From: Flaccisagitta enflata | Taxonomy: Eukaryota | NCBI GenBank assembly: GCA_965153355.1 | Contig: OZ231126.1 | Location: 28,210,001 to 28,274,000, forward strand | DNA length: 64,000 nucleotides | Reading direction: 5' to 3' | In this document: piece by piece, positions 1 through 64,000 of the stretch | How the letters are laid out: each line of letters begins with the position of its first letter | Position numbering within the stretch: position 1 is the stretch's first letter | The notes under the pieces: model-generated | The model's database searches: none | Seen by the model: the letters and a program-made list of their open reading frames with translations, nothing else | What the model was told of the DNA's origin: nothing | Program-made: the position numbers and the translations under genes

Positions 1-1369
1 CGCCGACGCCGACGTGTCTAAAGCCAAATCCCAAATCGAGAAGGAAAACGAAAAAGCGAACAAATTGAAAACCACGCTGGCTAAGAAGTCGAGGCAGTTA
101 AGAGCGGCCGAGCGCAAGTTGGATGAAATCCCCTCCAAAGCCGAGTTGGATCAGTACCAAAAGAGATTCTTAGAATTATATGACGAGTCGGCCGCCGTGC
201 ACAGGTAAAATATCAGGTTTTGTAAGGGTGTGGATGTTGGTTGTTAGTTGAAGATGTCGATGATCTATGCTTTCATACATACAGAAAATTATTCTCTTCT
301 GCTACGTCCCTCCCCCCGGCGACCCAGATCTAAGCCTGGAGGCTAAATTCCTATCCTCAAGGCTCAAACCCCACTCCGGGAGCCCAAATCCCAGCCTCGA
401 GGCCTAAATCCCGCCTTCTAAGCTCAAATCCCATCCTCGAGGCGCAAATCTCATCCTCCAGGCTTGAATCCAAGCCTTTAGGCCCAAATCTCAATCTTGA
501 AGCTCAACTTTTAGCCTCAAGGTTTAAATATCAGCCTCGTGGAGGAAATGATCTCCTTATTTGTGAAAGCATAGGTCATCGACCCCGTTGGGGTCGCTGC
601 CCTGCTTCCCCCTCAACTTCAAGCGCAATATTCTTAGGCGGGGTTCGGGTACCGCTGACCATCTAACATTCTAACGCTTTTGCGACTATGTATAGTACAT
701 AATGAGGGTAGGCTATATTTTTGCGGTTCTTTTTGATTAAAGGAATTAATGTAGTCGGCGTCAAGTCGACATCCACTTTGTCTTTTGAGTCATCGAGTTT
801 GATCGGGTTTATCGATGACATTATCGATGATGGTCGAAATTCGGATACAATTGGGCGGTAAATTTGACTGATCGTGATTGACGTGGTTAGCAGTGATTGA
901 CGTGATTGGGGACTGGTTTAACCAAAATACTTCCACGTTGACTAGTTAATTGACTAAATATTTGCAATGGGCTGTTATCATTGACTCATTGTATTGACTT
1001 ATCAATTTTTAATATTCTATCAGGCAAACCAAACAGTTTTATTCCCTCTACAACACTTTGGACGACAAAAGAAGATATTTGGAGAAGGAAGTAAACGTTT
1101 TGGAGTCAATCCACGACAACTTCGAGCAGGCGATGTCGACGCCGGCTGGGAAGGAAGAATTCCTCCAACAGCTCGCCAACATCGTCGAAGGCATCGGCAA
1201 AAACAAAGAAGCGCTCGAAAGGAAAAAGTGCGGGGAAAAGGCGAAACTAGACGAAGTTAACGAAAGCTTGGCCTCGCTCGTCGAGAAGAAGAGGCTTTAC
1301 TTCAAAATGGTCAAAGAGTTTCAAGAAGAGTGCAAAAAGAACGATGCGTTGATGAGTAAGCTAGAGTGA
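1..1369 (+). CDS. CCDC93: CCDC93 (CCC complex coiled-coil subunit), last two coding exons: <1..204 and 1024..1369
   Basis: Translation RKLDEIPSKAELDQYQKRFLELY...VHR|QTKQFYSLYNTLDDKRRYLEKEVNVLESIHDNF matches the recalled CCDC93 C-terminus. A GT-AG phase-2 intron (205-1023) joins the frames; TGA stop ends at 1369. Confidence 0.9.
250..690 (+). mobile_element. Non-autonomous interspersed repeat, family B (subterminal inverted repeats around ~21-bp tandem units; Helentron/HINE-like)
   Basis: Its 3' end (ggtcatcgacccc...gggtaccgctgaccatctaac...gcttttgcgactat) recurs reverse-complemented from 38538 and in the same orientation, more diverged, at ~44670-44775. Internal (ggctcaaatcccagcctcga)-like units. 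Confidence 0.65.
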
Positions 1370-1858
1370 AAACTGCATTAAGGTACCACGTTTGTTTTTG
1401 TGAGAAGATGAATATTGCGTGATCAAATTTGATGACTCCTTAAGTATTCCCTACGTCTATACTTACTAAGATTGAAATTGATGCACTGACTGATTGCTGT
1501 ATAGATGCCTTGGTGGATTTGAACGCCATTCTAGTGCCTTGAAAATATTCTAGTCACATTCCCTTTGCCTTCGTTATACACAGTTTATTGTTGGCAAATT
1601 TCATTCCCCTTTATCTTGAAAAAACAATATTCCTATTTTCTTTATCATCAAATCGGTTTTTAGCCCGGGCTACCTGATCCTGATGGACGTTGCCAGAAGT
1701 CGTCAGATCTAGTCACGAAACCGCTAAAAGAGGGCCCCCGAGCTAGCTATTGCTTTCGACGCTGTCCTTCTAACGGATTGAATTCGCGCCGTTGAGCAAG
1801 AGGCGTTTCCCTGAAAAAAAAAACCCAAAAAGTTAGCTTCCCCTGAACGACCAAGACC

Positions 1859-3035
1859 ATGTCACTAACAAGGAATGTTCTGCTGAAAGTGAGTTTCGCT
1901 CAAGCGCGACGTCGGCGATCAGAATCGGAATATGTTCTACCTTCTTCGACTGACAATGACGATGCGTGTGAAGCCGGGAATGTCACCCACAATGCCATCA
2001 ACGCTTCAGAAAACTCGTTTCCGATCTTTCGTGACAACGACGATTCAGTATTTTCAACCCCCAGTCGAGGCGGAAAGGATATCGTTAGGAAAAGCATCGA
2101 TGATTCTCCGTCCAAATGTGACCGGGAAAATGACTCCCCCGAAAAGGAAAATAAAGGTCGTGGTTGATTACATTTTCTAAATTGAGAGAATGAGCGAATC
2201 TGTTTATGAAGATATTTTGTAGGTCAGTGTAGAAAACAAAGTGAAACAAAAACAAACAAGTGACACGGTCACAATATCGTTGCGGACGGGTGGGCAGGGG
2301 CATACAACCCCCGTCCACACCCTCACCCACACACAGACAATCACAACGGCAGTCTAGAATATGCGCGTTTTTGCATGGTTCAATTTGATAATCACGGACG
2401 GACCAATGCACCGACGGACGGACAAAGCCTCTTATAGAGTTGCGTGTCCGCATCTAGAAACACGGAAGTACTGCAGGATGATGATAGTTTATCGATGTTA
2501 ATCTGCATGTACTGGTTCTCCCTCAGAAAATGTAATCCAACCATCAGGTAGGAGATCCTCTCCTTTGCACCGTCTTTCTGGTCGCATTCGACGTCGGCGC
2601 TCATTGTACGACGACAGCGGCGTCCTTCCGCACGTTCGGCGCCGTTCTTCTTCATTTTCCTTTCCGATCGTCAAAAAAGGAACATTCATTAGCGGAAAAA
2701 CAAATACCAAACCGGCTCGAAGATGGACCAAAGTCGAGGACGAATGGATTCCCATCGGCGGAGTCCGTAAGAGAATTCCCGGCGGCCTGAAAGACAGACT
2801 GCAGAAGATACGAGATCGACGGGCGTTGAAAAATGGCTCTGGCGCCAATTCCCGCCAGGATGATGTCGACGGGGTTGTGCCGTTAGTTTCGACGAACGCT
2901 GGAATGGGAGGCAGTCGAGATCCCAATCGACGCCGCGATCAAACGACGCCGGAAGCGCAGAAGACTAAAGAAAGACCGCGCATCGATAGTTTTAGCTCCC
3001 TCGTTGCTGAGGCCGATACACCCTGGTCGGTGTAA
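1859..3035 (+). CDS. Putative two-exon gene (1859..2156 + 2527..3035), ~268-aa low-complexity Ser/Arg/Asp-rich protein of unknown function
   Basis: ATG ORF 1859 and ORF 2565 join in frame through a phase-1 intron (aaag|gtcgtg at 2157 ... ttctccctcag| at 2526). The intron is AT-rich and contains a repeat copy. No recognisable domain. Confidence 0.5.
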
Positions 3036-3141
3036 TTAACGAATTTATGCTCTGTTGTACTGAATCAGTTCAGTACTTACCGGAATTGAAACTATCTCTT
3101 CTTATTGTTACATTGGCTTGTCAAACCAATTGGAATTTTAC

Positions 3142-3203
3142 TACTATTCCGCCTACAGGGAATGTTCGTCGACGAAACAAGGTTGGAGAAAAAGATAAAC
3201 ATT
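3142..3203 (+). repeat. Split direct repeat A1 (left terminus)
   Basis: tactattccgcctacagggaatgttcgtcgacgaaacaaggttggagaaaaagataaacatt, identical to 11521-11582. Confidence 0.95.
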
Positions 3204-3393
3204 CTCCGATGGTGTCCTCGCTTCTCCGACGTGGTCCCTCTCCTGATTCACCAGCAACATTCGACGGAATCAGCTTCAAAAACAATTAAATTTTTTGCAT
3301 TGCCTTCCCCCGCATATTTATTTTTCCTTTCTTTTATTCCCTTTCAGGCTTACTCATAAACAACTTACTAAACATTCATTTAAAGCTAGAGAA

Positions 3394-3822
3394 ATGGCCT
3401 CCACGCTGCCTTTTGTCAAATTGGACCCCAATGCCCATGCTCCAAGGAGAGCTTCTGCTGACGCCGCCGGGCTAGATCTTTTCGCGGTGAACGAAGTCGT
3501 CATTAATCCTGGCAACCGCGAGCGAGTTGAGACCGGCATTCAGGTGGCGATCCCTCGAGGCTACTACGGTAGGATCGCTCCTCGCTCGGGCATGGCTCTG
3601 CGGATGGGCCTCGACGTTGGCGGCGGCGTTATCGACGCCGATTATCGTGGCGGTGTCGCCGTCATTCTTTTCAACCACGGCGCCTCAGAGGTCAAGATTC
3701 TCCCCTCTGATCGCATTGCGCAGCTGATTATCGAGAAGATTGCCTGCCCCGTTCCTGTGGAGGTTGTTTCTCTCGAGGATACCGAACGCGGTTCTGGCGG
3801 TTTCGGCTCCTCTGGCTATTGA
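3394..3822 (+). CDS. dut: Trimeric dUTPase (142 aa) encoded inside the retrotransposon
   Basis: All five dUTPase motifs are present: AGLDL, GRIAPRSG, GVIDADYRG, DRIAQL, RGSGGFGSSG. Intronless; ATG at 3394. Confidence 0.95.
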   Translation: MASTLPFVKLDPNAHAPRRASADAAGLDLFAVNEVVINPGNRERVETGIQVAIPRGYYGRIAPRSGMALRMGLDVGGGVIDADYRGGVAVILFNHGASEVKILPSDRIAQLIIEKIACPVPVEVVSLEDTERGSGGFGSSGY

Positions 3823-3985
3823 GTAATCGATACATCATCAAGATCTAAGCATTCGTATTTCCGTTCCTGTTCGTTATTTTTCTTGCATTTCACGTTTTCT
3901 GTTCTGTTCTGTTACCGTTCTCTTTAGTTATTTCAGATTTACTCAATTAATTTCCTAAGTTTTGACTAGCGTATTTTTCTGCAAA

Positions 3986-5412
3986 ATGGCTGCTACGCCA
4001 AAGCCACCCAAGAGTTATTACGATGCGATGGAGCCTCTGCCGGAAGACTTTCATCCTTACGGTCCCGATTGCGCTCTTCATCGCGAGGTTCAATGCGTCG
4101 CCTTCCATCACGGGTTGTCGCTGGAACACGTTCAGCAGTTAGCCGGCTTTGGCTTCAATTCCGTTACGTCCTTTTCTACGTGCAAGCCCGATGGCACGGA
4201 GAACGAGCAATGTTTGCATCGCCTTGCTTTGGCTCTCTTCAAGTCCGAGCTCATCCGTCATAGGGTGGCCCTAGCGATCGCGCGTTTGAACAGCGGAGAT
4301 CCCTTTGCTCCACTTCCTCCGCCCTTGTTTACGCCTTCAGCATCGCCGTCCGTGTCAAGTGCGGCTTCGTTGCCCCCGGCAAAGAGACAGAAAGTTTCTT
4401 CGAACGAGGCGCAGGCGGCGCCTTCTCCAAACGCATCGCAGTCGACGCTCCCGGCGTCATCTGGAGCGCCGCCTGTAGCAGCGCCGCTTTCTGGCATGGC
4501 CGCGGCCGCGGCTGCTTCCGTTGGGTCTTCTGGCGGCGTCGAGGCCACATCCTCGTCTGGGACGGCGCGAAGAATCGTTACGATGGATGGCGCGAAAGAT
4601 CCCAAGGAGTATTCTGACTCTGATTCTGATTCAAGCTCGGATTCGGATGGTGGCGTCGGTTCTTCCTCGAAGTCCAGCGGAAAGGCGAAGGATGCAAATG
4701 CCATGGTCGAGGGTATCGGCAGTGAGGTGAGAATTCTGATGGTCGGTGATTGGATGATTTCTTTTGAATCTTATTTGATTGACATTGTTTCTGCCATGGA
4801 TATTTTGATATGATGTTTGCCATTTTACAGAGGCTGTCAAAGAGATGGCGCGACTTGCTCGATCACTGCCAGATTCGTATGGAATGTAATTCCGATTCCG
4901 GCGACTACAGCACGATGTTGTACCTGTTCAAGAAAGTCATTCGCTCTGCCAAAGGCTCTCGCGTTGCAGATCCGGTCAAGAACAAGGCTCAGGCGTTGCG
5001 CAGGACTTTGAAGTCCATTTTTCATCTCATCAAGACCCATTGCGTTAATGGAAATTCCGGCGTTGCCACGGTGTTGTACAATGAATTGTCAGGTTTGGCC
5101 GGCTCCTCGACCATCAGACGTGTCAACAAAACGTTACAGCAGACCTTTGGCGCCGCCCGCGGTCGCCTGAGTTCAAACACACGTTCTGACAGCCCGACTG
5201 CCGTTCAGGCTTCTTTCCCAACTAACACCGGACAGACCGCTGGCCGCGGTGGTCGTGGAGCCTTCCAAGGGAATTTTAGGCGTAATTTTCCCAACAATCG
5301 TGGCAACGCCGGCGGCGCCGCTGGGGGCCGTCGCGTTATGCGTTGTTTTATTTGCAATGTCGTTGGCCACGGTTTTCAGCAGTGCCCCCAGCGCCCTGAT
5401 AGTACTTCTTAG
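3986..5412 (+). CDS. Gag-like ORF1 (exons 3986..4726 + 4831..5412, ~440 aa) with C-terminal CCHC zinc knuckle
   Basis: A phase-0 intron (gag|gtgaga at 4727 ... cattttacag| at 4830) joins the two ORFs in frame. An RGG-rich stretch precedes CFICNVVGHGFQQC (CX2CX4HX4C). Confidence 0.8.
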
Positions 5413-6014
5413 TTTCCTTTGATCAATGCCTCAAAGCGTTTTCACCTTCTCGGGAAAGGCAGTAAGACTCTTCTTGGGTCTGTGTAGTAATTTCGTTTAA
5501 AGTCGTAATATGTGATGGTTCCGTCTTGGGATGGCGGCGGCAGCGGTAGCGGAATTTTGCGAGTAATAATGTTTTGATCTGTTATCACCTTTTCTTTACT
5601 ATTTTTGGCGTAGATAATCTTTATTGTTGACACGTTGATTCATCGTTTTGGTTTTTCCTCTTTCAGATAAGCTGATAGCTAGTTTCATTAAAATGGCGTT
5701 TTTTGGTTTCAAAGAAACAAACAGAAATGTTGAATTTAGAGACAGTAACGAGAATGATTGGTTTTATGGAATATGGACTGTGGAAGAGGAAGTGATTTCA
5801 TATATCACATGATATATGTTTGGCGGCATGTTCGTGGTTTGGTTGATGTTCGATCTACCCCCCCCCCCCTCGGCGGTTCATTATGCCGTCGTCGGGCCGT
5901 CGTCGTTGCCACGGATCTGCCTTTGCTCGGCTTTTGCATCTATTTTTGTGCATGCTTTTACATTTATTTTTGTACATGCTAATAATTCATATGATTCTTT
6001 TCATTCTCGGTTGG

Positions 6015-6490
6015 AAATATGTTGTGCCGTGATTTTAGTCACTTGGGTGCCAACATTTGTGAAGCCATTATGGGGCCGTGACTTGGTCACATGAGTGCTC
6101 CTTGGTTTAGCTTCAGTTTTATACCGAGGTTCGATATAATTTTTGACATGTACAATGCAGAGTTTCTCGCGCAAAGGGGAAAAGTGTTTATTTGTGTTTA
6201 AGGCCGTGATTCAGTCACTTGGGTGCCTTCACTTTGGTTTTTTGGGAGATGTTTGCATTTCGTCCGTCTGTCTGCTATGTCTATTTGTCAGTTCGTTTCT
6301 CCCCTGTCAGCATAGTCGTGACAGCAGGCTGTGTCAGCCCTTTTTCCCCGTTATGATTATTTGCACCTCCTTAGACCCTTTGCCGTGATTCGGTCACTTG
6401 AGTGCAAAGCCTTTTCTTTTGTGCCTTGGGCACAGCTTCTTGGTCTTGTTTTTGGCTCGCCGTGATCCTGTCACTTGAGCGCGAGGCCTT
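6015..6490 (+). other. Array of five conserved stem-loop motifs GC-C-GTGAY-(3-4 nt)-GTCAC-WTGRGY-GC, each with a copy-specific closing stem (putative cis-acting RNA element)
   Basis: Cores at 6026-6050, 6075-6098, 6203-6226, 6382-6405 and 6459-6482. The flanks differ between copies but pair in each (atgttg/caacat, aagcca/tggttt, aagg/cctt, ctttgc/gcaaag, ctcgc/gcgag). Confidence 0.75.
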
Positions 6491-6626
6491 TGTGGAGGTG
6501 GTTTGCTCTGCGCGGAATGTACTGTTTCTGGCGTTGCAAGTTAATTGGCTGATGGCACGGGTTTTTTGCCTGAGATGAATTTTCGTCTTATCATATGGTT
6601 TTTTTTTTTCATGGCCTGGTTCTCAT

Positions 6627-6676
<50 letters not shown>

Positions 6677-7573
6677 GCCTTTGCCAAGTACATGAAAATT
6701 CGCGCCACCAGGCCCCCGCTTTCGTCCAGAGATTTTGATCCATTGGCCGCAATGGCCCGTCGCAGTTCGAAGGGCCCTTCATGGGTTGACCTGGAGGGGC
6801 GGCCTGCCTCTCCTCCCGATTTCTCCCGGCTGCCCACGCCAGACGATGTTCTTGCGGGACGAGCAGCCCCCGATTGTGAAGGCTTGAGGCTTCGGTCTCA
6901 ATATACTTTTGTTTGTGGACATTTGCACGATTATGTACCAATTTGGGATTGTTACATGTCCGGTCTGCCGGGCTATGATATTGTGCGCCCATGGCTCAAG
7001 GATGGGGTTCACATCCCTTCCTTTTTTCAACATTTTAAGGGCTCTTTCAATGGGCGTGTTTTCGATTCCTCAACCCCTCCCCCCATGTTTTTTCAGAACG
7101 CTCCAATATGCTGGGAGTACGAGGATTTCATCTCTGATACTGTTTTGAAACGATTGGAGGAGGGTAGCATGCTTTGCCTTGGCCGTGTTGGGGAAACTCC
7201 CCCCCCTTATGTAGTTAATGCTCTCAGCATCGAGCCCATCAAGCCCCGCCTTATATTGTCTATGAGGGCGGTCAATTTGTTTTGTCGCGATACCCCGTTT
7301 TCGCTTGCTCCTTTAACTGATATTGTCAAGGCCATCCCCAATGGCTCTTATTTCTCATCCTATGACGATGTTCAAGGCTACAAGCAATTATCTTTGACAA
7401 AGGAGTCGTACAAATTTTGCGGTTTTGAATGGAACGGTTGGTGGTTTACTGACACAACCCTCCCATTCGGTTGGAAAAACAGTGCTTATGTTTATACAAT
7501 GACGGGTGAGGTTCTTTCTCAATGGCTTCGCTCGAAAGGGGTGCACAATGCCCTCTGGATCGATGACAGATTT
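6677..7573 (+). CDS. pol segment 1: reverse transcriptase (DIRS-order type)
   Basis: KPRLIL, SSYDDVQGYKQL (motif A), TLPFGWKNS (motif B), LWIDD (motif C). Begins after a (CT)n-cag acceptor at 6676; first ATG at 6692. Confidence 0.9.
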
Positions 7574-7673
7574 GTGGGCTTGGCCCCGCCCTTTTGATTT
7601 CATTTTCTACCAGTTTATTTCATTTCCTGCTTGCTTTCTACCATTTTGGTTTTCTTTCATTTCTGTGTCCTAG

Positions 7674-8161
7674 GATTCTCTCGAGCTGCGGGCTAGACGG
7701 GCCTCTTACGTTCTCCTCTACGCGGCAATGGTATTGGGTTATTTCGTTTCTCAACTGAAGAGTACTCTGCTTCCCGTTCAGCGTATGGTCCACCTTGGGC
7801 TGGGAATAGACTCATCATTGATGGCATTTTTTCTGCCGGACAGACTTCGCCAGAAATTTCGTGGTCGAAGGGAAGAACTTTTGTCAACGGGTTTAGCCAC
7901 TGAGAAACAGATGCAGTCATTTATCGGGAAATGTAACCATTTAAAATCTGTTTTCCCCGCTTCATCCCTTTTTACATTCCATTGCCGTCGTTTTGTATCG
8001 CAGCTTGACGAAAATCCTTCCCCCCTACCCCATGAAGTTATGGAGGAAGTCCGTTTTTGGTCCTGTATTGACTCGATGACCGACCCTATTCCTTTTCGTC
8101 GCCATCAGCATTTGCGTCTGAGCCTCTTCACCGACGCGTCTGGGTATGGCTGGGGGGCCTA
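7674..8161 (+). CDS. pol segment 2: RT C-terminal part, connection and start of RNase H
   Basis: LGYFVSQLKSTLLPVQRMVHLGLGIDS and LFTDASGYGWGA. Follows a pyrimidine tract and tag| acceptor at 7673; interrupted by a MITE at 8162. Confidence 0.85.
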
Positions 8162-8495
8162 CCGTATTTTCTCCATTTATCGCCCCCCCTCCAATTAACG
8201 CCCCCCCCTCTTAGAGCTCTCCAGAACAATAATATGAAGGAAGGTGAAATAGCAAATAATCTTTAAAAGTAGAAAGATTTTGCATATTTCAGTGGTTTTT
8301 TTCAAGGATTGAATAAAAAACAAGCAAGATATATCTTATCTTATATATATCTAATATCCTAAGTGGCATTTTTTGTCAATAACGTATAATTAGAGAGTTT
8401 TCACAGATTAAAAGGGGGCGCTAATTGGAGGGTGAAAAGACATTATATTTTTTCAATTTCAAAAGCGCCCGGGGCGCTAATTAGAGAAAATACGG
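8162..8495. mobile_element. 334-bp MITE (Tc1/mariner-pogo type, TA target duplication) inserted in the RNase H domain
   Basis: TIRs ccgtattttctc / gagaaaatacgg flanked by TA at 8160-8161 and 8496-8497. Removing the element plus one TA restores GWGAYVSLPSG in frame. Confidence 0.92.
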
Positions 8496-8497
8496 TA

Positions 8498-9830
8498 TGT
8501 GTCTCTTCCCTCTGGTCCGCTTGTCCTCCGCGACTATTGGCAGTCTGATCTGTTGTCCAATGATATATGCGTCAAAGAGGCTTTGGCTGTTCTGTTTGTC
8601 CTTCAAGCCCTGCCTGAGTCTGTATGGTCACGTCGAGTTGACATTTGTGTTGACAATGAAGGTCTGTCCCTCGCCTGGTCGGGCCTCCGGGCTTCCTCCC
8701 AGGGTTTAGCCGAAGTCTTGAAAGAATTAGCCCTCCTATGTATCGATTTAAATGTTGATTTGCGCCTTCTCTGGGTGCCCACAGATTTCAATATTGCTGA
8801 CGCTCCCTCTCGCGTCTTGTGTCGCAGCGACGCCCGCCTTTCTGACGCTCTCCGTCTTTCCCTTTGGGAGCGTTATGGTCCATTTTCATGGGATTTGATG
8901 GCCCTTCCGTCAAATGCCTTTTCCGTTTATGGGCGTTCTCTGCCTTTCTTCTCTCCTTTTCCCATTGCTGGATGTGCGGGCGTGGATGTTTTTTCTCAGC
9001 GCGCCCCTCGCGGAGTTTCATATGCCTTTCCCCCCTTTGTCATGATCTTGCCCTTGATTGGTTTGTTGGAAGAGTGGGGCGATGTTTGCGCCATTTTGGT
9101 CCTCCCCTTTGACTCCTTTTCTGCACCACCAAGCTGGTTTTCACGACTTTCCCCTTTCATTTTGGAAATCATGCCTTTGGTTTCCAAGACAGACATTGGT
9201 TCTGTCCTTTTTCCTTCATCCGGGGGTTTCGCTCCAAACTGCTATCCCTTAGCCTTTGGCTTGTCTGCTTTCAAATGTTTCTTTCCACCACGGGCCACTC
9301 TCCCTCGGCCCTTTCCTCCTCCTCCTTTCAGGATCCTCATCGGTTCCGACTCAATGTTGCGCCCTTTGGCCGCTTTAAAATGGCCCTCTCCTTTCAATGT
9401 TGAAGTAGTTTGCCTTTCCGGCGCCTCTCTTGCCACTGTCATTTCACAGCTTGTTTTGCGCCTCCCTGCCCAGTTTGATGCCTGCCTCTTTCACGCTGGT
9501 GTCAACGATGTTTCGAGGGGGGGCGATGACTTTCAGGGCTCCTTTCAGTCCTCCTGTTCTTATGCAGCTTCTGTCCTTTCATCGAAATTCCCGGAAGGTG
9601 CGATTTTGTGCTCGTCTGTCTGTCAGACCAAATCCGCGAGCCTTAACGAGCGAGTGCGTGTAGCAAACGAGGCTTTCCGCTCCTTTTCTGCCTCCTATTC
9701 CTGGCGGTATGTTTCTCACGATAATATTCGTTTTGCCGATCTCTCAGACGAGGTCCATTTGAGCGCTTCTGGCGTCGCTAAAATGTATCGCCATTTATGT
9801 TTTGCCTTTCGCTCTCTGCTGAGTAGTTAA
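8498..9830 (+). CDS. pol segment 3: RNase H + DIRS-type N6-adenine methyltransferase-like domain + SGNH/GDSL hydrolase domain
   Basis: RNase H: ICVKEALAV, CVDNE, WVPTDFNIADAPSR. MT-like: WDLMALPSNA...FFSPFP...GVDVFSQ...SYAFPPFVMI...AILVLP. SGNH blocks: IGSDSM, LSGASL, FHAGVND, DEVHLS. Confidence 0.85.
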
Positions 9831-10107
9831 TGATTTTCTAGTTGGCATTATTGCACAATGTTAACAATGTTCCATAATACATCGTGATGCTAACAATGTT
9901 CCACAATGCTTTGCAATGTTCCACAATGTTTCAGTGTATGCGAGTAATTCAGGAGTCGCTTGGCGTTCAATGTGGAAGCTGGGGCAGAGTAAGCGCCATC
10001 TCCGGCGGTCATGGAGTGAAGTTGTTCAGGTAAATTGGTGGTGAATGTGTATGGTGCTTGCTGTTTACGTTCTCTTCTGCCCCCTCTTCCCTTTCCACAT
10101 CCGGCAG

Positions 10108-11328
10108 TTGGATGGTTATTTCACCCGCCGCGACGCGCTGCTCCATCTTGTTAAAGGCTCTAGTTATGAGATTCAAAAATCACGTTTGGCGCAGGATTTG
10201 TGCACCTTCCTCATGGCTCATTCATCGCTGCCCCCTCCGTTGGCGACGGCTGCTTCAATCGATAAGGCAACTCCTGAAGACATTGGGAAATTTCTTTACT
10301 TTCGTGATTCCCGCGGCCGCACACAAATTCATAAATCAAGTTGTCCTTTCATCGGCATGTCGGGCTTAAAGGACTGCGGTTGCCGCGTGGGCCTTGCAGC
10401 TGGAACAATTGACTCCATGATTGGCAAGTTGAGAGCCTATTTCAACAGTCGTGGGCAGACTCAGCCTTATTCTCCCTCGTCTTCTAATTCTAATCCCTGC
10501 GACTCGACGTTTGTCAAGGATTGGCTCAAGGCGGCCTACAAGGAACAGCGGCTTGCCAGAGTCACGCCGCATCAAGCGCCTCCCCTTTTTTCGACGCATT
10601 TACGCCTTCTCGCAGCGGAGATCTCACGCCGCATTGCTTCTCTTCCTTCTTCAGCGCCGCTCTTCCCCGAAAAATTTTGCCTTTTTCGAGATCGCGCTTT
10701 CTTCTTGATTCAATGGTTCAGTGGCGACCGGGCCGGGGATTTGGGACGTGCGGTCGGTCAAGAGGTCTCGCGACCTTCAACGGGTGCCTTAATTCTCAAG
10801 CACACAATTGGAAAAACAATTCGTCAAAGTGGCAGTCAAATTTTAGTGGTGCCTCATATCCCGGAAGATTCGCTTGTTTGCCCTGTCCGCGCTTTCGACG
10901 ATTATGTTGAAGTTTGCAAGTCAGGCGGGATTGATTTGAAGGGAGGTTTTCTTTTTCCTCCCCTCCTGGCCCCTAAGCGGAACAGCGTAAGGAACGCTCC
11001 TTTTAATTCGGCGGCTGCTACAAAGAGAGTGCGTCTCTACATTTCTCCCGATGTGCTTCCTGACGTTTCCGCCCATGGCGCCCGGGCGGGCTGTGCTACA
11101 ACCCTTCTTCTCCTCGGCGCCTCTAAAGATGAGGTCATGGATCATTGTAGGTAGGCTTCAGAGCGCGTTTGCAAGCAGTACCATCAGCTTCAAAAGGTCT
11201 CCAGGATTAAAGGCTCAGCTTTGCGACTTAAAGACGGTCTCCTCGCTTCAGACGAGAAATCAGCAGACAGCGCGGCGGCTTTCTACGAATCCCTGAATAA
11301 TGGGGAACATCAAGCTCCTGCCCTATAA
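10108..11328 (+). pseudogene. Tyrosine recombinase of the retrotransposon, with premature TAG at 11152-11154 (probably from TGG)
   Basis: RDRAFFLIQWFSGDRAGDL (catalytic R), HTIGKT (K), SAHGARAG (HxxR), DHCR*ASERVCKQY (H/W and nucleophile Y). The frame stays open after the stop until TAA at 11326-11328. The 5' start is uncertain; possible upstream exon ~9970-10029. Confidence 0.88.
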
Positions 11329-11455
11329 TCTTTAATCCCCTCTTGCTCTGTAAATAATGATTTGCGTCTGGTTAGTACTGGGTGAGATATGGGTGTTGTG
11401 TGTCCGAGCCTTTTGATTTTCGAGGCCTCTGGGGCCTCGATACTCATGTACTGCA

Positions 11456-11582
11456 GCGCTTTTTGCCCACTCCCTAAACACAGGTTCGTCGACGGGCAGA
11501 AACTGCTTGGCGGAATAGTATACTATTCCGCCTACAGGGAATGTTCGTCGACGAAACAAGGTTGGAGAAAAAGATAAACATT
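11456..11582 (+). repeat. Internal B1-A2 junction of the split direct repeats, with a 24-bp palindrome
   Basis: B1 abuts A2 across ggcggaatagta|tactattccgcc (11509-11532), a perfect palindrome. Confidence 0.93.
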
Positions 11583-11761
11583 TCCGTAGGGGGATAGGCT
11601 GATATAGGCTGGTGAATCAGGTATTGATTATCCTTGTGTGTGTGGTGTTGCTGTATGTGATTGCTTCTCGATCAATATCAATGGAATAATTTTTCATCCC
11701 TTTCCCTCCCTCCCTTCTCTCTTTCACCTGCCTTCTGGCAATCCATACGGCAACACTGCAC

Positions 11762-11830
11762 GCGCTTTTTGCCCACTCCCTAAACACAGGTTCGTCGACG
11801 GGCAGAAACTGCTTGGCGGAATAGTATACT
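11762..11830 (+). repeat. Split direct repeat B2 (right terminus)
   Basis: Identical to 11456-11524. Confidence 0.95.
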
Positions 11831-14052
11831 GTGTTAGTTCGTCATAGTCAGCAAATTTTGCCAAAAAGAACATTTCGTTTAGTCGTTTATAACAGAATTA
11901 GCAAAAAGTTTCGTACTCTGTCTTGAAAACCATACTTTTTGCGGGAGTTATGAGCTAAAATTTGAACCAGAGTATCTCAGTTGGTCATACTAAAGGTAGA
12001 AATGAAGAGCAACTGATAAAATTTCCATACATGGCCATGACCTGTATCTAAAACAAAACCGAAATCAGGATTAATACATGATTTTATTTGCAGAACTGTG
12101 TTTATCAAAAGAAGAGTCTTTGCAACTTTATTGGCCCCTAGTTGGACTCTTTCTAAGGAGAAATGCATCTAGGGGAGTTGGTTAGGTCAACTAGCATGGG
12201 GTTTCAGTCAGCAGAAATTGATATATCAATCCAATTAAGACAAGAGTTGAATGTGCATTCAAAGACCAAAAATCTATTTTAATCTATTTCATTTGTCCCT
12301 ATTAGTTTAACAAGACCAAGTAGGCCAATAGATGCGACGTGTGGATCGTCGAACGAATGCGTTACAGACCAACCGACCGACAGACAGACCGACGGACACA
12401 GCCCGTTATAGAGGTGCTTTGTCGCACCTAAAAACATAAAAATGAACTCTGCTGTCTAACATGCCTCCATTCATCTTTTCTGAAGTTAAAGTATAATCTA
12501 ATTTTCAACTATGAACATTTCTTTCAGATAATTTCTTTAATGCTAGGTGTCTTTTCTTAAGATTTGATGACAAGTACGAAATTTTTTGCACACCCTGTTA
12601 ATAGCGAATGGTGCTGTTTACTTTTGAGCGAATCAAATCGTCCAACTTGTGGTCTTTCCATTCCATTTGCGTTGCTGTTGAGTCAAGCATCTTCATTCAG
12701 GTTTCCTGTCTCCGAATGTGACCTTATATACCCTAAATCCATGCATGTGATCTTTTTTTCACCCATCCATCCTATCTATATCTTTTGAGTCTATATCCTA
12801 ATGGAATCATGAGCATCGGGTCCGTCTGGAGGCACTAGCACTGATACTTGATACATTGATTGGAAAGTAATAAGTATCGAGATGTTCCTACCGTTTCCTC
12901 CTCTTCTCCATCGCCATCCTTCTTCCCCCGAAGTGGGTCTCCCCTCGTTACCCCTCTTTTTAATTTTTTTGCCGATTTTGAAATATCGGAACCGGGCAGA
13001 ATCGGAAATTTAAGGGAAGCAGAGCAGCTAGACGGCGGCATTAAGCCAATGAGAGCGAAGAAAAACGAACCGCAGAAAGCGAAGGATCCTATCAGAGGCC
13101 GGAGTCAGTTACTATCCAACACACCGTCTGCGCGACGACACATTTGCGGGGTGAATCATTGCCATCGTTAGAAAAAGAGAGAGAAAGGAATTCGATTCGG
13201 CACGATTTGAATCGCGTAATAGTAACCGCTCTCTTATTTTGATTGTTTTCTTACATCGTTCATTTACGACAGGGATTACTCGTTGACATGAACCTGGGCA
13301 GGACGGACACGTAAAAAAGAGACAGACCTCGTATTTGTCTCTTTGTCGGTACGTCCGTCATCGCTTTGTCGCTGTTTCTCTCCTACCCTGTTTCCAATAC
13401 AATACTGATCAGCCAGCACGCGTCAAGGGCGAGGCACAAATTTCGACCTCATAACAAACATTTTTCTTCTCTGCGTGCCAAGTTTGGTCTTATGAAAATA
13501 GAAGTAAGGTCTGCTGTCATACGGGGGTGTGATAAACAGATTTTAAGATCCACATGATTTGTTTCTTTCCCTTTTTTCTCACGACTTAGTTTGACGGTTA
13601 TTTATAGCGAGTTATGTCGTAGTACTGTAAATTCTCAAACTATAAATATCGATAAAATATCTCTCATATGTGGTGGTATTGACTGTCCCATATTGATATT
13701 CAATTTTATTCACCATCTCATATTATTATTGAGTATTGACCATCTTCTATTCATATTGACTATCCCATAGTTATTTTGGGATCGAATTAGTTAAAGATGT
13801 CTCATGTAGGGTAGCGAGGGGTGGGGAGGGGTGGTTACACCACCCCTCGCCCCACCCCTCCCACCCCTCGGTTGAAATTGACCACCCCTTGGTTTACCCC
13901 TCCCACCCCTTGGTTTACCCCTCCCACCCCTTGGTTTACCCCTCAGTTTACCCCTCAGTTTACCCCTCGGTCCACCCCTCACCCCACCCCACCCCACCCC
14001 TCACCCCACCCCTCGGTTTTTTTTATACTTCAAAAATTTGATAAAATTGCTA

Positions 14053-14651
14053 CAGTAGGATGGGAGCAAAGACAACCTAGACTGGAGGATAGATTTTGAG
14101 TATCTTAATTTTATTTGATGAATAAAAAAAAAAAGATCCATGTTAATTAAAGGTTGTTGTATTGCTTGAATATATTAGCTTTTCTCATTTTTCAACTTGT
14201 GACTTTACATTATCAATATTTCATTTTTCAATACTTTAACCTAGCTTATCAGATTGGACAAAAATTTTTCATAATTTAGAAAAAAAAATCAGCTCAATCG
14301 GATTATTTTAACAGTTTTTATGCCTGTTTTAAGCTTTGCCTAAATATTAATTGACATGATTATTCTTCTTAAAAAGTAGCTGTAAAACCTGTAAAAATAA
14401 TTTGATTGAACTGATTTTTTTTCAAAATGATATAAAATTTTTAGCCTAATCTGATGGGCTAGGTTAAAATGTTAAAAAATGAAGTCCTGATGAAGTAAAG
14501 TCACAAGTTGAAGAATAGAAAAAAATTAACATCTTCAAGCAATAGAGCAACGTTTGATTAACATAAATTTCAATTTTTTTATTAATCAAATGAAATTAAA
14601 ATACTTAAAATCTATCCTCCAGTCTAGGTCGTCTTTGCTCCCATTGTACTG
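14053..14651. mobile_element. Palindromic MITE (TA target duplication), nested
   Basis: ta|cagtaggatgggagcaaagacaacctagactggaggatagatttt ... aaaatctatcctccagtctaggtcgtctttgctcccattgtactg|ta. Confidence 0.85.
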
Positions 14652-15027
14652 TAGTTTGCAAAAAGTACAAAAATCTCAATTACATATTGCAGTCTCAATA
14701 CCTTTAAGTTCAAGGGATTTCATAATTCAAAAAACCAAAAAGGGTGGTGGCACTGAAATTGTTTATAAAATACACGACTATTATTTAAGCTAAAATGAAA
14801 ATGTCTACCCCTCGGTCTACCCCTCGGTCAACCTCCGGGTCTACCACTGGATCTACCCCTCGGTTCTTTTTTGGTGGTTCAAACTGAAAATGCACAGCTA
14901 TCATTTAATTTACAGCCTAGAGAAAAGAAACATTTTGCAGATATATACAGAGACATTTTTCCCATAGCAAGTAAAATATTTCATTCGTGGTAAAACAAAA
15001 CCTTTTACCTTAGGCAAGTTAAAATTT

Positions 15028-15900
15028 GCCTAACCCCAACACAACCCCTAACCCTAACACAACCCTTAACCCTAAACTCAACATTACCCCTAGCCCTAAA
15101 CCTAACACAACCCTTAACCCTAAACCTAATACAACCCTTAACCCTATACTCAACATTACCCCTAACCCTAAACCCAATACTATCTTTAACCCTAAATTCA
15201 ACATTACCCCTAACCCTAACACAACCCTTAACCCTAAACCTAACACAACCCTTAACCCTAAACCCAACACTACCCCTAACCCTAAACCCAACACTACCTG
15301 TAACCTTAAACTCAACACTACCCCTAACCCAAAACCAAACACAACCCCTAACCCTTAACTTATGTTTAGTCCTTAATGTTAAACCTTATTAAGACTAACT
15401 TAAAACAGACCCTAACCCTTTCCCACGAAGGCACTTCATTTATGCAGGTTATTAATACAGGTTATCTATGCAGGGTTATGATTTCAAATTAAAGGTTAAG
15501 GTTGTGTTTTTTTAGTTAGGGTTAGGACTGGACATAAATGTTAAGGTTAGGGGTAGTGTTGGGTTTAAGGTTAGGGGTTGTATTAGGTTTAGGGTAAGGG
15601 GTTGTGTTAGGTTTAGTGTTTCTTTAATTAGGAATAGCGCTGGATATAAATGTTAAGGTTAAGGTTAGGGACTGTGTTGGGTTTAGGGTTAGGGATTGTG
15701 TTGGGTTTAGGGTTAGGGATTGTGTTGGGTTTAGGGGTTGTGTTGGGTTTAGTGTTTTTTTTAAATAAGAGCTGGATATAAATGTTAAAGTTAAGGTTAG
15801 GGGTTGTGTTGGGTTTAGGGTTAGGGGTTGTATTTGGTTTAGGGCTAAGGGTTGTGTTAGATTTAGGGTTAGGGGTTGTGTTAGGTTTAAGGTTAAGGGC
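15028..15900. repeat. Degenerate telomere-like repeats: (CCCTAA)-type at 15028-15420 and (TTAGGG)-type at 15490-15900
   Basis: aaccctaaccctaa-like units followed by the reverse-complement ttagggttaggg-like units. Confidence 0.8.
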
Positions 15901-16337
15901 TTAATTAAGTTAAAAGCTCATTATCCCTCACTACCCCTCAACCACCCCTAACCCCACCCCTCGCCTTACCCCTCACCCCACCCCTCGCCCCACCCCACCC
16001 TTCACCCCACCCCTCACCCCACCCCTCGCCCTACCCCACCCCTCGCTTTACCCCCCCCCACCCCTCGCTTTACCCCTCCCACCCCTCGCTACCCCTACAT
16101 AATTTCAAACCACCCTTCACTTTTTTACCACCCCTAGCTACCCCTCACTACCCCTCACTGAGACATCTATAACTAATTTCAGCCTTATTGGGATATTGAT
16201 TAAAACTCATAATGATAGGATTTCTAACTCACATTATATTGGTATATATAAGGTTAGTGTTTCTAAGTATCGAATGAAGAATTGAGATCCCCGTTTGATG
16301 ACAGTCCTTCTAATGACATCAAGATTAAGTTAAGAAG

Positions 16338-45430
<29,093 letters not shown>

Positions 45431-46151
45431 CGCCTATGAGACTAACTTTGACAGAAAGGGACCTCGAAGAAAGACAATTTAACGAAAAAGTGTGCAAAAC
45501 CGATTGTTTCTTACTTCTATGTGTGAAAGTGATAAAGTAACGTACCTCAATTGCTATTAGAAAGAAAAAATCCTTAGATATCGTTTAACGTTGCTTTTGT
45601 CCACCATTTGGTCACAAAATATCCGCGATACCATTGGGTCTCTTTTTTTCCTGACAAAGCAAATCTGTCTTACACGAGACTCGCGGCAAATAATGACGTA
45701 AATTTAAATCGTCGGCGGTGGAGAAAAATACATAACTGTGATGGGAATGGTTTGGTGGTGGGAAGTGATGGTCATGCAGTTTCATTGGCGTCTGATATGT
45801 TCGATCTTTATGATACCGACGCAGACCGTCTATATTTCCCCTCTTTTTCGCAAAGAATTTACCTTTTCTATGTTTCTATTTACATTATTTGCTTGACTTT
45901 TTTTCATGGATTCATTTTAAGTATTTATGTGAGATAGAGGACATGTTTCGGTGATATCGGAACTTTTTAATTTATATCTTATTTCTTTAATAGTGTTAAA
46001 ATATCTCTATCGTAAAATAGTAACGTCACTCACCATCGCTTCAAACTATTTGTCTGAATTTATGCTGTGAGGAAACGGAAGCGAAATTCTTTGAGCAATT
46101 GATATAAAAAAAACAGTATTTTGCGTCGAAAGAACAAAAAAATTGCATACG

Positions 46152-46563
46152 CAGTCTATGGACAAAACAAGGAGAGTAAATTTTGCTGATCACTGTTATG
46201 ATGCTTAGGCGTAGTTGAATTTAAAATGTAGGTTTGTAATTACCTCATAGAAATTTACTAAAGACTGAAAGAATTAACAGAAGAACGATTACTACCTGTA
46301 GTAATCGTTCAAAATATAGGTTTGTAATTACCTCGAAAAAAATTACGTAGGACTGAAAGAAACTAACGGAAGAACGATTACTACCTCTAGTAATCGTTCT
46401 TGCAATAGTTTCTTTCAGTCCTCAGTCATTTTCTATGAGGTAATTGCAAGCCTACATTTTGAACGATTACTACAGGTAGTAATTGTTCTTCCGTTAATTC
46501 TTTCAGTCCTTAGCATCATACTGGTGATCAGCAAAATCTACTCTCCTCGTTTTGTCCATAGAC
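46152..46563. mobile_element. Palindromic MITE
   Basis: gtctatggacaaaacaaggagagtaaattttgctgatcac ... gtgatcagcaaaatctactctcctcgttttgtccatagac. Confidence 0.8.
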
Positions 46564-48587
46564 AATGTCTAAAAATATTTACATTGCTTCAGCAATCTAT
46601 GGCACTTTTATCCCTAAGCTTTAAAAAGGTTGTAAATGGGGCCAAGGAGATTTTAGAAATACTTTCCAAAAGTATGAACCTAGGCCCGAATTTGGTTTCG
46701 TATTCGGCATAGACCCATGTGTACCTCTCGTTGGCGGTATGACATATTTCCGCTCGTTAGCGAACCTTATCTGGTAGATCCAATTGTATTATGTAACGCC
46801 CTAATTAGGACAACTTAGTTTTAATTTTCCAACAAAAAGAAGCTGAAAAGATTTACGTTCTGGTTGTTGCTGTGATTTTAGTTGGTTCACAAGAACACAA
46901 ATGGCCTCATGTAAACTTAATTTTATTTTGTAATGGGAAGGTATACCGACGTCTGAAAACCTTCACACGCAACTAAACTGTGTCATTCTCAAATTGAGAA
47001 GAAGAAACCAAATTTTTTTTTTGCATTCCTTCCGCGCGCGCGCTCTGGTTTTGTGTACTTCGTGACTATCAGTAGAGGAAATACATTTTCTTTTTCTCGC
47101 ACTGGTCGCCTTTTTCATGGATGTGCTAAAACGGGCAACTATGTGTCCCGAGTCCTGACAGCTCATTTAAGCATCGTGGACTTTTTGCTTGGATGTGTGA
47201 CAAATGGATGTAAAACAAGTGACGCGAGGTCACAATATCGTTGCGGACGGGTGGGCAGGGGCAGCCAACCCCCATTCATACCCAACACTTTACCTAATCC
47301 CCTTCCCAAAACAGACACGTACACAAATAGCTCCCAAAAGCTCGTTTTCCCCCTTTTCGACTTGTGCTGACGGACCGACGGACCGACGGACAAAGCCTCT
47401 GAATGAGTTGCGTGTCCGCAACTAAAAAGGAAGGGATAGACTCGCCTGAAGACATGTTCGGATGCATGTAGTCTACGCTTAGAAGCCATGGACCAAAGTC
47501 AAAGCACCGCTCAACGCAGTATGCAAGAATGTGTATATGTATGGCAGAGGCCCAGGGAAAAAGTTTCATAAGCATCAGAGACCTCAAACCATCGGCAGCG
47601 AGCATATTTATGATAAGAATTAAAGTAAATACTAACATATTTACATTCAGTTAACTCTTTTTGCATTTTTTATCTTTTAGTTGTTCTTAACGTTACAGCT
47701 AAGCATTTTTAGACGCGTGCTACGCGACTGTTTACCCCGCTTTGTCGTTCCGTTCGTTGGCTGGTCGATCTGTTGGTTGGTTGGTGCCCTTTTTACTTTT
47801 TTAGCATTTTGAGCTAACTGCTCCTGCCCAAATGCCCCAGTAACCTGATCTATCAATACCCCTGCCCGGCCGCACGCGACTAGGGTAGCCATGTATCCGG
47901 CCTTTTTTTATCTTTAATTGCATCAACAAAAGAGGCTGTCAGTGCATCCGCCCGTTAGACCTTTGGTTTGTTCAGCTCAACTGAAAAAATCAATGAAATC
48001 GACTAAAATCACTAGAAATTTATCATGCGGGAAATTCAAATCATTCTTCATCTCATCTCATTCATTCATTCATTTATTCATTCATTTATTCATTCATCCA
48101 TTCATACATCCATTCATTCATCCATTCATTCATTCATTCTCTCATTCTTCATTCATTTGACAACATTCATCATTCATTGCATTCATTCATTCATTCATTC
48201 ATCATGCTAATTGATTCATAGCATTCACACTCATTCATTATAGATTCATTATTCATAAACTCTCATTCATTGTTAATTTATTCATGCATTGCAGTTGTCC
48301 ACTGACCCGTGATACACTGTTTGATCGACATTTTCTCTTTCTCGAAAAACTGAACTTATTTCCCGATCCTCCTTCAATCATTTTATGCCTCGTCCTTGCT
48401 TTGGGTGGTGGTTGGGTATTAAACGCCTCTAGTATACCAAAACCACCCATAGTGTTGGTGATTTAGGTGTTTGGGTGGTTTTTGGGGTGTCGGTGATGGT
48501 GATTTGGGGGTTTTGGGTGGTGGTTGGGTAAATAATGTCTCTAGTATGCCAAAACCGCCCAAAGTGCGGATCGACCGACAGACATAG

Positions 48588-48903
48588 CGTGCCCCCCCTA
48601 CAGCTCACATTGTTCATTCCATTTCCTAACTTGCAGTGGCGGTTGACACCTTGGGTGGATACAATTGGTGCCACCCTGGCGATTTTTCAATTTCCACCTA
48701 TAACCCTCCCAACGGGCCAATTTTATATCAAAATTTGAGAAAAAAATAAATCGATTTTTTGGGCTTTAGGGGTGGTTTGAGGGGGTTCAAAGTGGAAATT
48801 GAAAAATCGCTACGGTGGCGCCATTTCTATCCACCTAAAGTGTCAACCGCCACTGCAATTGTGGTAATCCATTGAACCATGTGAGCTGTAGGGGGGGGGC
48901 ATG
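48588..48903. mobile_element. Palindromic MITE-like element
   Basis: gccccccctacagctcaca...tgcagtggcggttgacac / gtgtcaaccgccactgca...tgtgagctgtaggggggggc. Confidence 0.75.
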
Positions 48904-48953
48904 TAACACTTAGGGTCCCTCCTCCGCTCTTATTAGGATCCTGTCTGTACATA

Positions 48954-49571
48954 CAGTACCTTCCGAGCAAACCCGGCTAAAACTGGAGGATATATTTTTG
49001 TTACTTTAATTTCATTTTCTAAACTTCGTTTTTTGTATCTAACTTAATTGAAAAATACTTAATCCCTTAAGCATATTTGGCTGTCAAAAAAAATGACTTG
49101 TAAAATCAAAGTGCATGAAGACATCAATATAGAGTGTTCTAACCCAGACCGTTGGATTCAGCAGAAAATTTTATTTGTCCTAGACTACAAGAACAGCTCA
49201 ATCAGAGAATTATTTTAGGTTTCATACTCATTCAAAGTTTTTAAGGACAATTGTCCTGAATTATTTTGAGACAATTGTCCTTAAAAACTTAAAATAGCTG
49301 TAAAACCTGAAATAATTGTCTGATTGAGCTGTTCTCGTAGTCTAAGATAGGTAAAATGTTCTGCTGAATCCAATGGTCTGGGTTAAAACACTCCATATTG
49401 ATGTCTTCATACACTTTGATTTCACAAGTTATTTTTTTCATCAGCCAAATATGTTCAAGAAAATAAGTATCTTTTAATTAAGTTAGATACAAAAAATGAA
49501 GTTTGGGAAATGAAATTATAGTAACAAAAATTAATCCTCCAGTTTTAGCCGGGTTTGCTCGGAAGGTACTG
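48954..49571. mobile_element. Palindromic MITE, TA target duplication (related to 14053-14651)
   Basis: ta|cagtaccttccgagcaaacccggctaaaactggaggat ... atcctccagttttagccgggtttgctcggaaggtactg|ta. Confidence 0.9.
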
Positions 49572-50575
49572 TAGCTACATTTGGCAGTTCACCGATCATT
49601 TTTTCTTTGCTTGACCGAGATACATGTTTGCTACGTCTATGCACCTCTGAGATTTTTTGAGGATTAAACCCTATTTTTTTGTCGCGTGCATACAACTTTA
49701 TAACCCGCTATGTCGATGGTTCCGTTTCTCAGTTTCTCCATCTGCCCGTTCCGTCCATCCCTCCGTCCATCTGTCCGGCCGGCCGTCCATCTATCCATCT
49801 GTCCGTCCATCCTTCCGTCCATCACCATCAGTTTTTTTGGCGTTTAGGAGCGGTTTTTGCATTACTACTCCTGCCCAATAGCTTGGCCTTGGGTTAGCCT
49901 TTTCATCACTGCCCCTGCCCCACCCACACGCGACTTTGGTAGCCGTGTATACAAACATGCAACTTTATAAAAGACTTTGTCCGTCCAATTGTCTGTCAGT
50001 CCGTAACGCACAAGTCAAAAAGTCGGAAAATGAATGTCTCAGAGGCTCTTTTGGTGTGTGTATCAGTTGGAGGGAGTAGGCGCGGGGTGTTGATGGGGGT
50101 TGGGTGCCCCTGCCCACCCATCCGTGACGATAATGTGACCCCACGTCACTTGTTTATTGCTTTGAAGAACTTTGTGATTGTAATTAGAAAGAAATGACAA
50201 GGGAAAAAGATGTTCTGCACGTTTTTGACAAAAATAAGCTCGCTGCCGATGGTTTTTGGTCACTGAGGGTCATGAAACTTTGCATTTTGTTTTAATTCAC
50301 ACATATCAACATGCGCTCATACTGCGATTGGGGGTCTGACAACGTTGGTCAATCCCTGCTAAGCGTAATGTAGTCGTGCTATGGGTAAGACTGGCAGATT
50401 TGGAGGGGCGTAATTTGACATCCTAAAACTGAGTATATTTGCATTTTGATTCCTATAACTAGCTAGGATGAATGATGTAGAGATGGACAAATGGGCATGT
50501 GCAGTTGACTTTTTTTTCTTGTGCAAAATTTTACAATTGAAGAGTTAAAACGAGGCAATGAAGTACAAAGGAGAT

Positions 50576-62309
<11,734 letters not shown>

Positions 62310-64000
62310 CTGCGACAAGACACGTCATGATACATACACGCATGAATGACCACGGCCACGGAAAGAGGAAGATGGGAGGCGTGGGATGGTGTAAGGGAGG
62401 GTACGACAGGGAAGGCATGAGAGAACAAGGAGAATTAGAACGCAGCAAAGATGGAGAAGAGGATGAAGAAGTAGGAGAAGATGGAGAAGAAGAAAAAGAA
62501 GAAGAAGAAGAAGAAGAAGAAGAAGAAGAAGAAGAAGAAGAAGAAGAAGAAGAAGAAGAAGAAGAAGAAGAAGAAGGAGAAGGGGGAGAAGAGGACGAAC
62601 AGAAACAACAAAAAACAACGTCTATTCGTCCGTCGGTATGTAACGTTCATCGTTTTCTGAGCGGTGTCGGCCAAACCGGTCGCGCATGGTATCTGGCTTT
62701 CTGATGATAAAGTTCACACCGCATTAGTTATGAACGCAACTGGAAATTTCAGTTGAAAGATGTACTAATGAATGAATAGATAAATGAACAGAAACAACAG
62801 CAACAAAAACAAAACAACAATAACAATAACAAAAAAAAAAAACAAAAACAAAAACGAAAACAAAAACAACAACCATAACAACAACAACAACATCAACAAC
62901 AAAATGCGTTAGCGCAAGAAGCACAAGTAAGGCAACGTTTGGGGACAATGCCAATGGGGAAACGAGGAGAAATAGAGAGCGTTGCTCAGGAGTCTGGAGT
63001 CTCCAGTGGAGAAATCTTTTTAGTCCCGGACTAGCGACTCTGTAAGAGGCTTTGTCCGTCCGTCCGTCCGTCCATCCGTTGATCCGTCCGTCCGTCAACG
63101 AAGGTCAAAAAGTGGAGAAGCAAGCGTTTTAGTAGAGCTTGAAAAAGGTTAGCCCGTAGATCTCAACAGTTCAGATTTTGCTCTGAAATCAAATTCAACT
63201 GCGTGTAAGATAAAATCACTACGGCCAAACGCTAGCTTCTACAATCCCGGCAACTTCACCGGCGGAGAGAGTGTTAAGTTCTGCTTTGGATTTCAAATGA
63301 AAATTAGGAGATCAAAGCACCCCCGATTTTTAATATTGAATCAATTGACACAATGTTTCATACAATTTTCTGTTCATGCGCTCAAAGTTAGAGTCCAGGG
63401 ACGTAAAGGTCAACTTAAGCACAGACAGTCATATTTTTTTCTAATCTACATTATTTCACATGTATTAAGGTCAATCTTTTTTTCATCGATGTTACTCATA
63501 GGGTTTGGCAGATATTTCACTTTTCTTACTAGACCTACTTCCCTACTCGGATGAAGACTAAAGTAAAGGGGATTTTTATGAAGCAATTTTCCTTGTCATC
63601 ATTGCCGTCTTATTATGCTGTAGTGAGAGACGCACTATCATTAACTCTCTATGGAAACATTTTTTTTGAGGCGCCAAATGGCGTTTTACAGATTACTGCA
63701 TGCAGTTGGATTCACCTTTGGTGTTCTGATGCAATTTATACGTATCAGCGTATCTCTTTGTCTTATTATTCGTTGGTTTTAGCCAGTCTGTCTTTCTTTC
63801 TCAACGCGTAATGATACATTGGAAAGTTAACTCTGACTTAGAGAAAATGTCGGTGGAGACGAGTTTTAGAAATAAAAATGTTTGTACAACATCAAAATGA
63901 GTAATGCTGAAGACATATGATTTCCACAGTTTTATTCAGCGCCGTCACTTTAGTCAAATTGCTGAAAATGATTTTCAAGCGAGCTTTTTTACCCCCGCTG

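Follow-up and report, generated by a model that had tools for sequence, protein, structure and literature searches.

The window, a stretch of 64,000 nucleotides, contains a single mobile unit at positions 3142-11830 that carries a stand-alone dUTPase, a gag, a multidomain pol and a tyrosine recombinase (YR), bounded by repeats in the order A1...B1A2...B2. The unit measures 8,689 bp, or 8,353 bp minus a later MITE, and no other copies of it are found within the window. All its ORFs, as well as the repeats, introns and other features described below, lie on the + strand; only the MITE and a junction palindrome are strandless. The 5' split direct repeat A1 (3142-3203) opens with a TACT core common to the target and is matched by an inner copy, A2 (11521-11582). 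The inner copy of the 3' repeat, B1 (11456-11524), overlaps A2 by TACT, and a spacer (11583-11761) separates A2 from the terminal copy B2 (11762-11830), which ends in TACT. Both pairs are 100% identical (62 nt for A, 69 nt for B), and in blastn they extend to ~67 and ~76 nt at 98.5-98.7% identity. No inverted repeats of at least 40 nt are found within 1500-13500. The B1/A2 junction is centred on a perfect 24-bp palindrome, GGCGGAATAGTATACTATTCCGCC (11509-11532), with 8-bp arms GCGGAATA and TATTCCGC, a 6-bp spacer between them and TACT inside; a self-inverted match at 11485-11555 spans the same junction. In the relative L001 the arms and TACT are kept, and the junction is ~80% conserved though pol protein identity is only 58%. 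The palindrome is presumed, from its sequence, to be the recombination core.

Contigs of two sequencing runs, X1 and X2, join position 3142 straight to 11828 and skip 8685 bp, thus representing the empty site (one contig in X1, depth 102, and one in X2, depth 180); X1 possibly derives from the same sample as the window's assembly and may not be independent. The joint shares three letters by program and four, TACT, by direct reading. TACT stands once on each side of the element, once in the empty allele and again in the centre of the B1/A2 palindrome. No target-site duplication beyond this core is found at the joint, where extra letters are not excludable. Since contigs lacking the entire unit exist, the insertion is polymorphic; with an X1 depth of 152 in the flank versus 88 in the element, it is also roughly hemizygous. 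Identity of the repeats is expected at the moment of insertion, according to PMC6681497. The element is recently inserted mobile DNA of the tyrosine-recombinase (DIRS/PAT) kind, which upholds the claim of the earlier note that split direct repeats enclose a complete YR retrotransposon. A patchwork of unrelated nested insertions, or a mis-assembly between chance repeats, could mimic such a unit, and the MITE is indeed a nested insertion. This explanation is nevertheless scarcely credible: a single empty-site joint removes the entire unit, X1 depth is even at 88 over 8.3 kb, pieces of the element occur at 98-100% identity in X2 and in the marine metagenome X3, and L001 has the same order of RT, RNase H (RH), methyltransferase-like (MT), SGNH, YR and then B/A junction.

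Genes, putative introns and hairpin array

The first ORF (3394-3822) encodes an intact dUTPase of 142 aa that matches Pfam PF00692 at E 2.2e-37 over profile positions 2-129 of 129. The empty-site contig lacks all of the unit, which shows that the full 8,685 bp transposed together, dUTPase included, in agreement with its earlier placement inside the mobile unit. The gag follows in two exons. Exon 1 (3986-4726, ATG at 3986) has no Pfam family found for it and ends in phase 0 at GAG/GTGAGA. Removal of a putative 104-nt GT..AG intron (4727-4830, phase 0) fuses the ORFs 3959-4813 and 4783-5412 in frame. Exon 2 (4831-5412) carries at 5344-5385 the previously noted CCHC zinc knuckle, CFICNVVGHGFQQC, whose CX2CX4HX4C pattern is visible although zf-CCHC_2 matches it only weakly (E 0.059, below the curated cut-off). 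The gag-pol spacer contains an array of five ~31-nt hairpins (6023-6486) with the core GCCGTGA-N3-5-GTCACTTGRGYGC. The five matches, which span 6027-6474, are all on the + strand, against 0.04 expected by chance. In their alignment 96.4% of cells are paired, compensatory changes occur at three outer pairs, and the covariation is equalled in just 1 of 500 shuffles.

Ahead of the pol frame, the microsatellite (TC)23 followed by CAG (6629-6676, from TRF and the sequence) resembles a 3' splice acceptor and may serve as one. Pol exon 1 (6692-7573) starts at Met 6692 or Met 6773, encodes the RT fingers and palm and ends in LWIDDRF; conservation with L001 begins at ..DFDP..AMA+SS. A putative 100-nt GT..AG intron in phase 0 (7574-7673) separates it from the first part of exon 2 (7674-8159, from the ORF and homologue alignment), which covers the thumb/connection of RT and runs into RNase H (..LFTDASGYGWGA). 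The L001 ORF is broken at the same place in RT (868-1003), with TT instead of GT at the donor position. All 11 proteins of the window element's clade that reach the break begin -37 to +36 residues away from it and show no match to exon 1. Outside the clade, 34 relatives match exon 1 at E 1e-6 to 1e-58 and read straight across the break. As judged from these reading frames, both GT-AG introns stay putative, and the RT break is recurrent across the clade.

The YR exon (10108-11328) encodes an ALOG-type N-terminal domain (Pfam, E 6e-20) and a catalytic domain. It is preceded by a probable intron with a polypyrimidine tract and a CAG acceptor (10030-10107), and further upstream by a possible leader exon of ATG plus 19 codons ending at CAG/GTAAAT (9970-10029); L001 has a matching donor there but no in-frame ATG. 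In 13 of the 14 relatives that extend upstream, a Gln directly precedes the conserved L-x-G-Y/F start of YR, and the sequence ahead of that Gln is F/L/S/P-rich and unconserved. The CAG acceptor thus appears conserved, making an intron at this position probable.

This copy has two defects. A MITE of 336 bp (8160-8495), with 14-bp terminal inverted repeats TACCGTATTTTCTC and a TA duplication, interrupts RNase H; an X2 contig joins 8159 to 8496 without it, and L001 is continuous there. In YR, an in-frame TAG at 11152-11154 removes the last 58 codons. The relative P0284 (99% identical, 427 aa; Phage_integrase E 0.0012) reads through this position, and L001 also has no stop there. The copy is no longer autonomous because the MITE splits RNase H and the stop truncates YR. 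The introns, the MITE and the structured RNA array had all been pointed out in the earlier note, and each is borne out by the two GT-AG breaks, the 336-bp insertion and the five covarying hairpins. Its term "virus-like" is not: an env-like ORF is absent, and in RNA-seq (~6% of one polyA set, 12.2 million reads) all 22 mapped reads fall on the MITE or a right-flank repeat, leaving 27 of 30 bins without reads. Summed contig depth is ~377,000 for the MITE versus 88 for the element.

Methyltransferase-like and SGNH domains of pol

Homologue alignment places the rest of RNase H at 8496-8810; its residues D13, E28, D53, N99 and D102 are invariant in 15 aligned sequences. It is followed by an MT-like domain (8811-9311) with the motif SYAFPPF, modelled by AF2 as a SAM-methyltransferase fold (pLDDT 94.0, pTM 0.88). 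The best match is the N6-adenine methyltransferase PCIF1/CAPAM (Foldseek E 1.9e-5, VIA Z 11.3), and DIMT1/KsgA, Erm and METTL5 also match (Z 9.6-11.3 across the set). The Y-x-F-P-P motif is invariant in 15 aligned homologues. We infer from the model an N6-adenine-methyltransferase fold, with FPPF standing where the usual polar catalytic motif would be. An SGNH/GDSL hydrolase domain is fused in frame at the pol end (9320-9830, stop TAA 9828-9830). Its blocks GDS (GSDS here), G, H-x-G-x-N (HAGVND) and D-x-x-H (DEVH) are invariant in 15 sequences, and Foldseek returns GDSL/SGNH hydrolases (best E 6.9e-8, target TM 0.73), including 4rw0, PAF-AH Ib, sialate O-acetylesterase and TesA (E 7e-8 to 2e-6). 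The claim of both domains in one pol ORF therefore stands on the fold, the invariant blocks and these matches. In Pfam scans of the element's own ORFs, dUTPase and ALOG score strongly, but RT (RVT_1 E 3.2e-5, 24.2 bits under a 29.6 cut-off), the knuckle and SGNH (Lipase_GDSL_2 E 0.0035) remain below cut-off. Among 26 relatives, RT_RNaseH matches 15, Lipase_GDSL_2 matches 12 and Dam matches one (E 1e-4).

The family comprises 895 proteins at E<=1e-3. The RH-MT-SGNH fusion is present in 17 of 60 near-complete related RH-MT pols, in three clades with support of 100, 100 and 95; 33 related pols stop right after the MT-homologous C-terminal domain. RVT_1 and Lipase_GDSL_2 occur in one protein in 4 of 10 scanned. 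The fusion marks a large family beyond this copy, none of whose 17 SGNH-bearing pols has a name.

Split direct repeats and an SGNH ORF in some members are also known from Ngaro elements (PMC9210276), which raises the reading of the element as a Ngaro whose MT-like stretch is a misread linker. We consider this very unlikely: the stretch is a confident methyltransferase fold by the pLDDT and PCIF1 Z-score above, it is homologous to the domain on which the 33 shorter pols end, one homologue matches Dam, and SGNH lies inside pol, before YR rather than after it.

Class placement and proposed mobilization

Set against published descriptions of DIRS1, PAT and Ngaro, and thus on structure, the element is very probably a DIRS-order YR retrotransposon of Pat1-like (echinoderm-form) PAT structure, polymorphic and roughly hemizygous in its host, a marine eukaryote. 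By the same structural measure, echinoderm-form Pat1-like elements (SpPat1 type, DIRS order) are nearest to it. They share the A1...B1A2...B2 split direct repeats with internal repeats 3' of YR, the zinc-knuckle gag, the RT-RH-MT pol and a YR oriented as pol (PMC4157794). Unlike them, the element adds a stand-alone dUTPase 5' of gag and SGNH after MT, along with putative gag and RT introns, an apparently spliced YR exon and the hairpin array. At 8.4-8.7 kb it exceeds the sister DIRS1-like elements, given as under 6 kb in PMC3266345. DIRS1-like elements also have a YR and a pol of the RT-RH-MT type, and they too integrate at a short core that is not duplicated. Their terminal repeats, however, are inverted and accompanied by an internal complementary region, whereas the repeats here are direct. 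Ngaro elements with an SGNH ORF (e.g. Xenopus DIRS-53_XT; PMC9210276) share split direct repeats and the hydrolase; Ngaro, however, is without MT and has a separate SGNH ORF after YR. SGNH/GDSL esterases with intact catalytic residues were also recruited by CR1/L2/RTEX ORF1p, rotifer Vesta ORF3 and Athena, in captures inferred to be independent (PMC5408684); the esterase is as in our element, but the carrier class and position differ.

In the available parts of the open literature, MT is mentioned only for DIRS/PAT, the hydrolase only for some Ngaro, after YR, and dUTPase among retroelements only in retroviruses and LTR elements. No description of dUTPase, MT, SGNH, introns and hairpins in one such element was found in the open literature. 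Within that literature the combination proposed earlier as new is unmatched as a full set; MT with SGNH is not peculiar to this copy, as 17 of the 60 pols share it.

Under the published split-repeat model, a full-length unspliced transcript would be reverse transcribed, and pairing at the A and B repeats would restore a DNA circle with a B-A joint identical to the internal B1A2 junction. YR would then recombine the palindromic core with a genomic TACT. In the integration model of PMC3266345 and PMC7192593, a 3-bp junction sequence is the site of recombination; nothing is duplicated, and the trinucleotide is present at either end. Expression seems to depend on splicing, given the gag intron, the RT intron and the conserved acceptor before the YR exon. 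Because genomic copies keep the introns, unspliced RNA must be the template. Intron-containing Penelope-like elements, of an unrelated RT lineage with a GIY-YIG endonuclease, similarly retain spliceosomal introns in genomic copies. The five gag-pol hairpins are candidate marks of unspliced RNA via Gag binding, packaging or export, and the conserved SGNH esterase would work as an active hydrolase.

The element's dUTPase and related enzymes

The dUTPase, which would exclude uracil from cDNA, is much nearer cellular enzymes than the FIV enzyme: it aligns gap-free to human DUT at 145 bits (~54% identity, counted from the alignment) and reaches 56% identity with an acidobacterial enzyme, versus 78 bits with FIV. 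Its GC3 is 0.62, like gag and host exons; that of pol and YR is ~0.50. Both features would suit a one-off passenger, a cellular dUTPase mRNA that this copy, or the element directly ancestral to it, picked up, and no stable trait of the lineage. The dUTPase is, moreover, known within the element from a single copy, as L001 begins inside pol and the window holds no second 5' region. Against this stand the catalytic motifs, all intact, and the relatives: five clusters of exactly 142 aa at 76-80% identity, with more at 58-67%, parallel the tiers of YR relatives (72-77% and 51-57%). The parallel is circumstantial, but suggests that related elements carry dUTPase too. On balance we regard a passenger dUTPase as a rather unlikely alternative to a dUTPase kept by the lineage.

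Other retroelements bear trimeric-type dUTPases as well: non-primate lentiviruses, betaretroviruses, rotifer Juno/Vesta/TelKA, and basidiomycete and planarian gypsy-like elements (PMC5408684 and PMC6431247). Their dUTPase is described as a domain of pol that mostly sits between PR and RT, whereas in this element, which relies on a YR in place of an integrase, the enzyme has an ORF to itself, the first one.

Terminal repeats and insertion site

The element at 3142-11830 on the plus strand is a true YR (tyrosine recombinase) retrotransposon with clear boundaries and recent mobility. A repeat search across 1500-13500 returned exactly two families of direct repeats: A1 and A2 (3142-3203 and 11521-11582, 62 nt) and B1 and B2 (11456-11524 and 11762-11830, 69 nt). 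Both pairs are 100% identical, which bears out the split direct repeats claimed in an earlier note on this sequence. Blastn gives slightly longer repeats, 67 nt for A and 76 nt for B at 98.5-98.7% identity, and reveals self-complementarity of the B1/A2 joint across 11485-11555. Inverted repeat pairs were sought at lengths of at least 40 nt, and none is present within 1500-13500; a search for further copies of the element inside the 64-kb window gave microsatellite matches only. The order A1-internal region-B1A2-spacer-B2 is the split-direct-repeat pattern of PAT, Ngaro and VIPER elements, as described in excerpts of PMC9210276 and PMC6681497.

Logan contigs from two sequencing runs of one organism (X1 and X2) and from a marine metagenome (X3) were placed on 2600-12400; X1 is possibly the sample behind the window, and is therefore not independent of it. 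An empty site is represented by one contig from X1 (depth 102) and one from X2 (depth 180), in which position 3142 is joined to 11828 and 8,685 bases are skipped; contig placement reports the letters in between as "not known". Sequencing depth in X1 is ~152 over the left flank and ~88 over the element, which, together with the empty-site contigs, indicates that filled and empty alleles coexist at roughly equal dose. By reading of the sequence, the filled allele has the left end ..TTTTAC-TACT-ATTCC.. and the right end ..AATAG-TA-TACT-GTGTT.., the empty allele has a single TACT, and one TACT is also found at the internal B1/A2 junction, ..GGCGGAATAGTA-TACT-ATTCCGCC.. Since the tetranucleotide is single both in the empty allele and in the junction, the core is the element's own and not a target duplication. 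In the integration model outlined in excerpts of PMC3266345 and PMC7192593, a short junction sequence of the circular intermediate of DIRS-type YR elements recombines with an identical genomic sequence, leaving that sequence at both ends without target-site duplication; TACT at the element ends matches this model.

The identity of the A and B pairs and the insertion polymorphism suggest a fairly recent insertion. Repeats of 62-69 nt date it poorly because the X1 and X2 copies are ~1.5% divergent; the X2 copy differs from the window by ~1.3-1.7%. In the flank at 2600-3102, a second haplotype in X1, the likely source run, differs at 9/503 positions, a heterozygosity of ~1.8%.

A perfect 24-bp palindrome lies at the B1/A2 junction (11509-11532). 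A metagenome search with a six-row pol alignment recovered one related locus, the 4,679-bp contig L001, whose junction shares the 8-bp arms GCGGAATA and TATTCCGC with the element, around a 6-bp spacer ending in TAC-T. About 80 columns around the junction are ~80% identical between the window and L001, compared with 58% identity in pol. The junction is better conserved than the proteins, as would be expected of a cis-acting site. The empty and filled alleles and the conserved palindromic core provide a defined substrate pair for studies of eukaryotic YR integration. L001 (1-4679) itself appears decayed: its YR is frameshifted, the overlapping ORFs 3064-3969 and 3896-4285 being out of frame with each other, and a TT where the RT intron donor would lie is a second sign of apparent decay. 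Searching viral contigs with the pol alignment gave 77 pattern matches and no relatives.

Protein domains of the element

The earlier note had called for HMM scans for dUTPase, SGNH hydrolase, Dam and Phage_integrase, and a Pfam scan of the seven ORF pieces confirmed the first of these, with a match to the dUTPase profile PF00692 at E 2.2e-37. The remaining matches are ALOG in the YR ORF (E 6e-20) and, below the cut-off, RVT_1 (E 3.2e-5), Lipase_GDSL_2 (E 0.0035) and zf-CCHC_2 (E 0.059), while two of the seven ORF pieces have no Pfam match. The SGNH domain is recognizable by conserved blocks and fold, whereas its profile match in the window ORF stays below the cut-off. Dam is matched in a single homologue of 26 (PF05869, E 1e-4) but not in the window copy; in the same set RVT_1 is found in 16/26, RT_RNaseH in 15/26 and Lipase_GDSL_2 in 12/26. 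The YR ORF carries an ALOG-type N-terminal domain and matches ALOG, and P0284, a 99%-identical relative, also matches Phage_integrase (E 0.0012). Of the 108 YR relatives, almost all lack a name; among those that have one, bivalve proteins rank highest (33-36% identity), followed by a weaker amphioxus protein (E 6.5e-5). An ESM Atlas lead, not used as evidence, points with a score of 0.93 to a eukaryotic cluster with Mollusca as its commonest phylum.

The 142-aa dUTPase ORF aligns to human DUT without gaps at 145 bits (74/138 residues identical by manual count). It covers the full trimeric dUTPase profile, including the conserved motifs of that family, and 44 columns are invariant in 12 sequences. 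Among solved structures it ranks with enzymes of eukaryotes and large DNA viruses, and scores much lower against those of Mycobacterium tuberculosis (99 bits), FIV (78 bits) and Escherichia coli (63 bits). In a collection of 5.8 billion proteins, the nearest tier consists of five unnamed clusters, all of 142 aa, at 76-80% identity; clusters at 58-67% follow, and then a broad mass at ~55% that includes named acidobacterial enzymes. Given the structure ranking and the identity tiers, the dUTPase is a cellular-type rather than a retroviral-type enzyme. Its base composition does not tell a host origin from an element origin. The empty-site joint removes the ORF with the whole unit, so the proposed place of the dUTPase within the mobile unit holds, for the one copy of the element from which it is known. 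If YR elements carry dUTPase, they would join retroviruses and a small number of LTR elements, to which this trait has hitherto been confined, and the wider distribution would argue that cytoplasmic cDNA synthesis is generally under pressure to avoid uracil.

The 449-aa C-terminal pol ORF, used as a HMMER query, retrieves 895 proteins at E<=1e-3 and 48 at E<=1e-30, many of them spanning the full query. When the window is aligned with 14 homologues (25-63% identity), all 15 sequences retain the acidic residues of RNase H and a Y-x-F-P-P motif, together with four SGNH blocks: D285-S286, G309, H333-G335-N337 and D418/H421. The AlphaFold model of the C-terminal stretch (pLDDT 85.1) displays the flavodoxin-like SGNH fold and matches solved GDSL/SGNH hydrolases with a Foldseek probability of 1.00; 4rw0 is the top match (E 6.9e-8, target TM 0.73), followed by PAF acetylhydrolase Ib, sialate O-acetylesterases and TesA. 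With S286, G309, N337 and H421 invariant, the domain qualifies by residues and by modelled fold as an SGNH/GDSL hydrolase of predicted activity.

The methyltransferase-like (MT) domain at 8811-9311, modelled alone (pLDDT 94.0, pTM 0.88), adopts a SAM-methyltransferase fold. It most closely resembles PCIF1/CAPAM, an adenosine N6-methyltransferase specific for the mRNA cap (Foldseek E 1.9e-5; VIA Z 11.3, rmsd 3.4, 144 aligned), with DIMT1/KsgA, Erm and METTL5 next, and the T4 and E. coli Dam enzymes at Z 8.1-8.7. Active N6-adenine methyltransferases have the catalytic motif (D/N/S)PP(Y/F/W) and a SAM-binding site. The domain of the element models with the N6-adenine methyltransferase fold, but the motif invariant in all 15 sequences is F-P-P-F, whose first residue is not polar. 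With FPPF in place of NPPF or DPPY, it is worth considering that the domain acts on RNA or is not catalytic. The literature consulted describes the function of the DIRS/PAT "MT" domain as not known, and PMC3783388 uses Pfam Dam as the profile for its detection.

Family relationships and classification

We assembled the best 150 of the 895 matches and L001, of which 60 rows cover the RNase H-MT region almost fully. Seventeen of these run on into SGNH, 10 have other tails, and the 33 that end within 40 residues past MT resemble canonical DIRS/PAT pols. The union of MT and SGNH in one pol, which the earlier note had singled out, is therefore present but not peculiar to the element. SGNH rows fall into three supported groups (SH-aLRT 100, 100 and 95); that of the window has 12 members, including L001 and the protein relatives P0004-P0009 and P0012. 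RVT_1 and Lipase_GDSL_2 occur together in 4/10 scanned proteins, and none of the 10 clusters that were looked up carries a name. The element stands for an MT+SGNH family that is large and unnamed. The fusion may have arisen once or several times: deep branches are weak (81-83% support), and some rows labelled as ending after MT lie within SGNH groups as short fragments. In the 63%-identical relative P0154/P0004, listed with longest contigs of 3121 nt each and probably from the same contig, the second RT exon and the RNase H-MT-SGNH part are separate ORFs with a break near the site of the MITE in the window.

Several features place the element in the DIRS order: RVT_1 and ALOG in the window, Phage_integrase in P0284, invariant RNase H residues, and no integrase or protease family in any ORF scan of the window. 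The structural key excerpted from PMC4157794 leads from MT to the DIRS group, from split direct repeats to PAT, from a Gag zinc finger to Pat1-like elements, and from internal repeats 3' of a co-oriented YR to the echinoderm form. The element has an N6-adenine methyltransferase-like fold homologous to the terminal domain of the 33 pols (Dam being unmatched in the window copy), the A1...B1A2...B2 repeats, a CCHC motif at 5344-5385, and B1A2 at 11456-11582 past the YR stop at 11328, with all ORFs on the plus strand. Its structure thus corresponds to Pat1-like PAT elements of the echinoderm form, to which it adds the dUTPase ORF, SGNH fusion, putative introns and hairpins, and its size. An assignment to Ngaro, which shares split direct repeats, is very unlikely: Ngaro elements by definition lack MT, and any hydrolase they carry is an ORF downstream of YR, whereas here MT is present and SGNH lies within pol ahead of YR. 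DIRS1-like elements possess inverted terminal repeats and an internal complementary region; the direct terminal repeats, without inverted pairs of at least 40 nt, do not fit this group either.

In the open full-text literature we found nothing relevant on dUTPase in a YR retrotransposon and no report of MT and SGNH in one pol; the open full-text literature likewise yielded no report of natural introns in DIRS-order elements. The suggestion that the dUTPase and MT/SGNH combination is undescribed agrees with this, while its MT+SGNH part is common to a large unnamed family; novelty, resting on that literature, is provisional. Of the retroelement orders, that of the YR retrotransposons has received the least study; its members are now sorted by whether they have MT and by the hydrolase, and a large family with both in one pol blurs this sorting key.

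Putative introns and hairpins, and state of the copy

Two putative introns interrupt the plus-strand reading frames. Excision of 4727-4830 (GTGAGA...ACAG) would fuse two gag ORFs in phase 0, and excision of 7574-7673 (GTGGGC...CTAG) would fuse ..LWIDDRF to DSLELRARR.. in RT, also in phase 0. L001 has the same RT ORF break and the same AG/GATTCT acceptor, with TT as donor. Among proteins of the window clade, defined by tree position or at least 40% identity, all 11 that reach the RT break have their first residue between positions -37 and +36 relative to it. None of the 11 matches RT exon 1; 34 proteins of other clades are continuous through YIDDR. The pattern points to an RT interruption that would be clade-wide and would survive retrotransposition.

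A similar organization is predicted for YR, where conservation starts exactly after a polypyrimidine tract and CAG at 10105-10107 (the tract ends with TAG in L001). Relatives with an upstream extension have Gln at -1 in 13/14 cases, after unconserved F/L/S/P-rich sequence. A predicted consensus donor, CAG/GTAAAT, lies 78 nt upstream of the acceptor, and the ATG at 9970 is in frame; in L001 the leader donor is present without such an ATG. The donor of gag exon 1 might also splice to the acceptors of pol (6677) and YR (10108), shared phase 0 being the sole indication. In one RNA data set, ~6% of which was read, 22 reads map to the stretch, all on the MITE or a flank repeat, and none on the element itself.

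The hairpin motif CCGTGA-N3-5-GTCAC occurs five times between 6027 and 6474, always on the sense strand, against 0.04 occurrences expected. The aligned units have an unvarying core and differ at the three outermost pairs, where both sides of the stem change; pairing holds in 96.4% of cells, the observed covariation is reached by 1/500 shuffles, and sliding the partners lowers pairing to 27-55%. This is suggestive of a hairpin structure rather than proof of one, since there are only five paralogous copies. The fold of the whole spacer (5990-6520) is not unusually stable (z -1.16), which limits the support to the repeated unit, and Rfam finds no family at gathering score in the whole window, with one chance-level match (E 0.64) within the element. 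The conserved gag and RT introns would imply that messenger RNA is kept apart from template RNA, with the hairpin array as a candidate signal. Tentatively, and as a possibility somewhat short of probable, the lineage may be a distinct and old group of "complex" YR retroelements of marine eukaryotes, with differentially spliced RNAs for gag, pol and YR and the unspliced, hairpin-marked RNA as the only template, in which a retrovirus-like division of labour evolved independently within the DIRS order and a dUTPase, a domain of N6-adenine methyltransferase fold and an SGNH esterase were stably recruited.

The window copy carries two lesions. RNase H is split by a 336-bp MITE at 8160-8495, which is missing from an X2 contig where 8159 runs directly into 8496 and the frame continues; L001 likewise has no break at this position. 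The YR frame has an in-frame TAG at 11152-11154 (codon 370/427), where P0284, with 5/427 differences, has tryptophan, as does L001. The C-terminal 58 residues are lost past this codon, presumably including the catalytic tyrosine. Terminal inverted repeats of 14 bp and a duplicated TA characterize this MITE family, which has a very high copy number: its summed contig depth is ~377,000 against 88 for single copy, as seen in two runs of the same organism, and it is also abundant in the marine metagenome. Just right of the insertion, 12083-12400 is an extremely abundant repeat (depth ~970,000) with loose ends rich in CCGACCAACC-type short repeats. Long purine/pyrimidine microsatellites, (TC)n and AAGG/AAAG-like, at 16500-17300 and 41800-42600 produce spurious long ORFs on both strands. 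Two host genes point to a eukaryote, probably an animal: exons of a kinesin-13-like motor protein are found at 16329-24431 on the plus strand (Pfam Kinesin, E 1e-13 and 2e-17), and a host FHA-domain exon of a KIF1-like kinesin at ~61000-62650 on the minus strand.

Follow-up and report, generated by a model that had tools for sequence, protein, structure and literature searches.

An Ngaro-type tyrosine-recombinase retrotransposon with intron-like segments in its gag, reverse transcriptase and recombinase genes

Ngaro elements are tyrosine-recombinase (YR) retrotransposons of the DIRS order with the layout A1-[ORFs]-B1A2B2, as set out in parts of PMC8547959 and PMC9210276. The element analysed here resembles them in its split repeats, gag-like ORF, RT/RNase H and tyrosine recombinase, and in the SGNH-type hydrolase that some of them carry (parts of PMC8547959, PMC7192593 and PMC9210276). 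In amphibian Ngaro elements the hydrolase is a separate ORF after YR and reading frames overlap (a section of PMC9210276), whereas here it forms the C-terminal part of pol and precedes YR. Further differences from described Ngaro elements are a 1.26-kb spacer between gag and pol, a dUTPase as first ORF, and intron-like segments in gag, RT and YR; the terms 'intron' and 'splic-' are absent from PMC3783388, PMC3266345 and PMC9210276.

With Penelope-like elements (PLEs) the present element shares the likeness of a retroelement family that has introns in its genomic copies. Intron retention by PLEs was reportedly described by Arkhipova et al. in 2003. A passage of PMC4209133 calls PLEs exceptional for keeping introns. 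PLEs have a telomerase-like RT, a GIY-YIG nuclease and a single ORF, whereas the present element has segments in several genes and a pair of ORFs that appear to start at splice acceptors. In retroviruses and LTR retrotransposons the unspliced RNA is the genome and spliced RNAs are mRNAs (env, accessory genes), a likeness that we only propose for the present element; their gag and pol are readable on unspliced RNA, whereas here full Gag and Pol are unreadable unless the segments are removed. Separate RNA pools for translation and replication are described for BARE and Ty1/copia elements in parts of PMC3735527 and PMC5580714. Trimeric dUTPases occur in some retroviruses and in Gypsy-like elements of basidiomycetes, bdelloid rotifers and planarians (parts of PMC5408684 and PMC6431247); in the dUTPase-bearing retroelements covered there the domain lies inside pol, whereas here it is a free-standing, cellular-type first ORF in a YR element.

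The window, a stretch of 64,000 nucleotides of Flaccisagitta enflata DNA, holds at positions 3142-11830 one 8.7-kb Ngaro-type YR retrotransposon, a more precise assignment than the 'retroelement' of the preliminary description that follows from the split repeats and the domains. Its repeats are as follows.

3142-3203, forward strand: A1 terminal repeat, left element end; 62 nt, 100% identical to A2 (11521-11582).
11456-11524, forward strand: B1 repeat; 69 nt, 100% identical to B2.
11521-11582, forward strand: A2 repeat; same sequence as A1.
11762-11830, forward strand: B2 repeat, right element end; 100% identical to B1.

These are split direct repeats in the order A1-[genes]-B1A2B2, with dUTPase, gag, pol (RT/RNase H/SGNH hydrolase) and YR following A1 in that order. 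An imperfect palindrome is found at the B1/A2 junction. Pol has strong homology to PF00078-bearing proteins, and its own RVT_1 match (7e-5) lies below Pfam's cut-off; RNase H was judged solely by reading a D..E..D..D pattern in the translation. The element encodes a tyrosine recombinase instead of a DDE integrase, as seen from 108 YR homologues, several with PF00589. Pfam gave a Lipase_GDSL_2 match in pol (0.0035, below the cut-off) and no methyltransferase of the DIRS type, in a search too weak to exclude one. The element is a member of a large, diverse family found in marine metagenome assemblies.

The first ORF is a dUTPase, whose best matches among solved structures are cellular trimeric dUTPases (1e-41), with the retroviral FIV enzyme at 5e-21.

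3346-3347, forward strand: candidate acceptor-like AG ahead of dUTPase; a CAG that follows 15 nt with 14 pyrimidines.
3394-3822, forward strand: dUTPase ORF, 142 codons plus stop, uninterrupted, cellular type; Pfam PF00692, 8.8e-38, covering 2-129 of 129.

From comparison with the relatives, we consider it probable that the element belongs to an Ngaro family that is copied from unspliced RNA and depends on host splicing, with gag, RT and YR split by introns and pol read from a 3' splice site. AG is present at 3346-3347, 3935-3936, 4829-4830, 6675-6676, 7672-7673 and 10106-10107, and a check of the sequence bore out every acceptor AG, donor GT and frame join given in the preliminary description. 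Taken by itself, the acceptor motif does not exceed chance: the forward strand of the element has 21 YAG sites in which 12 or more of the 15 preceding nucleotides are pyrimidines (2.4/kb, vs 1.06/kb on the forward strand of the whole window), several of these sites fall inside coding exons, and the acceptors at 4830 and 10107 miss the threshold. A one-in-three phase match is likewise weak evidence. The donors at 4727 (score 5.75) and 10030 (5.43) are the top two of the 503 GTs in the element, as scored with a donor frequency matrix. The hallmarks of a U2-type spliceosomal intron, namely GT..AG ends, a pyrimidine tract and frame restoration, are combined in 4727-4830 and 10030-10107, and formally, with a weak donor, in 7574-7673.

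The gag gene is laid out as follows.

3935-3936, forward strand: acceptor-like AG before gag, candidate only, from the motif alone.
3986-4726, forward strand: gag exon 1, 247 codons; homologous to P0255 1-223, P0262 7-213 and P0236 76-309.
4727-4830, forward strand: putative intron 1, 104 nt, GTGAGA..TTTTACAG, phase 0; from composition, donor rank and relatives.
4831-5412, forward strand: gag exon 2; a C-x2-C-x4-H-x4-C zinc knuckle, read straight off the translation, lies close to its end, and the stop is at 5410-5412; 44 homologues.

Excision of 4727-4830 (donor context GAG/GTGAGA) fuses the frame-2 ORF at 3986-4726 with frame 1 at 4831-5412, the join falling between whole codons. The segment has a GC content of 0.34, vs 0.54-0.58 in exons, and stops in all three frames. 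Residue 247 of exon 1 and residue 1 of exon 2 correspond to adjacent residues in relatives (224/225 in P0255/P0214, 309/310 in P0236), and these two subfamilies are continuous and collinear over the junction. A third subfamily, P0262, carries a 25-aa in-frame insert exactly at this site, which begins with V and ends with Q; P0210/P0261 and P0211 open with an unconserved stretch ending in Q, ahead of the conserved gag block. The site is occupied in P0262, P0210 and P0211, and P0255/P0214 and P0236 precisely lack the segment. GT and AG in relatives are deduced from V and Q in read-through translations, and for the 5' GT of gag the one informative relative (P0262) has V.

Gag also bears on the reading that nothing is spliced and that separate ORFs are expressed by termination-reinitiation, internal initiation or recoding. 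Gag would then be two proteins made via an ATGA overlap at 4810-4813, where an ATG of the ORF-2 frame (4810-4812) shares two letters with the ORF-1 stop TGA (4811-4813), and pol and YR would use internal starts, for which ATGs are present at 6692 and, in the YR frame, at 10048. A sample of 12 million reads from the polyA RNA run X8, about 6% of it, gives zero depth on 2503-12093, which would fit this reading but carries no weight, since the flanking host genes are nearly uncovered too. Against it, gag is one seamless protein in two subfamilies, the internal ATGs are not conserved in position, and the stretches upstream are translations of pyrimidine tracts ending in CAG. This reading would moreover split the RT domain behind its catalytic motif, where the frames do not overlap: ORF 1 ends at 7597, and TAG at 7671-7673 closes the next frame. 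We regard expression without splicing as very unlikely.

The YR gene gives a picture similar to that of gag.

9970-10029, forward strand: YR mini-exon, 20 codons from ATG 9970; no in-frame stop up to donor 10030.
10030-10107, forward strand: putative intron 3, 78 nt, GTAAAT..CCGGCAG, phase 0; from donor rank and relatives.
10108-11328, forward strand: YR body, ALOG-type N-terminal and catalytic domains; ALOG 5.3e-20, 108 homologues, most with an ALOG domain.

The frame of the mini-exon is open back to ATG 9916. Excision of 10030-10107 (donor context CAG/GTAAAT) drops an in-frame TGA (10042-10044) and links the ATG-carrying mini-exon to the YR body. Q (CAG) stands directly before the first conserved YR residue in 33 of 34 relatives, which share ancestry, so that counts among them here and below are not independent events. 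F, L, S and P make up 61% of residues in the unconserved stretch upstream of the acceptor, vs 28% downstream.

Pol is preceded by the spacer and interrupted twice.

5413-6676, forward strand: gag-pol spacer, 1.26 kb, ending in the putative pol acceptor CAG (6674-6676).
6677-7573, forward strand: pol exon 1, which encodes the fingers and palm of RT as far as WIDDRF; 94 homologues, collinear with uninterrupted RTs.
7574-7673, forward strand: intron-like RT interruption, 100 nt, weak donor GTGGGC, acceptor ..TGTGTCCTAG, exact 5' boundary uncertain; from T-richness and relatives.
7674-8159, forward strand: pol exon 2, first part (remaining RT, start of RNase H); tblastn to P0003-P0006.
8160-8495, no strand assigned: MITE insertion with 27-nt inverted ends and TA duplication, breaking pol, allele-specific; from the inverted repeat and an X2 contig.
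8496-9830, forward strand: remainder of pol exon 2, with RNase H, a conserved middle region and the SGNH/GDSL hydrolase, closed by a stop at 9828-9830; the match to P0001 and P0005 extends through the hydrolase.

The spacer holds three copies of a repeat of about 176-179 nt (starting at 6034, 6210 and 6389), and (TC)23 at 6629-6674 stands right before the acceptor AG. A (TC)n tract directly before an acceptor is also seen in one host exon of the window. Q (CAG, in frame) lies just before the first conserved pol residue in 19 of 19 N-extended relatives, and the ATG at 6692 of the window reads M, L or F in relatives; the pol ORF therefore appears to start at a conserved phase-0 3' splice site, without a conserved start codon. 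As the preliminary description had held, the gag donor at 4727 is phase-compatible with the pol acceptor, 4727 and 6677 both lying at codon boundaries; the same donor is compatible in phase with 4831 and 10108. It is the sole donor scoring above 2.4 upstream of pol, and the 400 nt ahead of the pol acceptor hold no exon that has both an in-frame ATG and a usable donor.

This arrangement raises the possibility that the acceptors, at least that of pol and perhaps those of dUTPase, gag and YR, serve spliced-leader trans-splicing of a polycistronic transcript. A trans-spliced leader can in principle donate an AUG, and one ending in AUG would also bring the start codon. The conserved pol acceptor, coding conservation from the junction on, the lack of a conserved ATG and the lack of a convincing cis mini-exon upstream of pol would all suit such a mechanism. 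On the other hand, a cis donor of top rank lies 78 nt upstream of the YR acceptor, on an exon with an in-frame ATG, and with so strong a donor nearby YR has no need of a distant or trans one. Gag has its own ATG (3986), which aligns with the start of P0262, the sole relative reaching that far, and nothing points to trans-splicing in the host, although leader-like loose ends would not show at zero RNA depth; that Rfam gives no SL RNA gene in the window says little. We judge trans-splicing to be unlikely, and cis-splicing from upstream exons of the element remains our preferred reading.

At the RT interruption, excision of 7574-7673 (donor context TTT/GTGGGC) joins 6677-7573 to 7674-8159, and distant uninterrupted RTs align contiguously when 7574 (or 7577) to 7673 is removed, with residues 295 and 297 of P0003 mapping to 7576 and 7674. 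A stop follows xDDR[FLIH] (WIDDRF) within 20 codons in 74 of the 83 relatives carrying the motif. Some relatives that stop here sit on contigs of up to 9.5 kb. The window donor scores -2.79 (78th percentile), and the codon that should supply the GT is V in 21, L in 48 and I in 5 of the 74, a conservative, coding-like series. Such features suit the view that the segment is not an ordinary GT-AG intron, a doubtful but real possibility in our estimation. Either the intron would begin with a dinucleotide other than GT (GG at 7577 or GC at 7583), or the segment would be a conserved element in which the first 15 or so nt (read as G-x-A-P) and the stop have a role of their own, for instance in making a shortened RT isoform or as a cis-acting signal confined to unspliced RNA. 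The tail residues and the stop position are conserved although they would be intronic (G in 71, A in 62 and P in 65 of 74; tail of 7-8 aa in 59 of 74), and tblastn carries the exon-1 match through the V codon. Conversely, ahead of the stop in the window copy only the codon at 7574 starts with GT, the remainder is T-rich (T 0.49, vs 0.30-0.31 in exons) and missing from uninterrupted relatives, and the RNA fold is not significant (z = +1.07).

As the preliminary description had stated, each of the three segments restores a frame, the joins lying at codon boundaries. Its wider claim of spliceosomal introns agrees with the family-wide conserved positions and is doubtful at the RT donor, where GT is not conserved. 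Of the acceptors that it places before every ORF, relatives support those of pol, YR, the second gag exon and the second pol segment; those of dUTPase and gag are candidates from the motif.

The window copy is itself dead or dying: its pol is broken by a MITE, and its YR has a TGG-to-TAG-type stop (11152-11154, upstream of the catalytic Tyr), where P0007 (99% identical) and every other aligned relative reaching the position have W. The MITE has terminal inverted repeats of 27 nt (89%), TA flanks and a word depth of 55,000-244,000, vs about 90 for the element; it may be of the Tc1/mariner type, a superfamily name that we take from the TA duplication alone. A contig of run X2, from a second individual, joins 8159 straight to 8496 and thus carries the empty MITE site. 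One might suppose that the intron-like segments, too, are copy-specific insertions or the decay of a dead element, unrelated to expression, and the absence of the MITE from X2, the TAG for a conserved W, and a word depth pointing to one locus when likeness of at least 92% is required are in keeping with this. We hold it to be extremely unlikely, since interruptions at the same sites are found in many relatives at 43-77% identity, and all three segments are present in the DNA of the second individual, the RT segment without gaps. The preliminary description had raised the case of copy-specific insertions; given the same sites in relatives (gag junction, pol start, YR start and RT stop), the comparison indicates that the segments are features of the family.

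In the mechanism that we propose, the unspliced transcript would be the template for reverse transcription, and the introns would persist because unspliced RNA is what is copied. Full-length Gag, Pol and YR would be translated from spliced transcripts, which would join an RT domain that would otherwise be interrupted for about 100 nt after its WIDDRF motif, and a YR body parted by 78 nt from a short ATG-carrying exon. The best candidate for the exon feeding pol is gag exon 1, whose donor at 4727 would yield a Gag-N-Pol fusion. Occasional reverse transcription of spliced RNA may have given rise to the gag subfamilies without the intron. As far as sequence comparison can tell, the family thus appears to require host splicing for its proteins.

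We conclude that this is probably a Ngaro-type element in whose family gene expression includes host splicing, the unspliced RNA being copied and the spliced RNAs translated.

Features of the element (window positions)
3142-11830, + strand, the whole element, one mobile element with split direct repeats at its ends
3142-3203 and 11521-11582, + strand, identical repeats A1 and A2
11456-11524 and 11762-11830, + strand, identical repeats B1 and B2
3394-3822, + strand, complete dUTPase (Pfam 8.8e-38)
3986-4726 and 4831-5412, + strand, gag-like protein, split in two, with a CCHC knuckle at the end of the second piece
5413-6676, + strand, gag-pol spacer of 1.26 kb with internal repeats and (TC)23
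6677-7573, 7674-8159 and 8496-9830, + strand, pol in pieces (RT, RNase H, SGNH-type hydrolase)
10108-11328, + strand, tyrosine recombinase (YR) with an ALOG-type N-terminal domain

Ngaro elements were reportedly first described by Goodwin and Poulter in 2004. The repeats stand in the order A1 ... B1 A2 ... B2, a layout given as the defining trait of Ngaro elements in PMC8547959 and PMC9210276; both papers, and PMC7192593, treat Ngaro structure together with a hydrolase ORF. The B1/A2 junction (3132-3208 and 11485-11555) is an imperfect palindrome with the centre ..GGAATAGTATACTATTCC.., likely the recombination core for the YR. A host ORF stops (3033-3035) about 107 nt upstream of the element, the repeats at 2086-2502 and 12094-12500 are of extremely high copy number (word depth in millions), and Rfam gave no matches across the window. 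The unusually long gag-pol spacer holds a repeat of about 176-179 nt three times (6034, 6210 and 6389), each copy with a short palindrome GTGAY..GTCAC; these repeats may serve as an internal promoter or as a binding array. An AACAATG-rich, 29-nt tandem duplication (9858-9915) lies downstream of the pol stop and ahead of the YR mini-exon, and could be a regulatory region for a YR transcript.

The dUTPase is a free-standing, uninterrupted, cellular-type first ORF inside a YR retroelement. It is nearest to cellular trimeric enzymes (1e-41, a retroviral one reaching 5e-21), and the five motifs of trimeric dUTPases are legible in its translation. By carrying it ahead of all its other genes, this YR element joins the short list of dUTPase-carrying retroelements. 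In PMC5408684 and PMC6431247, dUTPase is rare in retrotransposons and is a domain of pol in Gypsy-like elements, whereas here it forms a separate ORF.

The preliminary description proposed spliceosomal introns in gag (4727-4830), in the RT of pol (7574-7673) and in YR (10030-10107), with a splice acceptor before every ORF, and all its coordinates agree with the sequence. Acceptors before pol and YR are conserved in relatives, but the motif by itself is insufficient: YAG after at least 12 pyrimidines in 15 occurs 21 times on the + strand of the element, several times within exons, and two of the six named acceptors (4830 and 10107) fall below this threshold. Functional acceptors before dUTPase and gag are doubtful. 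What exceeds chance is the composition of 4727-4830 and 7574-7673, the strength of the donors 4727 and 10030, and the evidence from relatives. The gag segment has a GC content of 0.34 (adjoining exons 0.54-0.58) and the RT segment a T content of 0.49 versus 0.30-0.31; the YR segment has no composition contrast. Scored with a matrix of approximate donor frequencies, donors 4727 (5.75) and 10030 (5.43) are the top two among the element's 503 GTs, and donor 7574, rightly described as weak, scores -2.79, at the 78th percentile of those GTs. A kinesin-13-like host gene (23520-23732, 23969-24150) has a 182-nt GT..AG intron with the weak donor GTCAAT, and a (TC)n of about 200 nt just before the acceptor of one exon. 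Since this exon is also preceded by (TC)n, the (TC)23-CAG before pol looks like ordinary host usage; the whole window has frequent microsatellites of the (TC)n and (GA)n types.

For gag, a full HMMER search with exon 2 gave 44 matches. Three of these, P0214 and P0255 (436 aa, ENA assemblies) and P0236 (497 aa, JGI), are continuous proteins with both gag halves, in which residue 247 of exon 1 and residue 1 of exon 2 correspond to the consecutive residues 224/225 (P0214/P0255) and 309/310 (P0236), with a gapless junction; two members of the P0214/P0255 cluster are encoded on contigs 9517 and 9553 bp long. A fourth relative, P0262 (438 aa), carries 25 additional in-frame residues at the exact junction, beginning with V and ending with Q, which fits a 75-nt GT..CAG segment that is read through. 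Others (P0210/P0261 and P0211) are ORFs of the second half only, with an unconserved start ending in Q before the conserved block. The site is thus occupied in three subfamilies, the window's included, and precisely empty in two, as expected for a real intron with occasional loss. The same pattern speaks against the explanation that gag consists of two ORFs joined through the ATGA overlap at 4810-4813. The occupancy of the site in three subfamilies also speaks for an intron and against a copy-specific insertion. Overall, the gag and YR introns are very probably real.

The starts of pol and YR point the same way. With pol exon 1 as the query, a length-matched search yielded 94 matches, 19 of which reach at least five residues upstream of the junction; in all 19, Q (an in-frame CAG) stands directly before the first conserved pol residue, preceded by unconserved stretches rich in F, L, S, P and C and of very different lengths. 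The ATG at 6692 corresponds to M, L or F among relatives, and is thus not a conserved start. The YR search gave 108 matches, and the 85 closest (P0007-P0091) were aligned, the 23 most distant being left out. Q occupies position -1 in 33 of the 34 upstream-extended relatives (the exception is P0036), and the F/L/S/P content around the junction is 61% upstream and 28% downstream. From the Q in 19/19 pol and 33/34 YR relatives, we infer that both ORFs start at conserved phase-0 3' splice sites, and we hold the pol acceptor quite probably to be real. The splice partner of YR is local: donor 10030, 78 nt upstream, ends a stop-free frame from ATG 9970 (or 9916). For the pol acceptor, a search over 400 nt turned up no mini-exon that both bears an ATG and ends in a donor scoring above 0. 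An ATG is directly followed by GT at 3209-3213 and at 6595-6599, and both of these donors have negative scores. Donor 4727 is the only one above 2.4 upstream of pol, and is compatible in phase with its acceptor, as the preliminary description stated. This keeps the idea of a junction from gag exon 1 to pol alive as a hypothesis; we regard a Gag-N-Pol fusion through alternative splicing as possible yet rather unlikely, and trans-splicing as improbable.

The interruption of RT is a trait of the family. The motif xDDR[FLIH] is present in 83 of the 94 pol matches; 74 of these stop within 20 residues past it (modal tail 7-8 residues), five stop at 21-40 residues and four run beyond 40. Of the last four, three are distant uninterrupted RTs (38-43% identity) and P0197 passes into a shifted frame. 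Distant RTs without the interruption (P0003-P0005) form a contiguous alignment when the segment is taken out, residues 295/297 of P0003 falling at 7576/7674. It follows from the early stops and the contiguous distant RTs that the segment, common to 74/83 relatives, is no copy-specific insertion. Many of the short RT ORFs are carried by contigs of 5-9.5 kb. A 'longer' search (6 matches, 1715 candidates) contained no long pol above 59% identity, which is weak evidence. A metagenome scan gave six loci of 36-52% identity, two of which (L001 and L004) cross the RT site in one frame; two genome-contig scans and one viral-contig scan for the relatives' DNA gave no matches, so that in close relatives the nucleotides at donor and acceptor are inferred from residues. 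Nearly all relatives found are unnamed ORF pieces, most from ENA metagenome assemblies, and an ESM Atlas search with the pol piece 7674-8159 returned only unnamed clusters without sequences. The closest named pol relative, P0001 (Patiria miniata LOC119719725, 59% identity), has a gene model that leaves the RT homology directly after WIDDRFI and passes over about 35 residues of the alignment; judging from this sequence, an echinoderm element may have the same RT interruption, which may have misled the gene predictor.

Where the RT segment begins is less clear. The codon that supplies the GT (V, 7574-7576) is V in 21, L in 48 and I in 5 of the 74 relatives; over about the first 15 nt of the segment the residues after it are conserved (G 71/74, A 62/74, P 65/74), as is the position of the stop. 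Any codon boundary in 7574-7595 joined to 7674 keeps the frame, and of these boundaries only 7574 has GT (7577 is GG, 7583 GC). Two other donors were considered and rejected: 7506, which is strong (4.63), is in phase 1 and within conserved coding sequence, and a phase-2 donor at the conserved RT stop has, in the window, no AG acceptor of matching phase. RNA folding of 7540-7700 revealed no significant structure (z = +1.07). On balance, the RT segment is likely to be an intron of some kind, with 7574 as a candidate 5' end.

Within the window there is one copy of the element. Its word depth in sequencing run X1 is 84-111 (flanks 117-152), not exceeding that of the flanks, so no further near-identical copy is visible at a likeness of at least 92%. 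A very high-copy MITE of 336 nt (8160-8495), with 27-nt inverted ends and TA flanks, interrupts pol; its word depth is 55,000-244,000, that of the element about 90. In the DNA of a second individual (X2), one contig links 8159 straight to 8496, and the MITE is therefore allele-specific and polymorphic between individuals. YR contains a TAG at 11152-11154, where P0007, a 99%-identical metagenome protein, and every other aligned relative reaching the position have W. The X2 DNA contigs (about 0.8-1.7% different) span all three segments (4499-6593, 7558-8159 without gaps, and 9018-10694). Among the joints listed (15 of 326), none lies at intron coordinates, which leaves room for intron-less DNA copies. 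Marine metagenome runs X3-X6 (2013-2016) contain the exact locus with its flanks at low depth, indicating host DNA in the seawater samples. For polyA RNA run X8 of the same study, of which 12.16 million reads (about 6%) were covered, depth is zero over 2503-12093, and the neighbouring host genes reach 0.57 at most; because these genes are almost uncovered, the zero depth says nothing about expression or splicing. Over the stretch covered, RNA reads occur in quantity only at the 2086-2502 repeat (depth about 43 per strand class), and all match only partly, thus deriving from other repeat copies.

Introns are normally erased by reverse transcription, and intron-keeping retroelements are therefore rare. 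An element that retains introns might thereby escape a host surveillance that acts on intronless genes. According to PMC4209133, Penelope-like elements are exceptional among retroelements for spliceosomal introns. In the openly searchable full-text literature, introns in Ngaro/DIRS elements are undescribed, an earlier mention being possible, and the text of the DIRS/Ngaro surveys PMC3783388, PMC3266345 and PMC9210276 contains no occurrence of 'intron' or 'splic-'. Taken together, the observations could be read as a YR family with obligatory host splicing and a division between template and message RNAs, a tentative reading that we consider rather less than probable as a whole. Full Gag and Pol would be unreadable without splicing; pol and YR would lack start codons and would open at conserved 3' splice sites. 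Unspliced transcripts would be reserved as the template for replication and spliced ones for translation, with alternative use of donor 4727 fusing Pol to the N-terminal exon of Gag. The conserved, GC-rich start of the RT intron (about 12 nt, G-x-A-P) would be a cis signal by which unspliced RNA alone is marked to be packaged or reverse-transcribed. A diverse family of YR retrotransposons whose introns hold fixed positions would be a second, independent system in which to study how a retroelement separates the RNA that is copied from the RNA that is translated, and why its introns persist. Annotation by ORF splits such elements into pieces of 150-450 residues, and they would be under-recognised unless splicing is modelled.

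Follow-up and report, generated by a model that had tools for sequence, protein, structure and literature searches.

Ngaro elements, a superfamily of tyrosine recombinase (YR) retrotransposons that includes DrNgaro of zebrafish, DIRS-53_XT of Xenopus, and the Cafeteria Ngaros, are marked by split direct repeats laid out as A1-[ORFs]-B1A2B2 (PMC9210276, PMC8547959). In the available passages of these two papers, Ngaro elements carry a gag-like open reading frame (ORF), a reverse transcriptase (RT) with RNase H, and a YR; fish and amphibian members add an SGNH/GDSL-type module as an ORF after the YR, and neither a methyltransferase nor a dUTPase is among the genes named. Retroelement-encoded dUTPases of the trimeric type are known from retroviruses (betaretroviruses, non-primate lentiviruses, and ERV-L), where, according to the excerpts at hand, they are presumed to lower the uracil content of cDNA (PMC4531489, PMC5753468). 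LTR retrotransposons with a dUTPase include the fungal Gypsy elements PosPlaTy3 and Tmt1, the rotifer elements Juno, Vesta, and TelKA, and a planarian giant Gypsy element, and the parts of these reports that were available treat dUTPase gain by retrotransposons as recurrent and independent while calling it rare (PMC2864245, PMC5408684, PMC6431247). The capture of a dUTPase is thus among the few accessory functions repeatedly gained by unrelated retroelements.

Here we describe an element that appears to extend this recurrent capture to the tyrosine recombinase order, with the dUTPase as a separate cistron. It occupies 8,689 bp (3142 to 11830) of the window, by which we mean the whole 64,000-nucleotide stretch of DNA that was analyzed, and all of its ORFs lie on the + strand (Table 1). 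A repeat search of the window recovered the order A1...B1A2...B2 that is shared with the Ngaros, in repeats that are shorter than those given for DIRS-53_XT in the available text (62 + 69 nt versus 236 + 152). BLAST stretched A1 to 3132 to 3208 at 94.8% identity.

Table 1. Coordinates in the window of the Ngaro-like element's repeats, predicted genes, introns, and inserted sequence
Feature	Positions	Strand	Evidence or remark
Split direct repeat A1, left end	3142..3203	+	62 nt, 100% identical to A2
Pyrimidine tract + CAG, acceptor-like motif TTCAGGCTTACTCA	3343..3356	+	38 nt before dUTPase ATG
dUTPase ORF, 142 aa + stop	3394..3822	+	Pfam PF00692, human DUT match
gag-like exon 1	3986..4726	+	ORF; five relatives, 3/5 break off at the same point
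gag intron, 104 nt, GT..AG	4727..4830	+	Read from sequence; P0147 spans the junction
gag-like exon 2, CCHC zinc knuckle	4831..5412	+	ORF, P0147 match
pol exon 1, reverse transcriptase	6692..7573	+	RVT_1 E 3.2e-5, below cut-off
pol intron, 100 nt, GT..AG	7574..7673	+	Sequence; frame 2 to frame 0
pol exon 2 (RT thumb, RNase H, SGNH-like tail)	7674..9830	+	MITE-interrupted
MITE, 336 bp, terminal inverted repeats, flanking TA	8160..8495		In RNase H
Tyrosine recombinase ORF, N-terminal ALOG domain	10045..11328	+	ALOG_dom 6e-20
Split direct repeat B1	11456..11524	+	69 nt, 100% identical to B2
Split direct repeat A2	11521..11582	+	100% identical to A1
Split direct repeat B2, right end	11762..11830	+	100% identical to B1

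The gag-like gene has a relative, P0147, that is continuous over the intron junction and aligns to exon 2 with 41% identity (E 2e-35). Homologues of the RT number 99, mostly of about 300 amino acids (aa), and the ORFs of about 90 RT relatives stop at the position of the pol intron, just after the RT active-site motif. Having an intron of ~100 nt in both gag and pol sets the element apart from Ngaros as the available passages describe them; both introns are canonical, and their positions look conserved in relatives. The tail of pol (~9414 to 9776) gave a weak Lipase_GDSL_2 match below the cut-off (E 4.3e-4, 21.3 bits against 32.9). Four SGNH blocks were read there by eye, no PDB sequence matched the tail, and its single-sequence structure model had a pLDDT of 44. 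This SGNH-like part is fused behind RNase H and precedes the YR, in contrast to the separate, downstream ORF reported for Ngaros. The catalytic residues of the YR were likewise read by eye, in an ORF that is cut by a stop.

A profile search found neither rve nor protease families in seven ORFs. No methyltransferase was found at E≤0.01 in the pol ORFs or at E≤0.1 in two pol pieces, a result compatible with a divergent domain. Based on these features, we file the element as probably Ngaro-like within the DIRS order: it combines an RT and a YR with no DDE integrase and no protease, as DIRS-order elements do; its split direct repeats follow the Ngaro arrangement; and, unlike DIRS-like and PAT-like elements, it lacks a methyltransferase within the families scanned.

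Several smaller features of the element were also recorded. The B1/A2 junction forms a perfect 24-nt palindrome (11509 to 11532), the four letters TACT are common to both element ends (3132 to 3145 and 11819 to 11835), and the 10 nt preceding A1 look like the end of B, which would fit a recombinase acting on a target similar to its own junction. Gag and pol are separated by an AT-rich gap of 1.28 kb (5413 to 6691) that is unusually long for such an element, holds no credible ORF, and ends in (CT)24. The spacer has the same depth as the remaining element and is therefore no nested repeat.

The initial annotation had pointed to a 142-aa intronless ORF with five dUTPase motifs, some 190 bp inside A1, as the first ORF of a DIRS-order element, and this description was borne out. 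The ORF runs through 142 uninterrupted codons from an ATG at 3394 to a TGA at 3820 to 3822. Its ATG lies 191 nt past the end of A1, which places the ORF inside the element and within its exact split repeats. It is the 5′-most sizeable ORF of this Ngaro-like element, has a separate ATG and stop codon, lies 163 nt ahead of gag, and shares its strand with gag, pol, and the YR. Its composition (GC 0.587, GC3 0.62) is like that of the gag exons, with AT-rich spacers on either side, as around the other exons.

The Pfam dUTPase profile PF00692 matched the ORF over profile positions 2 to 129 of 129 (E 8.6e-38, 129.5 bits; cut-off 22). In a search of solved structures, the top match was human DUT (1.1e-41, residues 4 to 141), followed by other eukaryotic dUTPases; feline immunodeficiency virus (FIV) dUTPase and Escherichia coli Dut scored 4.6e-21 and 2.9e-16, respectively. 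The blocks AAGLDL, APRSG, GVIDADYRG, DRIAQL, and RGSGGFGSSG, which we take to be the five named dUTPase motifs including the C-terminal glycine-rich arm, all align to human DUT with identical or conservative residues. A full-length dUTPase within the boundaries of the element is thereby confirmed and is far beyond chance, and the comparisons support the prediction that the protein is a full catalytic-type dUTPase.

The arrangement of this gene differs from that of other retroelement dUTPases. Retroviral dUTPases are in-frame domains of Gag-Pro or Pol, and LTR carriers, which have an integrase and LTRs, place the dUTPase domain between the protease and RT or at the ends of Pol. The window dUTPase, in contrast, is a stand-alone first cistron rather than a domain of a polyprotein, in a protease-less element that has a tyrosine recombinase and is bounded by split repeats. 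Since a protease is missing from YR elements, an added enzyme would have to be a separate ORF; the element would be a natural case of such an addition, with its own acceptor-like leader. The openly accessible full-text literature that was searched returned no dUTPase in a YR retrotransposon and only papers on retroviruses, endogenous retroviruses, and LTR elements. dUTPase is not known as a standard gene of YR retrotransposons, as the initial annotation had also remarked.

The copy that carries the dUTPase is defective. A MITE interrupts RNase H, and an in-frame TAG at 11152 to 11154 breaks the YR ORF. This TAG falls nine codons short of the presumed catalytic tyrosine, and the YR frame stays open for 57 further codons beyond it. 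"Intact," as the locus had been called, therefore applies to the dUTPase ORF and not to its carrier, and because the carrier is dead, an uninterrupted 429-nt ORF in this one copy is no proof of selection. Contigs were compared from the likely source run (X1), a second sample (X2), and a marine metagenome (X3). The MITE's family is present in very many copies (summed depth >3e5 in X1), and an X2 contig joins 8159 directly to 8496 with the MITE missing, so the insertion is polymorphic or copy-specific. Two of the differences listed for X2 fall inside the dUTPase ORF (3489 and 3618), and both are third-position, synonymous changes. Element contigs in X1 had a depth of 77 to 90 (about 88), compared with 117 to 152 for the non-repeat flank, and one X1 contig was continuous from 3174 to 6619. 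Given this depth and this unbroken contig, the element looks roughly single-copy at high identity. BLAST self-comparison detected no second copy of the element within the 64-kb window.

We considered whether the ORF might belong to the host rather than to the element. Human DUT-N and DUT-M share the five blocks and the core length of the window protein, and the window dUTPase is 54% identical to P0326, a protein that is nearly identical to human DUT. Compared with cellular DUT, the window dUTPase has no nuclear or mitochondrial targeting extension, is intronless, sits in a transposon, and was unseen in polyadenylated [poly(A)] RNA: in a poly(A) RNA run from the same organism, of which about 6 in 100 reads (12 million) were read, no read matched 3101 to 3834 at ≥80% likeness. 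On this sample of reads, the DUT mRNA that the host expresses is not a close match to the ORF, which is therefore no recent copy of it. Outside high-copy repeats, the whole element was without reads in the portion of this run that was read. That the ORF is simply the host's single-copy DUT gene, with the element boundaries drawn wrongly, draws on the cellular type of the protein and its proximity to animal DUTs, and is scarcely credible for an ORF that lies between A1 and gag inside exact split repeats, lacks both introns and an N-terminal targeting extension, and has no poly(A) RNA reads. The suggestion that it might be the host's expressed DUT has thus been set aside.

A second host-derived explanation is a processed retrocopy that LINE machinery made from the host DUT mRNA and that ended up, purely by chance, within the 5′ untranslated region of the already dead element, with no bearing on the element's biology. 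Such a retrocopy would be intronless, as the dUTPase is whereas gag and pol retain introns, the element copy is indeed dead, and an imperfect 14-nt repeat bounds the cassette at 3343 and 3932. This motif, however, is equidistant from the dUTPase and gag ATGs and resembles a splice acceptor rather than a target duplication, and the sequence after the dUTPase stop contains neither a poly(A) tract nor a flanking duplication of the processed-retrocopy kind. The lack of RNA reads at ≥80% likeness also indicates that the host DUT mRNA is not near the ORF. In addition, the X1 contig runs unbroken through the region, and contigs from X2 and X3 have the same arrangement. On these grounds, we regard a nested processed retrocopy as improbable.

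To place the protein among its relatives, we relied on several searches. A word-indexed protein search returned five clusters at 76 to 80% identity, all exactly 142 aa long, and seven clusters at 58 to 67% identity (143 to 149 aa), followed by a cloud at about 55%. The clade at 58 to 80% identity consists of stand-alone dUTPases of ~142 to 149 aa with no N-terminal extension, and its ten closest clusters comprise 33 distinct entries with up to 46 contigs each. All five motif patterns were present in 33 of 36 clade sequences; two others were truncated, and one was without motif 4. Among the sequences at ≥70% identity (n = 27), 62 of 142 positions vary, and the motif cores are invariant. Motifs kept in 33 of 36 sequences, with few broken members, fit a gene that is selected but multi-copy, and the clade pattern suggests long-term purifying selection as expected of a multi-copy mobile gene.

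A HMMER scan of 1.84 billion representative proteins yielded 38,874 matches at E≤1e-3, in which the clade was represented by P0012 (61%). No fused close relative of the dUTPase was found among all of the representatives scanned. The top scorers (P0285 to P0300; 285 to 767 aa) contain two or three dUTPase units in tandem, forming covalently linked pseudo-trimers, and are unrelated to the element.

We built a quick IQ-TREE tree of 87 rows: the window protein, 12 clade representatives, the first 45 single-domain representatives (≤280 aa), 10 further matches, 3 named Acidobacteria, and 16 IMG/VR rows that included 4 giant-virus metagenome-assembled genomes. The multi-domain top matches and all other rows were left out, most rows carried no names, and supports were moderate and unstarred. 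The dUTPase clade formed one group (SH-aLRT 89) within a 25-row group (SH-aLRT 90), of which two members were checked: P0326, the near-identical match to human DUT, and P0309, which is of animal type. The acidobacterial, IMG/VR, and giant-virus rows fell elsewhere in the tree. The clade thus stands beside metazoan cellular dUTPases, as judged from the two checked rows, and apart from bacterial, phage, and giant-virus ones.

Based on the phylogeny and the searches, the best reading is that a metazoan cellular DUT was captured, independently of the retroviral dUTPases; the closer match to cellular DUT (1.1e-41) than to FIV dUTPase (4.6e-21) points to such an independent capture. Scans of other collections gave few further relatives. 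Among the matches listed, metagenome contigs scanned with the dUTPase contained only generic dUTPases at ≤56% identity, and viral contigs contained only phage and giant-virus dUTPases at ≤55%. Viral contigs scanned with the YR, the RT, and the RT alignment had no matches, nor did prokaryote genome contigs scanned with the RT and the RT alignment. A protein atlas was also tried as a clue to origin; it held generic viral-labelled dUTPase clusters only and was silent on this question.

The main alternatives concern whether the dUTPase belongs to a lineage of elements or to this element alone. We lean toward the former, in which the dUTPase is an accessory gene of a Ngaro-like YR retrotransposon lineage and was captured by an ancestor of that lineage. 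The distance to the nearest non-self relative is similar for the two genes (dUTPase, 80%; RT, 77 to 78%), and for both, the interval above it is empty up to about 99 to 100%. In the relative P0141, an upstream in-frame stretch also reads as a T-rich tract, with a distance to the ATG similar to that in the window. The dUTPase was linked to gag by an X2 contig (3174 to 4528; 17 differences and 5 gaps) and by an X3 contig (3511 to 4053; 3 differences), although these contigs may represent the same locus in other individuals.

Depth over the dUTPase is raised. Its bin had a summed depth of 280 in X1, compared with about 88, and of 224 in X2, compared with about 85; the RT bins had a similar depth of 240 to 254, and a contig of ~11-fold depth carries a variant at 3618. 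The dUTPases of other organisms, at the DNA-conserved motif 3, could be a partial source of the extra dUTPase depth.

We also matched relatives by the size of their longest contig. This approach covered 33 dUTPase entries and 120 listed matches against 99 RT representatives, together with the members of 15 RT clusters and 5 gag clusters. It linked a gag relative (P0441) to an RT relative (P0274), both at 9,553 nt, and gave no credible link between the dUTPase and any RT or gag relative in this set. Size coincidences at 824 and 1,144 nt were too short for both ORFs, and a third at 1,492 nt was discarded because the RT piece there comes from the C-terminal end of pol exon 1, a geometry that does not fit. 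Several RT relatives are on contigs of 9.2 to 9.6 kb, and no listed clade dUTPase has a contig of such a size, so many relatives in the family may lack the dUTPase. RT relatives amount to about 90 clusters, compared with about 12 for close relatives of the dUTPase. The most probable picture is a larger Ngaro-like family in which a single sub-lineage has the dUTPase and most other members do not.

The same observations bear on the possibility that the dUTPase is a one-off or very young passenger, neutral and present in this element or a tiny sub-lineage only, and that the other 142-aa dUTPases are retrogenes or genes of other mobile elements. An element that is about single-copy at high identity would fit a passenger, as would long RT-bearing contigs with no listed clade dUTPase and the failure of size matching to connect the dUTPase relatives to RT or gag when it did connect gag to RT. 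We nevertheless think a passenger unlikely, given the near-equal gaps to the nearest dUTPase and RT relatives, the age of the clade (down to 58% identity, with motifs kept in 33 of 36 sequences), the T-rich tract shared with P0141 at a similar distance from the ATG, and a dUTPase composition that fully matches that of gag. If the dUTPase were confined to one broken copy, the finding would shrink to a curiosity. If the gene instead belongs to a lineage, the convergence on dUTPase would reach a third integration chemistry and elements with possibly single-stranded cDNA. The capture of a dUTPase by a YR element would also suggest that the selective pressure is uracil in the cDNA itself and not biology specific to retroviruses.

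The sequence comparisons establish the gene, its position within the element, its intact motifs, and its conserved clade, whereas catalysis, a benefit to the element, inheritance through retrotransposition in other copies, and the mode of expression are inferred. An ancestor of the element lineage would have picked up an intronless, metazoan-type homotrimeric cellular dUTPase as a stand-alone 5′ cistron between A1 and gag. The predicted enzyme would hydrolyze dUTP, yielding dUMP and PPi, close to where reverse transcription takes place; at lower dUTP, the element's RT would incorporate less uracil into cDNA, and excision by uracil-DNA glycosylase and the resulting breakage would be avoided. 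Such protection is proposed by analogy with the retroviral dUTPases and with an argument made for LTR elements, which in the available part of the source are held to replicate where cellular dUTPase is low (PMC2864245).

The benefit might be especially large for cDNA that may be single-stranded in the DIRS order. A circular cDNA intermediate had been assumed for this element, an assumption that does not sit with DIRS-1, whose extrachromosomal cDNA is described in the accessible portion of one report as single-stranded and mostly linear (PMC7192593). If the state of DIRS-1 cDNA extends by analogy to this Ngaro-like element, protection from uracil becomes, if anything, more plausible, because single-stranded cDNA has no complementary strand for repair and a dUTPase would be especially useful.

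Some phage and herpesvirus dUTPases are reported to have non-catalytic roles, and the protein here might have been kept for a moonlighting or regulatory role rather than for dUTP hydrolysis. We consider this most improbable, since every catalytic block has been kept throughout the clade, and so has the C-terminal arm of motif 5, on which catalysis depends.

Expression may involve the leaders of the ORFs. Twelve of the 14 letters of the acceptor-like motif TTCAGGCTTACTCA recur at 3932 to 3945, at the same distance before the gag ATG. Local alignment of the entire dUTPase and gag leaders lacked significance, since 120 of 500 shuffles scored at least as high, and we discarded the idea of a leader duplication on this basis. 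A pyrimidine tract with CAG precedes every ORF of the element (3343 to 3356, 3932 to 3945, 6629 to 6682, and 10020 to 10027), and the tract before pol is a (CT)24 microsatellite. These tracts hint at candidate acceptors for spliced or trans-spliced sub-genomic mRNAs.

A more complete scenario, which we put forward only tentatively and would not bet on as a whole, is that of a marine zooplankton Ngaro-like lineage with a captured animal dUTPase as its separate first cistron, which would be the first such case in the YR order. In this scenario, the acceptor-like sites at the dUTPase, gag, pol, and YR would give rise to alternatively spliced or trans-spliced mRNAs, unspliced RNA that keeps its gag and pol introns would serve as the template for transposition, and the single-stranded cDNA would be protected.

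The element lies among other repeats. An extremely abundant short repeat occurs on both sides of it (2280 to 2460 and 12309 to 12434; summed depth >1e6), with loose ends in which GACG/GACC units are frequent. Where contigs join the two flanking copies, the joints were considered as an empty site and dismissed as repeat artefacts. Between 2000 and 13000, RNA reads fell only on this short repeat and on the MITE. Elsewhere in the window, exons of a KIF2A-like kinesin-13 (16329 to 24431, + strand; N-terminal domain at 3.2e-26 plus motor exons) lie among microsatellites, and an FHA-domain exon is present at 62053 to 62646 on the − strand. The kinesin-13 and FHA exons show an animal host whose introns are long and rich in repeats, and DNA of this host was also found in marine metagenome runs.

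Follow-up and report, generated by a model that had tools for sequence, protein, structure and literature searches.

Five copies of a previously undescribed hairpin between gag and pol of an intron-bearing Ngaro-like retrotransposon

The window (the whole 64,000-nucleotide stretch of DNA that was analyzed) carries an Ngaro-like tyrosine-recombinase retrotransposon, whose borders and main features are collected in Table 1. The split direct repeats of the element follow the Ngaro layout A1...B1A2B2. Its genes are ordered as dUTPase, gag with a CCHC zinc knuckle, RT/RNase H with a putative SGNH hydrolase, and recombinase. The RVT_1 match was weak (24.2 bits, below the cut-off), and 2309 RT relatives were found. 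The SGNH-type match (Lipase_GDSL_2), which is positioned before the recombinase, was likewise below its cut-off (18.3 bits, with a cut-off of 32.9). An ALOG domain (E 6e-20) was identified in the recombinase, whose relatives carry PF00589. No match to a methyltransferase domain was found among the 7 ORFs scanned. The element was found to combine RT/RNase H and a tyrosine recombinase without a methyltransferase, which is the combination by which an Ngaro element is recognized.

Ngaro elements are described, in the available text of two sources, as having split direct repeats in the form A1-[ORFs]-B1A2B2, a gag-like ORF, RT/RNase H, a recombinase, an SGNH-type hydrolase, and overlapping ORFs (PMC9210276, PMC8547959). 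The element in the window differs from this description in its 1.28-kb gap between gag and pol, in its interrupted coding exons, and in having a dUTPase as its first gene. Furthermore, its putative hydrolase precedes the recombinase, whereas that of the described Ngaros follows it. The dUTPase gene (3391-3822; PF00692 at 2e-37) lies inside the borders of the element and is contiguous with gag in a contig of a second sample. In the available portions of the literature on mobile elements, mention of a dUTPase was found for LTR elements and retroviruses only.

DNA contigs of two samples join position 3142 directly to 11828, and the depth of this empty site is similar to that of the element. These contigs define the element as 3143-11827, and they show that the insertion is polymorphic or hemizygous. 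The insertion is also young because its direct repeats are 100% identical. The B1/A2 junction holds a perfect 12+12 palindrome (11509-11532), and GTTCGTCGAC motifs occur in both repeats; the palindrome is a candidate recombination site of a circular intermediate.

This copy of the element is defective because its pol carries a nested repeat and its recombinase has an in-frame stop. The stop lies at 11152-11154, and a 99%-identical metagenome relative reads on for ~58 more residues. The nested element in pol (336 bp, 8160-8495) has 27-nt terminal inverted repeats and TA flanks. Its summed contig depth was thousands of times that of its flanks in both organism samples, and a marine metagenome likewise showed a high depth. 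The copy of the host element in the second sample lacks the nested element. In a poly-A RNA run, of which ~6% of reads were examined, 11 reads fell on the stretch and all of them were on this nested high-copy repeat. A contig of the second sample covering 4499-6593 differs from the window by 35 substitutions and 9 gaps.

The coding sequence of the element is interrupted at 3823-3936, 4742-4830, 7574/7598-7673, and 10030-10107. In-phase GT-AG introns fit the window at 4742-4830 and 10030-10107, and the latter follows a 20-codon first exon that starts from ATG 9970. The proposed introns other than that of pol are 78-114 nt long. A signature of splicing is found at the start of the conserved pol exon. 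Relatives that extend upstream of this point read through residues rich in pyrimidine codons, then a Q, and then the conserved start (A/D/E)F..Y in 20/20 cases (4/4 in one relative set and 16/16 in another). The residues upstream of the conserved start are unrelated, and their counterpart in the window is (CT)23-CAG/GCC at 6676/6677. These pyrimidine-rich residues and the Q that follows them correspond to a 3' splice site read as protein. The Q signature also precedes the recombinase exon in 15/16 closer relatives and in 0/8 distant, uninterrupted ones, and a 3' splice-site signature precedes gag exon 2 in 1/1 relative. The conservation of splice signatures before gag exon 2, pol, and recombinase exons suggests that the family propagates with its introns kept.

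A splice onto the pol exon is also indicated by the start codon. The ATG of this exon in the window lies at 6692, and the residue at this position in 37 aligned relatives is M in 23, L in 13, and F in 1. Since 14/37 relatives have no Met there, pol needs an upstream exon and hence a splice. The RT frame ends 5-12 codons past WIDDRF in 70/75 relatives that reach WIDDRF (89 were examined), so this interruption is conserved; in the window, the coding sequence resumes in another frame after 76 nt. The tail x-G-x-A-P that follows WIDDRF is conserved (G in 72/75, A in 62/75, and P in 65/75 relatives). A simple GT-AG intron at 7574-7673 was considered for this interruption and is doubtful, because the five tail residues are conserved in relatives and because Val is present at the window's GTG, its only GT, in no more than 20/75 relatives.

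gag and pol are separate ORFs that lie 1.28 kb apart, and the gap between them is U-rich on the + strand. Translations of 10 ORFs in this spacer had no exact match in the collection searched. The zinc knuckle at the end of gag has three Cys that are invariant in 7/7 aligned gag sequences, and gag stops 8-13 codons past the knuckle both in the window and in 5 of its 6 relatives, namely the more distant ones. In other distant relatives (P0108, P0096), the gag knuckle, pol, and recombinase share a single uninterrupted ORF. The first-pass annotation of this DNA had proposed a gag-to-pol splice. The acceptor side of that proposal holds, as 6676/6677 is conserved and an upstream exon is needed. A start in gag is not supported. 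A Gag-Pol fusion through a splice at the end of gag was rejected, because past the knuckle there is a single GT (5402), whose phase does not match that of 6677, and because a stop ends gag in those same 5 relatives.

Where does the upstream exon of pol come from? Three donor candidates were found that are in phase with 6677. A donor at 5462, which would end a 12-codon mini-exon, would give a 1,215-nt intron. A donor at 6561, used with ATG 6552, would give a 116-nt intron, and a donor at 6598, used with ATG 6595, would give a 79-nt intron whose length is close to that of the other proposed introns. Among the donor candidates, only that at 5462 (GTAAGA) was noticed to be of the GTRAG type. The choice of donor matters for the hairpin array described below: the donor at 5462 would make all five hairpins intronic, and a donor at 6561 or 6598, both of which lie downstream of the array, would keep them on the spliced RNA.

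Table 1. Positions of the host element, of the parts of gag and pol that adjoin the spacer, and of the five hairpins (positions are those of the window; hairpin scores are from the covariance model)
Feature	Position	Strand	Details
Host element, Ngaro-like tyrosine-recombinase retrotransposon	3143-11827	+	8,685 bp; based on split direct repeats, domains, and empty site
Repeats A1 and A2	3142-3203 and 11521-11582		100% identical
Repeats B1 and B2	11456-11524 and 11762-11830		100% identical
CCHC zinc knuckle, gag C-terminus	5344-5385	+	RG-rich stretch before the knuckle
Non-coding gap, gag stop to pol exon	5413-6676	+	longest stop-to-stop frame 93 aa
Candidate 12-codon pol mini-exon	5426-5461	+	ATG 14 nt past gag stop; GTAAGA at 5462
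Hairpin copy 1	6019-6056	+	core 6026-6050; 44.2 bits; 4-nt loop UUUA; predicted closing helix AUGUUG/CAACAU with a 1-nt bulge
Hairpin copy 2	6062-6108	+	core 6075-6098; 45.5 bits; predicted closing helix in two parts with 2 G-U pairs
Hairpin copy 3	6194-6232	+	core 6203-6226; 51.1 bits; predicted closing helix of AAG/CUU and GUG/CAC, separated by a 3-nt bulge
Hairpin copy 4	6378-6409	+	core 6382-6405; 49.1 bits; predicted closing helix CUUU/AAAG
Hairpin copy 5	6454-6488	+	core 6459-6482; 49.1 bits; predicted closing helix CUC/GAG plus GG/CC
(CT)23 tract and CAG, 3' splice-site signature	6629-6676	+	directly 5' of the conserved pol exon
First conserved pol exon	6677-7597	+	RT fingers/palm to WIDDRF and a short tail; ORF end 7597

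The gap between gag and pol holds five copies of a hairpin. The motif GCCGTGAY-loop-GTCAC-WTGRGY-GC occurs five times on the + strand, and all of its copies in the 64 kb lie at 6026-6482. The pattern CCGTGAYN{2,7}GTCAC matches the window exactly 5 times and always on the + strand (6027, 6076, 6204, 6383, and 6460); 0.05 matches were expected by chance, and 0/100 shuffles gave 5. When a longer motif was searched with up to 2 mismatches, the four copies that have a 3-nt loop were found, compared to 0.03 expected. A covariance model made from the five copies was also scanned on both strands of the window with filters off. It returned the five copies only, at 44-51 bits, and the next-best match scored 11 bits. 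A five-copy stem-loop array between gag and pol had been reported in the first-pass annotation, and both the pattern scan and the covariance-model scan give exactly these five copies. The array lies 606-1078 nt 3' of the gag stop (5410-5412), and its 3' end is 190 nt upstream of the conserved pol acceptor.

Conservation in the array is confined to a 24-25-nt core, GCCGUGAY-loop-GUCAC-WUGRGY-GC, and 17 columns of the five-copy alignment are invariant. The hairpin loops are UUUA, UUG, UCA, UCG, and CCU. Identity in the flanks is at a random level, with 0.17-0.40 per 10-nt bin compared to 0.276 expected, which speaks against a recent duplication of a larger segment as the source of the copies. 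A core conserved inside unalignable flanks is the pattern that would be expected under selection on the core. An extra small hairpin, GUGCC-UUG-GGCAC, is present at 6421-6433 between copies 4 and 5. Its triloop is the same as that of copy 2, and it may be a degenerate partial copy of the array unit.

Each copy is predicted to fold into a 5-bp inner helix (GUGAY/GUCAC) that carries a variable loop of 3-4 nt; below it are an internal loop, which is asymmetric, and a closing helix of variable sequence. The conserved inner helix and the asymmetric internal loop had been proposed earlier, and every copy indeed folds in this way. The top pair of the inner helix is U-G in four copies and C-G in copy 2 only. 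UUGRGY is unpaired in the predicted folds of 5/5 copies and a C is exposed opposite to it; in the ViennaRNA drawing, the internal loop appears as a C-G pair plus a 4-nt bulge and a 1-nt bulge. Within the 601-nt global fold, copies 1-3 persist, and copies 4 and 5 partly pair with one another. A search for long-range pairing found no stretch of at least 10 nt complementary to the core within the element.

It had also been claimed that the closing helices differ in sequence and yet always pair. For the five copies taken as a set, this claim stands. Three pairs of the closing helix show 4 pair types each across the five copies, and the covariation score of the helix is 0.358, compared to 0.137 for shuffles, a value reached by 0/500 shuffles. 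When the core was forced and native flanks were compared with shuffled flanks, the p values were 0.054, 0.045, 0.018, 0.011, and 0.011 (3.7e-5 by Fisher's method). Swapping the 3' flanks among copies gave a mean of -3.7 kcal/mol, compared to -8.8 kcal/mol for the native flanks, and the native arrangement of 5' and 3' flanks is the best among all 120 permutations. For single copies, the claim is weaker (p about 0.01-0.15). Flanks taken from arbitrary places in the same spacer matched the value of a single copy in 2-15% of cases (p about 0.02-0.15), and the unconstrained MFE was not significant compared with shuffled flanks (p 0.19-0.47). The outer stem needs a 1-nt bulge in copy 1 and has an internal loop or bulge in copies 2 and 3. 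Overall, the closing helix is supported by the five copies jointly and by no single copy.

Which strand would carry the fold? The U-G wobble had been taken to favor sense RNA. On the + strand, 6 of the 68 predicted pairs are G-U, and the + strand fold is more stable than the - strand fold in 4/5 copies. On the - strand, these six pairs become A-C mismatches, and mirrored hairpins still form. Four of the six G-U pairs occupy one shared position and may have a single common origin, so the number of independent G-U events is small. Free-energy z-scores of the single hairpins and of the 601-nt region did not clearly separate the strands, and the 601-nt fold had a z-score of -1.41 on the + strand compared to -3.06 on the - strand, which does not favor the + strand. 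Taken together, the strand evidence leans modestly to sense RNA.

A cmscan of 5300-6800 against Rfam 15 (E<=10) gave no match on the hairpins; the sole match, ST7-OT4_2 at 5529-5716, was noise (14.4 bits, with a gathering score of 55). In metagenome contigs, the strict motif was matched 7 times, always singly and at a level like that of chance, and a looser motif had 18 single matches in viral contigs; neither set included a cluster or a match linked to the element. A tblastn search with 7 element proteins against all 25 motif loci found nothing, and one of these loci (L004) reads as a bacterial coding region. With RT, the recombinase, and a 28-sequence recombinase alignment as queries, no relative was found in the viral or genome contigs scanned. 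The relatives sourced from JGI and ENA have a pol identity of 58-77% and lie on contigs of up to 9.5 kb. Either these contigs do not contain the region, or the core is no longer retained at such a distance. The results from the scanned contigs lean slightly against a deep sequence conservation of the core.

The hairpin is previously undescribed, and the array is real, structurally supported, and located in an unusual intron-bearing Ngaro-like element. From its form and position, we infer an RNA function, a likely binder, and a role in packaging or export. A fixed helix with fixed unpaired nucleotides, a free loop, and a free stem, repeated five-fold, looks like the site of an RNA-binding protein. 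The reading we prefer, to which we give a probability of about 35%, is that the five hairpins form a multivalent protein-binding element in sense RNA that acts on unspliced RNA for its packaging or export. The array would be a cis-acting, sense-strand RNA element of the retrotransposon. In each unit, the fixed GUGAY/GUCAC helix would sit on the asymmetric internal loop, which would expose a C and, opposite to it, UUGRGY. The closing stem would hold the unit, its sequence being free as long as pairing is kept. Together, the five units would let a single kind of sequence-specific RNA-binding protein bind multivalently. The likeliest binder would be the Gag of the element itself, acting with its RG-rich/CCHC nucleocapsid tail, and a host export adaptor would be the alternative.

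Why would unspliced RNA need such a platform? Pol can be read only after a splice onto 6677, so the template for reverse transcription must have escaped splicing. If unspliced RNA alone carried a tag, or alone carried it intact, the element could use this tag to export that RNA, package it, or both. A more specific form of this proposal is that the five-fold tag lies in a large gag-pol intron and marks unspliced RNA, that Gag or a recruited adaptor binds it, and that introns are kept over the long term in this way; we regard this form as doubtful. If it were correct, only unspliced RNA would be exported, packaged, and reverse-transcribed, and the element would have a retrovirus-like identity system of independent origin in the DIRS order. 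A tag in one intron would not alone protect the other introns. The 601-nt z-scores, which favor the - strand, count against reading the array as a tag on sense RNA. We know of no cis-acting RNA signal in tyrosine-recombinase retrotransposons. The priming of these elements is described as unknown in the available text of one source (PMC7192593). In the available portions of the literature searched, neither hairpin arrays nor introns were found to be described for Ngaro or DIRS elements.

The retroviral packaging signal psi offers a close comparison for a tag on unspliced RNA. According to the available part of one source, psi is often located within the major intron, and retroviral zinc knuckles bind unpaired G, for example in the internal loop G//AGG of SL1 of HIV-1 and in the UCUG motifs of MLV and FIV (PMC13736810). 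The exposed C-UUG-R-G of the hairpins resembles such G motifs and may be of that kind. Like psi, the array would be a structured sense RNA that has unpaired G loops for a CCHC nucleocapsid and multiple cooperating sites, and its position may likewise be in sequence that is removed from spliced RNAs (PMC13736810, available part). An unpaired G exposed beside helices, as in psi, is present in the predicted folds of 5/5 copies. The location is different, as psi lies in the 5' leader or at the start of gag, whereas the array is internal, between gag and pol. Furthermore, psi consists of distinct stem-loops, whereas the array consists of five near-identical units in a tyrosine-recombinase retrotransposon.

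Export signals of retroviruses provide a second comparison. The constitutive transport element (CTE) and the Rev-response element (RRE) are cis RNA structures that let intron-containing retroviral RNA leave the nucleus, and multivalency matters for their function. The CTE of MPMV is a single long hairpin whose two conserved internal loops bind NXF1. The array is like the CTE and RRE in being a cis RNA structure with repeated internal loops. A CTE of the MPMV type was rejected, as the array consists of five separate hairpins of 32-47 nt and has no sequence or Rfam match to it. Among retrotransposons, Ogre (with a splice between its ORFs), BARE, and copia use splicing to set protein output, and unspliced RNA is the replicated form, as stated in the available text of one source (PMC3735527). 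These are LTR elements with one regulated intron, whereas the element described here is Ngaro-like and has several splice signatures and a hairpin array. No hairpin array was reported for Ogre, BARE, or copia in the portions of the literature searched (PMC3735527).

Other known RNA folds were also compared with the hairpin. The array unit has a geometry similar to that of the iron-responsive element (IRE), as both have a lower stem of variable sequence, a C that is unpaired on the 5' side, and a 5-bp upper helix. An IRE has a six-nt CAGUGN loop, a 5-bp helix, a C bulge, and a free upper-helix sequence. The IRE was rejected, because the array has other loops (listed above) and because its loop is free and its helix sequence is fixed. 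A kink-turn has a 3-nt bulge followed by tandem sheared G-A/A-G pairs. This fold was rejected as well, because the nucleotide opposite is an invariant C and the R position is G in 2/5 copies. A hammerhead-like reading was rejected from the sequence and from Rfam.

Does the array select RNA, or does it control the expression of pol? The latter is possible, though we think it improbable overall, and it can take two forms. In one, the array would be a pre-mRNA splicing regulator that holds back the acceptor at 6676. The negative regulator of splicing of Rous sarcoma virus is a model for such restrained use of an acceptor. In the other, which applies if the donor is downstream of the array, the array would be a 5'-UTR or intercistronic translation element that acts through internal entry, reinitiation, or Gag-bound repression of pol. 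The location of the array fits such control, as its end is separated from the acceptor by 190 nt and from the candidate ATGs (6552 and 6595) by 60-105 nt. Likewise, the short length of the other proposed introns (78-114 nt) favors an intron at 6561/6598-6676, which would leave the array on the mRNA, and the 1.28 kb between the gag and pol ORFs means that a special route to pol is needed. The evidence for RNA structure in the closing helix serves pol control and an unspliced-RNA tag equally. The donor candidates weigh against pol control, since the one GTRAG-type site noticed lies upstream of the array; furthermore, five identical protein-type sites are not, to our knowledge, a known IRES design.

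The core could also be read as DNA, since it is an inverted repeat. A double-stranded DNA site, GTGAY-N3-GTCAC, would be a palindrome with a 3-bp spacer, and its binder would be either a dimeric transcription factor acting at an internal pol promoter or enhancer, or the ALOG domain of the recombinase, for which the copies would serve as accessory 'arm-type' sites. The integrase of phage lambda (Int) has accessory sites of the arm type. The five copies have the same orientation and lie 200-650 bp upstream of the pol exon, where a promoter of its own might be needed for pol given the 1.28-kb gap, and the ALOG domain of the recombinase (E 6e-20) provides a candidate binder. A duplex site does not predict closing stems that differ and yet pair, nor does it predict the G-U bias of the + strand. 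Furthermore, the copies are at least 2.9 kb from the repeat junction where recombination is expected, and no further copy is present in the host DNA of the 64 kb. A DNA site is therefore an unlikely account of the array.

Alternatively, the array may have no function of its own and may have arisen by local amplification of a small fold-back sequence, with copies that are alike through recent duplication or gene conversion. Such an origin would agree with the presence of the array in a single element lineage, with the absence of any match of the exact motif linked to related elements in the scanned metagenome and viral contigs, and with the modest helix statistics of single copies. Recent duplication predicts similar flanks, yet flank identity stays at the random level as far as the edge of the core, and the closing stems are all different yet complementary. 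The variant in the second sample, whose contig covers the whole spacer, has no hairpin indel among the indels listed, which is weak evidence against this explanation as only ~1 would be expected there by chance. An array without a function is accordingly quite improbable.

The weakest explanation, which we consider very unlikely, is that the hairpins act in single-stranded minus-strand cDNA, either in second-strand priming or as folded recombinase sites; it draws on the linear single-stranded cDNA through which DIRS-1 amplifies (its priming being given as unknown in the available text of PMC7192593), on the integron attC sites, which a tyrosine recombinase reads as folded single strands (PMC2727003, available text), and on the mirrored hairpins that fold on the - strand, and it is opposed by the six G-U pairs that become A-C mismatches there with 4/5 copies less stable, by the internal rather than terminal position of the array, and by the lack of a precedent in the literature searched.

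If the family does keep its introns, it faces the same problem as retroviruses, namely the export and selection of unspliced RNA. A compact, five-fold, sequence-defined hairpin would be a directly testable candidate solution for the selection of unspliced RNA, and the hairpin together with its binder could serve as a new orthogonal pair of RNA tag and binding protein. Even if the array is a DNA site or a translation element of pol, it explains the unusual 1.28-kb gap between gag and pol.

Two other repeats were noted as features of the window. The region 15029-15900 consists of inverted blocks of telomere-like 24-nt repeats containing TTAGGG, and the region 35207-37011 is a tandem array of 36 copies of 50 nt with 93% identity.
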